Shown one piece after another: positions 1 to 64,000 of a stretch of 64,000 nt of DNA. The position numbers and the translations under genes are program-made. The first letter of the stretch is position 1; each line of letters begins with the position of its first letter. The notes under the pieces are model-generated. The model was not told the origin of the DNA. It saw only the letters and a program-made list of their open reading frames with translations, and made no database searches. The stretch lies in NCBI GenBank assembly GCA_963664395.2, contig OY761159.2, positions 576,001 to 640,000 on the forward strand, in the 5' to 3' direction. This stretch comes from Candidatus Binatia bacterium (GTDB lineage: Bacteria > Desulfobacterota > Binatia > Bin18).

Positions 1-918
1 CTGAACGAAAGAGCCATTCGGCACGATGTGCGCAAAGAAATCGAATATGGCTTTTGGGGTACCTTACTCGTTGCCGAAGCCGCGACAACGCTTGACGAGT
101 ACGTTCAATTTGCGCAGTGGGCGGCGGAAGAATCCAAGGGAAATCTTCACCTCATTCACCATGCCAGCTTCAATACCCTGGAAGAAAATATCGAAGCCGT
201 CCAAGCGACCGAACGAGCCGGCGCTGACCTCGTACTCCTCTCCTACCCGCCAACCTTTTATCCGGATAGCGCCGACGATATTTATCGCTACACCAAAACG
301 TTTTGTGACAACACCAATCTCGCCGTGATGCTCTTCCCCGTGCCGCTGTGGGGTTTTGAACGTATCCATCCGGCCGCGGGGTTTGGTCCGGATCTGATCA
401 AGCGCTTACTCGACGAGGTGCCGAATATCGCTGCAATCAAAGCGGAAGGGGGCATGCCGTCCATCGGCGGCTTTGTGGATGTCTACACCCGCTTTAGCGA
501 TCGCGTCGTGGTGACTGAACCGATTGAAGGCAACGGGCTGCCCATGGCCAGCCTGGTGCCCATGCAGTTTATGGGGACGAGTAATTATGAGTACTGGGGG
601 CCTATGATCCCCAGGATTTTCGGCCTGATCCAGGACGGCCAATTTGCAGCCGCTATGGAATTGTACTGGCAGATCCAACCTGCGCGGCAGGCCAGTATGC
701 AAGCCATGGCCATGCTTGCGGGGGCAAATTTTTTACATCGCATGCTGTGGAAATACCAAGGCTGGCTGAGCGGCTTTAACGGCGGCCCGCTCCGCACGCC
801 GACCATGCGCCTGAACGATCGCCAGATGAAGCCCTTACGCCAGGGGCTAATCGCCTCCGGACTCGAAGTCCCGGTTGAAGACGACAAAGAGTTTTTTATC
901 GGGCGTAATCCGGCCTAG
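1..918 (+). CDS. DapA/DHDPS-like aldolase family protein (5' end outside window)
   Basis: Frame is open from base 1 (LNERAIRHDVRKE...); TIM-barrel pattern with Schiff-base Lys in AAIKAEGG and GADLVLLSYPP. Confidence 0.8.
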   Translation: MNERAIRHDVRKEIEYGFWGTLLVAEAATTLDEYVQFAQWAAEESKGNLHLIHHASFNTLEENIEAVQATERAGADLVLLSYPPTFYPDSADDIYRYTKTFCDNTNLAVMLFPVPLWGFERIHPAAGFGPDLIKRLLDEVPNIAAIKAEGGMPSIGGFVDVYTRFSDRVVVTEPIEGNGLPMASLVPMQFMGTSNYEYWGPMIPRIFGLIQDGQFAAAMELYWQIQPARQASMQAMAMLAGANFLHRMLWKYQGWLSGFNGGPLRTPTMRLNDRQMKPLRQGLIASGLEVPVEDDKEFFIGRNPA

Positions 919-927
919 GGAGACCTC

Positions 928-1917
928 GTGACATTACTCCTGACGAACAAGGACGTGGAACAAGCCACGGACATCACGGCCCAGATCGACAGCATCGAAC
1001 AGGGCCTGCATGAAGAGGCCAGAAACGCGGTTGACCTTCCCCCGCGGCTGAACCTGGCAACCACTTCGGGCTTTTTTCGCGTCATGCCGGCGGTGATGCG
1101 AGACAGCGGCCTGATGGGGTATAAGGTTTTTCATGGATCGGTCCAGCATGGCGTGCGCTATCTCATTGCGGTCTATGATGAAAAAGACGGGCGACTCTTG
1201 TCGCTCATGGACGCCGCCTATCTGACCGCGACGCGCACCGGCGCAACGACCGGCGTAGCCACCAAGCACATGGCGCCATCTGAAGCCAAGACTGTTGGTG
1301 TGATTGGCTCAGGCTTGGAGGCAACCACAAACTTGCAGGCCGTATGCGCCGTCCGACCGATTGAAACCGGCAAGGTCTTCAGCCCCACCCCAGCGCATCG
1401 TGAACGCTTTGCCGGGCGGATGAGCGAGCAACTGGGCATCACCCTCAGCGCGGTCGATACCCCGGAGGAAGCGGTCAGCGGGGTTGATATTGTGGTGGTT
1501 GCGACCAACACCACCGGTGTCGGTGATCTGATCGCCTACCGTGGCAAATGGATGGAAGCCAGCAGCCACATCAATTCGATTGGCTCAACCGGCTTACAAT
1601 TGCGTGAGATTGATGCCGCGACATTCCAACGCGCGGAGCGCATTGTGGTGGATTCACGAGTGCAGATGGAGGGTGAGTCAGGCGACCTCAAAGCCGCAAT
1701 GGAAACCGGCACGTATGACCGCGCCAAGGTCATAGAACTCAAGGAAGTGGTCGCCGGTCGCGCCCAAGGCCGTTCAGGCCCGGACGAGATCACCCTGTTC
1801 AAATCCGTTGGCACCGCCATCCAGGATGTCGCCGCCGGCTTCGCGGTCTACAAAGAAGCCGTGCGCCAAGGGCTCGGGCAGGATGTCGGCGAGTTTCTGG
1901 AGCTGAAGACATTTTAG
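928..1917 (+). CDS. Ornithine cyclodeaminase/mu-crystallin family protein
   Basis: LTATRTGA, GVIGSGLEA, TLFKSVGTAIQDVA motifs. Confidence 0.92.
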   Translation: MTLLLTNKDVEQATDITAQIDSIEQGLHEEARNAVDLPPRLNLATTSGFFRVMPAVMRDSGLMGYKVFHGSVQHGVRYLIAVYDEKDGRLLSLMDAAYLTATRTGATTGVATKHMAPSEAKTVGVIGSGLEATTNLQAVCAVRPIETGKVFSPTPAHRERFAGRMSEQLGITLSAVDTPEEAVSGVDIVVVATNTTGVGDLIAYRGKWMEASSHINSIGSTGLQLREIDAATFQRAERIVVDSRVQMEGESGDLKAAMETGTYDRAKVIELKEVVAGRAQGRSGPDEITLFKSVGTAIQDVAAGFAVYKEAVRQGLGQDVGEFLELKTF

Positions 1918-1959
1918 GCGGAGGCGTCCCCGGCCCCAAGAAACCCGGCGGCGTGACGT

Positions 1960-3387
1960 TCAAGCACGTTGAGCCCGGACCTGCCGGGCCGCACGCTGGC
2001 CTGTCCAGTACGCTCCGTGGACCGTCCCAGGGTCATAGAGATGCAGGGCTTCCCCGGCGAAAAACAGCCGACCGGCAATCGGTCTTGAAAGAATCTTCGG
2101 CTCCCCACCGTTCGCCCCGACACGGAGATAGGCATACGACCCTCGCGCAAACGGGTCCGAACGCCAACGCTGGATCATCACATCGGTTGGCTCGGGAACA
2201 GCCGTCCCCATCACACCAGAGAGTTCTTTCCGCAGCCGCGTCACAACAGCCTGGTCTGACAGCTCCTCAATGTCGTGGGCGGCAGTTCCGCCGCTGAGAC
2301 CGACCAGTATGGGCACACCGGCATAGGCAGCGAAATTGACATAAAAAGAGCACAGGCTGTTGCCGCACACAAAAACAAAATCCGGCTCCTCGGGCCAAAA
2401 CGCGCGCGGAAAACGAAGGATAATCTTATTAAAGAGTCCCATACCGAGGCGTGACAATGCGGTCCGATGTGGGTGAGGTAATACCGGTTCAAAGGTGATC
2501 CGGTCCGATTGCAGCACTCCAATCGGGACGGTGACAATCACCCCGTCTGCGGTAAACGTTTCCCGCCCTGTCTCGGCCCGGATACCGTCTGCCCCATACC
2601 CAATTCGCCTGACAGTCTGACCGAATCGGACCGGGAGACCTTCAGCCAGGTGCCGAACAAGTCTGTCCATCCCATCGAGCACAAATTGCTCCCCCGAGGC
2701 GAACCCTTCCCCGGTTGGCCCGGTTATCGATTCGTATAATAGGCCGGCAAAACCGAGGTCTTGTGGCGGCACGGCGTAGAGGTTCTCTATACCCCTTTCG
2801 ATCCGGCAGCGCGCCAGACGGCCGGCCTCAGTCAACGGAGCGGGAATCGTGCTCAAGACATCGGCGACCGAAACCTTGGTGCCGGGGCGTCCAAGCCAAC
2901 CACGCGCCAGGGTCGAGACATAGGTCCAGCCGCTGTGTCGATACACCGCGGCCTCCAATTTCGCATATTCGGACTCAAATGCGGCGCGGGGAACGGCTGA
3001 CCGCCCGACAGTGCCCAACTGATAGGCCGCCATATTGCCGTAATCGCTCACCCGCGTCCTGATACCCAGACTTGCAGCAACGGCCTTGAGCGGATTGCCC
3101 GGCCCGCCGTGCAGCCAGGATGCCCCGAGGTCGATAGGGGTCTCAAAGCGTCGGTCAGTCCAGACCCGACCGCCTATACGCTCCCGGGCTTCAAGAATGG
3201 TGACCGCATAGCCAGCTCGGGTGAGATCACGGGCCGCGGCCAGCCCGCTCACGCCTGCCCCAACAATAAGGACTTTGCCGCCAGGAGGAACGGCAGAGTG
3301 CGTTTGAGACTGACAACCGGGCAACACGACCGCCCCCGCCCCCAGCACCAGCTTATGAAAGTCGCGGCGCGCGATGGGGGTCTCCAC
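1960..3387 (-). CDS. Flavin monoamine/polyamine oxidase family, predicted Tat-exported lipoprotein
   Basis: IVGAGVSGLAAA, LEARERIGGR, DLGASW, FFAGEA...TVHGA; start moved to GTG 3387 to avoid overlap; N-terminal ARRDFHK...LPGC. Confidence 0.88.
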   Translation of the reverse strand: METPIARRDFHKLVLGAGAVVLPGCQSQTHSAVPPGGKVLIVGAGVSGLAAARDLTRAGYAVTILEARERIGGRVWTDRRFETPIDLGASWLHGGPGNPLKAVAASLGIRTRVSDYGNMAAYQLGTVGRSAVPRAAFESEYAKLEAAVYRHSGWTYVSTLARGWLGRPGTKVSVADVLSTIPAPLTEAGRLARCRIERGIENLYAVPPQDLGFAGLLYESITGPTGEGFASGEQFVLDGMDRLVRHLAEGLPVRFGQTVRRIGYGADGIRAETGRETFTADGVIVTVPIGVLQSDRITFEPVLPHPHRTALSRLGMGLFNKIILRFPRAFWPEEPDFVFVCGNSLCSFYVNFAAYAGVPILVGLSGGTAAHDIEELSDQAVVTRLRKELSGVMGTAVPEPTDVMIQRWRSDPFARGSYAYLRVGANGGEPKILSRPIAGRLFFAGEALHLYDPGTVHGAYWTGQRAARQVRAQRA

Positions 3388-3398
3388 ATCACCCCTGC

Positions 3399-4934
3399 TC
3401 ACGCCTTCCGATTGAGTACATACTGCGGAGCCATCTCCCGGTCCATATATTGATTTAAGAATTCGACACACACGGGACGGCATTGCCGGAAGAGGTCAGC
3501 TCGCTGAAGATCCTGGGCAGTCGGCGGCTGAGAGGCTGCCTCACGGAGCTGTTCGAGCACGTCTTCTTTGTTGAAACGTAAGTGCTTGCGGTTTTCCATG
3601 ACAAGCTCACCGTCAATAATGACCGTCTCTACATCCGTCCCCTTGGCTCGGTAGACGAAGGCATCAGCCATATGAATGTCAGGCGCGAGATACGGCTGGG
3701 TCATCGTCTGTAGGTTCACGAGAATGATATCTGCAGCGCGGCCCGGTTCGAGTTTGCCGATAGAGTCTTTTTGCAGCGCGGCCTGTGCTCCATTTAACGT
3801 GGCCATACGGATGACGTCATGCGGACTGACCCAGGGCGACGGCGGACGTGGCAGACGGTGCAGCTTAGAGACCAAACGCAGCTCTTGGACCATATCGTCA
3901 TCATCGTTCAACGTTCCTCCATCAGTCCCAATCCCAATATTGACTCCGCGCTCTTTCATAAAAGCAACCGGCGCGATGCCACTCCGCAGACGCAGGTTTG
4001 AGCTCGCGTTGTGGCACACCGTCACCCCGGTCTCGGCCATGAGCGCCACATCGTCCTGCGTCGTCCAGACTGCATGCGCAAACGAGGTGCGTGGACCAAG
4101 CAGATGCATAGCGTGGAGCCAGGCAACATTACTCTTACCGTAGTTCTTAAAGAAGTATTCAGCTTGATACGGCGTCTCGACTACATGAATGTGGAGTCCC
4201 CGTCCCTTTTGTACTTGCTCACCAATCGCTTCCAGAATATCCGGCGTTGTCCAGACTGAATTAATCGGTCCGTAGAGGATTTTTACCTTGGCCGCTCCCT
4301 CCTCATCGCGTTCGGCATAATATTTCTCAACAAGTTTCATATACATATCGCGGGAGATTGGCGGACGGGCATTCAGGGCGGCTGCAACCTGTTTTCGGAG
4401 GTCCGCGCTCAGTTGTTGGAGGAACCAATCGTCGTCATAGGCAAACGGATGTTGATTCATCACCTCGAGCGCCAGGGCAACGCGCTGGCCTGAAGTCTCG
4501 TAGGCTTTCAGCGTAGCGTTGACCTCATCTTCATAGTTCTCCGTTCGACAGAAATGACTGTGCAACACCGTAGTCACCCCGGACTCGAGCAACTTCATAT
4601 TGGCGTAGAGCGTATCCACATAGACATTGGTCGGCGATTTGAGCATCACCAAGTCGTAGATCCACGGTTCTAAGGTGTCGTCCAACGCGCCCTGCTGGAC
4701 AGCACTCAGCCCCCACCCGTGATGATGTACGTCTACGAGGCCCGGCATAATGAGGTGTTCGTTTGAACCGATCTCTCGATGGTCGGGATAGTGCCTTTTG
4801 AGCGCGGTATAACTCCCCACTGCAGCAATGCGTGTCCCAGTCACGGCAACGGCAGCATCCGGCAGGACTTCAGTTTTTTCGCCTGGCGGCGCTGGGTTGA
4901 GGAGATATTTCCCCCGTACGAGTAGTTGGTTCAT
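3399..4934 (-). CDS. Metal-dependent amidohydrolase (MTA/SAH deaminase, AtzA-like)
   Basis: PGLVDVHHH, HIHVVE, AHAVW, GIGTDG, GKLEPGRAADII. Confidence 0.9.
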   Translation of the reverse strand: MNQLLVRGKYLLNPAPPGEKTEVLPDAAVAVTGTRIAAVGSYTALKRHYPDHREIGSNEHLIMPGLVDVHHHGWGLSAVQQGALDDTLEPWIYDLVMLKSPTNVYVDTLYANMKLLESGVTTVLHSHFCRTENYEDEVNATLKAYETSGQRVALALEVMNQHPFAYDDDWFLQQLSADLRKQVAAALNARPPISRDMYMKLVEKYYAERDEEGAAKVKILYGPINSVWTTPDILEAIGEQVQKGRGLHIHVVETPYQAEYFFKNYGKSNVAWLHAMHLLGPRTSFAHAVWTTQDDVALMAETGVTVCHNASSNLRLRSGIAPVAFMKERGVNIGIGTDGGTLNDDDDMVQELRLVSKLHRLPRPPSPWVSPHDVIRMATLNGAQAALQKDSIGKLEPGRAADIILVNLQTMTQPYLAPDIHMADAFVYRAKGTDVETVIIDGELVMENRKHLRFNKEDVLEQLREAASQPPTAQDLQRADLFRQCRPVCVEFLNQYMDREMAPQYVLNRKA

Positions 4935-4950
4935 GTGCTTTCTCCTCTCA

Positions 4951-5943
4951 CTAAAACGCCGCCTTCAGCCGCTCCTTGGGATATTCTGCCCCGACGACAT
5001 GTTCGATGGTCATGGCACGGACCATCTGATAGGTACGCACCCGGAAAGCAGGATCACACGACATGCGGATGTACATGTCTTGCGGCTTAATGTCGTAGTC
5101 TTCACGTAGCCATTCGAGCATATTCTGGGCCGCATCATACACGGCCTGCTCCATGGGTCGGTTAATACCCACCGCCACAATGCTGTCGGGCTTGTCAATA
5201 CGCACGCAGGGCAAGCGTTTGTTCTTCACTACCGTACAGCTCAGTTGCACGGTGGCGCGGGTTTCATCCGCAATGCCGGTAAACTCGGTGTCTCCCTGGC
5301 TGCCGTGGATATCGCCGATATACAGCAGCCCACCCTGGTTATACGAGTTCAAATAAATCGTGTGCCCCGCGCAAATATCGCGACAATCGATATTGCCGCC
5401 AAAGGGGCCTTGGCCGAGTAAAGACGTGAAGACTTCACGCTCCGGCGCAGTCGCCAGCGTGCCACAAAAGGGTTGGAGGTCCCACGTAAGCCTATCAGAA
5501 TAGACGCCTTTGCCGTCGCGGGTATGACCACTCGGTCCGGGCAGATGCTCAATCACCTGTACGCGCGCCTGAGAACATTGGCCATCAAAGAGGGTTGAAT
5601 TACCGTACGGCCCTATGCCGGGCAGAATGCCGGAAAAGCCGTAGCGCCAGGGATCGATAAAGTCGATATGCACGGCCAGTACATCACCCGCCTCGCAGCC
5701 TTCTATATAAATCGGACCGACTACGGGATTGTACTTCGGGGGATACGCGACCGCGAGCGCTGCAACGTGAGGATCATCCACAAACTGATGGACAGTTGGA
5801 TTATCGCTGTCGTCCTCAATCAATCCCGTCAGCGCGTCGTCTGTCTCAACCTGGAAGACTTCAGCAGGCTGGACCCGTAAGACGGGCGCGTCTCGGTTAT
5901 CGAAGGCATATTTTGTTACCTCGCCGCGTTTAATTTTTTGCAT
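4951..5943 (-). CDS. Acetamidase/formamidase family protein
   Basis: GPIYIEG, GGNIDC, GDIHGSQGD; ATG 5943 with AGGAGG upstream. Confidence 0.88.
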   Translation of the reverse strand: MQKIKRGEVTKYAFDNRDAPVLRVQPAEVFQVETDDALTGLIEDDSDNPTVHQFVDDPHVAALAVAYPPKYNPVVGPIYIEGCEAGDVLAVHIDFIDPWRYGFSGILPGIGPYGNSTLFDGQCSQARVQVIEHLPGPSGHTRDGKGVYSDRLTWDLQPFCGTLATAPEREVFTSLLGQGPFGGNIDCRDICAGHTIYLNSYNQGGLLYIGDIHGSQGDTEFTGIADETRATVQLSCTVVKNKRLPCVRIDKPDSIVAVGINRPMEQAVYDAAQNMLEWLREDYDIKPQDMYIRMSCDPAFRVRTYQMVRAMTIEHVVGAEYPKERLKAAF

Positions 5944-6081
5944 AACCTTCCTCCTTTTCCTTCGCGTAGCGTTGATCGGCCCAAATTGTGACACCAGCCG
6001 GAGCTCTCTGCAAGCGAAAACTACTTGAGTCTTGACACGGCAAAAGAGAAGGAGGAAGACCACAGGGTAAAGGAGTCAGCC

Positions 6082-7389
6082 ATGAAAAAAGAAGCTATCT
6101 TTCCTGAGTCCCTTCCCTTGCCGCGCGTCGCCTACTCCCCTGCCGTTAAGGCTGGCCCGTTTGTCTTTATATCCGGACAATTGGCGTCGGATTTCAAAAC
6201 CGGCATCCCACCAGAGGCGACTATCAATCCGAACTTTCCCAATCATGGACTCAATATTGAACGACAAGCCAACTACATTGCCGACAATCTCCGCGTTACG
6301 CTTGAGGCTTCGGGCTCCTCTTTGGAACAATGTGTCTCATTGACGCTCTACCATACAGACGCACATGAGTTGCACGGCACTTCCCAGGTCTTGCAACAGA
6401 CTTTTGGCTCAATGGGCGTGCCGCCGCATACGTCCGTTATTTTAGATGAACTGCCTGTGCCGGACTGTACGCTTGAGGTTGACCTTGTCGGCTTTGTCTC
6501 GGAAACCGGTCAGCGCGAGATTATTCAGGCCGCATCCCTGCCTCAGCCTGTCATACAGGGGCTTAATGGCCAAGCCCTGTATCAGTACGGGGTCAAGGCT
6601 GGGGAATTTATCTTTACTACGGGCATGACGGCCACCGACTTTTCAGCAGGGGTTGCGCCCCAAGCCCAGGTCGATCCCAACTTCCCCTACTATGCCGAGA
6701 GCGCCCGCTTACAAACCGAATACATTCTTGAAGCACAGCAAGCAGTTCTTCAGGCTGCTGGTGCTTCGCTTGCGGATGTTGTCAAGGCAGAAGTCTATAT
6801 GACCGACATACGAGACTTTTACCGACTGGAACAGATATGGAAAAAATACTTTCCAACAGACCCGCCTGCCCGGACAACCGTCCCGGTTAGCGATCTTGGT
6901 GTTCCGGGGTTACGGATCGCCATCAACCTCATTGCGTATTCTCCGCAAGGTGGACCAGCAAAGCGGACTATCCGGACTGACGCTGCGCCACTACCGCTGG
7001 CCCACGAGCCACAGGCTGTCCAAGCCGGCCCCTTCCTCTTTTTCTCAGGTCAGATGGCCACCGACTACCGAACCGGAATTCCAGCAGAAGCGCGTATTGA
7101 TCCCAATTTCCCGTACTACGCTTCCGCCGCAGAAAAGGGAATCAATTATGTTGTGAAGAATATTGATGCTATCTGCGCGGCCGCCGGTACGTCGCGTGAC
7201 TATCTCCTGCGCAGGCGCGGATTTTATACCGACTTTGGCGAGTTTTTTACTTCGTTTGTGACGTGGGCGGAATCCTTTCCAAATGATCCACCGGCGAGTA
7301 CCACAGTACGTGTCCCCGGCCCCCTACTCGTTCCAGGCTGCAAGGTCGTGATTGATTTAATAGGAATGATTCCGGACGAGAGCGCATAA
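6082..7389 (+). CDS. RidA/YjgF family protein with three tandem Rid domains
   Basis: Three copies of (A/G)V(K/Q)AGxFxFxxG...NFP; AAGGAG RBS before ATG 6082. Confidence 0.88.
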   Translation: MKKEAIFPESLPLPRVAYSPAVKAGPFVFISGQLASDFKTGIPPEATINPNFPNHGLNIERQANYIADNLRVTLEASGSSLEQCVSLTLYHTDAHELHGTSQVLQQTFGSMGVPPHTSVILDELPVPDCTLEVDLVGFVSETGQREIIQAASLPQPVIQGLNGQALYQYGVKAGEFIFTTGMTATDFSAGVAPQAQVDPNFPYYAESARLQTEYILEAQQAVLQAAGASLADVVKAEVYMTDIRDFYRLEQIWKKYFPTDPPARTTVPVSDLGVPGLRIAINLIAYSPQGGPAKRTIRTDAAPLPLAHEPQAVQAGPFLFFSGQMATDYRTGIPAEARIDPNFPYYASAAEKGINYVVKNIDAICAAAGTSRDYLLRRRGFYTDFGEFFTSFVTWAESFPNDPPASTTVRVPGPLLVPGCKVVIDLIGMIPDESA

Positions 7390-7451
7390 ATCCGACACCT
7401 CAATTCTTCTCGCTTCAGGCAAACGGGTCTGGCAGAGTCTGCGTACAGAAA

Positions 7452-7469
7452 CCCCCTCCTTTGGAGGGG
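7452..7469. terminator. GC-rich hairpin between convergent genes
   Basis: CCCCTCC-TTT-GGAGGGG inverted repeat between ridA-like and SnoaL stops; no U-tract. Confidence 0.35.
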
Positions 7470-7473
7470 ATCT

Positions 7474-7974
7474 TCACTCCTTCGACGCCTTCTCCCCGTC
7501 ATACCACCACGGCCGGACTTTGAATTTCTCTCCACCCCAGCCTTCATGCAGCGGGACCATGAAGTCCGTACAAATAACTTTCTCCGTAAATTTCCACTCC
7601 CCTTTAACACGTAGCAGCCTGTCTTCGTAAAATCCGGCAACAACGACAGATTCGCCCTTCAGATCGCCAACCGCATCAAAATAGCTTTTTGAAAACGCCC
7701 GCTCACCGTCAAGGGTGATGACCTGGTTATGAATGAGATGCCGTAAGACCCCGAGACGATGGCGCATATAGCGTCCGTACCAGCGCTCGACGGCGACGCG
7801 CCCTTCTCGGCGTCGGCCCGGAGGGCTTACGATCAGGTCACACGAATCGTGAAACAGCGCCATCACGTCTTGAAATTCCCCCCGGTCCACGGCCCAACAA
7901 TAGCGATGGACCAAGTCGCGTATGTCTTCTTTTTCAACAAGCTCCCGCAACATACGGTCTGACTCTTGCCCCAT
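7474..7974 (-). CDS. SnoaL/NTF2-like family protein
   Basis: IRDLVHRYCWAVD, RHLIHN, GFYEDRL...WKF. Confidence 0.85.
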   Translation of the reverse strand: MGQESDRMLRELVEKEDIRDLVHRYCWAVDRGEFQDVMALFHDSCDLIVSPPGRRREGRVAVERWYGRYMRHRLGVLRHLIHNQVITLDGERAFSKSYFDAVGDLKGESVVVAGFYEDRLLRVKGEWKFTEKVICTDFMVPLHEGWGGEKFKVRPWWYDGEKASKE

Positions 7975-8084
7975 GCGTCCCTCCTTATTGACCCCGTCCG
8001 TTTACATATCACGAGCGGAAAGGCCCATGTCCCTCCCGTTGGGCCTGGCGGAGTGAGAGAAGAATCCGGGCAAGCAGCAGCCCT

Positions 8085-8119
8085 GTGGGGTCGGGTGACG
8101 CTCGGCTCACCCGCCCTAC
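8085..8119. repeat. REP-like imperfect palindrome (GTAG-type)
   Basis: GTGGGGTCGGGTGA-cgctcggc-TCACCCGCCCTAC, intergenic. Confidence 0.45.
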
Positions 8120-8182
8120 GGGATGGGCCCACGACTGCCTGGCTTGACCGCGGCTTTTCACCCTCGTCCTTACGCCCCTGTG

Positions 8183-9415
8183 CTACACCGCCTTCACCGT
8201 CAGCTGGAGCGGATACTGGTGGAGCGAGATCGCGCCCTGCGGTGTAACCCGATTCATATCCCCAATGAAGAACCCAGACTGCATATCACGTGTGGTGGGA
8301 TTGGGTTCAATGACAATGAGCTGATTCTCTTGAAAAGGGACGTCAAGATCGACCGCCCAGCACGGGTCACCCGGAACAGAAGCATAGGGTGGGTTGATCA
8401 CCTGGGTATATCCATGGATCACAGGACACTGAACCGTATACCCTTCGTCCAGAATACGCTGAGACAGCGCAAACACATCCCTCGGCGTATTGCCGACCTT
8501 CACAACTTTTTGGACCTCCGAGTACAGTGTGACCGCTAATTCCTCTAATTTTTTGAGCTGAGGCGGGGGTTCTCCCAAAGCGACCGGACGGATGAGCTGC
8601 CCTGGGTAACCATAATACGTTCCCGTGGTCTCGGTCAGAATCAGATCTCCAGGCTGAATAGTTCGGGTAGACCCTCCCGCTACCCACCAGGAGTAGGGAA
8701 TAGAAGGCTTGGCCATTGAGGTGGAAGCAAGTGCGGCCCCATACAGCGAGCCACCCAACTTGAGATATGTTCCATGGAGCGTTGCGATGATCTCATAATC
8801 TTTCATGCCCGGCTCGACAGTATCAACGACAGCACTAAAGGCACGGTCGCACAGTTCCGCGCCCTTTTGATACCATTCGATTTCTTCTGGACTGGCGCAC
8901 AGCCGGATCTGATACATCAGGTCCTGAGCCTCTACAAAGGTTGCTTCAGGCAGGGCATCGTGCAAGAAGAGCCAGAGGTCGTGGGGCACACGGTCAGCAA
9001 TACCCACCGTTCCCGTTTCCAGCCCGCCCTCTTTAATCCGCTCCACTAGCACTTGGTGGTTCACTCCGGCTCCCCAGCGAACGTCCTGGATGTCCGACTG
9101 CGCAGCCGCCTGCGGCAGGAACGAATAGAGACTCGCAAACAAGGTCGGCTCCTGGTCTAACGGAAAGACAATGGCTCCATAGGCAATATCGATATAATTG
9201 CCGACATAGATGAGATTCGCGCTAAAGACATAACCGTTGCTGAACATGAGTAGGCAGTCGATGCTACGGTCAGCCATCGCAGTGCGGATTGCCTCATATC
9301 GACGCTGGTACTCCGCCGCCGAAAACCTGGGCCAATGACCCTGATTCTCGGCTCGAATCCGAGCATACAAAGCTTCGGCATTTTCAATACCAGGAGGCTG
9401 TAAAGTATGAGCCAT
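8183..9415 (-). CDS. M24 family (Xaa-Pro peptidase/creatinase-like) protein
   Basis: FSAAEYQRRY N-domain, ASPEEIE, TIQPGDLI, VIEPN. Confidence 0.85.
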   Translation of the reverse strand: MAHTLQPPGIENAEALYARIRAENQGHWPRFSAAEYQRRYEAIRTAMADRSIDCLLMFSNGYVFSANLIYVGNYIDIAYGAIVFPLDQEPTLFASLYSFLPQAAAQSDIQDVRWGAGVNHQVLVERIKEGGLETGTVGIADRVPHDLWLFLHDALPEATFVEAQDLMYQIRLCASPEEIEWYQKGAELCDRAFSAVVDTVEPGMKDYEIIATLHGTYLKLGGSLYGAALASTSMAKPSIPYSWWVAGGSTRTIQPGDLILTETTGTYYGYPGQLIRPVALGEPPPQLKKLEELAVTLYSEVQKVVKVGNTPRDVFALSQRILDEGYTVQCPVIHGYTQVINPPYASVPGDPCWAVDLDVPFQENQLIVIEPNPTTRDMQSGFFIGDMNRVTPQGAISLHQYPLQLTVKAV

Positions 9416-9430
9416 CGTACCTCTTTCGAT

Positions 9431-9460
9431 TTTCGCTCTTTCTCGCTCTTTCTCGCTCTT
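9431..9460. repeat. 10-bp tandem repeat (T(C/T)TCGCTCTT x3)
   Basis: tttcgctctt tctcgctctt tctcgctctt just upstream of the M24 gene RBS. Confidence 0.7.
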
Positions 9461-9487
9461 GCCTACCCCCTCTTTATCATCCCGCTT

Positions 9488-10621
9488 TTAATCAAAATGA
9501 TAAATCCGGGCGGTATTCCCCCCGACAATTTTGGCCTTTTCCTCTTCGCTACAGTCCGCCAGGACGGTTTCCAGCACCTGGCGTGAGTGGGGAAAGGTGC
9601 ACTCCGGATGGGGGTAGTCCGAGCCCCACAAGATATTATCGACACCGATGAGATCGCGGTCTCTGATGCCGAGGGCGTCTTCCTGGAAACTGAGAAAGAC
9701 GTTGCGCCGGAAATAGTCGCTCGGCAGCATATCTTCCTTAAATTTCCGCCGGCCTCCAGTCGCTGGGCGTTGAACAAAATTATAGTCCATCCGTTCTATG
9801 AAATGCGGAGCCCACCCCAGTTCCTGTTCCACTGACCCAATCTGGAGTTTCGGATACCGCTCGAACACGCCACTAAAAATAATATGGGACAGCGACATGC
9901 GCACCCAGTAATCGACATTCGTCAAAAAGGCAGTGCTCACCGCTTCCAGATCGACCAATGGAGAGTTCGGAGCGGACCGGTTGGTCGCAATATGCAGGCT
10001 CAGCGGGAGGCCCAAATCCTGGGCCGTGGCCCATAGCGGCTCGTACTCGGGAGAATCATAGCTATGCCCCTCCAGCGGGTACACCGTGATGAGTGCGCCG
10101 GAGAGCCCCAACTTGGCGCAGCGCTCCAACTCCCTGACACTCTCTGATACATCGTCAACATTCAGCATAGCGATGCCCTTGGTCCGCTGCGGGAACGGCT
10201 GGCAGAACTCAGCGATCCAATCGTTATAGGCTCTACACAAGGCGGTCAGGAGCGCACTATCCGGGATGCTGTACAGAAACAGCCCCTGCGTCGGATAGAG
10301 TACGTCGGCATCAACGCCATCCAGGTCCAGGTCTTTGAGATGTTCCTCGGGGATATAGGCCCCAGGCCGGACGTTTTCCATTTTGTCACCAAACGTGAGC
10401 GAGTCGCGCTCCTCGGGCACAAAGCGCTTACCGGCCTGTGATCCTCCAGAGCCACCACTCAGCCCTTTCACACCGTCGCATACCCACCAATCGGTATCAT
10501 CTTCTTCACGCCGAACGACATGCGGAGCCCGATCTTTGAACTTTGCTTCTACTCGGCTGGTCCATAAATCCGGCGGCTCGAAAACATGACTATCCGATGA
10601 GATAATTTTGTAATCAGCCAT
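9488..10621 (-). CDS. Amidohydrolase_2 family protein
   Basis: ISSDSHVFEP, YNDWIAEFC, LSLHI, WGSDYPHPE. Confidence 0.9.
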   Translation of the reverse strand: MADYKIISSDSHVFEPPDLWTSRVEAKFKDRAPHVVRREEDDTDWWVCDGVKGLSGGSGGSQAGKRFVPEERDSLTFGDKMENVRPGAYIPEEHLKDLDLDGVDADVLYPTQGLFLYSIPDSALLTALCRAYNDWIAEFCQPFPQRTKGIAMLNVDDVSESVRELERCAKLGLSGALITVYPLEGHSYDSPEYEPLWATAQDLGLPLSLHIATNRSAPNSPLVDLEAVSTAFLTNVDYWVRMSLSHIIFSGVFERYPKLQIGSVEQELGWAPHFIERMDYNFVQRPATGGRRKFKEDMLPSDYFRRNVFLSFQEDALGIRDRDLIGVDNILWGSDYPHPECTFPHSRQVLETVLADCSEEEKAKIVGGNTARIYHFD

Positions 10622-10650
10622 ACTGCCACCTCCTTTAATAACAACACGTA

Positions 10651-11835
10651 CTAAATCACATTCAGTTCTTGCACAGGGCGTCCTTCGATTATTCGTTCAA
10701 ACCCGAGCGGCGTGATGTCCACCGTCTGGTATGCGCCGTGTACAATCAGCTCCGCAATCCCCCGCCCAACAGCGGGAGCCTGTTGGACCCCGTGGCCGGA
10801 AAAGCCATTGGCGAAAAGAAAGTTTTTCATAACGGGATGCCGGCCCACAATAGCGTTCTGGTCGAGCGTATTATAGGCATAATGCCCGCTCCAGGCCGAG
10901 ACGCGCTTGATCGCTTCAAAAATGGGAACGCGGTGCGCCAAGGCCGGCCAGACGATCTCATCGAACAGATGATAGTCAACACGAAAATCTTCGGTTGGAG
11001 GGTCCTGGTCTTCTGGCGGAGACACCCCACACACGAAATACTGGCCTTCGGGCCGAAAATAGACGCCGGAGACATCCACGACCAGGGGACAGGGTTGCAG
11101 CACCTCGGCCTGCCGGCAGTCGAACACAAATACACACCGTTTCCGACTCTCGACCGGCAGGTCGATAGCGGCCATACCAGCAATTTTACCGGCGGCCGGA
11201 CCAGCCGCATTGACAAGCTCGCCACACGGGAAGACCCGCCCGTCGTCGAGTTGCACGGCCTCCAGGCGCTGCCGCGAGCCGTGCAGCCCAACGACCTCGC
11301 CGGTGAGAAACTCGGCGCCCCGTTCTTCGGCCGTGCCGCGGAGCGCGTGCAGCAGGCTGTGGGCATCAAACCAACCCTCCCCGGAAAGCCCCAGGCAACC
11401 GGCAGCCAGGTCCGAGGTCGCGAGCCACGGGAAGCGCGCCTGCAACTCGGCTGGACCAAGAAGACAGACATCCGCGCCTTGCTGGGTTTGGACCCGCGCG
11501 TTGCGTTCGAGAATAGCTTTCCCTTGCTGACTCGCAAGCAACAGATAGCCCGATTCCCGGAAGCTAACCTCGACATCCGCCCCCAGGCGGTCTTTGACGG
11601 TCCGCAGGAACTCCACCCCAAACTGAGATAATTGGATATTCACCGGGGTCGAGAACTGCTGCCGAATCGAGGCTAAAGAGCGCGTCGTTGAACAGTCCTG
11701 ATAGGAAGGGTCTTTTTCGATGACGAGCACCCGGCCCTGAAAACCCTCGGCCGCGGTGAGAAAATAGGCAACGGCGCTGCCAATAATGGCTCCACCAATA
11801 ATGACGACATCGTACCCGGCACTCCGCTTAGCCAT
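10651..11835 (-). CDS. FAD-dependent oxidoreductase (DAO/sarcosine oxidase, FOXRED1-like)
   Basis: YDVVIIGGAIIG, SIRQQFS, ANGFSGHGVQQAPAVG; start at ATG 11835. Confidence 0.9.
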   Translation of the reverse strand: MAKRSAGYDVVIIGGAIIGSAVAYFLTAAEGFQGRVLVIEKDPSYQDCSTTRSLASIRQQFSTPVNIQLSQFGVEFLRTVKDRLGADVEVSFRESGYLLLASQQGKAILERNARVQTQQGADVCLLGPAELQARFPWLATSDLAAGCLGLSGEGWFDAHSLLHALRGTAEERGAEFLTGEVVGLHGSRQRLEAVQLDDGRVFPCGELVNAAGPAAGKIAGMAAIDLPVESRKRCVFVFDCRQAEVLQPCPLVVDVSGVYFRPEGQYFVCGVSPPEDQDPPTEDFRVDYHLFDEIVWPALAHRVPIFEAIKRVSAWSGHYAYNTLDQNAIVGRHPVMKNFLFANGFSGHGVQQAPAVGRGIAELIVHGAYQTVDITPLGFERIIEGRPVQELNVI

Positions 11836-11908
11836 AGCTCGCCCCAGGTTTATAGGATGTTCGCGCTGCGGTTCGACCGCGTGAGTTAGAACATGAGACA
11901 GGATTCGG

Positions 11909-12814
11909 CTACGTCGCTTCCATCTCGGCCTCGGCGGCAATTTTTTCCAAGATGGCAGCCATCTCGCCAGGCTCGGCCACAAACGACGGAAAGTCCAGGA
12001 TCAGCCGGTTTACGCCCAGGCGTTCCCAGCCCGGCAGGTCCGTGAGGACACCCTCGGCCGTACCGGCGATAATCACCGCGGTAATCTCTATGGTCGAGAA
12101 GTCGCGACCCGCCTCGTCACACATCTGCCTGAGCGTTTGCAGGTCCTTGGCCAGGTCGCCTTCGGTGCTATATACGTCGTCGGGATGCTCGGACACGACC
12201 TGCCAGCCGTCGGCCATGCTCACCACCCGGCGGAGGCTGGCTCGCCCGCGCCCGCCGATCGTAATCGGCGGATGCGGCTTTTGCAGCGGTTGAGGCCGAC
12301 ACTGGACATCCGAAAACCGGTGGTACTCGCCCTCAAAGCGCGGCTCCTCGGCCGTCCAGAGTTCCTTCCAGATTTGAATATGCTCGTCCGTGCGCGTCCA
12401 GCGTTTGGCAAAGGGCACCTCCAGGGCCTGGAACTCCTCTTCCAACCAGCCGCTGCCTACACCGACAATCAGCCGGCCATTTGACAACACATCCAACGAG
12501 GCCAGCATCTTGCCGGTCACCACCGGATGCCGGTACGGCGCCACGAGCACGGTAAACCCCAGCCGCACCCGGCGAGTGCAGGCCGCCACAAACGACAGCA
12601 CGGTAAACGGCTCCAGATGGGCGCCCTTGGGGTCGGCGATGTAACGACCCGATTTGCTATACGGGTACGGGGTATCGATCTTGGTCGGCATGATGACGTG
12701 GTCAGGTGCCCAGACCGACTCGAAGCCGCGCTCTTCGGCAAGCTGTGCCATGGCCAGCATATTCTCATGGGTCGCCATCGCGCCAAATGCGGGCAGCATA
12801 AAACCGATTTTCAT
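11909..12814 (-). CDS. LLM class oxidoreductase, probably F420-dependent (Rv2161c-like)
   Basis: GFESVWAPDHV, LDVLSNGRLIVGVGSGWLEEEF, PLQKPHPPI. Confidence 0.88.
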   Translation of the reverse strand: MKIGFMLPAFGAMATHENMLAMAQLAEERGFESVWAPDHVIMPTKIDTPYPYSKSGRYIADPKGAHLEPFTVLSFVAACTRRVRLGFTVLVAPYRHPVVTGKMLASLDVLSNGRLIVGVGSGWLEEEFQALEVPFAKRWTRTDEHIQIWKELWTAEEPRFEGEYHRFSDVQCRPQPLQKPHPPITIGGRGRASLRRVVSMADGWQVVSEHPDDVYSTEGDLAKDLQTLRQMCDEAGRDFSTIEITAVIIAGTAEGVLTDLPGWERLGVNRLILDFPSFVAEPGEMAAILEKIAAEAEMEAT

Positions 12815-12967
12815 GAAGTCTCCCTTACAATCCGCAATCTGCCCCTCTCCTATACCACTTCTCGCCAAGATGAAAACCCTGTTCCGGCGGCCGCTTGCTT
12901 CCAGCCGGGAGCCGTGATCTGGTCGGGATGCGGATGGTTATCCATACCCGCGAAGGAGGATACAGAT

Positions 12968-13261
12968 ATGAGCACAATGGTCTTGATCGAGTTGGCGGTA
13001 AAACCGGAATCGGTTGATGGCATGAAGACGCTGATGAAGGAGTTATTGCCCGACACGCGAGCCTACGACGGCTGCCAGAGTGTTGACTTTTATGACAACA
13101 CCGAGACCAAAGGCAGCATGGTCCTGTACGAATTATGGGACTCCCGCGCCCACCAGGAGCGCTACTTACAGTGGCGCTCGGAAACCGGCACCCTGGATCG
13201 CCTCGGAGCGCTAGTAGCCGCCCCGCCCAAGATTCAGTATTTCGATAAGGTGGACGCCTAG
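12968..13261 (+). CDS. Antibiotic biosynthesis monooxygenase (ABM) family protein
   Basis: DTRAYDGC, LYELWDSRAHQERYLQWR; AGGAGG RBS. Confidence 0.85.
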   Translation: MSTMVLIELAVKPESVDGMKTLMKELLPDTRAYDGCQSVDFYDNTETKGSMVLYELWDSRAHQERYLQWRSETGTLDRLGALVAAPPKIQYFDKVDA

Positions 13262-13346
13262 CCGCCCGTCGGCTCTGTGGACGATGCCCTCTCCACGAGG
13301 GCTCATGTCCGCCCTGCGGCCACATCTTTCATGTCCTGAGCACTGT

Positions 13347-14780
13347 TTATTTTGCCACGGCAACGCTGGCCGATTCATCCTGCTGGGGCTGAGAGGAGAC
13401 GGGCGCAGGAGCCGGTGCGGAGCGCCGGTATTGCGCGGCCGGATGCGGAGGGCTCAGCCGTGCATGTCCGGGCCCATAGAGCTTTTCGCGCAGGGTGCCG
13501 TCCTGATACTCGGTTTGCATCATTCCGCGTTTCTGGAGAACCGGCACGACCCCGTCAACAAAGTCTTCGAACGTTCCCGGCGTCACGGCGTAGGCGAGGT
13601 TGAACCCATCCACTCCAGCCTGGGTCCATCGCTGAAATTCGTCCACGATCTGTTCCGGCGTCCCGACCGCCACGGGACCACCTCCGCCGATACCGATAGA
13701 TTTGGCGAGATCACGTACGGTCCATTTGCGATTCGGGTCTGCCCGGGTGAACGAATTCCAGAGTGTCCGAACTGCATTTGTTTCGATGTATTCGAGCGGT
13801 TCATCCGGATCAAACTTTCCAAAGTCGTACCCAGCCCAGCCACTCAGTAATGCCATCGCACCGTCGTAGCTGATCTGTTCGAAGTAGTCGTCGTACTTCT
13901 TCTTGGCTTCCGCCTCAGTACCGCCGGTAATCACTTTGAGATAGGCAAAGAAAAGAATATCCTCCGGGTTGCGTCCGTTCTGCTCTGCCTGTTTCCGGGT
14001 CGTCTGGATGATCTGCCGCGCAATGTCAGGCGTCGGGGAAGCGATAAACACGCACTCGGCGTGTCGGGCGGCAAATGCCTGTCCACGGGAGGAGGAGCCG
14101 GCCTGGTATAACACCGGGGTGCGTTGCGGGGACGGTTCGGACAGATGGCAGCCGTCCACCTTGTAATACTTGCCCTCGTGGACAACATTCCACACCTTGT
14201 CTTGGATCGGCGTATATGCCGCGCTGGCGGTCTTTGACAACCGCGCCATCCTCCCAGCTCGATTCCCACAGCTTGTAGCACACCTCACAATACTCATCCG
14301 CCATATCATAGCGCTCGTCGTGCTCAGGCAAACCGGACCGACCGTAGCTACGCCCGGCACTTTCCAGATATGAGGTCACGATATTCCAGGCAACCCGGCC
14401 TTTGGTGAGATGGTCGAGCGTGGTGATGAGCCGGGCAAAGGTGAAGGGATGGTACTGGAGGATCGAACTGGTAAAGGCGAAACCCAGATGTTCGGTTGCC
14501 GCGGCCATAGCCGGGACCAGCAGCATGGGGTCGTTCACCGGTGTTTGCGCGGCCTGGGTCAGGGCCGCCTCTCGATTGCCCCGAAACACGTCGTACACGC
14601 CCACGACATCGGCCAGGAACAGGGCATCGAACTTGCCCCGTTCCAACACTTTTGACAGTTCAATCCAGGTATTAAGGTCGGTGTAGTTCTCCATGTTGTC
14701 TTCTGGCCGGACCCACAGACCAGGAGATTGGTGACCACACAGTTCATATGAAAGGCGTTGAAATAGATACGTTTTTTCAC
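13347..14780 (-). pseudogene. NtaA/DmoA/DszA-family FMNH2-dependent monooxygenase with two frameshifts (pseudogene or assembly errors)
   Basis: MKKRIYFNAFHMNCV, then HQSPGLW...FDALFLAD...GIYADP, then DKVWNV...PSPQRTPVLYQAGSS lie in three ORFs; indels near 14735 and 14202. Confidence 0.85.
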
Positions 14781-14891
14781 TGTCTTCTCCTTGGTACTGA
14801 CCCATTCCTATAGAAAAGGGAATGGACCCTCAACCTCTGCCGCACCGGGCGGGATCGATATGATTGTCAGGGGACGCGCCGCTCAGCCGCC

Positions 14892-16154
14892 CTATTCCCA
14901 CATCGGAACCAGGGGTGGTTGAATCTGCTGCGGGTCGAGTTGGAGTTCATGCACACTCAACGAGGACAGACAAAAGTCGCTGGGGGGGTGCTGCATGGTC
15001 GCGGTCGCGCCGTCGCGAAACAGACGCTCCAGAGTCGAGGACTTGAAGATGGCGTGACCGCCGCCTATTTCGAGCGCCGAGCGGGTCGCGGCGGTGACGG
15101 CTTCGCCGACAATGTATTTTGCCTTGAAATAGGTGGCTAACACCTCTGCGGCCTGCCCTTCTCCTGTCGTACCAAACTGCTTTGGGCGGTCGGTATAACG
15201 CTGGCGTTCATAGGCTTCGTCGGCCAGCCAGGCAACATAGCGCAGCAGCCAGCGGGCGGCTTCCAGTTGGGCGCTCATCATGGCAACCCGACGCCGAATA
15301 TCCGGATGATAGGCCAACGGCTGTTGATAGCCTTTGGGTTGGCGCTGTTTCACATTGTCTTTGATTGCGTGTAAAGCCGCAAAGCCGACCCCGAGATACA
15401 CGGCGGTATACGGAATATTGAAACTCGGCTCATTCGTGGCCAGCCATTCGCCAACCTTGGGAATGGGTTCGCCCAGAACGGCAGCGTCCGGCACAAAGCA
15501 GTCTTCGAGAATCAGATTATCGCTACGGGTCGCGCGCATCCCCAGCGTGTCCCACACATGCTCGAAGCGCAGCCCGGGCGAGTCGGTTGGCACCATCATC
15601 ACAAGGGCCGTCTGGGGATTGGCGATTTCCTCGGGATGGGCAAACAGGCACAGATAGTCGGACGATTCGCCCATGGAGCAAAACGACTTCTTGCCGGAGA
15701 TCCGATAGCCCCCGGCGACCCGGCGAGCCTGGGTGGAACACGCAAACGACGTGGGTACAATGCTGGTTGTACTCGGCTCGGAGAGAATAGCCGCAATCAG
15801 CTTGCCCTGTTTGGCCGCCAACTCAGCCACCCATTTTTTTATTTCGTCCGGCAGGGCCGAGTGCATCAAAGACGCCAGGGTCGCGCCGTGCATATTGAAC
15901 GACAGCGCGGTCGAGGCACAGCCTTGGGCGATTTCCTCGGCGGCAATGGTATAGCCCAGCAGCCCGGCCTCCAGTCCGCCATATTCCTTGGGCACGACCA
16001 GGCCGTAGAAGCCCGCCTCCCGCAGCGCCGCATAGTTCTCCTTGGGCGGAGAACCCTCCCGGTCGTGCTCGGCCGCCCGGGTCGCAAAGTCGGCGGCGAG
16101 CTGACGGGCAACTGTCTGGATACGAATGTGGTCCGCGGTCAGTCCGAATTCCAT
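14892..16154 (-). CDS. Acyl-CoA dehydrogenase-fold protein (DszC/SfnB-like monooxygenase possible)
   Basis: GYRISGKKSFCS, WDTLGMRATRS, LERLFRDG; ATG 16154 with AAGGAGG RBS. Confidence 0.85.
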   Translation of the reverse strand: MEFGLTADHIRIQTVARQLAADFATRAAEHDREGSPPKENYAALREAGFYGLVVPKEYGGLEAGLLGYTIAAEEIAQGCASTALSFNMHGATLASLMHSALPDEIKKWVAELAAKQGKLIAAILSEPSTTSIVPTSFACSTQARRVAGGYRISGKKSFCSMGESSDYLCLFAHPEEIANPQTALVMMVPTDSPGLRFEHVWDTLGMRATRSDNLILEDCFVPDAAVLGEPIPKVGEWLATNEPSFNIPYTAVYLGVGFAALHAIKDNVKQRQPKGYQQPLAYHPDIRRRVAMMSAQLEAARWLLRYVAWLADEAYERQRYTDRPKQFGTTGEGQAAEVLATYFKAKYIVGEAVTAATRSALEIGGGHAIFKSSTLERLFRDGATATMQHPPSDFCLSSLSVHELQLDPQQIQPPLVPMWE

Positions 16155-16204
16155 ACGACCCTCCTTGGCCGTTGTCGTGTGGGCGAAGGCCGTTACCGGC
16201 GTGC

Positions 16205-17389
16205 TCAGGCCGCTTCCAGCCAGCGCTGCGACATCGGGCTGAATTCTTCGCGTAGGGCGGGCATCACGTCGGCGGCAAACAGGTCCATGTTTTTGATGAC
16301 CCGATGGTGCGGCATATCGCCCGTGTGCAGGAGGGGGAGCAGCAGTCCGAAGCCGAGCTCTTTGACCAAATGGGAAAGGCGCTCGCGCACGGTCTTGGCG
16401 CTGCCCACGACGCAGTAGCCGCGCTCGTTGAGTTCCTTGAAATCCATGCTTTCCCAATCAAAGTCGGCCGCGCGGGCCAGGATGCGTTTCATGGACGCCG
16501 CGGACGTATAGCCCGGCGGGAAGAACATTTCCCATTTATGGCGCAGGCCGTAGTGGTAGAGCCACAAGATGTGGGCTGCGGCTTCTTCTTCCGCTCGACT
16601 GTCCGTCTCGGCCACGTAGACCGGTAGCAAGTGGCCCATTTGGTAGGGCGAAGCTTCGTAGCCGTACCCGTCCGCGGCTTCGCGGTAGGCGTCGAAGAAC
16701 CACTTCACGAGGTCATCCGGCATGAAGACCGCAAGGTAGGGGTATTTGCGGTCTGGGTGCGCACACCATTCCACGGTTTCTTTGCTCCCAAATCCAGGAA
16801 TCCAGATCGGGGGATGCGGTTTCTGGAAGGGGCGCGGCCAGACATTCACGTAGCGGACTTGATAATGCTCGCCATCAAAGGAAAACGGCCCGGTCTCGGT
16901 CCAGGAGCGGACGATCAGATCGTGCGCTTCACGAAAGCGCGCCAGCGAATGCGTGGGGTTTACACCCATGGAAAAGTATTCATCCCCGATGCCACGCACA
17001 AAGCCGGAGATAATCCGCCCGCCGGTCACCACATCGAGCATGGCGACTTCTTCGGCGACGCGGAGGGGGTGATCCCGCAGCGGCAGGCCGTTGCCGATCA
17101 TGGCGATCTTCAGACGCGTGGTCCGGCGGGCCAGCATGGCAGCCATAACGTTCGGCGACGGCATGGTGCCGTAGGCGTTCTGATGGTGCTCGTTGACACA
17201 CACGCCCTCGAACCCCAGCTTTTCGGCATACTCAAGCTGATCCAGATATTGATTGTAGAGCGTATGCCCCTTTTCGGGATCGTAGTATTTATTCGAGAGC
17301 GTCACCCAGGCCGAGGGATGTTTGGTTTTGTCGTCAAAGTCGGCGGGCAGGTCGGGCCACGGCATGAGGTGAAAATTGTAAAACTGCAT
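16205..17389 (-). CDS. LLM class flavin-dependent oxidoreductase
   Basis: GFEGVCVNEHH, RVAEEVAMLD, PRPFQKPHPPIW. Confidence 0.9.
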   Translation of the reverse strand: MQFYNFHLMPWPDLPADFDDKTKHPSAWVTLSNKYYDPEKGHTLYNQYLDQLEYAEKLGFEGVCVNEHHQNAYGTMPSPNVMAAMLARRTTRLKIAMIGNGLPLRDHPLRVAEEVAMLDVVTGGRIISGFVRGIGDEYFSMGVNPTHSLARFREAHDLIVRSWTETGPFSFDGEHYQVRYVNVWPRPFQKPHPPIWIPGFGSKETVEWCAHPDRKYPYLAVFMPDDLVKWFFDAYREAADGYGYEASPYQMGHLLPVYVAETDSRAEEEAAAHILWLYHYGLRHKWEMFFPPGYTSAASMKRILARAADFDWESMDFKELNERGYCVVGSAKTVRERLSHLVKELGFGLLLPLLHTGDMPHHRVIKNMDLFAADVMPALREEFSPMSQRWLEAA

Positions 17390-17415
17390 ACGCTACTCCT
17401 TTGCGGCGGAGACGG

Positions 17416-17898
17416 CTAGTCCTGAATCATGCGCTTTTCTGCCCAGCCCTTTTCAAAGGGCGTCCAGAACTCAAACTTGACGCGCAGGGTCTGGATTTTC
17501 CACTCGCCATTAATCCGTGCATAGTCGTCGCTGTATTTGGCCGCACCCCACACGGCTTTATCCCCGTCCTTCTCGGTCATGGTGCAGGGCTGAAACAGAT
17601 ACCACTGACCCGTGGCCGTGTCGCCGTCGACCTCAATGATGGGATTCATGACGTTATGCACGGCAAACGGAATGACTTTGGTTGCCCCGGTGAAGAATTT
17701 CCGAATCGCGGCCCGACCGTCGTATTTGCCAAACACGTCAGCCCCGCCGTCCCACACGCCGTCTTCGGCAAACAGTTCGGCAATCCCATCCGGGTTATAG
17801 CCGTTGTCACAATGGGCGCAGTATTCGGCCTTGACTTTTTTAATGGCTTCGATGTCTTCCAAAACCTGGAGCCGCCTCACTAAATCGTCAACACTCAT
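17416..17898 (-). CDS. SnoaL_4/NTF2-like protein (LinA/BaiE-like fold)
   Basis: LEDIEAIKK...YCAHCD, HNVMNPIIEVDGDTATG, YSDDY...GEWKI. Confidence 0.85.
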   Translation of the reverse strand: MSVDDLVRRLQVLEDIEAIKKVKAEYCAHCDNGYNPDGIAELFAEDGVWDGGADVFGKYDGRAAIRKFFTGATKVIPFAVHNVMNPIIEVDGDTATGQWYLFQPCTMTEKDGDKAVWGAAKYSDDYARINGEWKIQTLRVKFEFWTPFEKGWAEKRMIQD

Positions 17899-17946
17899 GC
17901 TGCCCTCCTTATGAAACTCGTCGGTTACGGCGCTATTATTGAATCT

Positions 17947-18513
17947 CTATTCTTGGCCTGCGTTAAACGCGAGGCCGGTCTTCTTAATCTCCGCTAACAC
18001 TCCTGGGCCGGTTTGATCTATCTGCTCGGCCACGCTGGGTGGAAAAGCGATGTCCTGCATATCATGCACGCCGCCGGTAATGAACACTTGGAGGAAGCCT
18101 TCATCAGCGCCTATATTCGTGAAGCTGCGACACACGCCTGGCGGCACTGAGATCGTGTCAAATTGATTCAGGACAATTGCGTGTTTTCCGTCATCGCCCC
18201 ACTGGATTTTGAACGTCCCTTTGAGGCAGGTAAAAATCTCGTGCGTCTTGTGATGGGCGTGCAGTCCCGGTCCTTGGTTGGGTGGGCACACGGCAAGAGT
18301 CATGGAATAGCCATCGGCTTCAGCAATTGGGGCCGGCCCAAACGGTCCTTCTCCGCCCTTAGAGGAGATAATGGGCAATAGCTTACGGGCGTAGATGTGG
18401 TCCCGAGCTTCCAACGGAATTTTGTCGTTCTGCATGGCTGGAATGGGCTTCAAGTCTTGGAAGCGGGCAATACGGGCTTCCATGTCTTCAGGGCTCACCG
18501 AGATCGTTTTCAT
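17947..18513 (-). CDS. Cupin domain protein
   Basis: GPGLHAHHKTHEIF...DTISVPPGVCRSF. Confidence 0.85.
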   Translation of the reverse strand: MKTISVSPEDMEARIARFQDLKPIPAMQNDKIPLEARDHIYARKLLPIISSKGGEGPFGPAPIAEADGYSMTLAVCPPNQGPGLHAHHKTHEIFTCLKGTFKIQWGDDGKHAIVLNQFDTISVPPGVCRSFTNIGADEGFLQVFITGGVHDMQDIAFPPSVAEQIDQTGPGVLAEIKKTGLAFNAGQE

Positions 18514-18719
18514 ACTGGCCTCCTTACTGGCATCCTTGGTCTCTACGCTTCAAATTGAGGAACCGTATGGACAAGTACCCGTCGTCAGCATAGCCAAGCT
18601 TGTATCTTTTGCAAAGACATTTTTTTGTCCGAGCGGTAATCGGGAGGGATAGCCTGCCTTGCAGAGAACCGTTAGGCTGGCCGGTGAGCAAAGAAGAGAG
18701 AGAACGTAAGGGAGAACGA

Positions 18720-20057
18720 ATGCCGTTTATTGTTCTATTCGTAGGATTACTGGTCTGGGCCGGGCCGAGTTGGGCACAAGATGAACGAAACGCTATGACC
18801 CGAGAAACCGTACTGCAATGGACGCAGCAGTATACAGACGCCCGACCGGACTTTCAGCACGGCGAGACGCTGGGGCTGAGCGATATGGAAAAGCTCCGGC
18901 CCTTTCTGCCACCCGGTTATTTTGAAGAGTTCCAGTTTCCGGAAGTGACCTTCGACATCAGCCCCCCAGGCGATTACCCCCCGCGCACAGACTATCTCGC
19001 AGCGACAGAAAAATTCGCCGGCCAAACTCAGCTCGCCGAGGACGGCAGTCTGAGAAACTATACTGCCGGCCAACCGTTTCCCGCGGACCAGCTAGACCCG
19101 GCGGACTCGACTGCGGGACTTAAGGTCGGCTGGAACTTTAATTTCCGCTGGCAGCATTATGGTATCAAAGTCGGCAATTTCGCCACGATCATGATCAAAC
19201 CGGGGGGGACGCACGGGGCATTGTCAGGCTTACCCGAGGATATGATTCAACCGGGAGGCACAGTTGAGCGAGTGCTCCAGCAACGCTATCAGCGCGTGTA
19301 TTACAGCCACTTGTCCATGCTGCCCGAGCAGAATTATACCCTGCCCATTGACGACGCCGCGGAATTTGAGTGGAAAGATGTCACCGACTTCACCGACCCG
19401 TATGAAATGCGCGGCCTGCGCATGCTCATCCAGCGTTCCAGCGATCCGCACCGGGCCGATCAGGCGTGGACCTATGTCCCATCCCTGCGCAAAGTCCGGC
19501 GTGTTTCTGCTGAAGAGAAAGCAGATTCTTTCCAGGGGTCAGATACGACCCTGGATGATTTCTTCGGCTTCTCCGGGCGGGTGCTGGACTATGACTGGAC
19601 CTTCCACGGCTGGAAAGACGTGCTGCACATCATGAATTCGCCCCATGCCTATGCGCGCTATTATGGTCCCGCGGGCCGGGCGCCGCTCGGGCCGTGGGAG
19701 CTGCGCAAGGCCATACTGGTCGAGCTCAAGCCCAAGCGGACGAATCATCCCTATAGTAGCAAGTTCCTGTTTATTGACGCCCAGACCTATCGCGTGGTTT
19801 CCGGCATGGCGTTCAACCAGGAAGGCACCCTGTGGAAGGTGTGGGGCGTGCAGAATTCCTGGTCCGAAGACGCGCAGCATCTGCCGGAAATGAATACGGG
19901 CGCGCATGTCAGTCGTTACCTGGGCGTCACGGTTGTTGATGTCAAAACCGGCCAGGCGTCGTTATTTCCGACGCTGGATATGGGCTACCCGGAGGTGGAT
20001 GTGGAAGAGGTGCTGAGCCTGTATGATGTCAATAAGTTGACCGAGGGGCGGCGCTAG
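18720..20057 (+). CDS. DUF1329-like exported protein
   Basis: Signal peptide; NYTAGQPFP, DQAWTYVPSLRKVRR, HPYSSKFLFID. Confidence 0.8.
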   Translation: MPFIVLFVGLLVWAGPSWAQDERNAMTRETVLQWTQQYTDARPDFQHGETLGLSDMEKLRPFLPPGYFEEFQFPEVTFDISPPGDYPPRTDYLAATEKFAGQTQLAEDGSLRNYTAGQPFPADQLDPADSTAGLKVGWNFNFRWQHYGIKVGNFATIMIKPGGTHGALSGLPEDMIQPGGTVERVLQQRYQRVYYSHLSMLPEQNYTLPIDDAAEFEWKDVTDFTDPYEMRGLRMLIQRSSDPHRADQAWTYVPSLRKVRRVSAEEKADSFQGSDTTLDDFFGFSGRVLDYDWTFHGWKDVLHIMNSPHAYARYYGPAGRAPLGPWELRKAILVELKPKRTNHPYSSKFLFIDAQTYRVVSGMAFNQEGTLWKVWGVQNSWSEDAQHLPEMNTGAHVSRYLGVTVVDVKTGQASLFPTLDMGYPEVDVEEVLSLYDVNKLTEGRR

Positions 20058-20077
20058 AAGGGACACCAGGAGGAGCC

Positions 20078-21403
20078 ATGCGGTCGGGTCTGACACTCTC
20101 ACTCTTTGTTTTCAGCGTACTCCTTGCGCCCGCGGTATGGGCCGACTCGCCTGCGGCGGCAAAAACCTGGCGGATAGTCGGAGAGCTGACCGAGGCGGAG
20201 CGCCAACTGTTCGACCCTCGGACCGACACGCCCCGCGACCCGGAGCAGCCATATATACCCGCCGAGCGCTATCCGTTTCAGCCGCCCTATACCGCAGAGG
20301 AGATGGGCTATCGGGCCATGGAGTTCAGCCACTCGCCACGCTGGTCGTGCAATTTTGTCGATGTTAGTGGGGCGCTGACCGCACACGGGTATCTCATCAC
20401 GGATAAAATGCACAGCCCGATATTCTATGTTCCAAATGCAAAGGGCATGCAGGGCTTAGAAGGCGAGCTATACGGAACGAAGCCAGGTGAGCCGACACGA
20501 AAAATAACCGGACAAACCTTTTTCCCACCAGAAAACCTCGGCAACCAGATGTTTATGACCCAGTACCGGGCCGGACAAGAGGCGCTCACCCGGTGGGATC
20601 TCTTTGTGTATTCACCTACCCTGCGCCGGGTCCGTCGTCAGCCTCAGCCACGCAGGGGTGATAAATTGGCGCAGGGAGCTGAGAGTTTTGACGATATCTT
20701 TGGCCGTGATCCCTGGGAGTTTTCTTGGAAGCTGATTGGCGTAGACACGCTGTCACAAACCGTTCGCTTCCCTAATACCCGGCCAACCGTGACCCTCGGC
20801 AGGTCCGATGGTACGCTCCACGACGTCCCAACGGATCAGATTAAGATGATGGGGGATGACTACCCTTTTTATACCAGAGAGGGCGGCATTGATTGTTGGG
20901 TACTTGAAACCATAGTAAAAGAAGAGTGGCTCCCCCACTATTATGCCCCGAAGATTATTTATTGGTTAGATAAACACTACTTTTATCCCTTGCGGATCGA
21001 ACAGTACGGACGAGACGGGAATCTTATTTTTGTGGAAACCCGTATTGCCACATACCACAATCCAAATATGAAGGATCAAGGGTACGGGTTGCTATTCAAT
21101 CATTACTGGGATGTGACACTGGACTATATGCGCTATAGCGTCCACGACACACACCATCTCAAAGAATGGTCAGCCGAGGATCAAGCAGTCTTTTTCAGTC
21201 CTGGAGTGCTGCCTCGCGTGTGGTATTTTGCTCAGCTCAAAAGTCAGTCAGAAGTGCCCGTCCCGGAGCAGTATTTTCTACGTCCGACCTTAGATCGGGA
21301 AAAGTTTCCTGGGCATCGAAAGATAGAACTCTCGGCTAACATTGAAGAGAAAATCCGAGCCCAGGAGGAGGCCGGGCATTTGGTGTTTATAGAGGAGGAT
21401 TGA
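20078..21403 (+). CDS. DUF1329-like/LolA-like exported protein
   Basis: Signal peptide; YSPTLRRVRR motif shared with the upstream paralog. Confidence 0.7.
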   Translation: MRSGLTLSLFVFSVLLAPAVWADSPAAAKTWRIVGELTEAERQLFDPRTDTPRDPEQPYIPAERYPFQPPYTAEEMGYRAMEFSHSPRWSCNFVDVSGALTAHGYLITDKMHSPIFYVPNAKGMQGLEGELYGTKPGEPTRKITGQTFFPPENLGNQMFMTQYRAGQEALTRWDLFVYSPTLRRVRRQPQPRRGDKLAQGAESFDDIFGRDPWEFSWKLIGVDTLSQTVRFPNTRPTVTLGRSDGTLHDVPTDQIKMMGDDYPFYTREGGIDCWVLETIVKEEWLPHYYAPKIIYWLDKHYFYPLRIEQYGRDGNLIFVETRIATYHNPNMKDQGYGLLFNHYWDVTLDYMRYSVHDTHHLKEWSAEDQAVFFSPGVLPRVWYFAQLKSQSEVPVPEQYFLRPTLDREKFPGHRKIELSANIEEKIRAQEEAGHLVFIEED

Positions 21404-21450
21404 GACGAACGGCTCCCCCCCCCCTACCCCCTGGATACTGGGGCTCTCAG

Positions 21451-21476
21451 AGACCCAACAGACTCAACAGACCCCT
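21451..21476. repeat. Degenerate 9-bp tandem repeat (AGACCCAAC/AGACTCAAC)
   Basis: agacccaac agactcaac agacccct between convergent genes. Confidence 0.4.
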
Positions 21477-21487
21477 CGCGTCTCCCT

Positions 21488-22495
21488 CTACCGCAACGCG
21501 ACCGACTTGTCCCGCAGGCGTGGCAGCGAAAACCACAGGTCGTTACACAGCTCCAGCTCCTCTTCGTCGAGCGTCATATCGACTGCCGGCAGGGATTGTT
21601 TGAGTTGTTCGGCTGAGGTCGCACCGACAATCGGCGCGGTGACTTCGGGCTGGGCGAGCACCCAGGCGATAGCCACTTGAGCAAGCGGTTTGTCGCGCGC
21701 GGCAAAGAATTCTTTGAGATGCTCGACTGCGGCGAACTGGGCTTCCTGCCAGTAGCGCTGGCGGTAAATTTCACCGGCTCTGCCACCAAGGGCAAAACGT
21801 GTTTCCGCGGCGGGTTCTGCGCCGGCTTGGTGTTTGCCGGTCAGAAACCCGCCGGCAAGCGGATTGTACGGAATCATGCCGATGTCCTGCTCGCGACACA
21901 GGGGAAAGAGTTCGTGTTCGATTTCACGGAACAGCATATTGTAGCGGGGCTGGACACAGTCGAAGCGCGCCAGGCCAAGCTTGTCGCTCTGCCACAGGGC
22001 TAAGGCCAGACGCCAGGCCTGGAAATTTGAGCAGCCGAGGTAACGTACTTTGCCTTGATGGACCAGGTCGTCCAGGGCGCGTAGGGTCTCCTCGATCGGC
22101 GTTTTCGGGTCGGGCGCATGGACCTGGTACAGATCGATATAATCTGTCTGCAAGCGTTTGAGACTCGCCTCAACCGCGGTGCAGATATGCTTGCGTGACA
22201 GGCCCCGGTCATTCGGCCTGTCACCCATCGCGCCCCAACATTTGGTGGCCAGGACAATGTCCTCGCGCCGGCCTTTTAACCATTTACCGACAATCTCCTC
22301 GGTACGTCCCGCGGTTTCGACGCCACCGCCGGCCGGATACACGTCCGCGTTATCAAAGAAATCCACGCCGTTCTCGAAGGCGGCATCCATAATGGCGAAG
22401 CTCTGCGCTTCTTCGCACTGCCGCCCGAAGGTCATTGTGCCCAGGCAGATTTCAGAAACCTTCAAGCCCGTTCGCCCCATGCGCTTTGTTTTCAT
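21488..22495 (-). CDS. Aldo/keto reductase
   Basis: GLKVSEICLGTMTFG, SLKRLQTDYIDLYQVH, YNPLAGGFLTGK. Confidence 0.93.
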   Translation of the reverse strand: MKTKRMGRTGLKVSEICLGTMTFGRQCEEAQSFAIMDAAFENGVDFFDNADVYPAGGGVETAGRTEEIVGKWLKGRREDIVLATKCWGAMGDRPNDRGLSRKHICTAVEASLKRLQTDYIDLYQVHAPDPKTPIEETLRALDDLVHQGKVRYLGCSNFQAWRLALALWQSDKLGLARFDCVQPRYNMLFREIEHELFPLCREQDIGMIPYNPLAGGFLTGKHQAGAEPAAETRFALGGRAGEIYRQRYWQEAQFAAVEHLKEFFAARDKPLAQVAIAWVLAQPEVTAPIVGATSAEQLKQSLPAVDMTLDEEELELCNDLWFSLPRLRDKSVALR

Positions 22496-22619
22496 CCTTC
22501 CTCCTCTTTTTTCCGTCTTACAGTCCGGTTTCAGTCTGGGATTTTTAGCGAGACTCGTATATGATCGTATTCGTATCGAATCGCAAGAGGGAATTGGCTA
22601 ACAGCGAAAGGAGACACGC

Positions 22620-24056
22620 ATGGCGCAGCAAACAAAAACGCAGGCAAAGGTCGTTCCGTTGCGGCCCCGTAAGCAGCCGTCTTCGGTGGCACTGCCCCCA
22701 CGGCAGGCAAAGGCATTACGCAAGCAGGATGCGGCCCACCTCGTCCACGGATTTGTCCCGCTCGGCTTGCAGCAAAACAAAGGGGTGCCCATTTTTGTCA
22801 AGGGCCAAGGTATCTATCTGTGGGATACGGAGGGCAAGAAATATATCGACGGCCTCTCCTCCCTCTGGAATGTGCATATCGGACATGGGCGCAAAGAAAT
22901 CAATCGGGCCGTGGCCAAGCAGATGAAGCAGTTGGCCTTTGCGCCCACGCTGATCGGCCCGACCTCGGTCCCAACGGTCCAACTGGCGGCCAAGTTGGCC
23001 AAGATCGCGCCGAAGGGTCTGAGTCGGGTGATCCTGACCTCGGGCGGCTCGGAGTCGAACGAATCGATGATCCGTCTGGTCCGCGCCTACTGGAAAGCCA
23101 AAGGGCAGCCCACAAAGACGAAGTTCATTACCCTGGAACAGGGCTATCACGGCACCTCGAGCGGTGCCGCCTCGCTGACCGGTATTCCGCTTTTTAATGA
23201 TCAAGTCGCCCCCGGTCTGCCGGGCGTCATCCATATGCCTCGCCCGTATACCTATCGCGAAAACAACGGCGCGGAGGAGCTCGAAAAAATCGTCCAGCGC
23301 GAAGGGGCGGATACTATCGGGGCTTTTGTGGCCGAGCCGATTCAGGGCGTTGGCGGCGTGATTGTTCCGCCTGATGACTGGTGGCCCAAGATTCGGGAGA
23401 TTTGCTCGCGCCATAATATCCTCATGGTGTGTGACGAAGTCATTACCGGCTTTGGTCGCACCGGGACGATGTTTGCCTCGACCGGCTTTGGCGTTGTGCC
23501 GGATATTCTTGTTTCGGCAAAAGGCGTCACGAGCGGCTATCTGCCGCTGGGCGTGGTCCTGTTCAAAGAGGAGATCTTCCAGACCTTTTTGGATACGGGC
23601 GATGATTACGCCTTCTGGCATGGCTACACCTATACCGGCCATCCAACCGTCTGCGCCGCGGCCCTGGCCAATCTCAAAATCATCGAAAAGGAAAAACTCG
23701 TCCAAAACGCCCGCACCCAGGGACGCTATTTGCAAAAACAGTTAGCCGCCCTGCACGAGCTGCCCATCGTGGGCGATACGCGCGGCAAGGGCCTGATCGC
23801 CGCGGTTGAGCTGGTCAAAGATAAAGCCACCAAGGAAATGTTCCCGGCCGAGCTGCGCATTGCGCAACAGGTCTGGGAAAAAGCCTTGGATAACGGCTTG
23901 ATTACGCGCGTGGCGGGCGCGAACAGTATTGCGCTGTGTCCGCCTCTCATCATCACCAAAAAGCAGATTGACGAGATGGTGAGTACGCTAGGCAGGGCGA
24001 TTCGAGAAGTGGCGGAGGAGCTTGACGGCGAGTGGCGGCGAGCCAGCGGCAAATAG
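22620..24056 (+). CDS. Class III PLP aminotransferase (omega-amine transaminase-like)
   Basis: SGGSESNE, GYHG, AEPIQG, DEVITGFGRTG, SAKGVTSGY. Confidence 0.92.
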   Translation: MAQQTKTQAKVVPLRPRKQPSSVALPPRQAKALRKQDAAHLVHGFVPLGLQQNKGVPIFVKGQGIYLWDTEGKKYIDGLSSLWNVHIGHGRKEINRAVAKQMKQLAFAPTLIGPTSVPTVQLAAKLAKIAPKGLSRVILTSGGSESNESMIRLVRAYWKAKGQPTKTKFITLEQGYHGTSSGAASLTGIPLFNDQVAPGLPGVIHMPRPYTYRENNGAEELEKIVQREGADTIGAFVAEPIQGVGGVIVPPDDWWPKIREICSRHNILMVCDEVITGFGRTGTMFASTGFGVVPDILVSAKGVTSGYLPLGVVLFKEEIFQTFLDTGDDYAFWHGYTYTGHPTVCAAALANLKIIEKEKLVQNARTQGRYLQKQLAALHELPIVGDTRGKGLIAAVELVKDKATKEMFPAELRIAQQVWEKALDNGLITRVAGANSIALCPPLIITKKQIDEMVSTLGRAIREVAEELDGEWRRASGK

Positions 24057-24119
24057 CGGACAAGCCACATCAAAAAGATTGGCAGGGGCAGCACTGAGAG
24101 CTGCCCCTGCCTCCTCTCC

Positions 24120-25400
24120 TTGTCCTCCGTAGCCCGGAGACCGTTCGTGCAGCATATCCGTCCTGCGTTTCTTATCGCATGCCTGCTCACGACCCTGCCA
24201 GTATCTCTCCGGGCGGGAGAAGCCGCACCTACCCACTCTCCCCAGCCCGGCGCGATTGTCCTTGAGGGGCAGAGCCTGCCCTTCCTCTATCGACACTCCC
24301 TCTCGCAGATTCAGGTGTTCGCTTTCCACTCCGCGGCGTTGACGCCCATCCCCTTCCAGATTGACGAACGCGACCGACGTGGCCGGTGGGTCATCAAAGC
24401 CGGCCCGCGTCCCAGTCGAGACGACCAGCCCGACCGGTTTGACCCCAACGATGCGATTATTTTTCTGAGACGAGATATAGGGCAGCGCGCTCCCGCGGCA
24501 GCGTTTCCGGCAGGGGCGACGCGGTGGCATGAGGTGCATCTGGGCTCCCAAGAGGCCGCACTGGGCTTTGTCTATATTCGGGTGGGAGTGAAATTGGCTC
24601 AGCCCACTCGGCCCAGCCTCGTTCGCTACGACCCCCAACAGGATCACGTCTATGCGGAACGCTATAGCCTGGCTTTTGACACGCCTTTACCCAGCCACCT
24701 CGCTTTTGTGGAATCGCCGGGCGAGTTGGGCCAGAACCTCATCTCGGGTGTTGCCGTTGCGGCTGAGGTGAGTTTTCTGGGTGGGCTGCTGAACATCCGG
24801 CGTACCGACAAAGACCTGCACGCCCGGCTATACGGCTATACCCAGGGCCCGGTCCGGGTGATTCGCCGCGCGCGCTATTGGTTTCCCCTGCCCTTTGGCC
24901 TCCGCGCGAGGGGACGGATTGATCTCATCTTTTACCCGGACTTTGTCGAGGGCACGGCCCTGGTCAAGCTCAAGATTCCGCCTCGTTTTATTCTGGCAGA
25001 CGGCGAGTTGAGCGCCGCTTTCGATTTCCTCAATTTCAGCCAAGCTCGGTTATCACCAGCAGACGATTTGCCCATAGGAGAAGAGCAGTCTCCTCGCTGG
25101 GCGGCCTTACAGCTCCCCACAGGCCAGACGCTCTTACTGGTCACGCGTCTCGAAGGCGGACTCCAGAAACTTACGCAGCGGACGTATTTTTCCAACGCCG
25201 GACCACCGCACAGTGGGCGGCCGTCTTTCGGATTTCATTTTTCCAACATCGCGCGGCTGGCTGCGGGCACCTATCGGCTCTCAGCCTTTGGCGTACTGCT
25301 GGAGACGACCGACCCAGAGATTATTCGATCCACCGCCGCCTTTTTCCTGTCGCCCCCACCCGCAAGCGTGACACCAATAGGCGGAGTCGGGTACGAGTAG
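24120..25400 (+). CDS. Hypothetical exported protein
   Basis: 426-aa ORF filling the gap; signal-like N-terminus; PIPFQIDER motif; start uncertain. Confidence 0.6.
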   Translation: MSSVARRPFVQHIRPAFLIACLLTTLPVSLRAGEAAPTHSPQPGAIVLEGQSLPFLYRHSLSQIQVFAFHSAALTPIPFQIDERDRRGRWVIKAGPRPSRDDQPDRFDPNDAIIFLRRDIGQRAPAAAFPAGATRWHEVHLGSQEAALGFVYIRVGVKLAQPTRPSLVRYDPQQDHVYAERYSLAFDTPLPSHLAFVESPGELGQNLISGVAVAAEVSFLGGLLNIRRTDKDLHARLYGYTQGPVRVIRRARYWFPLPFGLRARGRIDLIFYPDFVEGTALVKLKIPPRFILADGELSAAFDFLNFSQARLSPADDLPIGEEQSPRWAALQLPTGQTLLLVTRLEGGLQKLTQRTYFSNAGPPHSGRPSFGFHFSNIARLAAGTYRLSAFGVLLETTDPEIIRSTAAFFLSPPPASVTPIGGVGYE

Positions 25401-25434
25401 TCGCGCGTCTGGCGAGAAGCACATCGAATACGGT

Positions 25435-26526
25435 TTAGATCCCCTGCTCAACCAGGTTCCAGCCAACCGCGCAGAGCTGCTTGCACTTTTCCCCGCGAGT
25501 GATGGCTTCGGGCGAACTGGCATTGCCTTCGAGGCCACGCTTATAGACCCCCTGCACGATGGCAGCCAGCCGGAAAAGTGAAAAAACCAGATAGAATTTC
25601 CACTCCGGGATGTCGTGCTGGGCCGTCTTCTGACAGTACCAGGCAACATATTCCTCTTCGGACGGGATGCCATGGCTGGCGTAGTCTAGGCTGGTCAGGT
25701 CGCCGCGCATATCATCCGGGACGTAGTACGGCAGACAGTTATAGGCCAAGTCGGATAAGGGCGCGCCCAGCGTGCTCAGCTCCCAGTCCACTACGGCCAG
25801 CACCCTGGGTTCGGTATGATGAAAAATCATGTTTTCCAGCCGGAAATCCCCGTGAGCGATGGTTGTTTCGTGATGTGCGGGCAGATGTTCGGGCAGCCAT
25901 TGCATGAGGTTTTCCATGGCCGGCAGCTCGTCGGTTTTGCTGGCTTCATACTGTTTGGACCAGCGTCGCACCTGGCGCTCCATATACCCGCCGACTTTGC
26001 CATAGCCTTCCAGCCCGACGGCCCGAAAATCGACCTGATGGAGTTTGGTCATGACATCGACCATGGCCTGGTAAATCTCACGCCGCGCCGCCGGTTCTAA
26101 CTCGGGCAATTCATAGCCACGGAAGACCCGACCATCCACAAAATCCATGATATAGAAGTCCACCCCGATGACGCCGGGGTCCTGGCACAGGACATAGGGT
26201 TTTGCGACCGGCACCTCGGTCTGCCACAAGGCGGAAATGACCCGAAACTCGCGGTCAACCGCGTGGGCCGAGGGGAGGAGTTTGCCCGGCGGTTTTTTGC
26301 GCAGCACATAGCGCCTGCCCGCACCGTCGGTCAAAACAAAGGTCGGGTTGGACATACCGCCCCGGACCTGACCAACGTGTAATGGCGCGCTAAAGCCGTC
26401 AACGTGTTCCTGCATATAGCGTTCAAGAGCGGCTTCATCAAAGCGATGCTGGTCCAGCACCGGCGCGGTTTCTGTGGTGAGAGACGTGCGCGGTGTCAGC
26501 CGCATTTCGGATTCAGGTGTTGTCAT
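25435..26526 (-). CDS. APH-family phosphotransferase (ACAD10/11 kinase-like)
   Basis: GGMSNPT, LRKKPPG...HAVDRE, HGDFRLEN, DWELSTLG. Confidence 0.9.
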   Translation of the reverse strand: MTTPESEMRLTPRTSLTTETAPVLDQHRFDEAALERYMQEHVDGFSAPLHVGQVRGGMSNPTFVLTDGAGRRYVLRKKPPGKLLPSAHAVDREFRVISALWQTEVPVAKPYVLCQDPGVIGVDFYIMDFVDGRVFRGYELPELEPAARREIYQAMVDVMTKLHQVDFRAVGLEGYGKVGGYMERQVRRWSKQYEASKTDELPAMENLMQWLPEHLPAHHETTIAHGDFRLENMIFHHTEPRVLAVVDWELSTLGAPLSDLAYNCLPYYVPDDMRGDLTSLDYASHGIPSEEEYVAWYCQKTAQHDIPEWKFYLVFSLFRLAAIVQGVYKRGLEGNASSPEAITRGEKCKQLCAVGWNLVEQGI

Positions 26527-26618
26527 GGCTTCCCTCCCCGGAAACGTTCGAGCCCTGCGGTTTTCGACCTGTTTCAAACACTCCCGCAGGCAGAACGCAA
26601 GGCCGTAGCGAACCGGCG

Positions 26619-27173
26619 TTAGAGAATGCGGGTCTCGCGCTGGCGACCGAGTTCGACCAGGCGGAGCTGGCCATCGCCCACTTCCAGACGGGTACACGAG
26701 CAGTTGTCTGGTTCAAAACAGATCACCCGGTCATCCTGGGTGGCCGCACCGACCGCCACGTTAATGGCAATAAAGTGGGAGGTGACGACGGTCGTGGTCT
26801 TGAGGGCGACCAGGGAGGAAACGACCCGATCCCGCCACTCCTGATACTGGGGCGCAAGTTCACTCCAACGGCCGCGCATGGCCTGTCTGAGCCAGTCCGC
26901 GCGTGCTTGCAGATCTTGCGTTGGAGACGGGATCTCGGCCACCGCCGGTTCGACGTGGGCCTGGACTTTCCAGCGTTTCTCAAACGCCGCGGCGGTCAGG
27001 CGCGTGCGCTGGAGTGGGCTGGTGACAATGGGCAGCGGGCCCAGCGATTCCAATTCGTTTGTGATCGCCTCAGCCTGGGCCAAACCGATTGCATCGAGTC
27101 CGGGGTCATATGCCTGATCAAAGCCGGCGCTGGCCTGTCCGTGGCGGATTAAATACAGCGTAGTCGTGGGCAT
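26619..27173 (-). CDS. Histidine phosphatase family protein
   Basis: LIRHG, TSPLQR, SHF motifs. Confidence 0.88.
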   Translation of the reverse strand: MPTTTLYLIRHGQASAGFDQAYDPGLDAIGLAQAEAITNELESLGPLPIVTSPLQRTRLTAAAFEKRWKVQAHVEPAVAEIPSPTQDLQARADWLRQAMRGRWSELAPQYQEWRDRVVSSLVALKTTTVVTSHFIAINVAVGAATQDDRVICFEPDNCSCTRLEVGDGQLRLVELGRQRETRIL

Positions 27174-27206
27174 GCTTGTCCTTGGTATAGGGCGCTGGCG
27201 TATCCG

Positions 27207-27932
27207 TCAGCTTACATCCGGAGGCATCTCCGGCGGTCGGCTGCGAATAGCGCTTGCGGTCAGAGAATTCAAAAATTCCTGCAAGAAATCGTCCTGTTCA
27301 AATCGTGTGATGAGGGCCTGCCAGAGGGCAGGCTCGGTGTAGCCCCGGATACACGGGACAACAAACTGTTCACGATAGGCGTTCAGGGCAGCGGCGTACA
27401 GGGTGAGTCCGGTTCGATACTGTTCCAGTCCGCCCTGATAGCGGGCCAAAACCTCGGCATAGGCCTCACGAGCCTGGCAGTATTTCTCCTCCGTGAGCGT
27501 CCTTTTCCGGTGCGCTTCTTCGGCTTCAAGAAACTGCTCATGGGCCAGCCGCATCCCTTGCTCCCACTGCCGGCGTGCTGCGGCGTGTTGCTCTCTTAGC
27601 TGGACAAGCAGGGTGCGCTTAGGCCGTACGATGGTCCGACGGATTTTTCCAATCTGTCGAGCTAATGCCTGGTCGTAGTCCTCAGGAGGATGGAGGCGTA
27701 AGTTCTGGTAGATGGCCTCCTGTCCCTGGGTTTTCGATTCTGCCTCACGGACCGTTCCTTGATCAGTCCGCAGCCCAAGCACGAGAAAACCGACGCTCCG
27801 CTCGACCGCTGCAAGGCGCTCGCCACAGGCCGCGAAAGTGACTCCAGCACTCGATAAGCAGACAAGAAACGCACAGCAGACCGAGCCCCAGTTGCAAAGA
27901 AGCGGCGCACAGGAGAAACGGGCGCTTCGCAT
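27207..27932 (-). CDS. Hypothetical coiled-coil exported protein
   Basis: Long ORF in operon orientation; start moved to avoid overlap with the OsmC gene. Confidence 0.5.
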   Translation of the reverse strand: MRSARFSCAPLLCNWGSVCCAFLVCLSSAGVTFAACGERLAAVERSVGFLVLGLRTDQGTVREAESKTQGQEAIYQNLRLHPPEDYDQALARQIGKIRRTIVRPKRTLLVQLREQHAAARRQWEQGMRLAHEQFLEAEEAHRKRTLTEEKYCQAREAYAEVLARYQGGLEQYRTGLTLYAAALNAYREQFVVPCIRGYTEPALWQALITRFEQDDFLQEFLNSLTASAIRSRPPEMPPDVS

Positions 27933-27933
27933 A

Positions 27934-28362
27934 CTAGGCAGGCAGGACGGTAACATGGAGAGAATAGGCAATACTGTCTTTCAGGAGTCCGCGCACATAG
28001 CAGCCCTTTTCTGCTCGTATGACCACAGTCCGCACAGTCTCTTCAGACGCGGAACTGTGCACGGTCAAGTCAACGTCTACGGTTTTCACAAGCCCTTTTG
28101 TGTTCGACCTGACGGAAACCGACGCTCCGGCAAGCGGGACGTGACGTGCCTGCGCAGTGATCTTGAGGGACATCAGCAGACAGCCGCATAAGCTGCCCAA
28201 GAAGGCGGTGACCGGGTCAGGTGCCGCTCCGTTTCCACCTAATTCTTTGGGCTCATCAAGTGTCCAGGCATACTGACCGGCCCGGAGTTCAACCGTACAC
28301 GAATCGCTCACAAGCGATCCCACAGTGTGACGAAAGCCACCGGGAGCTGTGCTGCTATCCAT
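27934..28362 (-). CDS. OsmC/Ohr family protein
   Basis: DEPKELGG...P...LGSLCGC and AEKGCYV cysteines. Confidence 0.85.
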   Translation of the reverse strand: MDSSTAPGGFRHTVGSLVSDSCTVELRAGQYAWTLDEPKELGGNGAAPDPVTAFLGSLCGCLLMSLKITAQARHVPLAGASVSVRSNTKGLVKTVDVDLTVHSSASEETVRTVVIRAEKGCYVRGLLKDSIAYSLHVTVLPA

Positions 28363-28389
28363 AGTTGTTTTGATGACATGCAGCCGGCA

Positions 28390-28833
28390 TTAGAACTCAA
28401 TCAGTTCCAACACGGTTCCGTCCGGATCGTGGAAGCACACAAAACGGGTCATCCCGCCGCCGAGGATGGTCTCCTGCGGCGGCGAGAGAAACTCGACCCC
28501 TTTGGCTTTGAGGTCTTCGTACTCCTGCATCAAGTTTTTCGTTTTGAGTGCAATGCGGGCGATGCCGGCATGGGCGAGGTGTGGATAGGGTGTCCCGTCC
28601 GTCTTGGGCTGCTTCCATTCGATCAGGTCAATGCGCGTCGCATGCGGGTTGTCACCCAGCATCAGGAGCGCGGCCCGTGCCTGTCCGTTCGGAATCTGCA
28701 GGCCGGCGTCCAATTGCGGGCTGCTGCCGGTCCCCAGGTCGTTGACGACCCGAAAGCCCAACATTTCATAGAACGCGAGCGAACGTTCAAAGTCGGAGAC
28801 ATTGATGTTGACATGAAAAATACTTTGAATCAT
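28390..28833 (-). CDS. VOC/glyoxalase family protein
   Basis: HVNINVSDFERSLAFY, DPDGTVLELIE. Confidence 0.9.
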   Translation of the reverse strand: MIQSIFHVNINVSDFERSLAFYEMLGFRVVNDLGTGSSPQLDAGLQIPNGQARAALLMLGDNPHATRIDLIEWKQPKTDGTPYPHLAHAGIARIALKTKNLMQEYEDLKAKGVEFLSPPQETILGGGMTRFVCFHDPDGTVLELIEF

Positions 28834-30107
28834 TAGTTCCTCTCCTCTGAATCCGGAGCGCCAATCGGATACGCAATCGCTTCAATCTGAGGGGTATGCC
28901 GTGGAGCGGGACTGGCCTGGAAAATCTTTCCGAGTTCCCGGTCCAATACGTCTTCAGCGACATAGCCGGTAAAGGCGCGCTGCACTGCACCATCAGGAGA
29001 AAAGAGAAAACTACTGGGCAAGGCAAACACCTGATAGCGCAGGCCAATCTCGTCCGACGGGTCGCGGCCAATGGCGTACGGTATATTATATTTCTGTACG
29101 AAGTCCCGCACCCCGTCTTCGTCACTCTGCAAGGCAACCCCAATCACGGCAAATCCTTGGTGTTTATACTTGTGGTACATGCGGACCAAAGCCGGCGTTT
29201 CTATGATGCAGGGACCGCACCAGGTCGCCCAAAAATTGACCAGTACGACTTTCCCCTCATAGTCGGACAAGCTCACACTATCCCCATCAACAGTCGTCAG
29301 GGTAAAGTTATAGTCTCCGTATCCATTCCTCACCGGAAGGGCTTCAGACGCAACGGGAACACCTGCTTCTTGCACCTCACTGACGAGGAGCGCTTCCGGG
29401 TTCAAAAAGGTCAGACGCGACGATACCCAGGAGAGCTTATCGGTAAAGATGAGCAGGCCGACCAGGACGAGCAGCATACCAGCCGCCACTTCCATTTGCC
29501 GCAGATATCCCTTCATGCCTTTGAACAGCGACAGAAAGCCGTTCAGGAAGGCGGCAGAGAGCATAAACGGGATGCCGAGCCCCAGGGAATACGCCGCCAG
29601 CAGGAGAACTCCGTGACTGAGCGTTTCGGTCGTGGCGGCAATCGCCAGAATACCGGCCAGGATCGGGCCAACGCAGGGTGTCCAGCCAAAGGCAAAAAAG
29701 AGCCCGGCCACAAAAGCCCGGATCATCCCAGGCTCGGCAGGCTCTTTGGAAAAGCTGCGCTGTCGGAGTAAGGCCGGGATGGGCAATACCCCGGCCAGAT
29801 GCAGCCCCAGGACCATAATGCCAAGTCCGGCGATACTTTTGAGGATGCCCAGGTTTGATCTGAGCAGTCCACTCACCGCAGAGGCCGAGGCGCCGAGGGC
29901 AATAAACACCAGCGAGAAGCCACACACAAAGGGGACGCTCTTGATCAGTGCACTGGTCATCAGTTGCGCCGAGCGCTGGCGTTCGGTGAGTTGCTCAAAA
30001 CTCATACCGGTAATAAAGGTCAAATAGCCAGGCACAATGGGCAAGACGCACGGCGAGGCAAAAGACAGAAAACCTGCCAGCAGGGCAATACCAAGTCCAA
30101 TATCCAT
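28833..30107 (-). CDS. CcdA-TlpA thioredoxin fusion (DipZ-like)
   Basis: SFASPCVLP and WTPCVGP (CcdA) followed by NFWATWCGPC (TlpA). Confidence 0.9.
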   Translation of the reverse strand: MDIGLGIALLAGFLSFASPCVLPIVPGYLTFITGMSFEQLTERQRSAQLMTSALIKSVPFVCGFSLVFIALGASASAVSGLLRSNLGILKSIAGLGIMVLGLHLAGVLPIPALLRQRSFSKEPAEPGMIRAFVAGLFFAFGWTPCVGPILAGILAIAATTETLSHGVLLLAAYSLGLGIPFMLSAAFLNGFLSLFKGMKGYLRQMEVAAGMLLVLVGLLIFTDKLSWVSSRLTFLNPEALLVSEVQEAGVPVASEALPVRNGYGDYNFTLTTVDGDSVSLSDYEGKVVLVNFWATWCGPCIIETPALVRMYHKYKHQGFAVIGVALQSDEDGVRDFVQKYNIPYAIGRDPSDEIGLRYQVFALPSSFLFSPDGAVQRAFTGYVAEDVLDRELGKIFQASPAPRHTPQIEAIAYPIGAPDSEERN

Positions 30108-30550
30108 CTTTGGAGAGCATACCACAGAACGAACGGGGGAGCGATATGGCGGGAGGGACACGCGCGAATCACGACAAACCGCTTTCGATTACCGGAAGCG
30201 GGCACGAGATGCGCGGGCGAGCACGGCTGTGGCGGGACGGGGAGGCGTATCGGCGGCGGGCGCCGGAGATTGCGGCCGGGCCGTTGCCCACGGCCGAGCG
30301 GTGCGCGCCGGCCCCCTCGAGGCGGCGCGGCCACTCGTCCGTTGTGCCCCACGAAACAACCGTTGCCCACCGCCAGTGGCAACACACATAGAATACGTTG
30401 CCCAGCAGGCTGGCCTGAACGACCAATCTCAGATGTCCCGAGTCCGCACAGGTATTTGACGAAGTCGTGAAGGGTGAGTACTCTCAAGCTGGCGCCCTTG
30501 GGATCGTCGAATGACACTCAGGGCTGCACATCAAACGAGACTTTGGCGTC

Positions 30551-31156
30551 ATGTCTACTACCAAAAAAACGGACAAATCAATGGTCAATAGACGTGTATG
30601 GTCACGAAGCCGGATAGCTGTGATAGCTGCGATAGTCGGGATTCCGGCCAGTCTTGTAACCCTGTATAGCTTCTTTTTTGCGCCGTCTACGGAGCTAGGG
30701 CAACTTCTCTCACCAGAAAGAGAGCGTGTACTTGTCGCGCAAACTGTGAGCGAGTTGCGGTCGAAAAATGACGTGCGTCCATTGAGGTATGAAGAGCAGT
30801 CAGCAGACCTAAGTAGACTTAGTGGGATATACGGTTTCACAGCAGCGTCGTTCTTTGAAAGCAATATGCGGTTACACGGGGAGCTACTGTATACGATAAC
30901 TCTACAGAACGAGCCGGAACGTTATAAAGGCGTCATCGAAGTTCACAAGACGACTGAAGGAAGAGTGATGATCGTAGGTTATGTTGATGAGGGAACTGCC
31001 GCCAGAGTAGTTGATACATCTAGAGCAGTTGGTAGCGTCTTCCTGCATCACAAACCCCGGAATGAGAGTCAAATACCAATCGCAATTCCAGCGTCGAGGA
31101 TCAGAGAATGGGACTATCGTGCTCCGCACGAATTTTCTGAGATCGAGATAGATTAA
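30551..31156 (+). CDS. Hypothetical membrane-anchored protein
   Basis: 201-aa ORF, one N-terminal hydrophobic helix, AT-richer codons. Confidence 0.6.
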   Translation: MSTTKKTDKSMVNRRVWSRSRIAVIAAIVGIPASLVTLYSFFFAPSTELGQLLSPERERVLVAQTVSELRSKNDVRPLRYEEQSADLSRLSGIYGFTAASFFESNMRLHGELLYTITLQNEPERYKGVIEVHKTTEGRVMIVGYVDEGTAARVVDTSRAVGSVFLHHKPRNESQIPIAIPASRIREWDYRAPHEFSEIEID

Positions 31157-31314
31157 AGCGAAAGGGTAGATGATCGACTTACGGTCAGGCCTTTTCCGTT
31201 TCGCCTGCTTCCGCTACATCGCCGTCAAGTGTTCTCGGTTCCAACCCCACGCCTGAGCAACACTACGCTGCACGACCTCAGCTCCTGTCGCTTCCGGGCC
31301 GGGGTTCTGGAGGG

Positions 31315-31761
31315 ATGTCTAAGAAGGACGATACTCAACCGCCCGCGCCACGTGGCCGAGGAACACGAAAAACGGCGACCATTGGGGCAGTGGAACGGGG
31401 AGGCCGAGCCTTTGCGAAAGTGGCAACGGACTTGTCGAGCCGGGGCATTCAGCGGTTCTTAGGAGAAACGGTTGATATGGAACAAACACACCTGATGACG
31501 GATGAATTTCCCGCCTATCGGACAATGGATGAACTGATGCAACATGACGTGGTGGAGCATAACCGGCGGTATGTGGACGGGCCGATTCACACGAATACGA
31601 TTGAGGGATTCTGGAGTCTGCTCAAGAGGGCCTGGTACGGCTCACACCATCACTACTCGAAAGACTTCATGCCGCTGTACGTGGCTGAGACATGCTGGAA
31701 GTATAACCACCGGAAGGATACGCAGGCGTTTGATTCGTTCTTGGCTGGAGTGTTTGCGTAG
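31315..31761 (+). pseudogene. Truncated IS1595-family transposase (C-terminal half)
   Basis: RGRG...GAVERGG, LMTDEFPAY, HTNTIEGFWSLLKR; lacks the zinc ribbon and first catalytic Asp motif. Confidence 0.85.
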
Positions 31762-31762
31762 T

Positions 31763-32059
31763 CTACAGTTTCCCGTTCTGTAGGTGAGGGTGAGCACCAT
31801 TCTCTTGTTCACGGCTCAGCTTAAAGTAACCCTCCTTATCAAGAGTACACGTCGCGAGCTCTAACGTTTGGCGAGGAGAAATACCTAACTGTTCCGGTAT
31901 ATAATCATGTCCGACTTCTTTACTCGCCCGTCTAATACCATAACGTGCCACAACATGGCCATGATTGCGAATGATAGCTTGATCGTGCCTCTTGGTTGAT
32001 ATGATTTCTCCTTCTAGCTTTTTGACAATGGCGTGGGCATGTTTTTGGGTCAATTTCAT
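31763..32059 (-). CDS. HicA-like small basic protein (putative toxin)
   Basis: 98 aa; KKL...STKRHDQA...YGIRR...IPEQLGIS pattern resembling the HicA dsRBD fold. Confidence 0.55.
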   Translation of the reverse strand: MKLTQKHAHAIVKKLEGEIISTKRHDQAIIRNHGHVVARYGIRRASKEVGHDYIPEQLGISPRQTLELATCTLDKEGYFKLSREQENGAHPHLQNGKL

Positions 32060-32065
32060 CCTGCG

Positions 32066-32482
32066 TCATCCTTCTTTAATATATCTCCGTAGGACCGCGA
32101 AGTCCTGTGTCAGACGCGGGCTTAATGCCTCTTCTTCAGTAAGAAATAAAGCAAACGCACTCTCAATATCCGCAGCAAGCAGTAGCATTGCCTCTTCCGG
32201 GTCACTGCCTGACATACTGATATGCGCCTCCTCGAAACTGGCAACCCATTCCTGATCTTCTTGTCTTTCCAAACGAACAGGGATGGGTAGGCGGAGTGTA
32301 TAGGGCGAGTCTGGCAGCGTATCAATGTGTGGCGGAGAAGATACGGATTGCTCTCCTCCGTATGGCGCGGTTTGCTCTTCTCCAAATGCATCAGACTTAA
32401 AGGTAACGTCACTTATGAGAGGAAGGGGATCAGTATTCCAGTAGCCTCCTCTTGAGACTTGCGTCATAGCAGTGAGAGACAT
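32066..32482 (-). CDS. HicB-like protein (putative antitoxin)
   Basis: IPVRLERQEDQEWVASFEEAHISMSGSDPEEAMLLL matches the HicB partial RNase H pattern; acidic. Confidence 0.65.
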   Translation of the reverse strand: MSLTAMTQVSRGGYWNTDPLPLISDVTFKSDAFGEEQTAPYGGEQSVSSPPHIDTLPDSPYTLRLPIPVRLERQEDQEWVASFEEAHISMSGSDPEEAMLLLAADIESAFALFLTEEEALSPRLTQDFAVLRRYIKEG

Positions 32483-32483
32483 A

Positions 32484-32759
32484 TCAGTTATCCTTTCGCT
32501 TAGTTGGCGGCTTTTTCAGTACTTCTGGTGCTTCAACGACCGTTGGCAGAGTGGCACTTTTCACATTATACATCGGCTCACCATTATCCGCCCACAACGT
32601 ATCAAAACGAATAATCTCTTGAATGACTGTTCGGACGCGAATATGGGTACCGTCCGCAAGCTTTACGTCACTAAACCGCTCGGTTGATTCATCGATATCG
32701 ATCAATGTCCCGTCTACTAAATTTCCCTGGGGGTCTAGTATCTTTCTCTTGCGTGGCAT
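32484..32759 (-). CDS. Small beta-rich hypothetical protein leading the HicBA-like operon
   Basis: 91 aa, 1-nt gap to the next gene, GGAAGGAAG upstream; ERFSDVKLADGT...GEPMY. Confidence 0.65.
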   Translation of the reverse strand: MPRKRKILDPQGNLVDGTLIDIDESTERFSDVKLADGTHIRVRTVIQEIIRFDTLWADNGEPMYNVKSATLPTVVEAPEVLKKPPTKRKDN

Positions 32760-32855
32760 TCAGTATTCTTCCTTCCCCTCTGCCTTCTCTCTCTATGGTA
32801 CATGGTGTGGAAATGTCAAGCGAGTAGGGCTGGCCCGGATAAAGCTGGATCAGTC

Positions 32856-33232
32856 TCATAGGCGAGCGTGAAAAACGCGCCCGAGCAAACAATACGGCAT
32901 TGCCCTCGGTACACGATAGGAGGGATGGTAAAAGTCGATGACTCTGGTGCGCCATTGTAAGCGGGCTACACCGATATCAAAGCCAGATGGTTGAAATACA
33001 ATACCAGGAAAGAGCACAGACCACAGACTACTGTCGCCTATTCCTCCTACAATCACATCAGGGTTAATGGGTGATTCGGTTCTTTCATGATGAAAAGAAT
33101 CTTGGGGTTGGTGTTCTCGTAGCGCTCCTCACAGACAATGCCATCGAGACACATACGAGCAGCTTCTTTGGGGCGCTGCGCCTTCCACTCCGTGAACAGT
33201 GCATTCAATCTCTCTGTCTTAGTCATAGCCAT
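32856..33232 (-). pseudogene. Uracil-DNA glycosylase-superfamily gene remnant with internal deletion
   Basis: DGIV...KILFIMKEPN joined out of frame to INPDVIVGG...VIDFYHPS. Confidence 0.55.
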
Positions 33233-33479
33233 GAGGAGAGTATGCTCTAGGAAGAGAAGGGCGCCAAGCCCGTAACTGTTAAGTGCGAAATCAAAATAGC
33301 CGTGTGTTCGGTCAATGAAGGATGGCAAAGCCAGCATGATTGCTTCGGGCTGCTGGTCTGACGCTGTACACCACGCGATAGGCTCACCTATCCTCTATGT
33401 ACTGTGGGACGTATAGTAGGACGTAGACATGTTCAAAAGATAAAAATCATTTATTTTCAAATACTTATATTAATCTACA

Positions 33480-33569
33480 TGGCGGAGAGGGGGGGATTCG
33501 AACCCCCGATACCCGAAGGTATACACGATTTCGAGTCGTGCGCGATCGACCGGACTCTGCCACCTCTCC
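33480..33569 (-). tRNA. tRNA-Ser(CGA)
   Basis: GGAGAGG acceptor stem, CACGA-CTCGAAA-TCGTG anticodon arm, long variable arm, GGTTCGAATCC, encoded CCA. Confidence 0.95.
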
Positions 33570-33650
33570 GACTCCCGAGCGAAACTTGCCCCTCACTATA
33601 GGCGATTTCCGGGCAGGCGCAAAGACGGGTATGGCCGCAGACTTTTTCTT

Positions 33651-34145
33651 CTAACGATGCCGCTTCTCCCGGAAAAAACGTTGGAGGAGCGTCCGACACT
33701 CCTCTTCACAGACCCCACTCGTGATGTCCAGGCGATGATTCAGACGGGTATCCAGGGCAATATTATAGAGCGATCCTGCGGCACCGGCTTTGGGGTCAAA
33801 ACAGCCAAAGACGAGGCGTTTGACCCGCGCGGACACTAACGCCCCCATACACATCAGACAGGGCTCGACCGTTGTGTATAGCGTGGCATCTACCAACCGG
33901 TAATTCTTCATATACAGCGCGGCGTGCCGCACGGCTTGGATTTCCGCGTGAGCAGTCGGGTCGGTAGTTGCAATAGGCGTATTATGGCCCCGGCCGATGA
34001 TCTGCTCTTCCAGAACTACGACCGCACCAATCGGCACTTCGTCGGCGGCCTCCGCCAATGCGGCTTGTGCCAGGGCGGCTTGCATCCAGGCCCTATCGTG
34101 CTCAGCCTGTCGGTCCGTTCTGGGAGAATTGTTTTCAACTGACAT
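33651..34145 (-). CDS. tadA: tRNA adenosine(34) deaminase
   Basis: EVPIGAV, DPTAHAE, TVEPCLMC, DPKAGA. Confidence 0.95.
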   Translation of the reverse strand: MSVENNSPRTDRQAEHDRAWMQAALAQAALAEAADEVPIGAVVVLEEQIIGRGHNTPIATTDPTAHAEIQAVRHAALYMKNYRLVDATLYTTVEPCLMCMGALVSARVKRLVFGCFDPKAGAAGSLYNIALDTRLNHRLDITSGVCEEECRTLLQRFFREKRHR

Positions 34146-35756
34146 CTTCGGCGGCTCGCAACGGCACCCGTTCTTGGCTCTGCCTCTTGTTGTCACGAAC
34201 AACCCGGCGCAACTCATCCAGCGTTCCGACCCCTCCCCGACTCCCGACAATACTATCAACTGCGAGGTCGTATCTCTCGATGGCGTTGAGGAGGTCCCGA
34301 GACCAATCGGCAACCTGTCGGACGGCTCCCGGCGTAAACAGGTCGGCCACAAAGAGTAAGCGTTCCTCAGGCAGATAGACGATCAACATCCCATCCACAT
34401 GCACGGTCTCAATCGGGTAGACAATAACCACCCGATTTTCATCAACGAAAAACTTGCGCTCATTCTTGACTGCTTCAATGACAGCAATGCGCGGACGACG
34501 ATGGAGGCTGTCCGGGACTTGGGTATGAAGCGCACGAAAGGCGTCTTGGAAGAGTGGGACGTTCAGCGCACTGGTCACCACAATCGTATCGGCTGCCACA
34601 TAGGCCCGCAGTCCACCCGCGTGCTCAGCTATGAAAGTGCGTATTAACGACAAACCGGACAGGCTTGGTTGGAAAGCGTTGACGTAACGTATCGAGTACC
34701 GCGAGTGAGTGTGTATCGTCCTGGGGGGCCTCAACCACAATCAGGTACTCGCCCATCTCAACGGCCAGACTCTGATATCTTCCACCGACAATATGCATCA
34801 CCCCTGGGGCAAGGTCACGAAGCACTGGCGTTGAAGCGGAAGTACCAACCGGGTCGGCCCTGGGCAATCTGACGCAGCACCCAGTGAGAACTCTGTTCTC
34901 CGCGCGCCCCGTCCCACTCTTCCGGCTGCTCGATCTCTTCCGGAATAGTAAAGTCCACTTGGGAAAGATCAACATCGTTCTGAATAACCTCAACATGTTC
35001 AACCATGATGGTCTGGCCGTCGACCCGGTAGGTCCGTTCAAACGGGAGTCTGAGCTTTCCAACTTGACGCCAATCGGCAAAAAACACTTCGTTCTGAACG
35101 TCCCCATACAAAGGATCATCTTCAACAAAGACGACCTTGGTCAGTAGTCGCGTTTCCGAGTCAATGGCCAACAGGACGAGCTGCGTATTATCATTAAACG
35201 AGACAACCACTTGGCGGCGGCCATGAATCGTTTGATCCATTAAACGCAGAAAGGAGTCCGAACGACTCAGCGCATGAATAAGGACGGAGACGGGCGAACG
35301 GCGCAGCTCTTTTTGACGGGCGGCAATACGGGTGGCCGACATCGCCCGTCGGCGTGGACTATCAAAGCCATCGTGTCCGAGTATGACGCCATCAAGTCCG
35401 CTCATGACCTCCGTGTATTCCCAGGTTTCCCGAAAGGGATATATGAGCGTGCGCTCCCACTCATAGCGCACTCGGCCCTGCTCCAAGTCTTGGAAGAGCA
35501 CGTACCGAAATTCTGACACCTTCTGTGGCTCGGCTCCTGGCCGCGGACTCAGGTCGGGCTCAAAATTCTCGCCATGGCTGATAATACGCTGACTTTTGAG
35601 GTCAAGCAGGACCGGCCGTTCGCCAATCGCGAGCACGGCCGAATTGACAAAAACCTTGGCAGGTTGGGCCCACACCAGAGGAGGGCAAAAGAGCAGCGAC
35701 AGACAGACACCCCAGACAAGACGTGTCGCAATACTGACGGCTCTCCGCTTTTTCAT
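34135..35756 (-). pseudogene. Exported MBL-fold protein with two frameshifts (pseudogene or assembly errors)
   Basis: Signal peptide and DDPLYGD (frame A), LAPGV...VVNTHFHS (frame B), EHAGGLR...HVDGML...LFVADLF (frame C); shifts near 34850 and 34628. Confidence 0.8.
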
Positions 35757-35779
35757 CTGTCCTGGAGGAAAAGGCCCGA

Positions 35780-36403
35780 TTAACCGGTCAGTCCAATCCG
35801 GACCTCTTCGTAACTCGGCCGGCTTTTCAGCCGCTCAGCCCAGGCTGCCACTTTTGGAAATGGACTGAGGTCGATACCTAATAGGTCGCCCAACCCAAGA
35901 AACGGGGTGAAGGTCAGATCGGCAAGGCTATAGTCGCCCATGAGATAGTCTTGATTCCGGAGCCGCTCCTCGAGTTGAGGAAAGAGTGCGTTGAGCCCGT
36001 CTCTATTCCGTGTCATGCGTTCCGGGTCTTGTTCCTCTGCGGGTTTGCGGCTGGTATACAGCAGACGAATGATCGGTGGTACGAACTGGCTGTTACACAT
36101 TTCGATGAGCAGCCGCATTTCAGCCCTGGCGGCTGGCGCCGACGGCGCTAATGCCGGCGTGGGGTATTTGTCTTCCAAATACTCGTTACAGATGGCCGAC
36201 TCATAGACCCACGTCCCTGCTTCGACCAGCACCGGCACTTTGCCGTAGGGGTTAATGGCAAGAAACCAGGGTTCCTTTTGTTCTTTGCTCGGCAGGTCTA
36301 TCAGAATGCGATCAAAGTCGAGGTCTTTTTCTTTGAGAACGATCCTCGTTCTCATAGCGAACGGTCAAGGCAGATAGTCAAACAACTTTCTTTTGATAGT
36401 CAT
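35780..36403 (-). CDS. Glutathione S-transferase, probable selenoprotein (UPFA active site)
   Basis: GAGGAG RBS, MTIKRKLFDYLP-TGA-PFAMRTR, INPYGKVPVL, ESAICNEYLED, YSLADL. Confidence 0.85.
36334..36354 (-). promoter_or_regulatory. Putative bacterial SECIS element
   Basis: TGAGAACGA-GGA-TCGTTCTCA perfect 9-bp stem starting at the 11th nt after the in-frame TGA (36365-36367), with GG in the loop. Confidence 0.7.
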
Positions 36404-36529
36404 GCGCGGCTCCTCTCCATGCGGTGCAAATGGCTCTTCAAACGTTGACCTTAGAAAGACCGGGTGGGTACGTCAAGTCTCTTCGTCCGACGAGAGGGCA
36501 CATTCCTCAACAGAGACAGGCGGACGGCT

Positions 36530-36994
36530 CTAAATATCATACATCGGTACATGCGAGCCGCGGCGCCGGCTTGCTTCGGCGCGTTTGCACATCTCCGCCA
36601 CACTCACCTGAGCAAAGGCTGAGGCAATGGACGCACCGACTTCCAGCATAATACTGCGCAGCCAACAATATTCGAGACTGACACAGTCCGCGCATGTTAC
36701 CGGGTTTGCATCTTCCACACAGGGTAAGGGAGCCAGTGGGCCGTCTACCGCCCAGACAACCTCTTGTAACGAGATGGCCTGTGGGTCGCCCACTAACGTA
36801 TATCCTCCGGCCTTGCCACGCGTACTGTGGACAATGCCGGCTCGCTTGAGTGCGAGAAGCACTTGTTCCAGAAATTTCTTGGGAATGCGTTCTCGACGGG
36901 CAATCTCTTGAATAGGCAATACCTCAGGAGCGCCAGGCGCTCCCAGGCAGGTAAGCGCCCTGAGAGCATATTCGCTTTTCTTCGATATTTTCAT
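36530..36994 (-). CDS. Rrf2 family transcriptional regulator (CymR/IscR-like, Cys-rich)
   Basis: SEYALRAL, FLEQVL, STRGKAGGY, C-x8-C-x2-C-x5-C. Confidence 0.92.
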   Translation of the reverse strand: MKISKKSEYALRALTCLGAPGAPEVLPIQEIARRERIPKKFLEQVLLALKRAGIVHSTRGKAGGYTLVGDPQAISLQEVVWAVDGPLAPLPCVEDANPVTCADCVSLEYCWLRSIMLEVGASIASAFAQVSVAEMCKRAEASRRRGSHVPMYDI

Positions 36995-37185
36995 AAATCA
37001 CTATTTACTTAGTAGACAATGGTTCCTCTAGTCAATCCCAATGCCTTGCCAAAATTTTTATCAGCAAAGTACTTGACATACGGGCATGAATACTCATAAA
37101 TGAGCTTTATAAGACGATAAAAACTATAGATTTAATAGTGATTAGCCGCTCATTCAAAACAATCAAGTCTGAGGAGAGCCGGACT

Positions 37186-39216
37186 ATGGATTCAGCCACG
37201 ACAGAAAGTAGAGGAAACGGGCGCGTAGGCACCCTTGAGAACCCTGAAGTGCCCCCCAATATTCCCGGCCGCGTCATCCCGATTCTTGAAAGGGAATTCG
37301 ACGATTTTGATGACGAAGCGCGCAAGTTTCTTGATGGAGATATAGACCGTCAGGCATTTATGGGTTTTCGGCTCCGCCAAGGCGTATACGGACAACGGCA
37401 ACCCGATGTCCAGATGATCCGGGTCAAGCTCCCCTTTGGTGGAGTAACGCCGGACCAGTTCGACGCGTTTGCCGACATCGCCGAAAAATATGCGCCGCTC
37501 AAAAAAGGCCACATCACTACCCGACAAAACGTCCAGTTCCATTTCATTCCCCTGCTGGAAGCAGCACGAGCCATTCGTCTGCTCGGCGACTCTGGTTTGT
37601 CGACGCGGGAAGCGTGTGGCAACACGGTCCGGAATGTTGTGTGTGATCCGTTTGCCGGAGTTGATCCGGACGAAGCATTTGACCCAACCCCGTACGTTGG
37701 CGCGCTGGTCCGCTATTTTGTTCGCAACGAACTGACCCAAGCTCTTCCCCGAAAATTTAAGATGGCCTTTTCCAGCACCGATAAAGACCGTGCGGTGACT
37801 GGTATTCACGACCTCGGCTTTATCCCTCGCCTCAAAAACGGGCGCAAGGGTTTCAGCATCTCTACCGGCGGGGGTACATCAATTCTGCCCCGGGTGGGCC
37901 GCATGCTGTATGACTTTGTTGGTGTAGACGAATATCTCAAAGTCGCGGAAGCCGTGATCCGTATTTTTGATCGGCAAGATGAGCTGCGCAAAAACCGAGC
38001 CCGGGCCCGTATTAAATTTTTTATCGATCGGATTGGTCTGGATGCGTTTCGTGCGCTCGTTGACGCTGAGATGCGAGGCGACTGGATCAACGCACGCAAC
38101 TTTGACCCCACGCCTCTGCAATGGAATGACAACGAAGAAGAGCGTGCCCCACACGCCCCCATCAATCCTATCAATCCCGGCAGCCCGAACGGCGACCGGC
38201 AGGAGTTCGCCCGCTGGGCCGCCGCCAATGTACAGCCACAACGCCAGGACGACTTTTCGACCGCGGAAGTGAAGATCGCCCGGGGTGATCTTACGCCTGA
38301 ACAGTTCCGGGGTATGGCGCAGATCATGCGGGATTTCAGCGGTGGTCATGCTCGGACGTCGGACGAACAGAATGTGGTGCTGCGTTGGGTCCGCAACGAG
38401 AGCCTGTATGATGTGTGGCTTCGCCTGCAAGCAATCGGTCTGGGTGATGCCGGCGCACGACAGATCACTGATGTCGTGAGTTGCCCTGGTACTGACAGTT
38501 GTAAGCTCGGCATTACCAACTCCATGGGCCTGGCTCAGGCAATCCAGCGACGTGTTGAAGAACTGGCCAAAGAGCTGACAATGGACGATCCGCTCACCAA
38601 AAAAATCCATATCAAGATAAGCGGCTGCCCCAACGGCTGTGGACGCCATCACATTGCCAATATTGGCTTTTACGGCGCAGCCATGAAGTTCGACACGCGT
38701 CAGGTTCCGGCCTATATCGTCATGCTGGGCGGCCAATACGACGCTGGTCAGGTCCGCATGGGTCAACGCCTGAATGTCCGCGTTCCGTCAAAACGTGTTC
38801 CTGAGGCAGTGGAACGATTTGTGCGGCATTATCAGGCCCAGCGTCACACCGCTGAGGCATTCAACGCCTTCGTCGATCGTGTTGGGACCGGCCCGTTTGA
38901 AAGGCTGATCGCTGACCTTTCACTTCCGGTGACGTTTGACGACGAACACCTGAACGAATTTATCGATTGGAACCAAAATCGCGTCTATAAACTCGAACGC
39001 GGCGAAGGCGTGTGTATAGCCAGAGCTATACCAGTATCGGCTGTGCTCCATGCATCCGACCAACTGAAAAAGGGGAAGACGCGCGCGCGGCGCTGGTGGT
39101 GGGAAAACGGGAAAGGCGGAGCAATAAAAGAGTGCGGCATGCACTGCTCTCTTGAAAGCGGCCGTTTTGAGCGCGAATACAGCGCGGGCTTTCATCAGAA
39201 CGGCGAGGGTATTTAG
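37186..39216 (+). CDS. sir: Ferredoxin-type nitrite/sulfite reductase with an abnormal CysH-derived C-terminus
   Basis: GVYGQRQ, TTRQN, REACGNTVRN, LPRKFK, SCPGTDSC, SGCPNGCG. Confidence 0.88.
   Translation: MDSATTESRGNGRVGTLENPEVPPNIPGRVIPILEREFDDFDDEARKFLDGDIDRQAFMGFRLRQGVYGQRQPDVQMIRVKLPFGGVTPDQFDAFADIAEKYAPLKKGHITTRQNVQFHFIPLLEAARAIRLLGDSGLSTREACGNTVRNVVCDPFAGVDPDEAFDPTPYVGALVRYFVRNELTQALPRKFKMAFSSTDKDRAVTGIHDLGFIPRLKNGRKGFSISTGGGTSILPRVGRMLYDFVGVDEYLKVAEAVIRIFDRQDELRKNRARARIKFFIDRIGLDAFRALVDAEMRGDWINARNFDPTPLQWNDNEEERAPHAPINPINPGSPNGDRQEFARWAAANVQPQRQDDFSTAEVKIARGDLTPEQFRGMAQIMRDFSGGHARTSDEQNVVLRWVRNESLYDVWLRLQAIGLGDAGARQITDVVSCPGTDSCKLGITNSMGLAQAIQRRVEELAKELTMDDPLTKKIHIKISGCPNGCGRHHIANIGFYGAAMKFDTRQVPAYIVMLGGQYDAGQVRMGQRLNVRVPSKRVPEAVERFVRHYQAQRHTAEAFNAFVDRVGTGPFERLIADLSLPVTFDDEHLNEFIDWNQNRVYKLERGEGVCIARAIPVSAVLHASDQLKKGKTRARRWWWENGKGGAIKECGMHCSLESGRFEREYSAGFHQNGEGI
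39013..39216 (+). pseudogene. cysH: 3' remnant of APS/PAPS reductase
   Basis: Alternate frame reads YSQSYTSIGCAPCIRPTEKGEDARA, then RWWWE...KECGMH. Confidence 0.8.
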
Positions 39217-39231
39217 GGCGTTTCCCCCAGG

Positions 39232-40290
39232 CTACGACTCAATCACCTCGGCAAACGCCTGCACGAACCGCTGCATCTGTTCGAGCGTCCCAATGCTCAG
39301 TCGAAAGCTGCCGTCAATCACGGGCTTGCCCCGCATATTCCGAACCAGGATGCCTTTCGCGCGCAGCCCACTCTCAACCAACTCGCACTTCCGGGGCGGC
39401 CAGACGAGCAGATAGTTGCCGCCTTGTCCAGAATAGCGCACACCCAAACGCTGGAGCTGTTGCGTCACCCATGCCCTGGCTGCTTGGACCTGTTGGAGGT
39501 ATTGTTCGACGTAGTCACGATCAGCGAGAGCGGCTTTTCCAGCGATCACCGCAAAGGCGTTAATGTCATAGGGGCCGGTTACGCGGCTGAGACGACTCAC
39601 CACCTCAGGCTGACCAATGGCAAAGCCTAACCGCAGAGCGGCAAGGCCCGCGGATTTGGACAGTGACCGCAGCACCACAATATTGTCCAACTCAAGTGCG
39701 GCCGGCAGGACCGACTTCTTCGTGAAATCCGCGTATAACTCATCAACCACAACCAGAGTATCGGGCGCAGCCTGTGCCAACTCCAGCAAGGTCTGCGGTT
39801 CGAGCAAGGTGCCGGTTGGATTGTTGGGATTACAGATAAAGCATAACCGAGGTTTCCAAGTGAGCCGTTGGCGCAGAGTCTCAAGCGGAAAACTCAAGTC
39901 ATCGAGATACAGCACTTCGTCCTGTCGCATGCCGTGCTGTAGGGCGCACGGCTTGTAGTAGCCGAAGGTTGGCGCTGTTGTCAGAAAGGTCGCGCCCTTT
40001 TGGCCGTACACATCAAAGATGGTGTGAATGGCTGCATCCACCCCGTTAAAGGCTTCAACGTGCCGGGCCGGGACGTTGATGGACGCCGCATACGCCTCAT
40101 TCAGGCCGGCATATTCCGGATAGGTCGCATAGGCATTGGGCGGCAGGCGGCGAATGGCCTCAACCACTTTCGGGCTCGGTCCGATCGTATTTTCATTAAA
40201 GTCGAGGCGCAGCATGGGCCGCCGTCCCTCAAGCGGTGCCACATAGGGCTCAAGCTGTTCGACTTCAGACTTGGCCTTAATCATAACCAC
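39232..40290 (-). CDS. hisC: Histidinol-phosphate aminotransferase
   Basis: LDFNEN, CNPNNPTG, VVDELY, RSLSKSAGLAALRLG. Confidence 0.85.
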   Translation of the reverse strand: MVMIKAKSEVEQLEPYVAPLEGRRPMLRLDFNENTIGPSPKVVEAIRRLPPNAYATYPEYAGLNEAYAASINVPARHVEAFNGVDAAIHTIFDVYGQKGATFLTTAPTFGYYKPCALQHGMRQDEVLYLDDLSFPLETLRQRLTWKPRLCFICNPNNPTGTLLEPQTLLELAQAAPDTLVVVDELYADFTKKSVLPAALELDNIVVLRSLSKSAGLAALRLGFAIGQPEVVSRLSRVTGPYDINAFAVIAGKAALADRDYVEQYLQQVQAARAWVTQQLQRLGVRYSGQGGNYLLVWPPRKCELVESGLRAKGILVRNMRGKPVIDGSFRLSIGTLEQMQRFVQAFAEVIES

Positions 40291-40314
40291 GCCATCCGGT
40301 GATTCCGCCTGCCT

Positions 40315-41265
40315 CTACACAAAATGGGGCAGGATATCTTGTCCGTAGTGTTCAAGTTGAGACGGAATGTCCGCCGGCGGGCAGATGGGCCGGAGAACAA
40401 ACTTCTCGCAGCCGACTTCAACAAAGCGCTCAATCTGCTCCACGCACTCTTGGACCGAGCCGATCAGCGACCGCTGCATGATTTTCTCCGGATCAACCCG
40501 CAGGCCGTGGAAGAACGGCTCGACTGTTTTCATGGCAGCCGCCGGGTCGTCGCACACGTGAGTAAAGAGCAGCACACCGGCCTCGCCCGGATCAATCGTC
40601 CGCCCGTACTCCTCCCCATACCCCTTGAGCTTTTCCATATCGCGCTGAAACTCGGCGGGTGAAGTGAGCGCCGGGAACCAGCCATCACCGAGGCGGGCTA
40701 CTCGTTTAAGAATCGCGTCACTCTTGCCACCAATCCAAATATCGAGCGAACCCTTCTTCGGTTTGGGCTCAATCGTCACATCCTCAAAATGATAGAACTC
40801 ACCATGATGCGTGACGTTTGATTCCGTCCACAGTTTGCGCAGAATCTCGATCCCTTCTTCAAGTCGCCGTCCTCGGGCTTGAGGCGGCACCCCGCACGCA
40901 ATCAGATCACGCGTGTCGTTGCCGCTCCCGACTGCCATGATCATCCGTCCGTTTGAAAGATAGTCGAGGGTGGCATAGGTCTTGGCCACCTGGACCGGAT
41001 GCCGCGCCGGCAGGGTAAAGACGCTCGGTCCCATTTTCAGACGAGAGGTGCGACCGGCAATCATGGCGAACACACAATTGATATCCAGCGTAGGGTTGAC
41101 GGTCACAATGTGATCAGACAGCCAGAATGAATCCAGCCCAGCGGCCTCGGCTGTTTCGGCGCTGCTGCACAGGAGTTCGGGGTCGGGTAAACCATACTTC
41201 CATTGTCCAAAGCCGATACCGATTTTTACTCCACTCATGGTGCTCCTCCGCACTCTTTCCGACAT
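40315..41265 (-). CDS. LLM class oxidoreductase, possibly F420-dependent
   Basis: DSFWLSDH, TLDYLSNGR, IWIGGKS, LGDGWF; start may be 41238. Confidence 0.88.
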   Translation of the reverse strand: MSERVRRSTMSGVKIGIGFGQWKYGLPDPELLCSSAETAEAAGLDSFWLSDHIVTVNPTLDINCVFAMIAGRTSRLKMGPSVFTLPARHPVQVAKTYATLDYLSNGRMIMAVGSGNDTRDLIACGVPPQARGRRLEEGIEILRKLWTESNVTHHGEFYHFEDVTIEPKPKKGSLDIWIGGKSDAILKRVARLGDGWFPALTSPAEFQRDMEKLKGYGEEYGRTIDPGEAGVLLFTHVCDDPAAAMKTVEPFFHGLRVDPEKIMQRSLIGSVQECVEQIERFVEVGCEKFVLRPICPPADIPSQLEHYGQDILPHFV

Positions 41266-41302
41266 GCGCTTCTATCTGTATATAGTTAAAGCTATCAGAC
41301 AG

Positions 41303-41344
41303 GACCAAAGAGTACAGACCAAAGAGTACAAATCAAAAAGAACA
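41303..41344. repeat. 14-bp tandem repeat (GACCAAAGAGTACA x2 plus one degenerate copy)
   Basis: Read directly in the LLM/msrB divergent intergenic region. Confidence 0.7.
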
Positions 41345-41362
41345 AAAAAGGGAGCGTAGAGT

Positions 41363-41755
41363 ATGAGCGATAAAGTCGAAAAGACCGACGAGGAATGGCG
41401 CGCAGAGCTTACCCCCGAGCAGTTTGCCGTCTGTCGGATGAAGGCGACCGAGTCACCTTTCTCAGGCGCATACAACGATTGCAAGGATGAGGGCATCTAC
41501 CAGTGTGTGTGTTGCGGCACCGACTTGTTTCACTCATCCACGAAGTACGAATCGGGCAGTGGTTGGCCCAGCTTTTGGGAACCACTGAAGCCGGACAGTG
41601 TGCGCCTGGAATCAGACCATGGCCACGGCATGACCCGGACCGAAGTGATGTGCAACACCTGCGCTGCCCATCTGGGCCATGTATTTGACGATGGCCCACC
41701 GCCAACCGGGCAGCGCTACTGCATGAACTCCCTCTCGCTTCAGCTCAAAAAGTGA
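41363..41755 (+). CDS. msrB: Peptide-methionine (R)-S-oxide reductase
   Basis: SGSGWPSF, HLGHVFDDGP, RYCMNS. Confidence 0.95.
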   Translation: MSDKVEKTDEEWRAELTPEQFAVCRMKATESPFSGAYNDCKDEGIYQCVCCGTDLFHSSTKYESGSGWPSFWEPLKPDSVRLESDHGHGMTRTEVMCNTCAAHLGHVFDDGPPPTGQRYCMNSLSLQLKK

Positions 41756-41825
41756 AGAAGAGGATTGGCGGGTGTCCTCGCTGACAGGCTCTTCCCGTCA
41801 GCAGAGGCAGGCAGCGGAACAAGGC

Positions 41826-41871
41826 ATCCAGCCAAGAAATCCAGCCAAGAAATCCAGCCAAGAAATCCAGC
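41826..41871 (+). repeat. 13-bp perfect tandem repeat (ATCCAGCCAAGAA x3.5) abutting the cysK ATG
   Basis: Copies at 41826, 41839, 41852 and a partial copy at 41865; ATG at 41872. Confidence 0.9.
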
Positions 41872-42813
41872 ATGACTCGTTTGTTTAACGATATCACCGA
41901 AACCATTGGCCATACGCCATTAGTGCGGCTCAATCACCTCACGCAGGATGCGGGAACTGAGGTGGGAGCTGAGGTGTATGCCAAGCTGGAATTCTTCAAT
42001 CCTCTGAGCAGCATTAAAGATCGTATTGGATACAATATGATTGCTGCCGCGGAAAAGGCCGGTAAGGTCACTGCAGAGACTGTCATCATCGAGCCGACAA
42101 GTGGCAACACCGGCATCGCCCTGGCCTTTGTTGCCGCAGCCCGGGGCTATCGGATCATCCTGACCATGCCTGACTCCATGAGTATGGAGCGGCGCAATCT
42201 GCTGCGCTTCCTTGGTGCGGAACTGGTCCTCACACCAGCCCGCGAAGGGATGCCCGGCGCGATTCGCAAAGCCGAGGAACTCGCCGCAAACATCCCGCAT
42301 GCTTTTATTCCACAGCAGTTTGAGAATCCGGCCAACCCGGACATTCATCGCCGGACCACGGCCCGCGAAATTTGGGAGGACACCGACGGCAAGGTCGATA
42401 TTTTTATCAGCGGTGTGGGAACGGGCGGGACCATCACTGGGGTGTCTGAGGTGATTAAACCGCTCAAACCGAGCTTTCAGGCCATAGCGGTCGAGCCCGC
42501 CAGCTCATCAGTGCTCTCCGGCGGCCAGCCCGGACCAACCCAGATTCAAGGCATCGGCGCCGGTTTCGTCCCTGCCATTCTGAATACCGCCATTATTGAT
42601 GAAATCATCACCGTCCGGGATGAAGACGCACTCGCCACAGCGCGCCAGCTTGCCAGACGAGAAGGCATTCCCGCCGGCATCAGCAGCGGCGCCACAGTCT
42701 GGGCCGCGCTCCAGGTTGCGGCCCGGCCGGAGAACGCCGGGAAAATGCTGGTTGTTATTCTGGCCAGCTCGGCTGAGCGATATTTGAGTACGGCGTTGGT
42801 TGAAGACCTCTAA
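41872..42813 (+). CDS. cysK: Cysteine synthase A
   Basis: [38 protein letters not shown]. Confidence 0.95.
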
Positions 42814-42828
42814 GGCGCACGATCTCCC

Positions 42829-42997
42829 CTACCCCTTCGGCTTTACCAGCTTGAAAACTTTACGGATCACGGCCGAGGCATTCGCATATGGTGCCGCCTC
42901 GCCCATGTCCGTAATCTCCGTATAGCGATCACGAATCTGTTCCGGCTGTGGAATCGTCGATGACGGCGACTTTATTGTCAAAACGGATATCGTTCAT
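42829..42997 (-). pseudogene. SDR (MFE-2-like hydroxyacyl-CoA dehydrogenase) remnant: only both termini left
   Basis: AGGAAGG RBS, MNDIRFDNKVAVI, then out of frame PEQIRDRYTEITDM...KPKG-stop. Confidence 0.65.
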
Positions 42998-43113
42998 GGG
43001 TAATTGCCTTCCTGCGATATGAGTATCGGGAGGGGAGAAAGAAGGGAAAGCCTTGAGTCCAGGATGGAATCCCCTAGCCAGGAAACGGATGAGCAGTATA
43101 AGTTACAGCCAAT

Positions 43114-43653
43114 ATGGACGCAGAATCTTGGAAATATTTCTGGCAGGGTTTTGGGATATTCGTCGGAGTATTTTTCGGAGTAGTGGCCGGCACAGCCATC
43201 AATCTCGTCATTGATTGGAGGAAGGAACGAAAATACAAGATTCAGCGACGGAAGAATCTACTTTTTGAGTGCGAACTAAATCTTCAGCATATAACTAGGT
43301 GGCTGAACACGTTAGAGGATTACCGCAGGACAGTGGTTGAAGATAGGATTTTTCAGTTTAACGGCTACTTCGACTTGACACGCGGCTTATCCCAAACCGC
43401 TAATGAGATGTACAAAGACGGGTCACTCTTCGAGTTTCTTGCACATGAGGACATAGCCCAACTTCAGGGTATGTATGTTAACTTCACGAGCGGAGCGGAA
43501 GACATGCTCAATAACAGTGTGAGAGATTATAAGAACATCTTCGGCACTGGGAATTATAATAAAGGGACTGTCACGTTCTCCATTGAATGGTGGGAAAACC
43601 AGTTCAAGCCATGTAAGCAATTGCTAGAGCGTCTAATCCAGAAATTATCATAG
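43114..43653 (+). CDS. Hypothetical protein with N-terminal TM helix, AT-rich
   Basis: 179-aa ORF; FGIFVGVFFGVVAGTAINLVI followed by a basic stretch. Confidence 0.65.
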   Translation: MDAESWKYFWQGFGIFVGVFFGVVAGTAINLVIDWRKERKYKIQRRKNLLFECELNLQHITRWLNTLEDYRRTVVEDRIFQFNGYFDLTRGLSQTANEMYKDGSLFEFLAHEDIAQLQGMYVNFTSGAEDMLNNSVRDYKNIFGTGNYNKGTVTFSIEWWENQFKPCKQLLERLIQKLS

Positions 43654-43814
43654 CCACATACCCTACCAACAGCCTGAACCTCTTCCATAACTCCATCAGC
43701 CGCCCGTGGGTCCTCCGTTAAGTCAGATATTTTCCCCTCCCCCCGATCCTGCTACAACACATCCCAGAACAATTCGATCACGTTACATTTTCCGATACGC
43801 CAAGGAGGGAGCCG

Positions 43815-45269
43815 ATGTCGTCACACCACACAGCCGAGCACATTCATTCACAACTGAGCCATCCGGTTATTGACTCGGACGGTCACTGGATCGAGTTTGA
43901 ACCCGCGGCCATGGATTACTTACAAGCAGTCGCCGGAGGGCGTGTGGTCGAGCGCTATACCAAGGTTGCCAACCAGTTCGGCAATAAGAAATGGGCCGCA
44001 CTCTCGGAAGAGGAACGCCGAGACCGGCGTATGCTTCAGCCGGCCTGGTGGGGAGTGCCGACCAAGAATACACGCGACCGGGCGACCGCGATGCTGCCCA
44101 AGCTGCTGTACGAACGTATGGACGAACTCGGCATCGACTTTGGAGTGATCTACCCGACCGGCGGCGCGCTGTTTGCACCGTTTCTGCGCGACGATGAAAT
44201 TCGCCGGGCGGCCTGCCGCGCGTTTAATATGTATACCGCGGATCAGTTCAAAGGCTTGGAAGACCGCCTGACTCCTGCCGCGGTGGTGCCGATGTTTACC
44301 CCGGAAGAAGCCGTTGAAGAGCTGGAGTTCATCAAGAGCAAGGGTTTTAAGGTGGCCATGCTGTCGAGCCTTATCCGGCGCCAGGTTCCGGCGGTTGCCC
44401 GCAAAGCGCCCGAGGCCGGTCGGTACGCAATCTGGCACGACACCTTGGGCATAGACAGTGAGCATGACTACGATCCGGTCTGGGCGAAATGCCTCGAAGT
44501 CGGCATCCCACCCAGCTTTCACTCTGCCTCGTCAGGCATTGGTATGCGGGCCTCGATTTCTAATTTTGTGTATAACCACATTGGCCATTTTGCCCAAGCT
44601 GGAGAGGCGGTCTGCAAATCCATCTTTATGAACGGCGTGACGCGGCGTTTCCCAGCGCTGCGCGTTGCCTTTTTGGAAGGCGGCGTGGGTTGGGCCTGCG
44701 GCCTGTATAGCGACCTCGTCGGGCACTGGAAAATCCGAAATCCCAAGGCGCTGGATAGTGTGAATCCCGCCAATCTGAACCAGGAAATGCTGGTTGACTT
44801 GTTCCGGAAATATGGCTCGCCAGCGGCTGTGGAAAAGCTGAGTCAAGAAGCAACTCAGGCCCATCTCGGCCTGCTCACCAAAGAGCCGGAAAAACTGGAT
44901 GACTTTGCTCCGTGTGGGATCGAGCGAGCCGAAGACATCCGCGACCTGTTTGTGCCGAATTTTTACTTTGGCTGCGAGGCAGACGACCCGCTGAATGCCT
45001 GGGCCTTCAACACGAAAGTCAATCCGTATGGCGCCAGGATCAACGCCTTGTTTGGCTCGGACATTGGCCACTTCGATGTTCCGGACATGGCCGGCGTGTT
45101 ACCCGAGGCGTATGAAGGCGTTGAAGATGGCGTGATGACAGACGACAATTTCAGAGATTTTGTATTCGCGAATCCCGTCCGCTTCTGGAGTGCCTTAAAC
45201 CCGGACTTCTTTAAGGGAACGGCGGTTGAATCACAGGCGCGAGCGCTTGTGGCGGAGGGAGAGGCTTAG
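43815..45269 (+). CDS. Amidohydrolase_2 family protein
   Basis: VIDSDGHWIE, AFLEGGVGW, FGSDIGHFD. Confidence 0.88.
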   Translation: MSSHHTAEHIHSQLSHPVIDSDGHWIEFEPAAMDYLQAVAGGRVVERYTKVANQFGNKKWAALSEEERRDRRMLQPAWWGVPTKNTRDRATAMLPKLLYERMDELGIDFGVIYPTGGALFAPFLRDDEIRRAACRAFNMYTADQFKGLEDRLTPAAVVPMFTPEEAVEELEFIKSKGFKVAMLSSLIRRQVPAVARKAPEAGRYAIWHDTLGIDSEHDYDPVWAKCLEVGIPPSFHSASSGIGMRASISNFVYNHIGHFAQAGEAVCKSIFMNGVTRRFPALRVAFLEGGVGWACGLYSDLVGHWKIRNPKALDSVNPANLNQEMLVDLFRKYGSPAAVEKLSQEATQAHLGLLTKEPEKLDDFAPCGIERAEDIRDLFVPNFYFGCEADDPLNAWAFNTKVNPYGARINALFGSDIGHFDVPDMAGVLPEAYEGVEDGVMTDDNFRDFVFANPVRFWSALNPDFFKGTAVESQARALVAEGEA

Positions 45270-46225
45270 CTACAGCACCAATCCGGCTCACCGGCGGCGT
45301 GGCCGTGGCGTTCGGCCCGGAGTTGGCGCATGCCGTCCATCATGCGCTGTCGATCGATGGGTTGGTCGAGTTCGTTTTGAAACTCCTGGTAGAGCCGCAT
45401 GAGGTTGGGCAGAATCCGCTCCGGCTCACGCCAGCGGGCGTATATGCCAAGCTTCACGTCGCGGGCGGCTTCCTCGGGACTCATACCGAGTTGGAAACGC
45501 TTCTTGGCTTCACGCCGGATGAGCATGAGGTAGGACCGCATTTCGCGCAGCTCTTTTTTACCACCAATCGGGCCGTGGCCCGGTACGATGATGTTCACAT
45601 CCAGCTTCAAAATCCGCTCTGCAACCTTAATCCAATTCCCGACATGGCCTTGGAAGGCTAATGGCGTGACGTAGTAAAAAGCGAGATCCCCGGCAAAGAG
45701 GATTTTCTCTTTGGGTAAATAGACAAAAGCGTCCCCAAAGGTGTGGGCCGGTCCGAGATGGCGCAGTTCCACGTCTCGTCCGGATTGGTGGAAGACCAGC
45801 CGGTCTTCAAAGGTCAGGTCCGGGACTCTGGGTTTGAGCTTGGAGAACTCCTTGGCAAAGCGTGGAATGCGTTGCTGGAGTTGTTTGACAGGTAGGCCCT
45901 CCCGTATCTGTTCGTCACGACAGAAGGTGTGGCTAATGACCAGGGCGTCACGAAAGAGAAAATTCCCGCCGCTGTGATCTACATGATGATGCGTATTGAC
46001 CAAACGAGAGACCGGTCGTTTCGTCACTTTCTTAATCGCCCCGAGAAAGCGGGTGGTCATGGACGGGACCATGAGGGCGTCAATCGCCATAACGCCTTCA
46101 TGGTCCGGCAACAGGCCAGCGTTGCTCACACCAAGTTCACCATAGGTCTGAATATAGGCGTAGACTTTCGGAGCGACCTCTTCGAGCCCCGTCCGCCAGC
46201 CTGCGGGAGTGATATAGTCATGCAT
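45266..46225 (-). CDS. MBL-fold metallo-hydrolase (cyclase-like)
   Basis: NTHHHVDH, AHTFGD, FAGDL, VPGHG. Confidence 0.9.
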   Translation of the reverse strand: MHDYITPAGWRTGLEEVAPKVYAYIQTYGELGVSNAGLLPDHEGVMAIDALMVPSMTTRFLGAIKKVTKRPVSRLVNTHHHVDHSGGNFLFRDALVISHTFCRDEQIREGLPVKQLQQRIPRFAKEFSKLKPRVPDLTFEDRLVFHQSGRDVELRHLGPAHTFGDAFVYLPKEKILFAGDLAFYYVTPLAFQGHVGNWIKVAERILKLDVNIIVPGHGPIGGKKELREMRSYLMLIRREAKKRFQLGMSPEEAARDVKLGIYARWREPERILPNLMRLYQEFQNELDQPIDRQRMMDGMRQLRAERHGHAAGEPDWCCS

Positions 46226-46239
46226 AGTACCGCCGACGT

Positions 46240-47340
46240 TTAGAGGTTGAATAAGCGGGCTGCATTCTCGCTCAATATCTTTTTCTTCAGTCCGTCTGAT
46301 ATATCCGTTCGCTCATAGATAGCTTTGACTGAATCCGGGCACATACAGTCCCAGTGCGAATAGTCTGAGGCATAGATGAGGCGCTCTTCCCCAATCATTT
46401 GGGCCACGAACGGAATGGTCTTTTCTTCCGGCTCCACCGCGAAAAAGCAGTTCTCACTCGTGATCCAGTCTTCAGGACTGCGTTGCTGCCAGGGCATTTG
46501 CTGCGGCAGCAATTCATAGTGTTCGTGGAGCCGCTCCATCATCCACGGCACCCAGCCGGCGCCGGCTTCCATAAAGGCAACTTTCAGCTTCGGGAATCGC
46601 TCCAGAATCCCCCCGCAGGTAAACGAGGCGGCGGCCAGCATGGTATCGAGCGAATAAAAGGCATGCTTAAATACGTAGCGATCAAATCGGTCAACGCCGG
46701 CGGAGTTGGTCGAGATGATATGCGCGCAAATGGGGACGCCCAGTCCCTGGGCCTCTTCCCAAATCGGATCAAACTCGGCTTCATGCAAGAGCTTGCCACC
46801 GAAATTCGTCAGGACCTGGACCCCGACCATGCCAAGTTGTTCGACCGCCCGTCTGATTTCGACCCGCGCAGCCTCAGGATCTTGCATAGGAATCATGGCG
46901 ATGCCTTTGAGGCGGTCAGCGTAGGGTGTGCAGTATTCAGCCAGCCAGTTGTTATACGCAACGGAGACAGCCATGCCGAGGCCAGGATCTTCAATTGAAG
47001 CCGCGGCACCGAGGCCAATAAAGGTCCCGAACAGGACTGCGATGTCGATCCCTTCGAGGTCCATATCAGGGATACGCTGGTGCGGGTCTTGCATCCCGGC
47101 GCGATCCCAGCCCCATTGGTGGTCGGGTTTCTTGGGTTCGGGCCACATGCCGAGTTGGCCATAGAAGTCACGCCGGCTGGGCCACATTTTGCCCTCAACC
47201 ACCAGATGCCGGCGACCATCCGGGTAGCTCACCCAACAGGGCGCATCCTTGTGATAGCGCTCAGGCAGTAATTCAACCCAGTTGACGGCCTTCTCATCAA
47301 CATGCCCATCTGCATCAATGACGGTGTAGTCAGGTCTCAT
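46240..47340 (-). CDS. Amidohydrolase_2 family protein
   Basis: VIDADGHVDE, YNNWLAEYC, YASDYSHWD. Confidence 0.9.
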   Translation of the reverse strand: MRPDYTVIDADGHVDEKAVNWVELLPERYHKDAPCWVSYPDGRRHLVVEGKMWPSRRDFYGQLGMWPEPKKPDHQWGWDRAGMQDPHQRIPDMDLEGIDIAVLFGTFIGLGAAASIEDPGLGMAVSVAYNNWLAEYCTPYADRLKGIAMIPMQDPEAARVEIRRAVEQLGMVGVQVLTNFGGKLLHEAEFDPIWEEAQGLGVPICAHIISTNSAGVDRFDRYVFKHAFYSLDTMLAAASFTCGGILERFPKLKVAFMEAGAGWVPWMMERLHEHYELLPQQMPWQQRSPEDWITSENCFFAVEPEEKTIPFVAQMIGEERLIYASDYSHWDCMCPDSVKAIYERTDISDGLKKKILSENAARLFNL

Positions 47341-49582
47341 AGTTTCCTCCTGTCTTTTCTTCTTTGCGGCTTCTCGCCAGCTTCTCGCCGGCTTCTGGCC
47401 AGATCGTATCATGACGCTGACGAAACTCTGCATACTCTATCGCGGCCCGTAGAGCAGCAACCGCTCGATGGGCACTCGGGTAGCAAACGCGGCCGGCTTC
47501 GCGTACGGCAAGGGGGCCGGCATTACCGTACTCCCGATCGGTGTAGACGAGTTCGGTGGTCGTGAGGACCGGTTTCTTATGCTTGCCTGAAGCTTCGGCA
47601 GCGGCTAAGGCATACCGCCGATCTTGTTTTTCATGAAATCCGGCCATGCGGTCCAACCCGTAGTCCGGATAGAATGCACCCGCCTTAAACCCTTGGGCGG
47701 TTGCGGCTTGGATACCCAGGCCAAGATGGAGAACCGCATCAACCTCGGGGTGTGCACATACCAGGTCGAGAATTTCAGGAACAGTATCGCGGGTCTCGCC
47801 ACCCGCCAGATCAATCGGATTATTGCGGCTCCAGCGGGCCGGGACCATACTACTAATCGCCTCTTCGAGCTCTTGGGGCAGAGAGATAAGATTGAGCCCG
47901 GCAGTGGCGCAGGCATCCGCGGTCAGGACACCCCAGCCGCCAACGGTGGTAAAGACAACGACCCGTCTGCCTTGCGGAAGCGGCTGGGTTGCCAGGGTTG
48001 CAGCCCATTCAAAGGCATGTTCAATCGTGGGCGCCCGCAATATGCCAAATTGGCGACACAGCCCGTCAAAGACACGGTCGTCCGTCGCCAGTGAACCAGT
48101 ATGCGATAGCGCAGCCCGCTGTCCCTCTGCCGCAGCGCCGCCTTTCACCACCACCAAAGGCTTCCGCTGTGTGAGACCGCGGACTGCTTCAATAAAATGA
48201 GGGCCGTCAGGCACGCCTTCAAGATAGGCAAGGACAACGTCGGTTTCCGGGTCAACCGCAAAATACTCCAGATAATCGGCAATATTCGTGTGTGCGGAGT
48301 TGCCGGCAGAAACAGCCTTACTCACCCCGACTCCGGTTTGGACGGAGTAGTTCAAGAAGGCCGACAGCAGGTTCCCGCTCTGACTCACGATGGACAGGCG
48401 GCCGGCGGGAGGATACGGAGCCACAATTTGGGCACACATTGAAACCGACGTAGAGATCACGCCTTGGCCATTCGGCCCGGCCAGCAGCATACCAAGCTCC
48501 TGGGCTGTTGTGACGAGTTCGTTTTCCAGTTGTCGGCCGTCCTCGCCGGCCTCCCGGTATCCCCCACTGGCGACAAAAGCGGCCCGAACGCCGACCTTTG
48601 CACAGGAACGCAGCAGTGCGACGTTGGCGGCAACAGGGGTGCACACAAATACGAGGTCAGCCTTATCCGGCGGAATCTCTTCCACAGTCCGGTAGGTTGG
48701 TTGACCAAGAATTTCCGCCCCCTCACGATTCACCGGAAAGACTTCGCCCTGGTATCCGAAGCGTCTGAGATTGTGCAAAGAGACAAACCCGAATTTCCCC
48801 GGATGCGAGGAGGCCCCAGCGACGACAACCCCGCGCGGGTGAAACAGGGGACGAAACCGTTCAAGGATGTCTTCAGGGGTGCGCCGCTGAACAGTGGGGC
48901 TTTTGGGTTGCGTCTTGTTCGTCACGACCAGTGCATCAACCGCAATGGGTTTTCCATTGACAACAATCAGCGGATTCACGTCAACGCTCTCAATGTCAGG
49001 CCGGTCAAGGGCTAAGCGGCCAAGCCCAACCAGGACAGCGGCCAAGGCATCGAGATCAACCGGAGCCTCACCACGAAACGGTTGTGTGAGGAGATGTTGA
49101 GACCGCATCCCCTCGACCATAGCTCTTGCTTGGGTGTGTAAGAGCGGCGCAACGGCAAAGACAACATCTCCGAGCGCTTCGGTCAGAATACCCCCAAGTC
49201 CCAGGAGTACGCACGGGCCGAACTGAGGATCACGGACCATACCGGCGATCAACTCCCGCCTCCCAGAGACCATCTCAGCGACGAGTACACTCACTTCCCC
49301 ATCTTCATCTTGACGCTGCGCCCACAGCGCATGCGCAGCCCGCTCAACAGCCTGTAGCGTATCAAGACCGAGGCGGACGAGGTTACGTTCGGTCTTGTGA
49401 GCGATGCGCGCACCACACAATTTCACGACAACAGGAAAGCCAATCTCAGTTGCCGCACGACCGGCCTCGTACGGGTCCCGGACTATGACTTCTTGAGAAA
49501 TGACACACCCGTATCCGGCAAGAACACGCTTGGATTCATACTCGGACAGGGTCCATGTTTGCGGCTCAGTCGAACGTTTCAT
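47330..49582 (-). CDS. ADP-forming acyl-CoA ligase, ATP-grasp domain N-terminal to the CoA-binding domains
   Basis: GFPVVVK, HKTE, DPQFGP, DVNPL, then GPNGQG, SQSG, SHTGSLA, NPIDL. Confidence 0.9.
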   Translation of the reverse strand: MKRSTEPQTWTLSEYESKRVLAGYGCVISQEVIVRDPYEAGRAATEIGFPVVVKLCGARIAHKTERNLVRLGLDTLQAVERAAHALWAQRQDEDGEVSVLVAEMVSGRRELIAGMVRDPQFGPCVLLGLGGILTEALGDVVFAVAPLLHTQARAMVEGMRSQHLLTQPFRGEAPVDLDALAAVLVGLGRLALDRPDIESVDVNPLIVVNGKPIAVDALVVTNKTQPKSPTVQRRTPEDILERFRPLFHPRGVVVAGASSHPGKFGFVSLHNLRRFGYQGEVFPVNREGAEILGQPTYRTVEEIPPDKADLVFVCTPVAANVALLRSCAKVGVRAAFVASGGYREAGEDGRQLENELVTTAQELGMLLAGPNGQGVISTSVSMCAQIVAPYPPAGRLSIVSQSGNLLSAFLNYSVQTGVGVSKAVSAGNSAHTNIADYLEYFAVDPETDVVLAYLEGVPDGPHFIEAVRGLTQRKPLVVVKGGAAAEGQRAALSHTGSLATDDRVFDGLCRQFGILRAPTIEHAFEWAATLATQPLPQGRRVVVFTTVGGWGVLTADACATAGLNLISLPQELEEAISSMVPARWSRNNPIDLAGGETRDTVPEILDLVCAHPEVDAVLHLGLGIQAATAQGFKAGAFYPDYGLDRMAGFHEKQDRRYALAAAEASGKHKKPVLTTTELVYTDREYGNAGPLAVREAGRVCYPSAHRAVAALRAAIEYAEFRQRHDTIWPEAGEKLARSRKEEKTGGNYET

Positions 49583-49784
49583 AGCGATGCTTTTACCCCT
49601 CTTGATCGGAGCTTGGTCAGACGTATAGCGCGCCTCGACATAATGAACAAAGTGAGCGGGCCTGAAAAGTACGAGATTCTAGCATACCCATGGCTGCTCG
49701 GGCAGACGCCAGCGCCTTGAGGGGTTGCTTTCACACAGGTGAGGCATTAGGTATTGTTGACCTCACGGACTAAAAGGGGACAGC

Positions 49785-50687
49785 GTGAACGCTTCGGTCA
49801 AGCTTATTGAACAAGTTATTCCCTCAACGGTTGCCATTCGAGTGACCGTTCCCGCACAGCACCAATCTGCCCAGTTGTTAGGAACTGAGCGTATGGGGTC
49901 CGGGGCAGTTGTGAGTCCGGACGGCTACATCCTGACCGTCAACTACATTGTTATTGGCGCGTCTCAGATCAGCGTCAGCATGATTGATAACACCCAGCTC
50001 GACGCCGAGGTGGTTGCCCAAGATTTTGCGAGCGGTATTGCGGTGTTAAAAGTATCTCAAACCGGCTTTCCGGCTGTCCCACTGCAACCTTCCACTGGGC
50101 TTCACACAGGAGATGAAGTTTTCCTGGTCGCCAGTGCGGGAGAAGAAAATGGCCGGCGGGTGAATGGCGGCGGACTCACCTCGGTTTCCCATTTTGATGC
50201 CTACTGGGAGTATAGCCTGGAGCGGGCGCTGACGAGCACCGCTATGAATCCAGGCTTAGGCGGCGGCCCCATGTTCGATATGCGTGGTCGCATGGTCGGC
50301 GTCGTCTCCCTCAATCTCAATGAAATTGGAAAGTTTTCCCTGGCGATTCCGGTTGAGCACTTTACTGAACATCAAGATGAACTCCTTCGGTATGGGCGAC
50401 GAGTGACTCGTCCTTCACGCGCCTGGATCGGCATGTATTCGTATACGCTGAAAGAGCACCTCGTCATTGCCGGCTTATTACCCGATGGCCCAGGTGCCAA
50501 AGCGGGCTTGAAAGCCAGCGATGTGATCCTCGCAATCGACGAGAAAGAAACAGCGAACCGCCACGGCTTTTATGAGCAGCTCTGGAGTCGGCCCGCTGGC
50601 GAGACCGTCTTGTTTCGTATCTTTCGGAATAATACAGTCCAGAGTATCCCGGTTGTTTCCGGCAACGTTGAGGAGTTTTTCGGCTAA
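49785..50687 (+). CDS. S1C (HtrA-like) protease-fold protein with PDZ domain
   Basis: GSGAVV...ILTVNY, MNPGLGGGP (catalytic His and Ser appear substituted), C-terminal PDZ. Confidence 0.8.
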   Translation: MNASVKLIEQVIPSTVAIRVTVPAQHQSAQLLGTERMGSGAVVSPDGYILTVNYIVIGASQISVSMIDNTQLDAEVVAQDFASGIAVLKVSQTGFPAVPLQPSTGLHTGDEVFLVASAGEENGRRVNGGGLTSVSHFDAYWEYSLERALTSTAMNPGLGGGPMFDMRGRMVGVVSLNLNEIGKFSLAIPVEHFTEHQDELLRYGRRVTRPSRAWIGMYSYTLKEHLVIAGLLPDGPGAKAGLKASDVILAIDEKETANRHGFYEQLWSRPAGETVLFRIFRNNTVQSIPVVSGNVEEFFG

Positions 50688-50813
50688 CAGTTGCTCCGCT
50701 CAGTAGCAAAGCTCCCGCCTGACCTCAGGGTGTCCTCTTCCCTTTTGATGCCCCCCTCTCACTCTTCCTTCTTCCTGGCCGCGCGTCTGATATACTCTCC
50801 ACAGGGAGGCAGT

Positions 50814-52469
50814 ATGGAAGCGCATATGCAACTCGGAAATTATCTTGTCGCTTATTTGCGCAAGATGGGTCTGACCCACCTGTTTGGCATCCCCGGTGAT
50901 TTGGTCATTCAGCTTTTCATGAAATTCGGCCAACCCCAGGATATACAAGTCATTACGTCTTCACATGAGCCGGGTGCCGGCTTCGCCGTCGATGGGTATG
51001 CGCGGGCCACCGGGAAAATCGGCGTCCTGTGTGTGACCTACGGGGCCGGGGGGCACAACGTCGTGAATACCGTTGCCGGCTCATATGCCGAGCGGGTGCC
51101 GGTTCTGGTCATCAGCGGTGGTCCGGGTGAGGAGAAGCGTAAACTCGGGGTATTAATCCATCACCAGGCCAGAGAGATTGAGTCTCAGTTCCATATTTTT
51201 CAGGAAATTACCTGCGCCGCGAAAATTATTGACGATCCACGGACTGCGGCAACCGATATTGACGAGGTTGTCCAGGATATCTGGCGGCACCAGCAACCGG
51301 GCTATATTGAGATCCATCAGGATATGGTTGAGCAGGAGGTCAGCCTCCCTGCACGGATTAGAGAGTGGGACGGCAGCTTTTCTCGAACCCCGTCCGACAC
51401 TCAAAAGGTTGAGGAAGCGGTCCGGGAGACAACCCTACGTCTCAACCAAGCCCACAAACCCGCCGTTATCATTGGTATTGAAACATTTCGACATCATCTC
51501 ACCACAGATATCATTACCCTGGTCGAAAAGATCGGCGGCCCCTGCCTGACGACCGTTCTGGCAAAGGGCGCCTTCCCCATGGATCATCCCCAATATATGG
51601 GCGTTCATATTGGGGCCATCTCGCCGGCACCCATCCGTCAACGGATTGAGGAATCCGACCTGGTGCTCCACCTGGGCTCCCTGCTGACCGATATGAATCT
51701 GGGCTCACAGCCACAATATATCGACCGTCACCACTCAATCTGGGCAGCGGAGAATAAGGTGCACGTCAGCTTTCATACCTATACCGATGTCACACTCCAG
51801 GATTACGTCCAGTCTTTGCTGCGGGCTCCGCTGACACTGCATCGGGAAGAGATTGCCTATTACGACAATCTCGCTCCACAACCGCCCGGAGATAATCGGG
51901 CGCTCCAGGTCTCCGATATGTTATGGGAAGTCAATAAGTTCCTGGATGGTCGCAAAGGCTATATGGTTGTAGCCGAAGCCGGCGACATGCTGTTCGCCGG
52001 GTTGGATATTAAAATTGGCCAACGCGGCGGCTACCTCGCTCAAGGATATTACGCCTCAATGGGCTTTGGCGTCCCCGGTGCACTCGGCGCTCAATTGGGA
52101 ACGGGTCAGCGTCCAATTGTGTTGTGCGGAGACGGGGCCTTTCAAATGACGGGCTCAGAGATTTCGCATGCGCCCCGTCACAAACTCAATCCCATCGTCC
52201 TGGTCATGAATAACGGTGGTTGGGGCATTTTTCGGCCGGTTTCCGAGCGGCAGGATTTGCTCACCATTCCCCCCTGGCCCTATGCCACACTCGCCAAAGA
52301 GTGGGGCGGCAAGGGGTTACAGGCCGCTACCGTCCAGGAGCTGCGCCAGGCATTATTGGAAGCCGACCGGACCTCGTCTTTTGTCATCATTGAGGTTATG
52401 GTGTCGCCGCGTGACTTATCGCCAGTCACAGAAAAGTATATCAAGGCCTCAGTTGGCAGCAGCCAATAA
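50814..52469 (+). CDS. ipdC: ThDP-dependent indolepyruvate/phenylpyruvate decarboxylase family
   Basis: FGIPGD, HEPGAGF, YYASMGF, GDGAFQMTG...NN. Confidence 0.8.
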   Translation: MEAHMQLGNYLVAYLRKMGLTHLFGIPGDLVIQLFMKFGQPQDIQVITSSHEPGAGFAVDGYARATGKIGVLCVTYGAGGHNVVNTVAGSYAERVPVLVISGGPGEEKRKLGVLIHHQAREIESQFHIFQEITCAAKIIDDPRTAATDIDEVVQDIWRHQQPGYIEIHQDMVEQEVSLPARIREWDGSFSRTPSDTQKVEEAVRETTLRLNQAHKPAVIIGIETFRHHLTTDIITLVEKIGGPCLTTVLAKGAFPMDHPQYMGVHIGAISPAPIRQRIEESDLVLHLGSLLTDMNLGSQPQYIDRHHSIWAAENKVHVSFHTYTDVTLQDYVQSLLRAPLTLHREEIAYYDNLAPQPPGDNRALQVSDMLWEVNKFLDGRKGYMVVAEAGDMLFAGLDIKIGQRGGYLAQGYYASMGFGVPGALGAQLGTGQRPIVLCGDGAFQMTGSEISHAPRHKLNPIVLVMNNGGWGIFRPVSERQDLLTIPPWPYATLAKEWGGKGLQAATVQELRQALLEADRTSSFVIIEVMVSPRDLSPVTEKYIKASVGSSQ

Positions 52470-52502
52470 AAAACCATTTGCAGGCAAGAGAGGAGAGAAC
52501 GC

Positions 52503-53156
52503 GTGAAGATTGCCATTTTGGGAGGAACTGGAGAACAAGGTCCTGGCCTGGCCCTGCGCTGGGCACTCGCCGGAGAAGAGGTCATTATCGGTTCACGCCA
52601 ACAGGAAAAAGGAGAACGCGTGGCGGCCGAGCTCAATCAGGAAATCGGTCGGGACCTCCTGCGCGGAACAGATAATGTCACGGCCGCCGCAGAAGCCGAG
52701 GTGGTGTTTATCACCGTGCCGTACTCCGCCCACGTCAAGACGATAGAGTCGGTGAAAGATCAACTCAAAGGGAAAATCTTTGTGGACGTGTCGGTTCCGC
52801 TCGACCCGGATAACGCCCGGCGGGTGCTCATGCCGGAAGCGGGCTCCGCAACAGAAGAGGCGAAACAAATCCTGGGCGACGATGTCCAGGTCGTGTGCGC
52901 GCTCCAGAACATCTCCGCTCACCTCTTACGGGATGTGAACGCCCAGATTGACTGTGATGTATTGGTCTGTGGGGATAAAGACGCCAGACCAACGGTGATT
53001 GAGTTGGTGGAGAAGCTGGGCATTCGCACGGTTGACGTTGGTCCGCTGGCCGCCGCCAGTTTGATAGAGCCGATTACCGCCCTGCTCATTCGCTTGAATA
53101 TCCGAAATAAAGTGCATTCCGCCGGGATTCGGATCACCGGGCTGTCCGAAAGTTAG
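52503..53156 (+). CDS. npdG: NADPH-dependent F420 reductase
   Basis: GGTGEQGPGLALRWA, IIGSR, DVSVPL, QNISA, GIRITG. Confidence 0.9.
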   Translation: MKIAILGGTGEQGPGLALRWALAGEEVIIGSRQQEKGERVAAELNQEIGRDLLRGTDNVTAAAEAEVVFITVPYSAHVKTIESVKDQLKGKIFVDVSVPLDPDNARRVLMPEAGSATEEAKQILGDDVQVVCALQNISAHLLRDVNAQIDCDVLVCGDKDARPTVIELVEKLGIRTVDVGPLAAASLIEPITALLIRLNIRNKVHSAGIRITGLSES

Positions 53157-53184
53157 ACCCGTCCGATTTCCCCGCGCCAGCAAT

Positions 53185-53216
53185 AAAAAAGGCCCTACTT
53201 TTGTAGGGCCTTTTTT
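53185..53216. terminator. Bidirectional rho-independent terminator
   Basis: AAAAAA-GGCCCTAC-TTTT-GTAGGGCC-TTTTTT between convergent npdG and groEL. Confidence 0.92.
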
Positions 53217-53240
53217 GATGAGTACTCGGTATAAGGGGGA

Positions 53241-55209
<1,969 letters not shown>

Positions 55210-55291
55210 ACCTCGTCTCCTTTCTCTCAGACGTGTTTCCTTACTGTGAATTTTCTCTATGGGGGGGATTTTCCCCACCCAGGGTGGAGGG

Positions 55292-55319
55292 AAAATAATC
55301 ACTCTTTTTGTGTTGTCAA
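55292..55319 (-). promoter_or_regulatory. Possible sigma70 promoter of groESL
   Basis: TTGACA-N16-TATTTT on the minus strand. Confidence 0.4.
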
Positions 55320-55329
55320 CTGTCGGCGT

Positions 55330-55599
55330 TCAAAATTTTCGCTTTCGCGCCTCTTCTTCAAAATACCGGCGGTAGAGAATATCCCATTCCGTACTTCCTG
55401 GGACGACTTTTCTCGACAGAGAACGAATCTTTCGCCGGACCACAGCATCAATAGCGCCGCCCTGCTGAAAGTAGGAACTCAATATCCTTTTACTCTCGAC
55501 CAGCGCTCCTCTTTCATTGACAATCTTACCTTCCACTGCGATAGCCCGTAAGGCCGAACGAGCAAGGGCGGTGATGCGGCTGTCTGACAGGTCACTCAT
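55330..55599 (-). CDS. DUF507 family protein
   Basis: VRRKIRSLSRKVVPGSTEWDILYRRYFEEE. Confidence 0.8.
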   Translation of the reverse strand: MSDLSDSRITALARSALRAIAVEGKIVNERGALVESKRILSSYFQQGGAIDAVVRRKIRSLSRKVVPGSTEWDILYRRYFEEEARKRKF

Positions 55600-55871
55600 A
55601 GCGCAAAATCTTTCTCTTCCGCTAACCGGCGCTTAATGAGCTGTACGACCTTATATCGATCAACCGTTGGCGATTTCTGGATGTGCTCTTCAGCTAAGCG
55701 TTCGGCTTCCTTTTCAAGAGCAGCCTCTTGACGGAAGTTCGCGAGTAGCGCGGTGGCAACCTTGTTCGCAGCTTTAGCTGGTTCCCCATTCAGACGGACT
55801 GCACCCTTCGTGCACAGCGCCTCCACGAGAACCTGGCCAACATGGCGACAGAGTGCTTCTGGGTCTTGCAT
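55596..55871 (-). CDS. DUF507-like protein
   Basis: EAALEKEAERL...IKRRLAEEKDFAL; overlaps the partner start by 4 nt. Confidence 0.7.
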   Translation of the reverse strand: MQDPEALCRHVGQVLVEALCTKGAVRLNGEPAKAANKVATALLANFRQEAALEKEAERLAEEHIQKSPTVDRYKVVQLIKRRLAEEKDFAL

Positions 55872-55952
55872 GCCAGGACACCATAGCTGGCACCCTCGTT
55901 GTTTAGCAACCCCGTCTTGACAAGGAAAACAAGGTTTGAGATGGGACCTTAA

Positions 55953-57173
55953 GTGACTTGCCAAAGACCCGCACCAGACCAGTCCCCCGCAGCTTTTCCC
56001 TCAAGCTATTGGGAGCATATTGCCACGTATCTCGAAGAAGGCTTAGCCATCATCGATAACCGGCGCAATATCGTATTCTTTAACGCAGCGGCGGAATCCC
56101 TCACCAGTGCTGCTCAAACGCAAGTCCGGGGGGTTTCGTATGAGCAGGTTTTTGACGAGAATCCCTGGATTATTACCCTCATCCGACGGGCGCAGGAATC
56201 TGGATATAGCCGAACGGCAGAAGAGGGAGAGCTACGAGACCGTTTTCGCCGAGTCGTACCAGTCCGGGTCACCTGTTCTCCTATTTTCGACCAGGACGAC
56301 TTCCCCCTTGGGCTTGTCCTGGCCCTGCATAATTTGAGCCATCAGAAAGAACTGGCAGAGGAGCAACAGCGGGATGACCGACTGACCTCTCTTGGCGTCG
56401 TTGCCGCAGGACTCGCGCATGAAATCAAGAATCCACTGGCAGGCATCCGTGGCGCAGCTCAATTACTCCAGTCTCGCGTCCAGACCGACCAGTCTGCGGT
56501 CAAATATACTACCATCATGATCCACGAGATTGACCGCCTCAACGCACTTCTTGAGCAGCTGCTTGAGTTATCGGCGCGTCCCCCATTTGATCCACAGCCC
56601 GTCAATATCCATAAGACCATCACCGATGTCTTACTACTTGAACAAGAAGCGGCCTCCAAAGGGACAGCCGTCCAGACTCACTTTGACCCGAGTTTGCCTC
56701 CAGTATTCGGCGATGAAGCTCGACTCTCCCAAGTCTTTCGCAACCTGATCAAAAACAGTCTGCAGGCCTTACGTGGGCGACGGGGTGGGATTCTCAGCAT
56801 TGCAACAAAAATGGCGACGGACTTTCATCTTTTGCGCTCGCCTGTCGGTCGGACAGCCCCTCTTCAGCCAGGGAGCGTTTCTACCGCTGCTACAACGCGG
56901 CTCCCGTACGCTCCGGAAAGACAGCCCCTCCACGACAAACACGACTGGGGTCGTTTTCTGTGCATTGTTTTTGCTGACAACGGGCCAGGGATTACACCGG
57001 ATCATCTCCCACAATTATTCACCCCGTTTTTTACGACCAAGAGCCAGGGAACAGGTTTGGGTTTGCCTGTCAGCCAACAGATTATTGCTCAACACGGAGG
57101 GACAATTCGGGTAGAAAGCAGCCTCGGTCAAGGGGCTTGCTTCCGCGTGTATTTACCCGTCCCACCAGCATAG
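55953..57173 (+). CDS. ntrB: PAS sensor histidine kinase, NtrB-like
   Basis: AHEIKNPLAGIRGAAQLL, DNGPG, PFFTTK, GTGLGL. Confidence 0.85.
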   Translation: MTCQRPAPDQSPAAFPSSYWEHIATYLEEGLAIIDNRRNIVFFNAAAESLTSAAQTQVRGVSYEQVFDENPWIITLIRRAQESGYSRTAEEGELRDRFRRVVPVRVTCSPIFDQDDFPLGLVLALHNLSHQKELAEEQQRDDRLTSLGVVAAGLAHEIKNPLAGIRGAAQLLQSRVQTDQSAVKYTTIMIHEIDRLNALLEQLLELSARPPFDPQPVNIHKTITDVLLLEQEAASKGTAVQTHFDPSLPPVFGDEARLSQVFRNLIKNSLQALRGRRGGILSIATKMATDFHLLRSPVGRTAPLQPGSVSTAATTRLPYAPERQPLHDKHDWGRFLCIVFADNGPGITPDHLPQLFTPFFTTKSQGTGLGLPVSQQIIAQHGGTIRVESSLGQGACFRVYLPVPPA

Positions 57174-57179
57174 GATGCT

Positions 57180-58607
57180 ATGGTGAACGGAACTATTCTC
57201 ATTGCGGATGATGAAGAGCTTATCCGCCAGGTACTCTGTGATGCGCTCACCGAGCAGGGCTATCACGTCAAAGCAGTAGAAACAGGAACTCAAGCCTGGT
57301 CAGCATTGCAAGAACAGTCGTTCGATCTTGCCTTTGTCGATATTCGCATGCCAGAGCTCAGCGGTTTAGACCTCTTACATAAGACTCAGGCCGCTCAGAT
57401 CGATCTCCCGATCATCATTATGACCGGTCAAACCACGCTGACCAATGCTATTGAGGCGATGAAACGTGGGGCGTTTGACTATTTGCCAAAACCGTTTGAC
57501 CTTGATGATGTCCACGCTTTGGTCTCTCATGTCATGGAAGCCAAACGGCTCACGGTCGATACTGACCACCCACTGCCGGCTATCCAGGGGCGCGATGAGC
57601 AAATCATCGGCAGCGGCGCGGCCATGCAGCAGGTGTATAAAACAATCGGTCGTATCGTCCGAAGCGACGCAACCGTGCTCCTCCAGGGAGAAAGCGGGAC
57701 AGGCAAAGACCTCGTGGCAAAGGTGATTCACCATTACTCAGCCCGCTGGCGTGCGCCCTTTATCGGGATTAATTGTTCGGCTATTCCGCTCGATTTACTC
57801 GAAAGCGAATTGTTCGGCCACGAACGTGGGGCATTCACAGGTGCGGTCGAGCGGCATGCCGGGAAGTTTGAACAGGCTGCCGGCGGGACACTCTTCCTGG
57901 ATGAAATCGGGGACATGCCGCTATCGCTTCAGGCAAAACTGCTCCGCGTCCTCCAGGAGCGTGAATTTACTCGTGTAGGCGGAAGCCAGGCCCTCCGGGC
58001 AGACGTCCGTATCATCGCGGCTACGAATCAGGACCTTACGACAGCAGTAAAAGAAAAACGTTTTCGGGAAGATTTGTATTTTCGTCTTCGAGTCGTGCCC
58101 GTCACCCTCCCCCCACTGCGCCAACGGCGCGAAGATATTCCTGAGCTCACAACCTACTTTCTCGATAACATTACGAAGGAGGTGGGGACCTCGGCGACAG
58201 GGATTACCCCTGAAGCGCAGACTCTCCTCACCAATTACTCCTGGCCGGGGAATGTGCGAGAGTTGGGAAATACACTCCTCCGAGCCGCGGTCCTCAGCCC
58301 AGGCCCGTTACTGACGCCGGCAGACCTCTCACTCCCGCAGACAAGAATTCCGCTTCCAGCTGATCTGGCAGAACTCTCGTTCGAGGAAATAGTCCAGCGT
58401 CAACTCACGACGTATCTTCAGCAACCCGCTCTCCTCGAGGCCGGAGACCTCCACGCTGTGATCATTAGCCAGGTTGAAAAACCCCTGATCGAACTAGTCC
58501 TGGACCATACCCGAGGAAATCAACTCAAAGCCGCAGAACTCCTGGGAATTAATCGTAATACGTTACGAAAGAAAATGACGGATCTCAAAATAGCTGTCAA
58601 AAAGTGA
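57180..58607 (+). CDS. ntrC: Sigma54-dependent response regulator, NtrC-like
   Basis: Receiver domain, [33 protein letters not shown]. Confidence 0.88.
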
Positions 58608-58625
58608 GCGTCGACCAACGTGGGT

Positions 58626-59261
58626 ATGCCTTTTTCCTTCCCCAGTCCGTTCTACGCCGTGGCGGATACATTGAATCAGCCGGATGTGTCCTTCCAGAGA
58701 CTCACCCACCAACTGTGCGCTGGAGGCGTACGTCTCCTTCAGCTTCGCGTCAAACAGCGTCCGACGCGATCTTTTGTCTCACTTGCCACAGAAGTCAAAC
58801 AGATTTGCCGCCGCTATCAGTGCACATTCATCCTTAATGATCGGGTGGATATTGCCCTGGCTGTTGAGGCAGATGGCGTCCATGTTGGCCAGGAGGACCT
58901 TCCACTGCTTGCTGCGCGAAGAATTCTCGGACCGGATAAAATTATCGGAGTCTCAACCCACACCCTTCAGCAAGCGTTGACCGCAGAACAAGAGGGCGCT
59001 GATTATATTGGATTCGGGCCGTTGTTCGGGACAACGACAAAGGCGACCGGCTATACCGCCCGCGGCCTGGAGCAGCTTCAGGAGATGCGTAAGCAGGTCC
59101 GTATTCCTATTGTTGCGATTGGCGGGATTACGGCTGAACGTGCGCCGTCTGCACTCCAGGCTGGCGCAGACGCCGTCGCTACGATCAGCGATATTATTCT
59201 CGCACCCGACATCAAACACCGGGTCACAACACTCCTTCGGCAGCTTATGGAAAGGGACTAA
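58626..59261 (+). CDS. thiE: Thiamine-phosphate synthase
   Basis: QLRVK, LNDRVD, GVHVGQEDL, GVSTH, VAIGGI; stop codon lies inside the IS inverted repeat. Confidence 0.93.
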   Translation: MPFSFPSPFYAVADTLNQPDVSFQRLTHQLCAGGVRLLQLRVKQRPTRSFVSLATEVKQICRRYQCTFILNDRVDIALAVEADGVHVGQEDLPLLAARRILGPDKIIGVSTHTLQQALTAEQEGADYIGFGPLFGTTTKATGYTARGLEQLQEMRKQVRIPIVAIGGITAERAPSALQAGADAVATISDIILAPDIKHRVTTLLRQLMERD

Positions 59262-59291
59262 TATACTTGACACAACTACAACAAACAGCCC

Positions 59292-59420
59292 CTACCCCTC
59301 TTCCTGCTCAGCGTCTTCCTCGTGCTGCTGTTCAGTATCAGACTGAGGAGCATCTTGAAGTGGGACATTTAGACCGGCCCGTAAGAGGTCGTCAAAGGTC
59401 AACTCATTCATCTTTGGCAT
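59292..59420 (-). CDS. Small acidic peptide at the IS right end
   Basis: AAGGAGG RBS; MPKMNELTFDDLLRAGL...; 42 aa. Confidence 0.45.
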   Translation of the reverse strand: MPKMNELTFDDLLRAGLNVPLQDAPQSDTEQQHEEDAEQEEG

Positions 59421-59439
59421 GGGCGGTTCCTCCTTCTTG

Positions 59440-59883
59440 CTATTCGTGGCGGGTGTGCCCGTTCGGGAAGAAAAACGGCTCCAAGAGACAGGCAACCGCC
59501 TTTGCCAGCTCCCCATGTGGGAACTCAAGCGGTTCTGTATTTTCGTCAGTCTGCACCACTACTTGACACGTCTGCGTCTCGGCATCCCAGCGGGTCGTCA
59601 CTGTTCCAACGCTGGTCTCGTTCCGCGCAACCTGCACAATGTTGGCTTCTGGGAGATAGCGCAAGGTAAGGGACTCCGGCTTGTCAGTAGCCGTATGCTC
59701 CACCATGCGTGTCCGTCCTATGTATGGACGCATGGCCATCTGCCCGTGCATAGATTCCTCGTCCATTGCAACAGCGTTCCATTGCCCGACATTCGTCTGT
59801 ACCAGACGGGCCAGATCGGCAAACAGTTTTCCCATGTCACACTTGGCCCGCTCGGCCACCCACTTTGTAGGGTCATGTTCCAT
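59440..59883 (-). CDS. Hypothetical IS passenger protein
   Basis: 147-aa ORF 4 nt after the MTase stop, AAGGAGG RBS. Confidence 0.65.
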   Translation of the reverse strand: MEHDPTKWVAERAKCDMGKLFADLARLVQTNVGQWNAVAMDEESMHGQMAMRPYIGRTRMVEHTATDKPESLTLRYLPEANIVQVARNETSVGTVTTRWDAETQTCQVVVQTDENTEPLEFPHGELAKAVACLLEPFFFPNGHTRHE

Positions 59884-59887
59884 TTTT

Positions 59888-61393
59888 CTACGCCTCCTTG
59901 AGATATCCCAGCTTCTTGTTTTCCTTCCGCAACCCGCCCAGCGTAAACCGATTGCTTTTCAGTTTATTGCAAGGACCACACAAAAGAACTCTATTCGAGA
60001 TATGGTTTATTCCACCGTCCGACCGTGGGGCATTGTGGTCTAATTCAAGATAGCGGGCATCATCGAACATTCTATTACAGCCCTGACATCGTGAGCCATG
60101 CTGCTCTAGGAGGAATTGCACCATTTCAGCCCGAGACATCTTTCGGTCTTTGGGTTCATGGACTTTTAATTTTGTTCTGAGGAAAGGGACGGCATCTAGC
60201 CCGTCGTCCGTGCGCTGGGGTGGGGTAGTTTCGTAGTAAATTTGTCCGACATGAAAGAGTTTGCCGTCTGGTTTGCCGTCTGGAGCCAGTAAGTCTTCTC
60301 TTTTAAGCCGTTCAATAACAGCGTCGTGCGCCTTATTCCATATATCAATGCCGACCCATTGCCGCCCCAGCTTCTCAGCGGCAACGAGGGTTGTAGCGCA
60401 GCCCGCAAATGGATCGCACACCGTCTCACCCTCATTCGAGCTGGCTTTGATAATCCGCTCGTATAGGGCAAGCGGTTTTTGTGTGGGGTAGCCAATACGC
60501 TCTTTAGCCTGAGAATTTATGGGCGCAATGTCATCCCACAAGCTGCCTATGGGTTTTCCCTTCTCGATGTCGCTTGGCCGCAGCTTTCTTCTCACCCCTC
60601 CAGTCTTGGTCCAAGCGAGATTCCCTTTCTTATCAATTTCCTCAAGAGTCTCCTGGTTGACCCGCCAACCGGCTGGCCCTGGTGTGAATCCCTTGTATGA
60701 GTAAACGAGATTTGGCCTTAGACCCATGCTCTCAGAACGGAGAATAGGACCATCTGCATAGCGCCCGTGTTCATCTTTGTATGGATATTTTTTCGCAAGT
60801 TCTTCCAGCGTCAGAGGAATACGTATGGTATCCACATTGATCTTGGATTCGTGAGATCGTGCATAGTACAAAATCGTATCTGTAAAGGGACTAAAGCGCG
60901 CCATTTCATGTTGTGATCCCTTGGGGTTGGCAGACCGCTTCCATATGATTTCATTCCGAAAATTCTTCCATCCGAAAATTGCATCCATGACAGCCTTGAG
61001 GTAGTGCGATGCGGTCGGGTCGCAGTGCATATAGAGGCTGCCCATAGTCTTCAGAACACGGCGCATTTCCAGCAGCCGCACCGCCATGAAACACATAAAC
61101 GCGCCCATGCCGTCGCTATGAGCATATCGGGCGCTCTCGATAGCCTCCATAAGCCGGGGATAGTCGTCTGTAATTTTATCCACCCACTCTTCATGTACAT
61201 CTTTCTCCCAAGACCAACGATCTTGAAAAGATGCACCAGCTGCCAGGCTATCTGGCGTTGCATGAAAATCCTTCCCCTTATTGAAGGGCGGGTCAGTCGC
61301 AATAAGATGGACTGAATTACTGTTCATAGCCCGGAGAAAGGGGAGATTATCCCCGTGAAAAAGTGTTCGGTTCTGCCAGTTGGGGGCTGCCAT
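59888..61393 (-). CDS. Beta-class N6A/N4C DNA methyltransferase fused to a C-terminal HNH domain
   Basis: DPPF (motif IV), YPTQKP, DPFAGCATT (motif I); CQGC...DH...N...CGPCN. Confidence 0.9.
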   Translation of the reverse strand: MAAPNWQNRTLFHGDNLPFLRAMNSNSVHLIATDPPFNKGKDFHATPDSLAAGASFQDRWSWEKDVHEEWVDKITDDYPRLMEAIESARYAHSDGMGAFMCFMAVRLLEMRRVLKTMGSLYMHCDPTASHYLKAVMDAIFGWKNFRNEIIWKRSANPKGSQHEMARFSPFTDTILYYARSHESKINVDTIRIPLTLEELAKKYPYKDEHGRYADGPILRSESMGLRPNLVYSYKGFTPGPAGWRVNQETLEEIDKKGNLAWTKTGGVRRKLRPSDIEKGKPIGSLWDDIAPINSQAKERIGYPTQKPLALYERIIKASSNEGETVCDPFAGCATTLVAAEKLGRQWVGIDIWNKAHDAVIERLKREDLLAPDGKPDGKLFHVGQIYYETTPPQRTDDGLDAVPFLRTKLKVHEPKDRKMSRAEMVQFLLEQHGSRCQGCNRMFDDARYLELDHNAPRSDGGINHISNRVLLCGPCNKLKSNRFTLGGLRKENKKLGYLKEA

Positions 61394-61401
61394 ATTTTCC
61401 T

Positions 61402-62337
61402 CTATTCCGCCGTCAGGTTGGCGTAGGTCAGGCGCTCCCCAACCCCAGCTTTCAGAATGGCGTCAATCCGTTGCTCACTCGTCAAATCAATCATGTTCCA
61501 GCGTTGAGAGAACTCGGCAAGATAGCGGTCTAAGTGCTTCCAGGTGAAGTCATGAAAGACCCCCATATAGCCCCGCTTGAGTAGCGCCCAGAAGCTCTCC
61601 ACGCCGTTGGTGTGCGCTTTCCCTCTGACATACTCACCAGCACTATGGTTGACTGATTCATGCTGGTAGATGCCACCCAGAGGCACATAGGCCCGTGCTT
61701 CGTCTGTGTACAGGGTTTCTTGCGGTTCGACATGCGCTGTCAAGAAGGCGGATAACGTCTGCGTATCTGTCTTCTCTACCTTCTTGGCAAAGGCTTTGCC
61801 TGTCTTTCTCGATACAACACCAGCCACGGCCATCTTGCCTACCGGCCCGCGCCCTTTGTTGAGTTTTTTGTTGTTGTGTCGGTTCTTGTTCTTACCACCT
61901 AAATAGCTTTCGTCTGCTTCGACCGGACCGGGCAACGTCCCTGCTGCTGCGCTGGCCTGTTCAGCCGCCTTACGGAGTCGGCCCAGGACAAACCAAGCGG
62001 TCTTTTGCGTGACCCCGATTTCCCGGCCCAACTGGTAGCTGCTGATACCCTTGCGGCTGGAAGTCGTGAGGAACGCGGCCACAAGCCACTTTTGCAGGGG
62101 TAAGCGGCTTTCCTCGTAGACCGTGCCTTTCCTGATGCTGAACTGCTTCCGGCAATCTGCGCATTTATAAATGCCCGGACGGGACAGGTGGTGAATCTTA
62201 CGGCTGCTCGAACATAGTGGGCAGGTGATTCCGTTCGGCCAGCGCAATTGTTCGAGATGTCGGGCGCACGCGGCTTCATTCGGGAATGCCTTGAGTAATC
62301 CAATGACATTGTTATAACCAGTTCTGTTTGTTGCCAT
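61402..62337 (-). CDS. IS1595-family transposase
   Basis: RWPNGITCPLC...CADC zinc ribbon, VEADESY, YTDE, HTNGVESFWALLKRG. Confidence 0.95.
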   Translation of the reverse strand: MATNRTGYNNVIGLLKAFPNEAACARHLEQLRWPNGITCPLCSSSRKIHHLSRPGIYKCADCRKQFSIRKGTVYEESRLPLQKWLVAAFLTTSSRKGISSYQLGREIGVTQKTAWFVLGRLRKAAEQASAAAGTLPGPVEADESYLGGKNKNRHNNKKLNKGRGPVGKMAVAGVVSRKTGKAFAKKVEKTDTQTLSAFLTAHVEPQETLYTDEARAYVPLGGIYQHESVNHSAGEYVRGKAHTNGVESFWALLKRGYMGVFHDFTWKHLDRYLAEFSQRWNMIDLTSEQRIDAILKAGVGERLTYANLTAE

Positions 62338-62342
62338 GTCTT

Positions 62343-62371
62343 CTTATAGCAAAACTATATGGTTGCGTCAA
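62343..62371 (-). promoter_or_regulatory. Sigma70 promoter of the IS transposase
   Basis: TTGACG-N17-TATAAG with extended TG; -35 lies in the TIR; ATG follows 5 nt after -10. Confidence 0.65.
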
Positions 62372-62407
62372 GTATATTAGTCCCAGGCTACTTGTTGATA
62401 GGGATGT

Positions 62408-63799
62408 ATGAACGTGTCACCACATGAATCAACACTAGAAGATATCTTGCGAAAGGTTCCGCCACGGAACCTGGAGGCAGAAGAGGCTGTCCTGGGCGGC
62501 ATTCTCTTGGATTCCAACGCCCTCGACCGGGCGGCCGAGATCATAGGCCCCGATGATTTTTATCGTAAAGTCAACCGGAAAATCTTCCTCGCCATGTTCG
62601 CCTTGATGGAGCGAAGCGAGCCTATTGACCTCATTACGTTAAGCGAGGCCCTGCAAGCACGAGGCGAATTGCAGGAGGTCGGAGGGGCCAGCTATTTAGC
62701 AGAACTGAGCGATAGGGTACCGAGTGCGGCGAACATTGCAGACTATGCGCGGATCGTGAAAGAAAAGGCCGTCCTGCGCAATTTGATTACCATCTGCGGG
62801 GAAATCGTCAGTCGGTGCTATAGCGGTCGGGAGGATATCGATCAATTTCTTGATGAGGCGGAACGCTTGATCTTTGACGTGTCCGAGCAGCGGATTCGTC
62901 CGGCCTTCTCCAAGGTCGGGGATATGATTATGGATACGATCAAGACCATTGAGCGGCTGTATGAGCGCAAAGAACTAGTGACCGGCGTCCCGACCGGTTT
63001 TCTTGACCTCGATAGGAAGACAGCCGGATTCCAGCCATCTGACCTAATCATTATCGCGGGGCGGCCCAGCATGGGCAAAACCGCCTTTGTGCTGAATATC
63101 GCCCAGTATGTGGCCGTGGAGGCGAAGACGACGGTGGGCATTTTTTCGCTGGAAATGGCGAAAGAACAACTCGTGATGCGCATGCTGTGTGCGGACGCGC
63201 GGGTGGATAATGCAAAAGTTCGCATTGGACATCTGGGGGAACGGGACTTCCCTCGCTTGGTGATGGCGGCGGGGCGCTTGGCGGAAGCCCCGATTTATAT
63301 TGACGATACGCCCGGACAAAACGTCCTTGAACTGCGGGCCAAAGCGCGGCGGTTGAAACGCGAGGCGAACCTCGGGCTCCTCGTCATTGATTATCTCCAG
63401 TTGATGCGCGGCCTCACCAGGCAGGAGGATCGTGTTCGGGAGATGACAGAAATTTCACGTAGTCTGAAGGCATTAGCGAAGGAGCTGAACATCCCCGTGA
63501 TCGCCCTCTCTCAACTCAACCGCCAAGTCGAATTTCGTGGCGACCGGCGGCCAATCATGTCGGATATTCGCGAATCGGGCGCGATTGAGCAGGACGCGGA
63601 TGTCATCATGTTCATCTACCGGGACGAAGTCTACCATCCCGAGTCGGAAGAAGAAGGGACCGCGGAAATCATTATCGGCAAGCAACGCAACGGCCCGACC
63701 GGCACGGTCCGGCTTGCCTTTCGGAGTGAGTACACGCGGTTTGACAACTTGGTCGAAACCTTTGCCGGACCCGATGAAGTGGTAGCGGAGGGGGTATAG
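62408..63799 (+). CDS. dnaB: Replicative DNA helicase
   Basis: PPRNLEAE, GRPSMGKT, IDYLQL, LSQLNR, ESGAIEQDAD, KQRNGPTG. Confidence 0.97.
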   Translation: MNVSPHESTLEDILRKVPPRNLEAEEAVLGGILLDSNALDRAAEIIGPDDFYRKVNRKIFLAMFALMERSEPIDLITLSEALQARGELQEVGGASYLAELSDRVPSAANIADYARIVKEKAVLRNLITICGEIVSRCYSGREDIDQFLDEAERLIFDVSEQRIRPAFSKVGDMIMDTIKTIERLYERKELVTGVPTGFLDLDRKTAGFQPSDLIIIAGRPSMGKTAFVLNIAQYVAVEAKTTVGIFSLEMAKEQLVMRMLCADARVDNAKVRIGHLGERDFPRLVMAAGRLAEAPIYIDDTPGQNVLELRAKARRLKREANLGLLVIDYLQLMRGLTRQEDRVREMTEISRSLKALAKELNIPVIALSQLNRQVEFRGDRRPIMSDIRESGAIEQDADVIMFIYRDEVYHPESEEEGTAEIIIGKQRNGPTGTVRLAFRSEYTRFDNLVETFAGPDEVVAEGV

Positions 63800-63845
63800 G
63801 TGCGCTTATAGCTATCGTCTCTTCTCCCGGAAGCCCGCACTCCTT

Positions 63846-64000
63846 CTAATCGTCTATGGTTTCCCGCACAAAGGCAAACAGGCGGGACAGTTCAGTTAAG
63901 CCGTCGGCAATGCGGGGGCCGTACCAACAGAGCGCCATGCCATCCACACAGTAGAAGTGTCCGCCCTGTCCGGCCCGGGTCTTCTGGAGCGGCTTAAGAT
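63846..64000 (-). CDS. 3' end of a helical-backbone metal/cobalamin-binding protein (partial)
   Basis: Manual translation: ...HFYCVDGMALCWYGPRIADGLTELSRLF...DD-stop. Confidence 0.65.
   Translation of the reverse strand, partial: LKPLQKTRAGQGGHFYCVDGMALCWYGPRIADGLTELSRLFAFVRETIDD

What the first reader, a model, noticed from the sequence alone, without database searches (positions are those of the whole stretch)
35780..36403. Hidden selenoprotein: GST with selenocysteine at the catalytic position and a SECIS-like hairpin
Seen: the ORF track starts this GST at 36355, but an RBS (GAGGAG) and ATG at 36403 give MTIKRKLFDYLP-TGA-PFAMRTR in the same frame. A perfect stem TGAGAACGA/TCGTTCTCA with a GGA loop begins at the 11th nt after the TGA. 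Established: Cys-type (omega-like) GSTs use a CPF(A/S) motif at this spot, and bacterial SECIS elements sit just 3' of UGA with a G-containing apical loop. The loop GG here is at +20/21, versus about +19/20 in E. coli fdhF as I recall it. Sec-GSTs have mainly been reported from marine metagenomes and are little studied. Inference: TGA encodes Sec. The gene also lies downstream of the Rrf2 regulator of the sulfite reductase locus.
Basis: partly seen in the sequence, partly recalled or inferred. Interest (0 to 1): 0.88.

Follow-up and report, generated by a model that had tools for sequence, protein, structure and literature searches.

The report
Selenocysteine glutathione transferase, mis-annotated as truncated
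This gene encodes a glutathione S-transferase whose catalytic residue is almost certainly selenocysteine, read from an in-frame TGA with the help of a conserved RNA hairpin; the protein type was already predicted from marine metagenomes, but this lineage is recorded in databases as a truncated protein that lacks its active site.

Summary
On the minus strand a Shine-Dalgarno site and ATG 36403 open a 207-codon frame with TGA at codon 13 (36367-36365). A perfect 9-bp hairpin with a GGA loop follows 10 nt later.

The TGA is kept in 27 of 27 same-genus genomes and 7 further genomes of the same order. The 12 upstream codons are conserved as protein while their third positions vary. Of 31 distinct ortholog sequences, 30 carry TGA and 1 carries TGC. 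The hairpin pairs in 99.3% of cells, with G:C to A:U and A:U to G:C swaps at synonymous sites.

Full-length relatives have Cys at this column in 10 of 12 cases. The genome has selA, selB, selD and tRNA-Sec, plus at least 11 other selenoprotein candidates. Four independent runs show the same TGA.

GST-like selenoproteins have been known since 2005 (PMC1088965), so this is a new member of a known kind. In the database, 98 of the 120 best clusters start at Met17. The link to Rrf2 and sulfite reductase is not conserved (13 of 31 loci).

The parts
36410..36418 (-). Shine-Dalgarno sequence GGAGAGGAG, 6 nt upstream of the true start codon
   Evidence: Read directly. A GGAG-type purine run at this place is kept in most of the 30 loci, while the leader further upstream diverges.
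35780..36403 (-). Full selenoprotein CDS: 207 codons plus the TAA stop; a GST with Sec13
   Evidence: Translation with TGA=U. Pfam GST_N_2, GST_N_3 and GST_N match from residues 6-13 onward, together with GST_C. AF2 model pLDDT 86.5 with a GST fold.
36365..36367 (-). In-frame TGA, codon 13: selenocysteine in the motif U-P-F-A
   Evidence: Conserved in 34 relatives' genomes. No difference in 4 of 4 runs laid. Aligned to Cys in 10 of 12 relatives and to the Cys of CPF in the solved Burkholderia SspA-like proteins 6v91 and 4qq7.
36334..36354 (-). SECIS hairpin: 9-bp stem with loop GGA (36343-36345), formed by the codons for M17-R-T-R-I-V-L-K24
   Evidence: -11.3 kcal/mol for the 25-nt piece. Covariation: pair 27-33 is GC in 18 and AU in 12 rows; pair 24-36 is AU in 20, GU in 7 and GC in 3 rows; 99.3% of cells are paired, against 37-49% when the partner is slid.
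36353..36355 (-). ATG of Met17, the false start used by gene callers (191-aa product lacking strand beta1 and the catalytic residue)
   Evidence: ORF list. 98 of the 120 best database clusters begin MRTRI. No purine-rich Shine-Dalgarno site precedes it. Met17 is Gln in the TGA-bearing ortholog L051/L075.
36530..36994 (-). Rrf2-family regulator gene upstream; a neighbour here, not a conserved partner
   Evidence: Pfam Rrf2, 113 bits. Present upstream of the GST in 13 of 31 loci. Absent in the closest relative L052.
34135..35756 (-). Downstream metallo-beta-lactamase-fold gene with a signal-peptide-like N-terminus, starting 23 nt after the GST stop; split over three frames in this genome
   Evidence: Follows the GST in 30 of 31 loci. 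Intact 539-aa ORF in L052 with Pfam Lactamase_B. Two 1-nt insertions in the window copy near 34853 and 34628.

Best explanation
The gene at 35780-36403 (minus strand) encodes a 207-residue cytosolic-type glutathione S-transferase. Residue 13 is selenocysteine, in the motif U-P-F-A, which is the Sec version of the CP[F/Y]A motif of cysteine-type GSTs.

Decoding (inferred from the anatomy). Translation starts at ATG 36403. When the UGA at codon 13 reaches the A site, SelB carrying Sec-tRNA(Sec) is held by the hairpin whose GGA loop begins 19 nt downstream. Sec is inserted and translation continues.

Catalysis (inferred from the family). Sec13 sits at the N-terminal end of helix alpha1 in the glutathione site. 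It probably acts as the nucleophile of a glutathione-dependent reductase or deglutathionylase: it attacks a glutathionylated or disulfide substrate, forms an enzyme Se-S-glutathione intermediate, and is regenerated by a second GSH.

I give about 0.93 to the Sec-GST identity and about 0.5 to this particular chemistry. The 191-aa protein recorded in public databases is a gene-calling artefact.
For: Shown here:
1. The TGA is kept in the best match of 27 of 27 same-genus genomes and of 7 of the 10 other genomes of the same order. One of the remaining three is cut by its contig and two have no ortholog.
2. All 30 loci read M..KRKLFDYLP*PFAMRTRIVL, whereas the 5' leader diverges. Codons 11-12 occur in 9 nucleotide versions that all encode Leu-Pro. 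The stretch before the TGA is therefore translated in this frame.
3. Of 31 distinct ortholog sequences, 30 have TGA and 1 has TGC. Relatives at 39-67% identity have Cys at this column in 10 of 12 cases.
4. The hairpin is kept in all 30 TGA forms. 99.3% of cells are paired, against 37-49% for slid partners, with double synonymous swaps ACG/ATC to ACA/ATT and AGA/GTT to AGG/GTC. The 4-fold-degenerate third base of the Leu codon CTC in the stem is invariant. The single Cys form has an A.C mismatch and folds at -5.0 kcal/mol, against -9.0 to -13.7.
5. All four published bacterial SECIS criteria are met: loop 3 nt, stem 9 bp, GG at the start of the loop, 19-nt spacing, -11.3 kcal/mol (criteria from the PMC13188914 Fig. 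2 legend; values).
6. tRNA-Sec with anticodon tca, selA (596 bits), selB (390 bits) and selD (316 bits) are all present.
7. At least 11 further in-frame-TGA genes in this genome have a Pfam domain running across the TGA: 4 CMD/AhpD, 1 DsbA, 2 glutaredoxin, 3 UGSC, 1 GrdB. Their loops start 17-23 nt after the TGA.
8. The AF2 model places strand beta1 at residues 5-9 and the start of helix alpha1 at residue 14, so U13 caps alpha1 and beta1 is encoded upstream of the TGA. Foldseek finds GSTs. The closest solved chains have CPF aligned to UPF, and one of them (4qq7) was solved with bound glutathione.
9. gshB is present at 406 bits.
10. The same TGA appears in contigs of 4 of 4 runs from 4 studies, two of them metatranscriptome libraries.

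From the literature: cysteine-type GSTs carry out deglutathionylation and carry CP[F/Y]A motifs (passages of PMC4138524).
Against: - There is no direct evidence of selenium in the protein.
- The fold energy of the 66-nt region is ordinary: z = -0.69, with 45 of 200 shuffles folding at least as well.
- Most of the 9 stem pairs sit in first and second positions of conserved codons (M-R-T-R-I-V-L-K). Their conservation could therefore be protein-driven. Only two pairs actually vary, both at synonymous third positions; a third pair includes the invariant third base of the Leu codon.
- In one search, two of the five measures do not exceed the shuffles: pairs with a change on both sides, 2 against a mean of 1.7 (359 of 500 shuffles reach it), and further pair types, 4 against 4.7 (498 of 500). 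The tool warns that the cell-based measures are inflated by relatedness.
- The four closest paralogs listed within this genome have Ser, not Cys, at the column, and one outside relative also has Ser.
- The consensus scan finds no sigma-70-like promoter on the minus strand upstream of the gene.
- Rfam holds no matching family.
- Contigs from RNA libraries do not prove transcription, and say nothing about translation.
- The catalytic role is inferred from family knowledge only. NCBIfam gives no equivalog; every match is far below its cut-off.
Confidence: 0.9

Rival explanations
1. The same Sec-GST is decoded in the same way, but it works mainly as a glutathione peroxidase. Sec13 is oxidised by a hydroperoxide to a selenenic acid and is recycled by two GSH. 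It would not then be a deglutathionylase.
For: Engineered GSTs in which the active-site Ser or Cys was replaced by selenocysteine gained glutathione peroxidase activity of the same order as natural GPx (passages of the review PMC9944854). The genome's other selenoprotein candidates are mostly peroxide or thiol redox families: AhpD/CMD, glutaredoxin and DsbA.
Against: According to PMC4138524, the cysteine-type GSTs characterised so far show thioltransferase and DHAR activity but no peroxidase activity, apart from a slight one in a Beta-class enzyme. Nothing in the sequence distinguishes the two chemistries. No peroxide-stress gene is a conserved neighbour.
Confidence: 0.25
2. The UGA is a true stop. 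The real product is the 191-aa protein from Met17, and the 12 upstream codons are a leader peptide or non-coding sequence.
For: Gene callers annotate it this way in 98 of the 120 best database clusters. Met17 is conserved in most orthologs.
Against: The 12 upstream codons align to strand beta1 of the GST fold in Cys homologs, and the Pfam GST_N models begin at residues 6-13. They are under amino-acid-level selection, with synonymous variation. No Shine-Dalgarno site precedes Met17. Met17 is Gln in the TGA-bearing ortholog L051/L075. A 191-aa product would lack both beta1 and the catalytic residue.
Confidence: 0.03
3. The UGA is read through, but by a near-cognate or suppressor tRNA that inserts Trp, Cys or Arg rather than by the Sec machinery.
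For: Leaky UGA readthrough exists in bacteria (recalled, not tested here).
Against: The complete Sec machinery is present. The hairpin has SECIS geometry and is maintained by compensatory changes, and it is weakened in the one Cys form. The same geometry is seen in 11 other selenoprotein-family genes of this genome. The homologous residue is Cys, the usual counterpart of Sec.
Confidence: 0.03
4. The TGA is a nonsense mutation in a decaying gene, or an assembly error.
For: The gene immediately downstream carries two 1-nt insertions in this assembly, so indel errors or pseudogenes do occur nearby.
Against: The TGA is identical in 34 other genomes at 66-93% protein identity and in contigs of 4 of 4 independent runs. 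Both flanks are under purifying selection.
Confidence: 0.01

Closest known systems
GST-like selenoprotein family of marine metagenomes (Zhang, Fomenko and Gladyshev 2005, PMC1088965; GOS analysis 2008, PMC2398784; listed in the reviews PMC9312934 and PMC13188914)
   Same: A COG0625 / PF13409 glutathione S-transferase with a single predicted Sec, a bacterial-type SECIS and widespread Cys homologs. It was found by bioinformatics only. PF13409 is also the best Pfam hit here.
   Different: Those papers count 4 sequences (Sargasso) and 12 Sec against 1,036 Cys sequences (GOS), and give no motif. I saw only table rows and passages. The present lineage belongs to Candidatus Binatia MAGs, including runs labelled sponge metagenome. 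It is deeply conserved within one order.
Cysteine-type GSTs with a CP[F/Y]A active site (Omega and Lambda classes)
   Same: The catalytic residue lies at the N-terminal end of helix alpha1, followed by P-F-A. Human GSTO1 and GSTO2 match at E = 4e-18 to 1e-17 over residues 7-197. The expected chemistry is deglutathionylation or thiol transfer through an enzyme-glutathione mixed (seleno)disulfide (PMC4138524 passages; PMC3621891 abstract).
   Different: Sec replaces Cys. Only 12 residues precede the catalytic residue, whereas in the GSTO1 chains the aligned region begins at residues 25-30. The best sequence matches are SspA-like proteins, not Omega GSTs. Class membership is not established.
Burkholderia SspA-like proteins with CPF (PDB 6v91, 4qq7)
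   Same: These are the closest solved relatives (E = 8e-28 and 1.6e-27, 31-33% identity). CPF aligns with UPF, and 4qq7 was crystallised with glutathione.
   Different: The NCBIfam SspA equivalog scores 67 bits against a cut-off of 314, so this protein is not an SspA. Those proteins have Cys, not Sec.
Engineered seleno-GSTs (rat GST T2-2, human GSTZ1-1, Lucilia GST; review PMC9944854)
   Same: Selenocysteine is placed at the catalytic position of a GST scaffold beside the glutathione site.
   Different: Those enzymes were made artificially, by chemical conversion or auxotrophic expression. This one is genetically encoded through UGA and SECIS and is conserved in nature.
E. coli fdhF SECIS

Membership tests
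Bacterial selenoprotein gene (UGA decoded by SelB and SECIS) | In-frame UGA inside a frame that is conserved as protein on both sides | tested here: met
   All 30 loci read ...KRKLFDYLP*PFAMRTRIVL. There are 9 synonymous versions of codons 11-12. TGA is present in 34 relatives' genomes.
Bacterial selenoprotein gene (UGA decoded by SelB and SECIS) | Cys (or Sec) at the aligned position in homologs | tested here: met
   10 of 12 relatives have Cys, 1 has Ser and 1 is a truncated call. One ortholog has TGC. Four distant paralogs have TGA at the same column. The four own-genome paralogs listed have Ser.
Bacterial selenoprotein gene (UGA decoded by SelB and SECIS) | Bacterial SECIS consensus: apical loop 3-9 nt, upper stem 4-16 bp, G in the first two loop positions, 16-37 nt between UGA and loop, MFE at or below -7.5 kcal/mol (PMC13188914, Fig. 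2 legend) | tested here: met
   Loop GGA (3 nt), 9-bp stem, 19-nt spacing, -11.3 kcal/mol. The bSECISearch program itself was not available.
Bacterial selenoprotein gene (UGA decoded by SelB and SECIS) | selA, selB, selC and selD in the genome | tested here: met
   tRNA-Sec at 66.7 bits with anticodon tca; selB 389.8 bits; selA 596.3 bits; selD 316.3 bits. All are above their cut-offs.
Bacterial selenoprotein gene (UGA decoded by SelB and SECIS) | Selenium demonstrably present in the polypeptide | not testable with these tools
   Needs 75Se labelling or mass spectrometry.
Cytosolic GST superfamily | N-terminal thioredoxin-like domain plus an all-helical C-terminal domain | tested here: met
   Pfam GST_N_2 at 72.5 bits and GST_C at 43.8 bits. 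AF2 model pLDDT 86.5. Foldseek TM 0.73-0.84 to GST structures.
Cytosolic GST superfamily | Glutathione-site residues: Val-(cis)Pro before strand beta3, and Glu/Asp-Ser at the start of helix alpha3 (roles recalled) | tested here: met
   V56, P57 and S69 are invariant across alignment A1, with E or D at position 68. That these residues bind GSH is recalled, not tested.
Cytosolic GST superfamily | The organism makes glutathione | tested here: inconclusive
   gshB is present at 406 bits, above its cut-off. gshA was not searched.
Cysteine-type GST (Omega/Lambda-like) | Active-site motif C-P-[F/Y]-A at the N-terminus of helix alpha1 (PMC4138524) | tested here: met
   The motif is U-P-F-A, with U13 directly before helix 14-25. 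Sec stands in place of Cys.
Cysteine-type GST (Omega/Lambda-like) | Assignment to the Omega class proper | tested here: inconclusive
   GSTO1 matches at E = 4e-18, but SspA-like, LigF and plant Phi GSTs score as well or better. No class-level tree was built.
Stringent starvation protein A (SspA) | Score above the NCBIfam equivalog NF007016 cut-off | tested here: not met
   67 bits against a cut-off of 314.
GST-like selenoprotein family of Zhang et al. 2005/2008 | COG0625 / PF13409 protein with one Sec and a bacterial SECIS | tested here: met
   family description.
GST-like selenoprotein family of Zhang et al. 2005/2008 | Same Sec position as, or orthology with, the published marine representatives | not tested

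The most novel reading that the evidence does not exclude
The order of Candidatus Binatia that holds this genome carries an old, vertically inherited Sec-GST orthogroup, in which a Cys form arose once secondarily. At least three further GST lineages of the class independently hold Sec at the same catalytic position. Together they form part of a thiol-redox selenoproteome of 12 or more genes that has not been described for this phylum. If so, the Sec-GST would be the natural counterpart of the engineered seleno-GST peroxidases, and public protein databases systematically hide it as a 191-aa fragment.
Probability: 0.45. Interest if true: 0.55.

Novelty: new member of a known kind. Interest (0 to 1): 0.42.

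Why it matters
No natural selenocysteine GST has been characterised biochemically, as far as the reviews I read say: the 2026 review calls the functions of these families largely uncharacterised. This orthogroup offers a well-supported candidate. It comes with a natural Cys variant (L076/P0013) and a simple, covarying SECIS for reporter tests.

It also exposes a systematic annotation error. 98 of the 120 best database clusters are called from Met17 and so lack strand beta1 and the catalytic residue. That error would mislead any function or structure prediction built on those entries.

Finally, the genome appears rich in selenoproteins. Two literature searches found no selenoprotein account for Binatia.

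Tried and rejected
Checks that gave nothing or only weak hints:
- Rfam scan of 36200-36520 at E up to 1: no match. Rfam appears to hold no model for this element, so this says little.
- Sigma-70 and terminator scan of 35600-37200: no promoter-like site on the minus strand, and only one weak terminator-like site inside the downstream gene. How the gene is transcribed remains open.
- RNA-library contigs end at 36425 (X15) and 36427 (X16), about 22-24 nt upstream of the ATG. X16 has a second contig covering 36409-36600, so this is at most a weak hint of a 5' end.
- Formate dehydrogenase as an in-genome reference SECIS: none of the 17 TIGR01591 matches contains a stop. I therefore ran my own crude scan instead.

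The scan gave 1,150 TGA-plus-hairpin candidates, of which 190 had a non-self tblastn hit across the U. Most of these were off-frame repeats. A separate motif filter on the 1,150 candidates kept 61. I picked 16 by eye for Pfam (15 from the motif filter, 1 from the hit list):
- 11 were supported.
- 1 was weak (ArsC, 22.5 bits, below cut-off 24).
- 1 GrdB-like paralog had no hit.
- 3 were rejected: C1:1241857, C1:974855, and C1:634781 inside the window.
The scan pre-selects hairpins with a G in the loop, so only the clustering of loop starts at 17-23 nt, within the allowed 14-33, is informative.

Further points:
- Regulatory link to Rrf2 and sulfite reductase: rejected as a conserved feature.
- NCBIfam naming: no family reaches its cut-off.
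- I had assumed that the paralogs at about 40% identity in this genome were Cys forms. One search shows Ser at that column in the four listed.
- Complex prediction, the protein-atlas search, the search of protein representatives and the metagenome-contig scan were not used. The question did not need them.
- Supplementary files were never requested. The supplementary selenoprotein lists of PMC2398784 and PMC13188914 could already contain Binatia GSTs, and I could not check that.
- The claim of 'not in print for Binatia' rests only on the listings (terms 'binat' + 'selenocysteine'; and 'selenoprotein' + 'sponge' + 'symbiont' + 'selenocysteine'). One search shows that the one Binatota paper mentions selenocysteine only in a reference.
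Full report
OBSERVATION

On the minus strand the sequence reads GGAGAGGAG (36418-36410), then 6 nt, then ATG (36403). The frame continues ACT ATC AAA AGA AAG TTG TTT GAC TAT CTG CCT TGA (36367-36365) CCG TTC GCT ATG (36355)... into the 191-aa GST ORF of the mechanical ORF list, ending with TAA at 35782-35780. Read with TGA=U, it gives a 207-residue protein, MTIKRKLFDYLPUPFAMRTRIVLKEK....

Ten nucleotides after the TGA lies a perfect 9-bp stem, TGAGAACGA/TCGTTCTCA (36354-36346 and 36342-36334), with loop GGA (36345-36343). The loop Gs are thus the 20th and 21st nt after the TGA.

Taken alone the hairpin is not compelling. The 66-nt region folds no better than its shuffles (z = -0.69; 45 of 200 shuffles fold at least as well). 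A Watson-Crick stem of 9 bp or more with a G-led loop at this distance follows 30 of 31,425 sampled TGA triplets of this genome, about 0.1%. That would leave on the order of 150 such sites genome-wide by chance.

IS THE TGA REAL AND TRANSLATED THROUGH?

Contigs of 4 of 4 runs laid, from four different studies, cover 36365-36367 with no difference. Two are DNA or probably DNA and two are metatranscriptome libraries. The only nearby difference is 36359 G>A in one run, which is synonymous (TTC to TTT).

Across whole genomes, the best match to the read-through protein contains exactly one TGA in 27 of 27 genomes of the same genus. The same holds in 7 of the 10 other genomes of the same order that were searched. 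Of the other three, one match is cut before residue 30 and two genomes have no ortholog.

In all 30 loci fetched, the frame reads M..KRKLFDYLP*PFAMRTRIVL. The 5' leader diverges, apart from a GGAG-type purine run kept at the Shine-Dalgarno position in most loci. A second, overlapping set from genome contigs gives 31 orthologs at 64% identity or more; 30 have TGA and one (L076) has TGC.

Pooled, there are 31 distinct 60-nt versions. Codons 11-12 occur as nine different nucleotide strings that all encode Leu-Pro. That is the signature of amino-acid-level selection on the stretch before the TGA.

The Pfam GST_N models start at residues 6-13. In the AF2 model (pLDDT 86.5), strand beta1 is residues 5-9 and helix alpha1 starts at residue 14. 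The 12 upstream codons therefore encode the first strand of the thioredoxin-like domain. The TGA encodes the residue that caps alpha1, which is the catalytic position of GSTs.

Met17, the start used by gene callers, has no Shine-Dalgarno site. It is Gln in one TGA-bearing ortholog, L051/L075.

SEC/CYS PAIRING

Twelve relatives at 39-67% identity were aligned. Ten have Cys at the column of the TGA (CPF or CPY), one has Ser, and one is itself a truncated call. The closest solved structures, the Burkholderia SspA-like proteins 6v91 and 4qq7, align CPF to UPF, and 4qq7 holds glutathione.

Within this genome the four paralogs listed have Ser at the column. The family therefore contains Ser, Cys and Sec forms.

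Four more distant GST paralogs in other genomes of the class (37-40% identity) also carry TGA at exactly this column: HWPT-U-PYCQK, DYKP-U-PWARK and SC[HR]T-U-PYAHRTRIVL. Two of them have a GGA-loop hairpin at the same place.

In a maximum-likelihood tree the 37 distinct ortholog proteins form one clade (100/100). The single Cys form sits inside a supported sub-clade (95/94) among Sec forms. The root is at the midpoint only, with Cys outgroups. This fits a secondary Sec-to-Cys change. The Cys-form genome still has selA.

SECIS

The published bacterial consensus, as read in the Fig. 2 legend of PMC13188914, asks for four things:
- an apical loop of 3-9 nt and an upper stem of 4-16 bp;
- a G in the first two loop positions;
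- 16-37 nt between the UGA and the loop;
- an MFE at or below -7.5 kcal/mol.

Here the loop is 3 nt (GGA), the stem 9 bp, the spacing 19 nt and the MFE -11.3 kcal/mol. All four are met.

On the 30 distinct TGA sequences, 99.3% of cells pair, against 37-49% when the partner is slid by 1-3 columns. Pair 27-33 is G:C in 18 rows and A:U in 12, with no mismatch. Pair 24-36 is A:U in 20, G:U in 7 and G:C in 3. These are coupled synonymous changes: Thr ACG with Ile ATC becomes ACA with ATT, and Arg AGA with Val GTT becomes AGG with GTC. On the tree they are scattered over several clades. The third base of the Leu codon CTC inside the stem never varies, whereas the Leu codon upstream of the TGA has five versions.

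In the one Cys form the stem has an A.C mismatch and folds at -5.0 kcal/mol, against -9.0 to -13.7 for the TGA forms. This is a single case and only anecdotal.

Caveats. Most of the nine pairs lie in constrained codon positions. Two of the five measures do not beat the shuffles (359 of 500 and 498 of 500 shuffles reach them). The tool warns that relatedness inflates the cell-based measures.

MACHINERY AND CONTEXT IN THE GENOME

The genome, of the same genus as MAGs titled Candidatus Binatia, holds:
- tRNA-Sec with anticodon tca, and selA within about 450 nt of it on the opposite strand;
- selB;
- selD, fused to a pyridine-nucleotide-disulphide oxidoreductase domain.

None of its 17 formate-dehydrogenase-like matches has a stop.

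My own crude scan looked for a TGA followed by a hairpin of 7 bp or more, followed separately by a hit check and a motif filter. Sixteen candidates picked by eye went to Pfam. Eleven have a selenoprotein-family domain running across the TGA: four CMD/AhpD (CxxU), one DsbA-like (UPYC), two glutaredoxins (UGPC, UGFC), three UGSC and one GrdB-like. One is weak (ArsC), one GrdB-like paralog had no hit, and three were rejected. Their loops start 17-23 nt after the TGA, and the GST loop starts at 19. The Sec system is evidently in use, and the GST element has the geometry usual for this organism. gshB is present.

NEIGHBOURHOOD

In the window the gene lies 126 nt downstream of an Rrf2 regulator gene. 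That gene is divergent from a NirA/Sir-type sulfite reductase gene.

This arrangement is not conserved. Rrf2 precedes the GST in 13 of 31 loci, and in the closest relative (93% identity) the upstream gene is hisC.

The conserved neighbours, in 30 of 31 loci, are a downstream gene followed by tadA. The downstream gene encodes a 539-aa metallo-beta-lactamase-fold protein with a signal-peptide-like N-terminus. In the window this gene is split over three frames by two single-base insertions.

WHAT IT IS AND HOW IT PROBABLY WORKS

Shown here: a GST-fold gene with a conserved in-frame TGA at the catalytic position, a covarying hairpin of SECIS geometry, and complete Sec machinery.

Inferred: SelB-dependent insertion of Sec13. 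Also inferred is a catalytic cycle like that of cysteine-type GSTs, whose CP[F/Y]A motif UPFA mirrors (PMC4138524 passages). In that cycle the selenolate attacks a glutathionylated or disulfide substrate, forms an enzyme Se-S-glutathione intermediate, and is released by a second GSH.

A peroxidase cycle is the main functional rival, because engineered seleno-GSTs gain glutathione peroxidase activity (PMC9944854 passages).

COMPARISON WITH WHAT IS KNOWN, AND NOVELTY

GST appears among the new selenoprotein families of the Sargasso Sea, with 4 sequences (table rows of PMC1088965). It appears again in the GOS data, with 12 Sec against 1,036 Cys sequences (table row of PMC2398784). It is listed as 'GST-like, PF13409, 1 Sec' in the 2022 and 2026 reviews, and the 2026 review says these families remain largely uncharacterised. 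The kind is therefore known.

I could not test whether the marine representatives share the Sec position. NCBIfam gives no equivalog, and SspA is excluded at 67 bits against a cut-off of 314.

What this case adds:
- a deeply conserved Binatia orthogroup with strong comparative support;
- further Sec-GST lineages in the class;
- a natural Cys revertant;
- the finding that 98 of the 120 best database clusters begin MRTRI, that is, they are called from Met17.

Two literature searches found no selenoprotein account for Binatia.

VERDICT

This is a new member of a known kind, of moderate interest.

Noticed in passing
window 34135-35756 (-): The gene just downstream of the GST is split over three reading frames by two single-base insertions, near 34853 (a C run) and 34628. 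In the closest relative (L052:3647-5266) it is one intact 539-aa ORF with a signal-peptide-like N-terminus and a Lactamase_B domain. It is either a pseudogene or an indel error of the assembly.
   Followed up: partly
G000:C1 at 550546(+), 1752402(-), 3693000(+), 984920(-), 423779(+), 537950(+), 3757167(-), 4735103(-), 3806249(-), 383591(-), 3754206(+): Eleven further in-frame-TGA genes have a selenoprotein-family Pfam domain spanning the TGA and a hairpin 17-23 nt downstream: 4 CMD/AhpD (CxxU), 1 DsbA-like (UPYC), 2 glutaredoxins (UGPC, UGFC), 3 UGSC and 1 GrdB-like. A GrdB-like paralog at 1853906(+) and an ArsC-like gene at 4189956(-) are weaker. This points to a rich thiol-redox selenoproteome.
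   Followed up: partly
L018:1393-3657 (-) = G000:C1 about 4506183-4508447: selD is a 755-aa fusion of an N-terminal pyridine-nucleotide-disulphide oxidoreductase domain (Pyr_redox_2) with the AIRS and AIRS_C selenophosphate synthetase domains.
   Followed up: partly
G000:C1:2573200-2573292 (+) and 2573734-2575065 (-): The tRNA-Sec gene lies about 450 nt from selA, on the opposite strand.
   Followed up: no
window 36530-39216, compared with L052:1797-3000: The divergent Rrf2 and sulfite reductase pair lies between hisC and the GST in the window. It is absent in the closest relative, where hisC directly precedes the GST. It is a variable two-gene module.
   Followed up: partly
L107 (G037:C15), L108 (G060:C11), L109 (G039:C85), L110 (G055:C302): Other GST paralogs (37-40% identity) in other genomes of the class also carry TGA at the catalytic column. 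L109 and L110 have a GGA-loop hairpin at the same distance.
   Followed up: partly
window about 58781 (-) = G000:C1:634781: An in-frame TGA in a CGKU context is followed by an 11-bp hairpin with its loop starting 20 nt downstream. The 106-aa read-through product has no Pfam match, so it is probably a chance hit.
   Followed up: partly
window 33480-33569 (-): A tRNA-Ser gene (anticodon cga) lies next to the tadA-like deaminase gene at 33651-34352. It gave a sub-threshold hit to the tRNA-Sec model.
   Followed up: yes
L066, L067, L072, L074, L076, L078 (record titles): Several MAG records that hold clear orthologs of this Binatia gene are titled 'uncultured Enterobacteriaceae' or 'Klebsiella pneumoniae'. 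These are probably mislabelled submissions.
   Followed up: no
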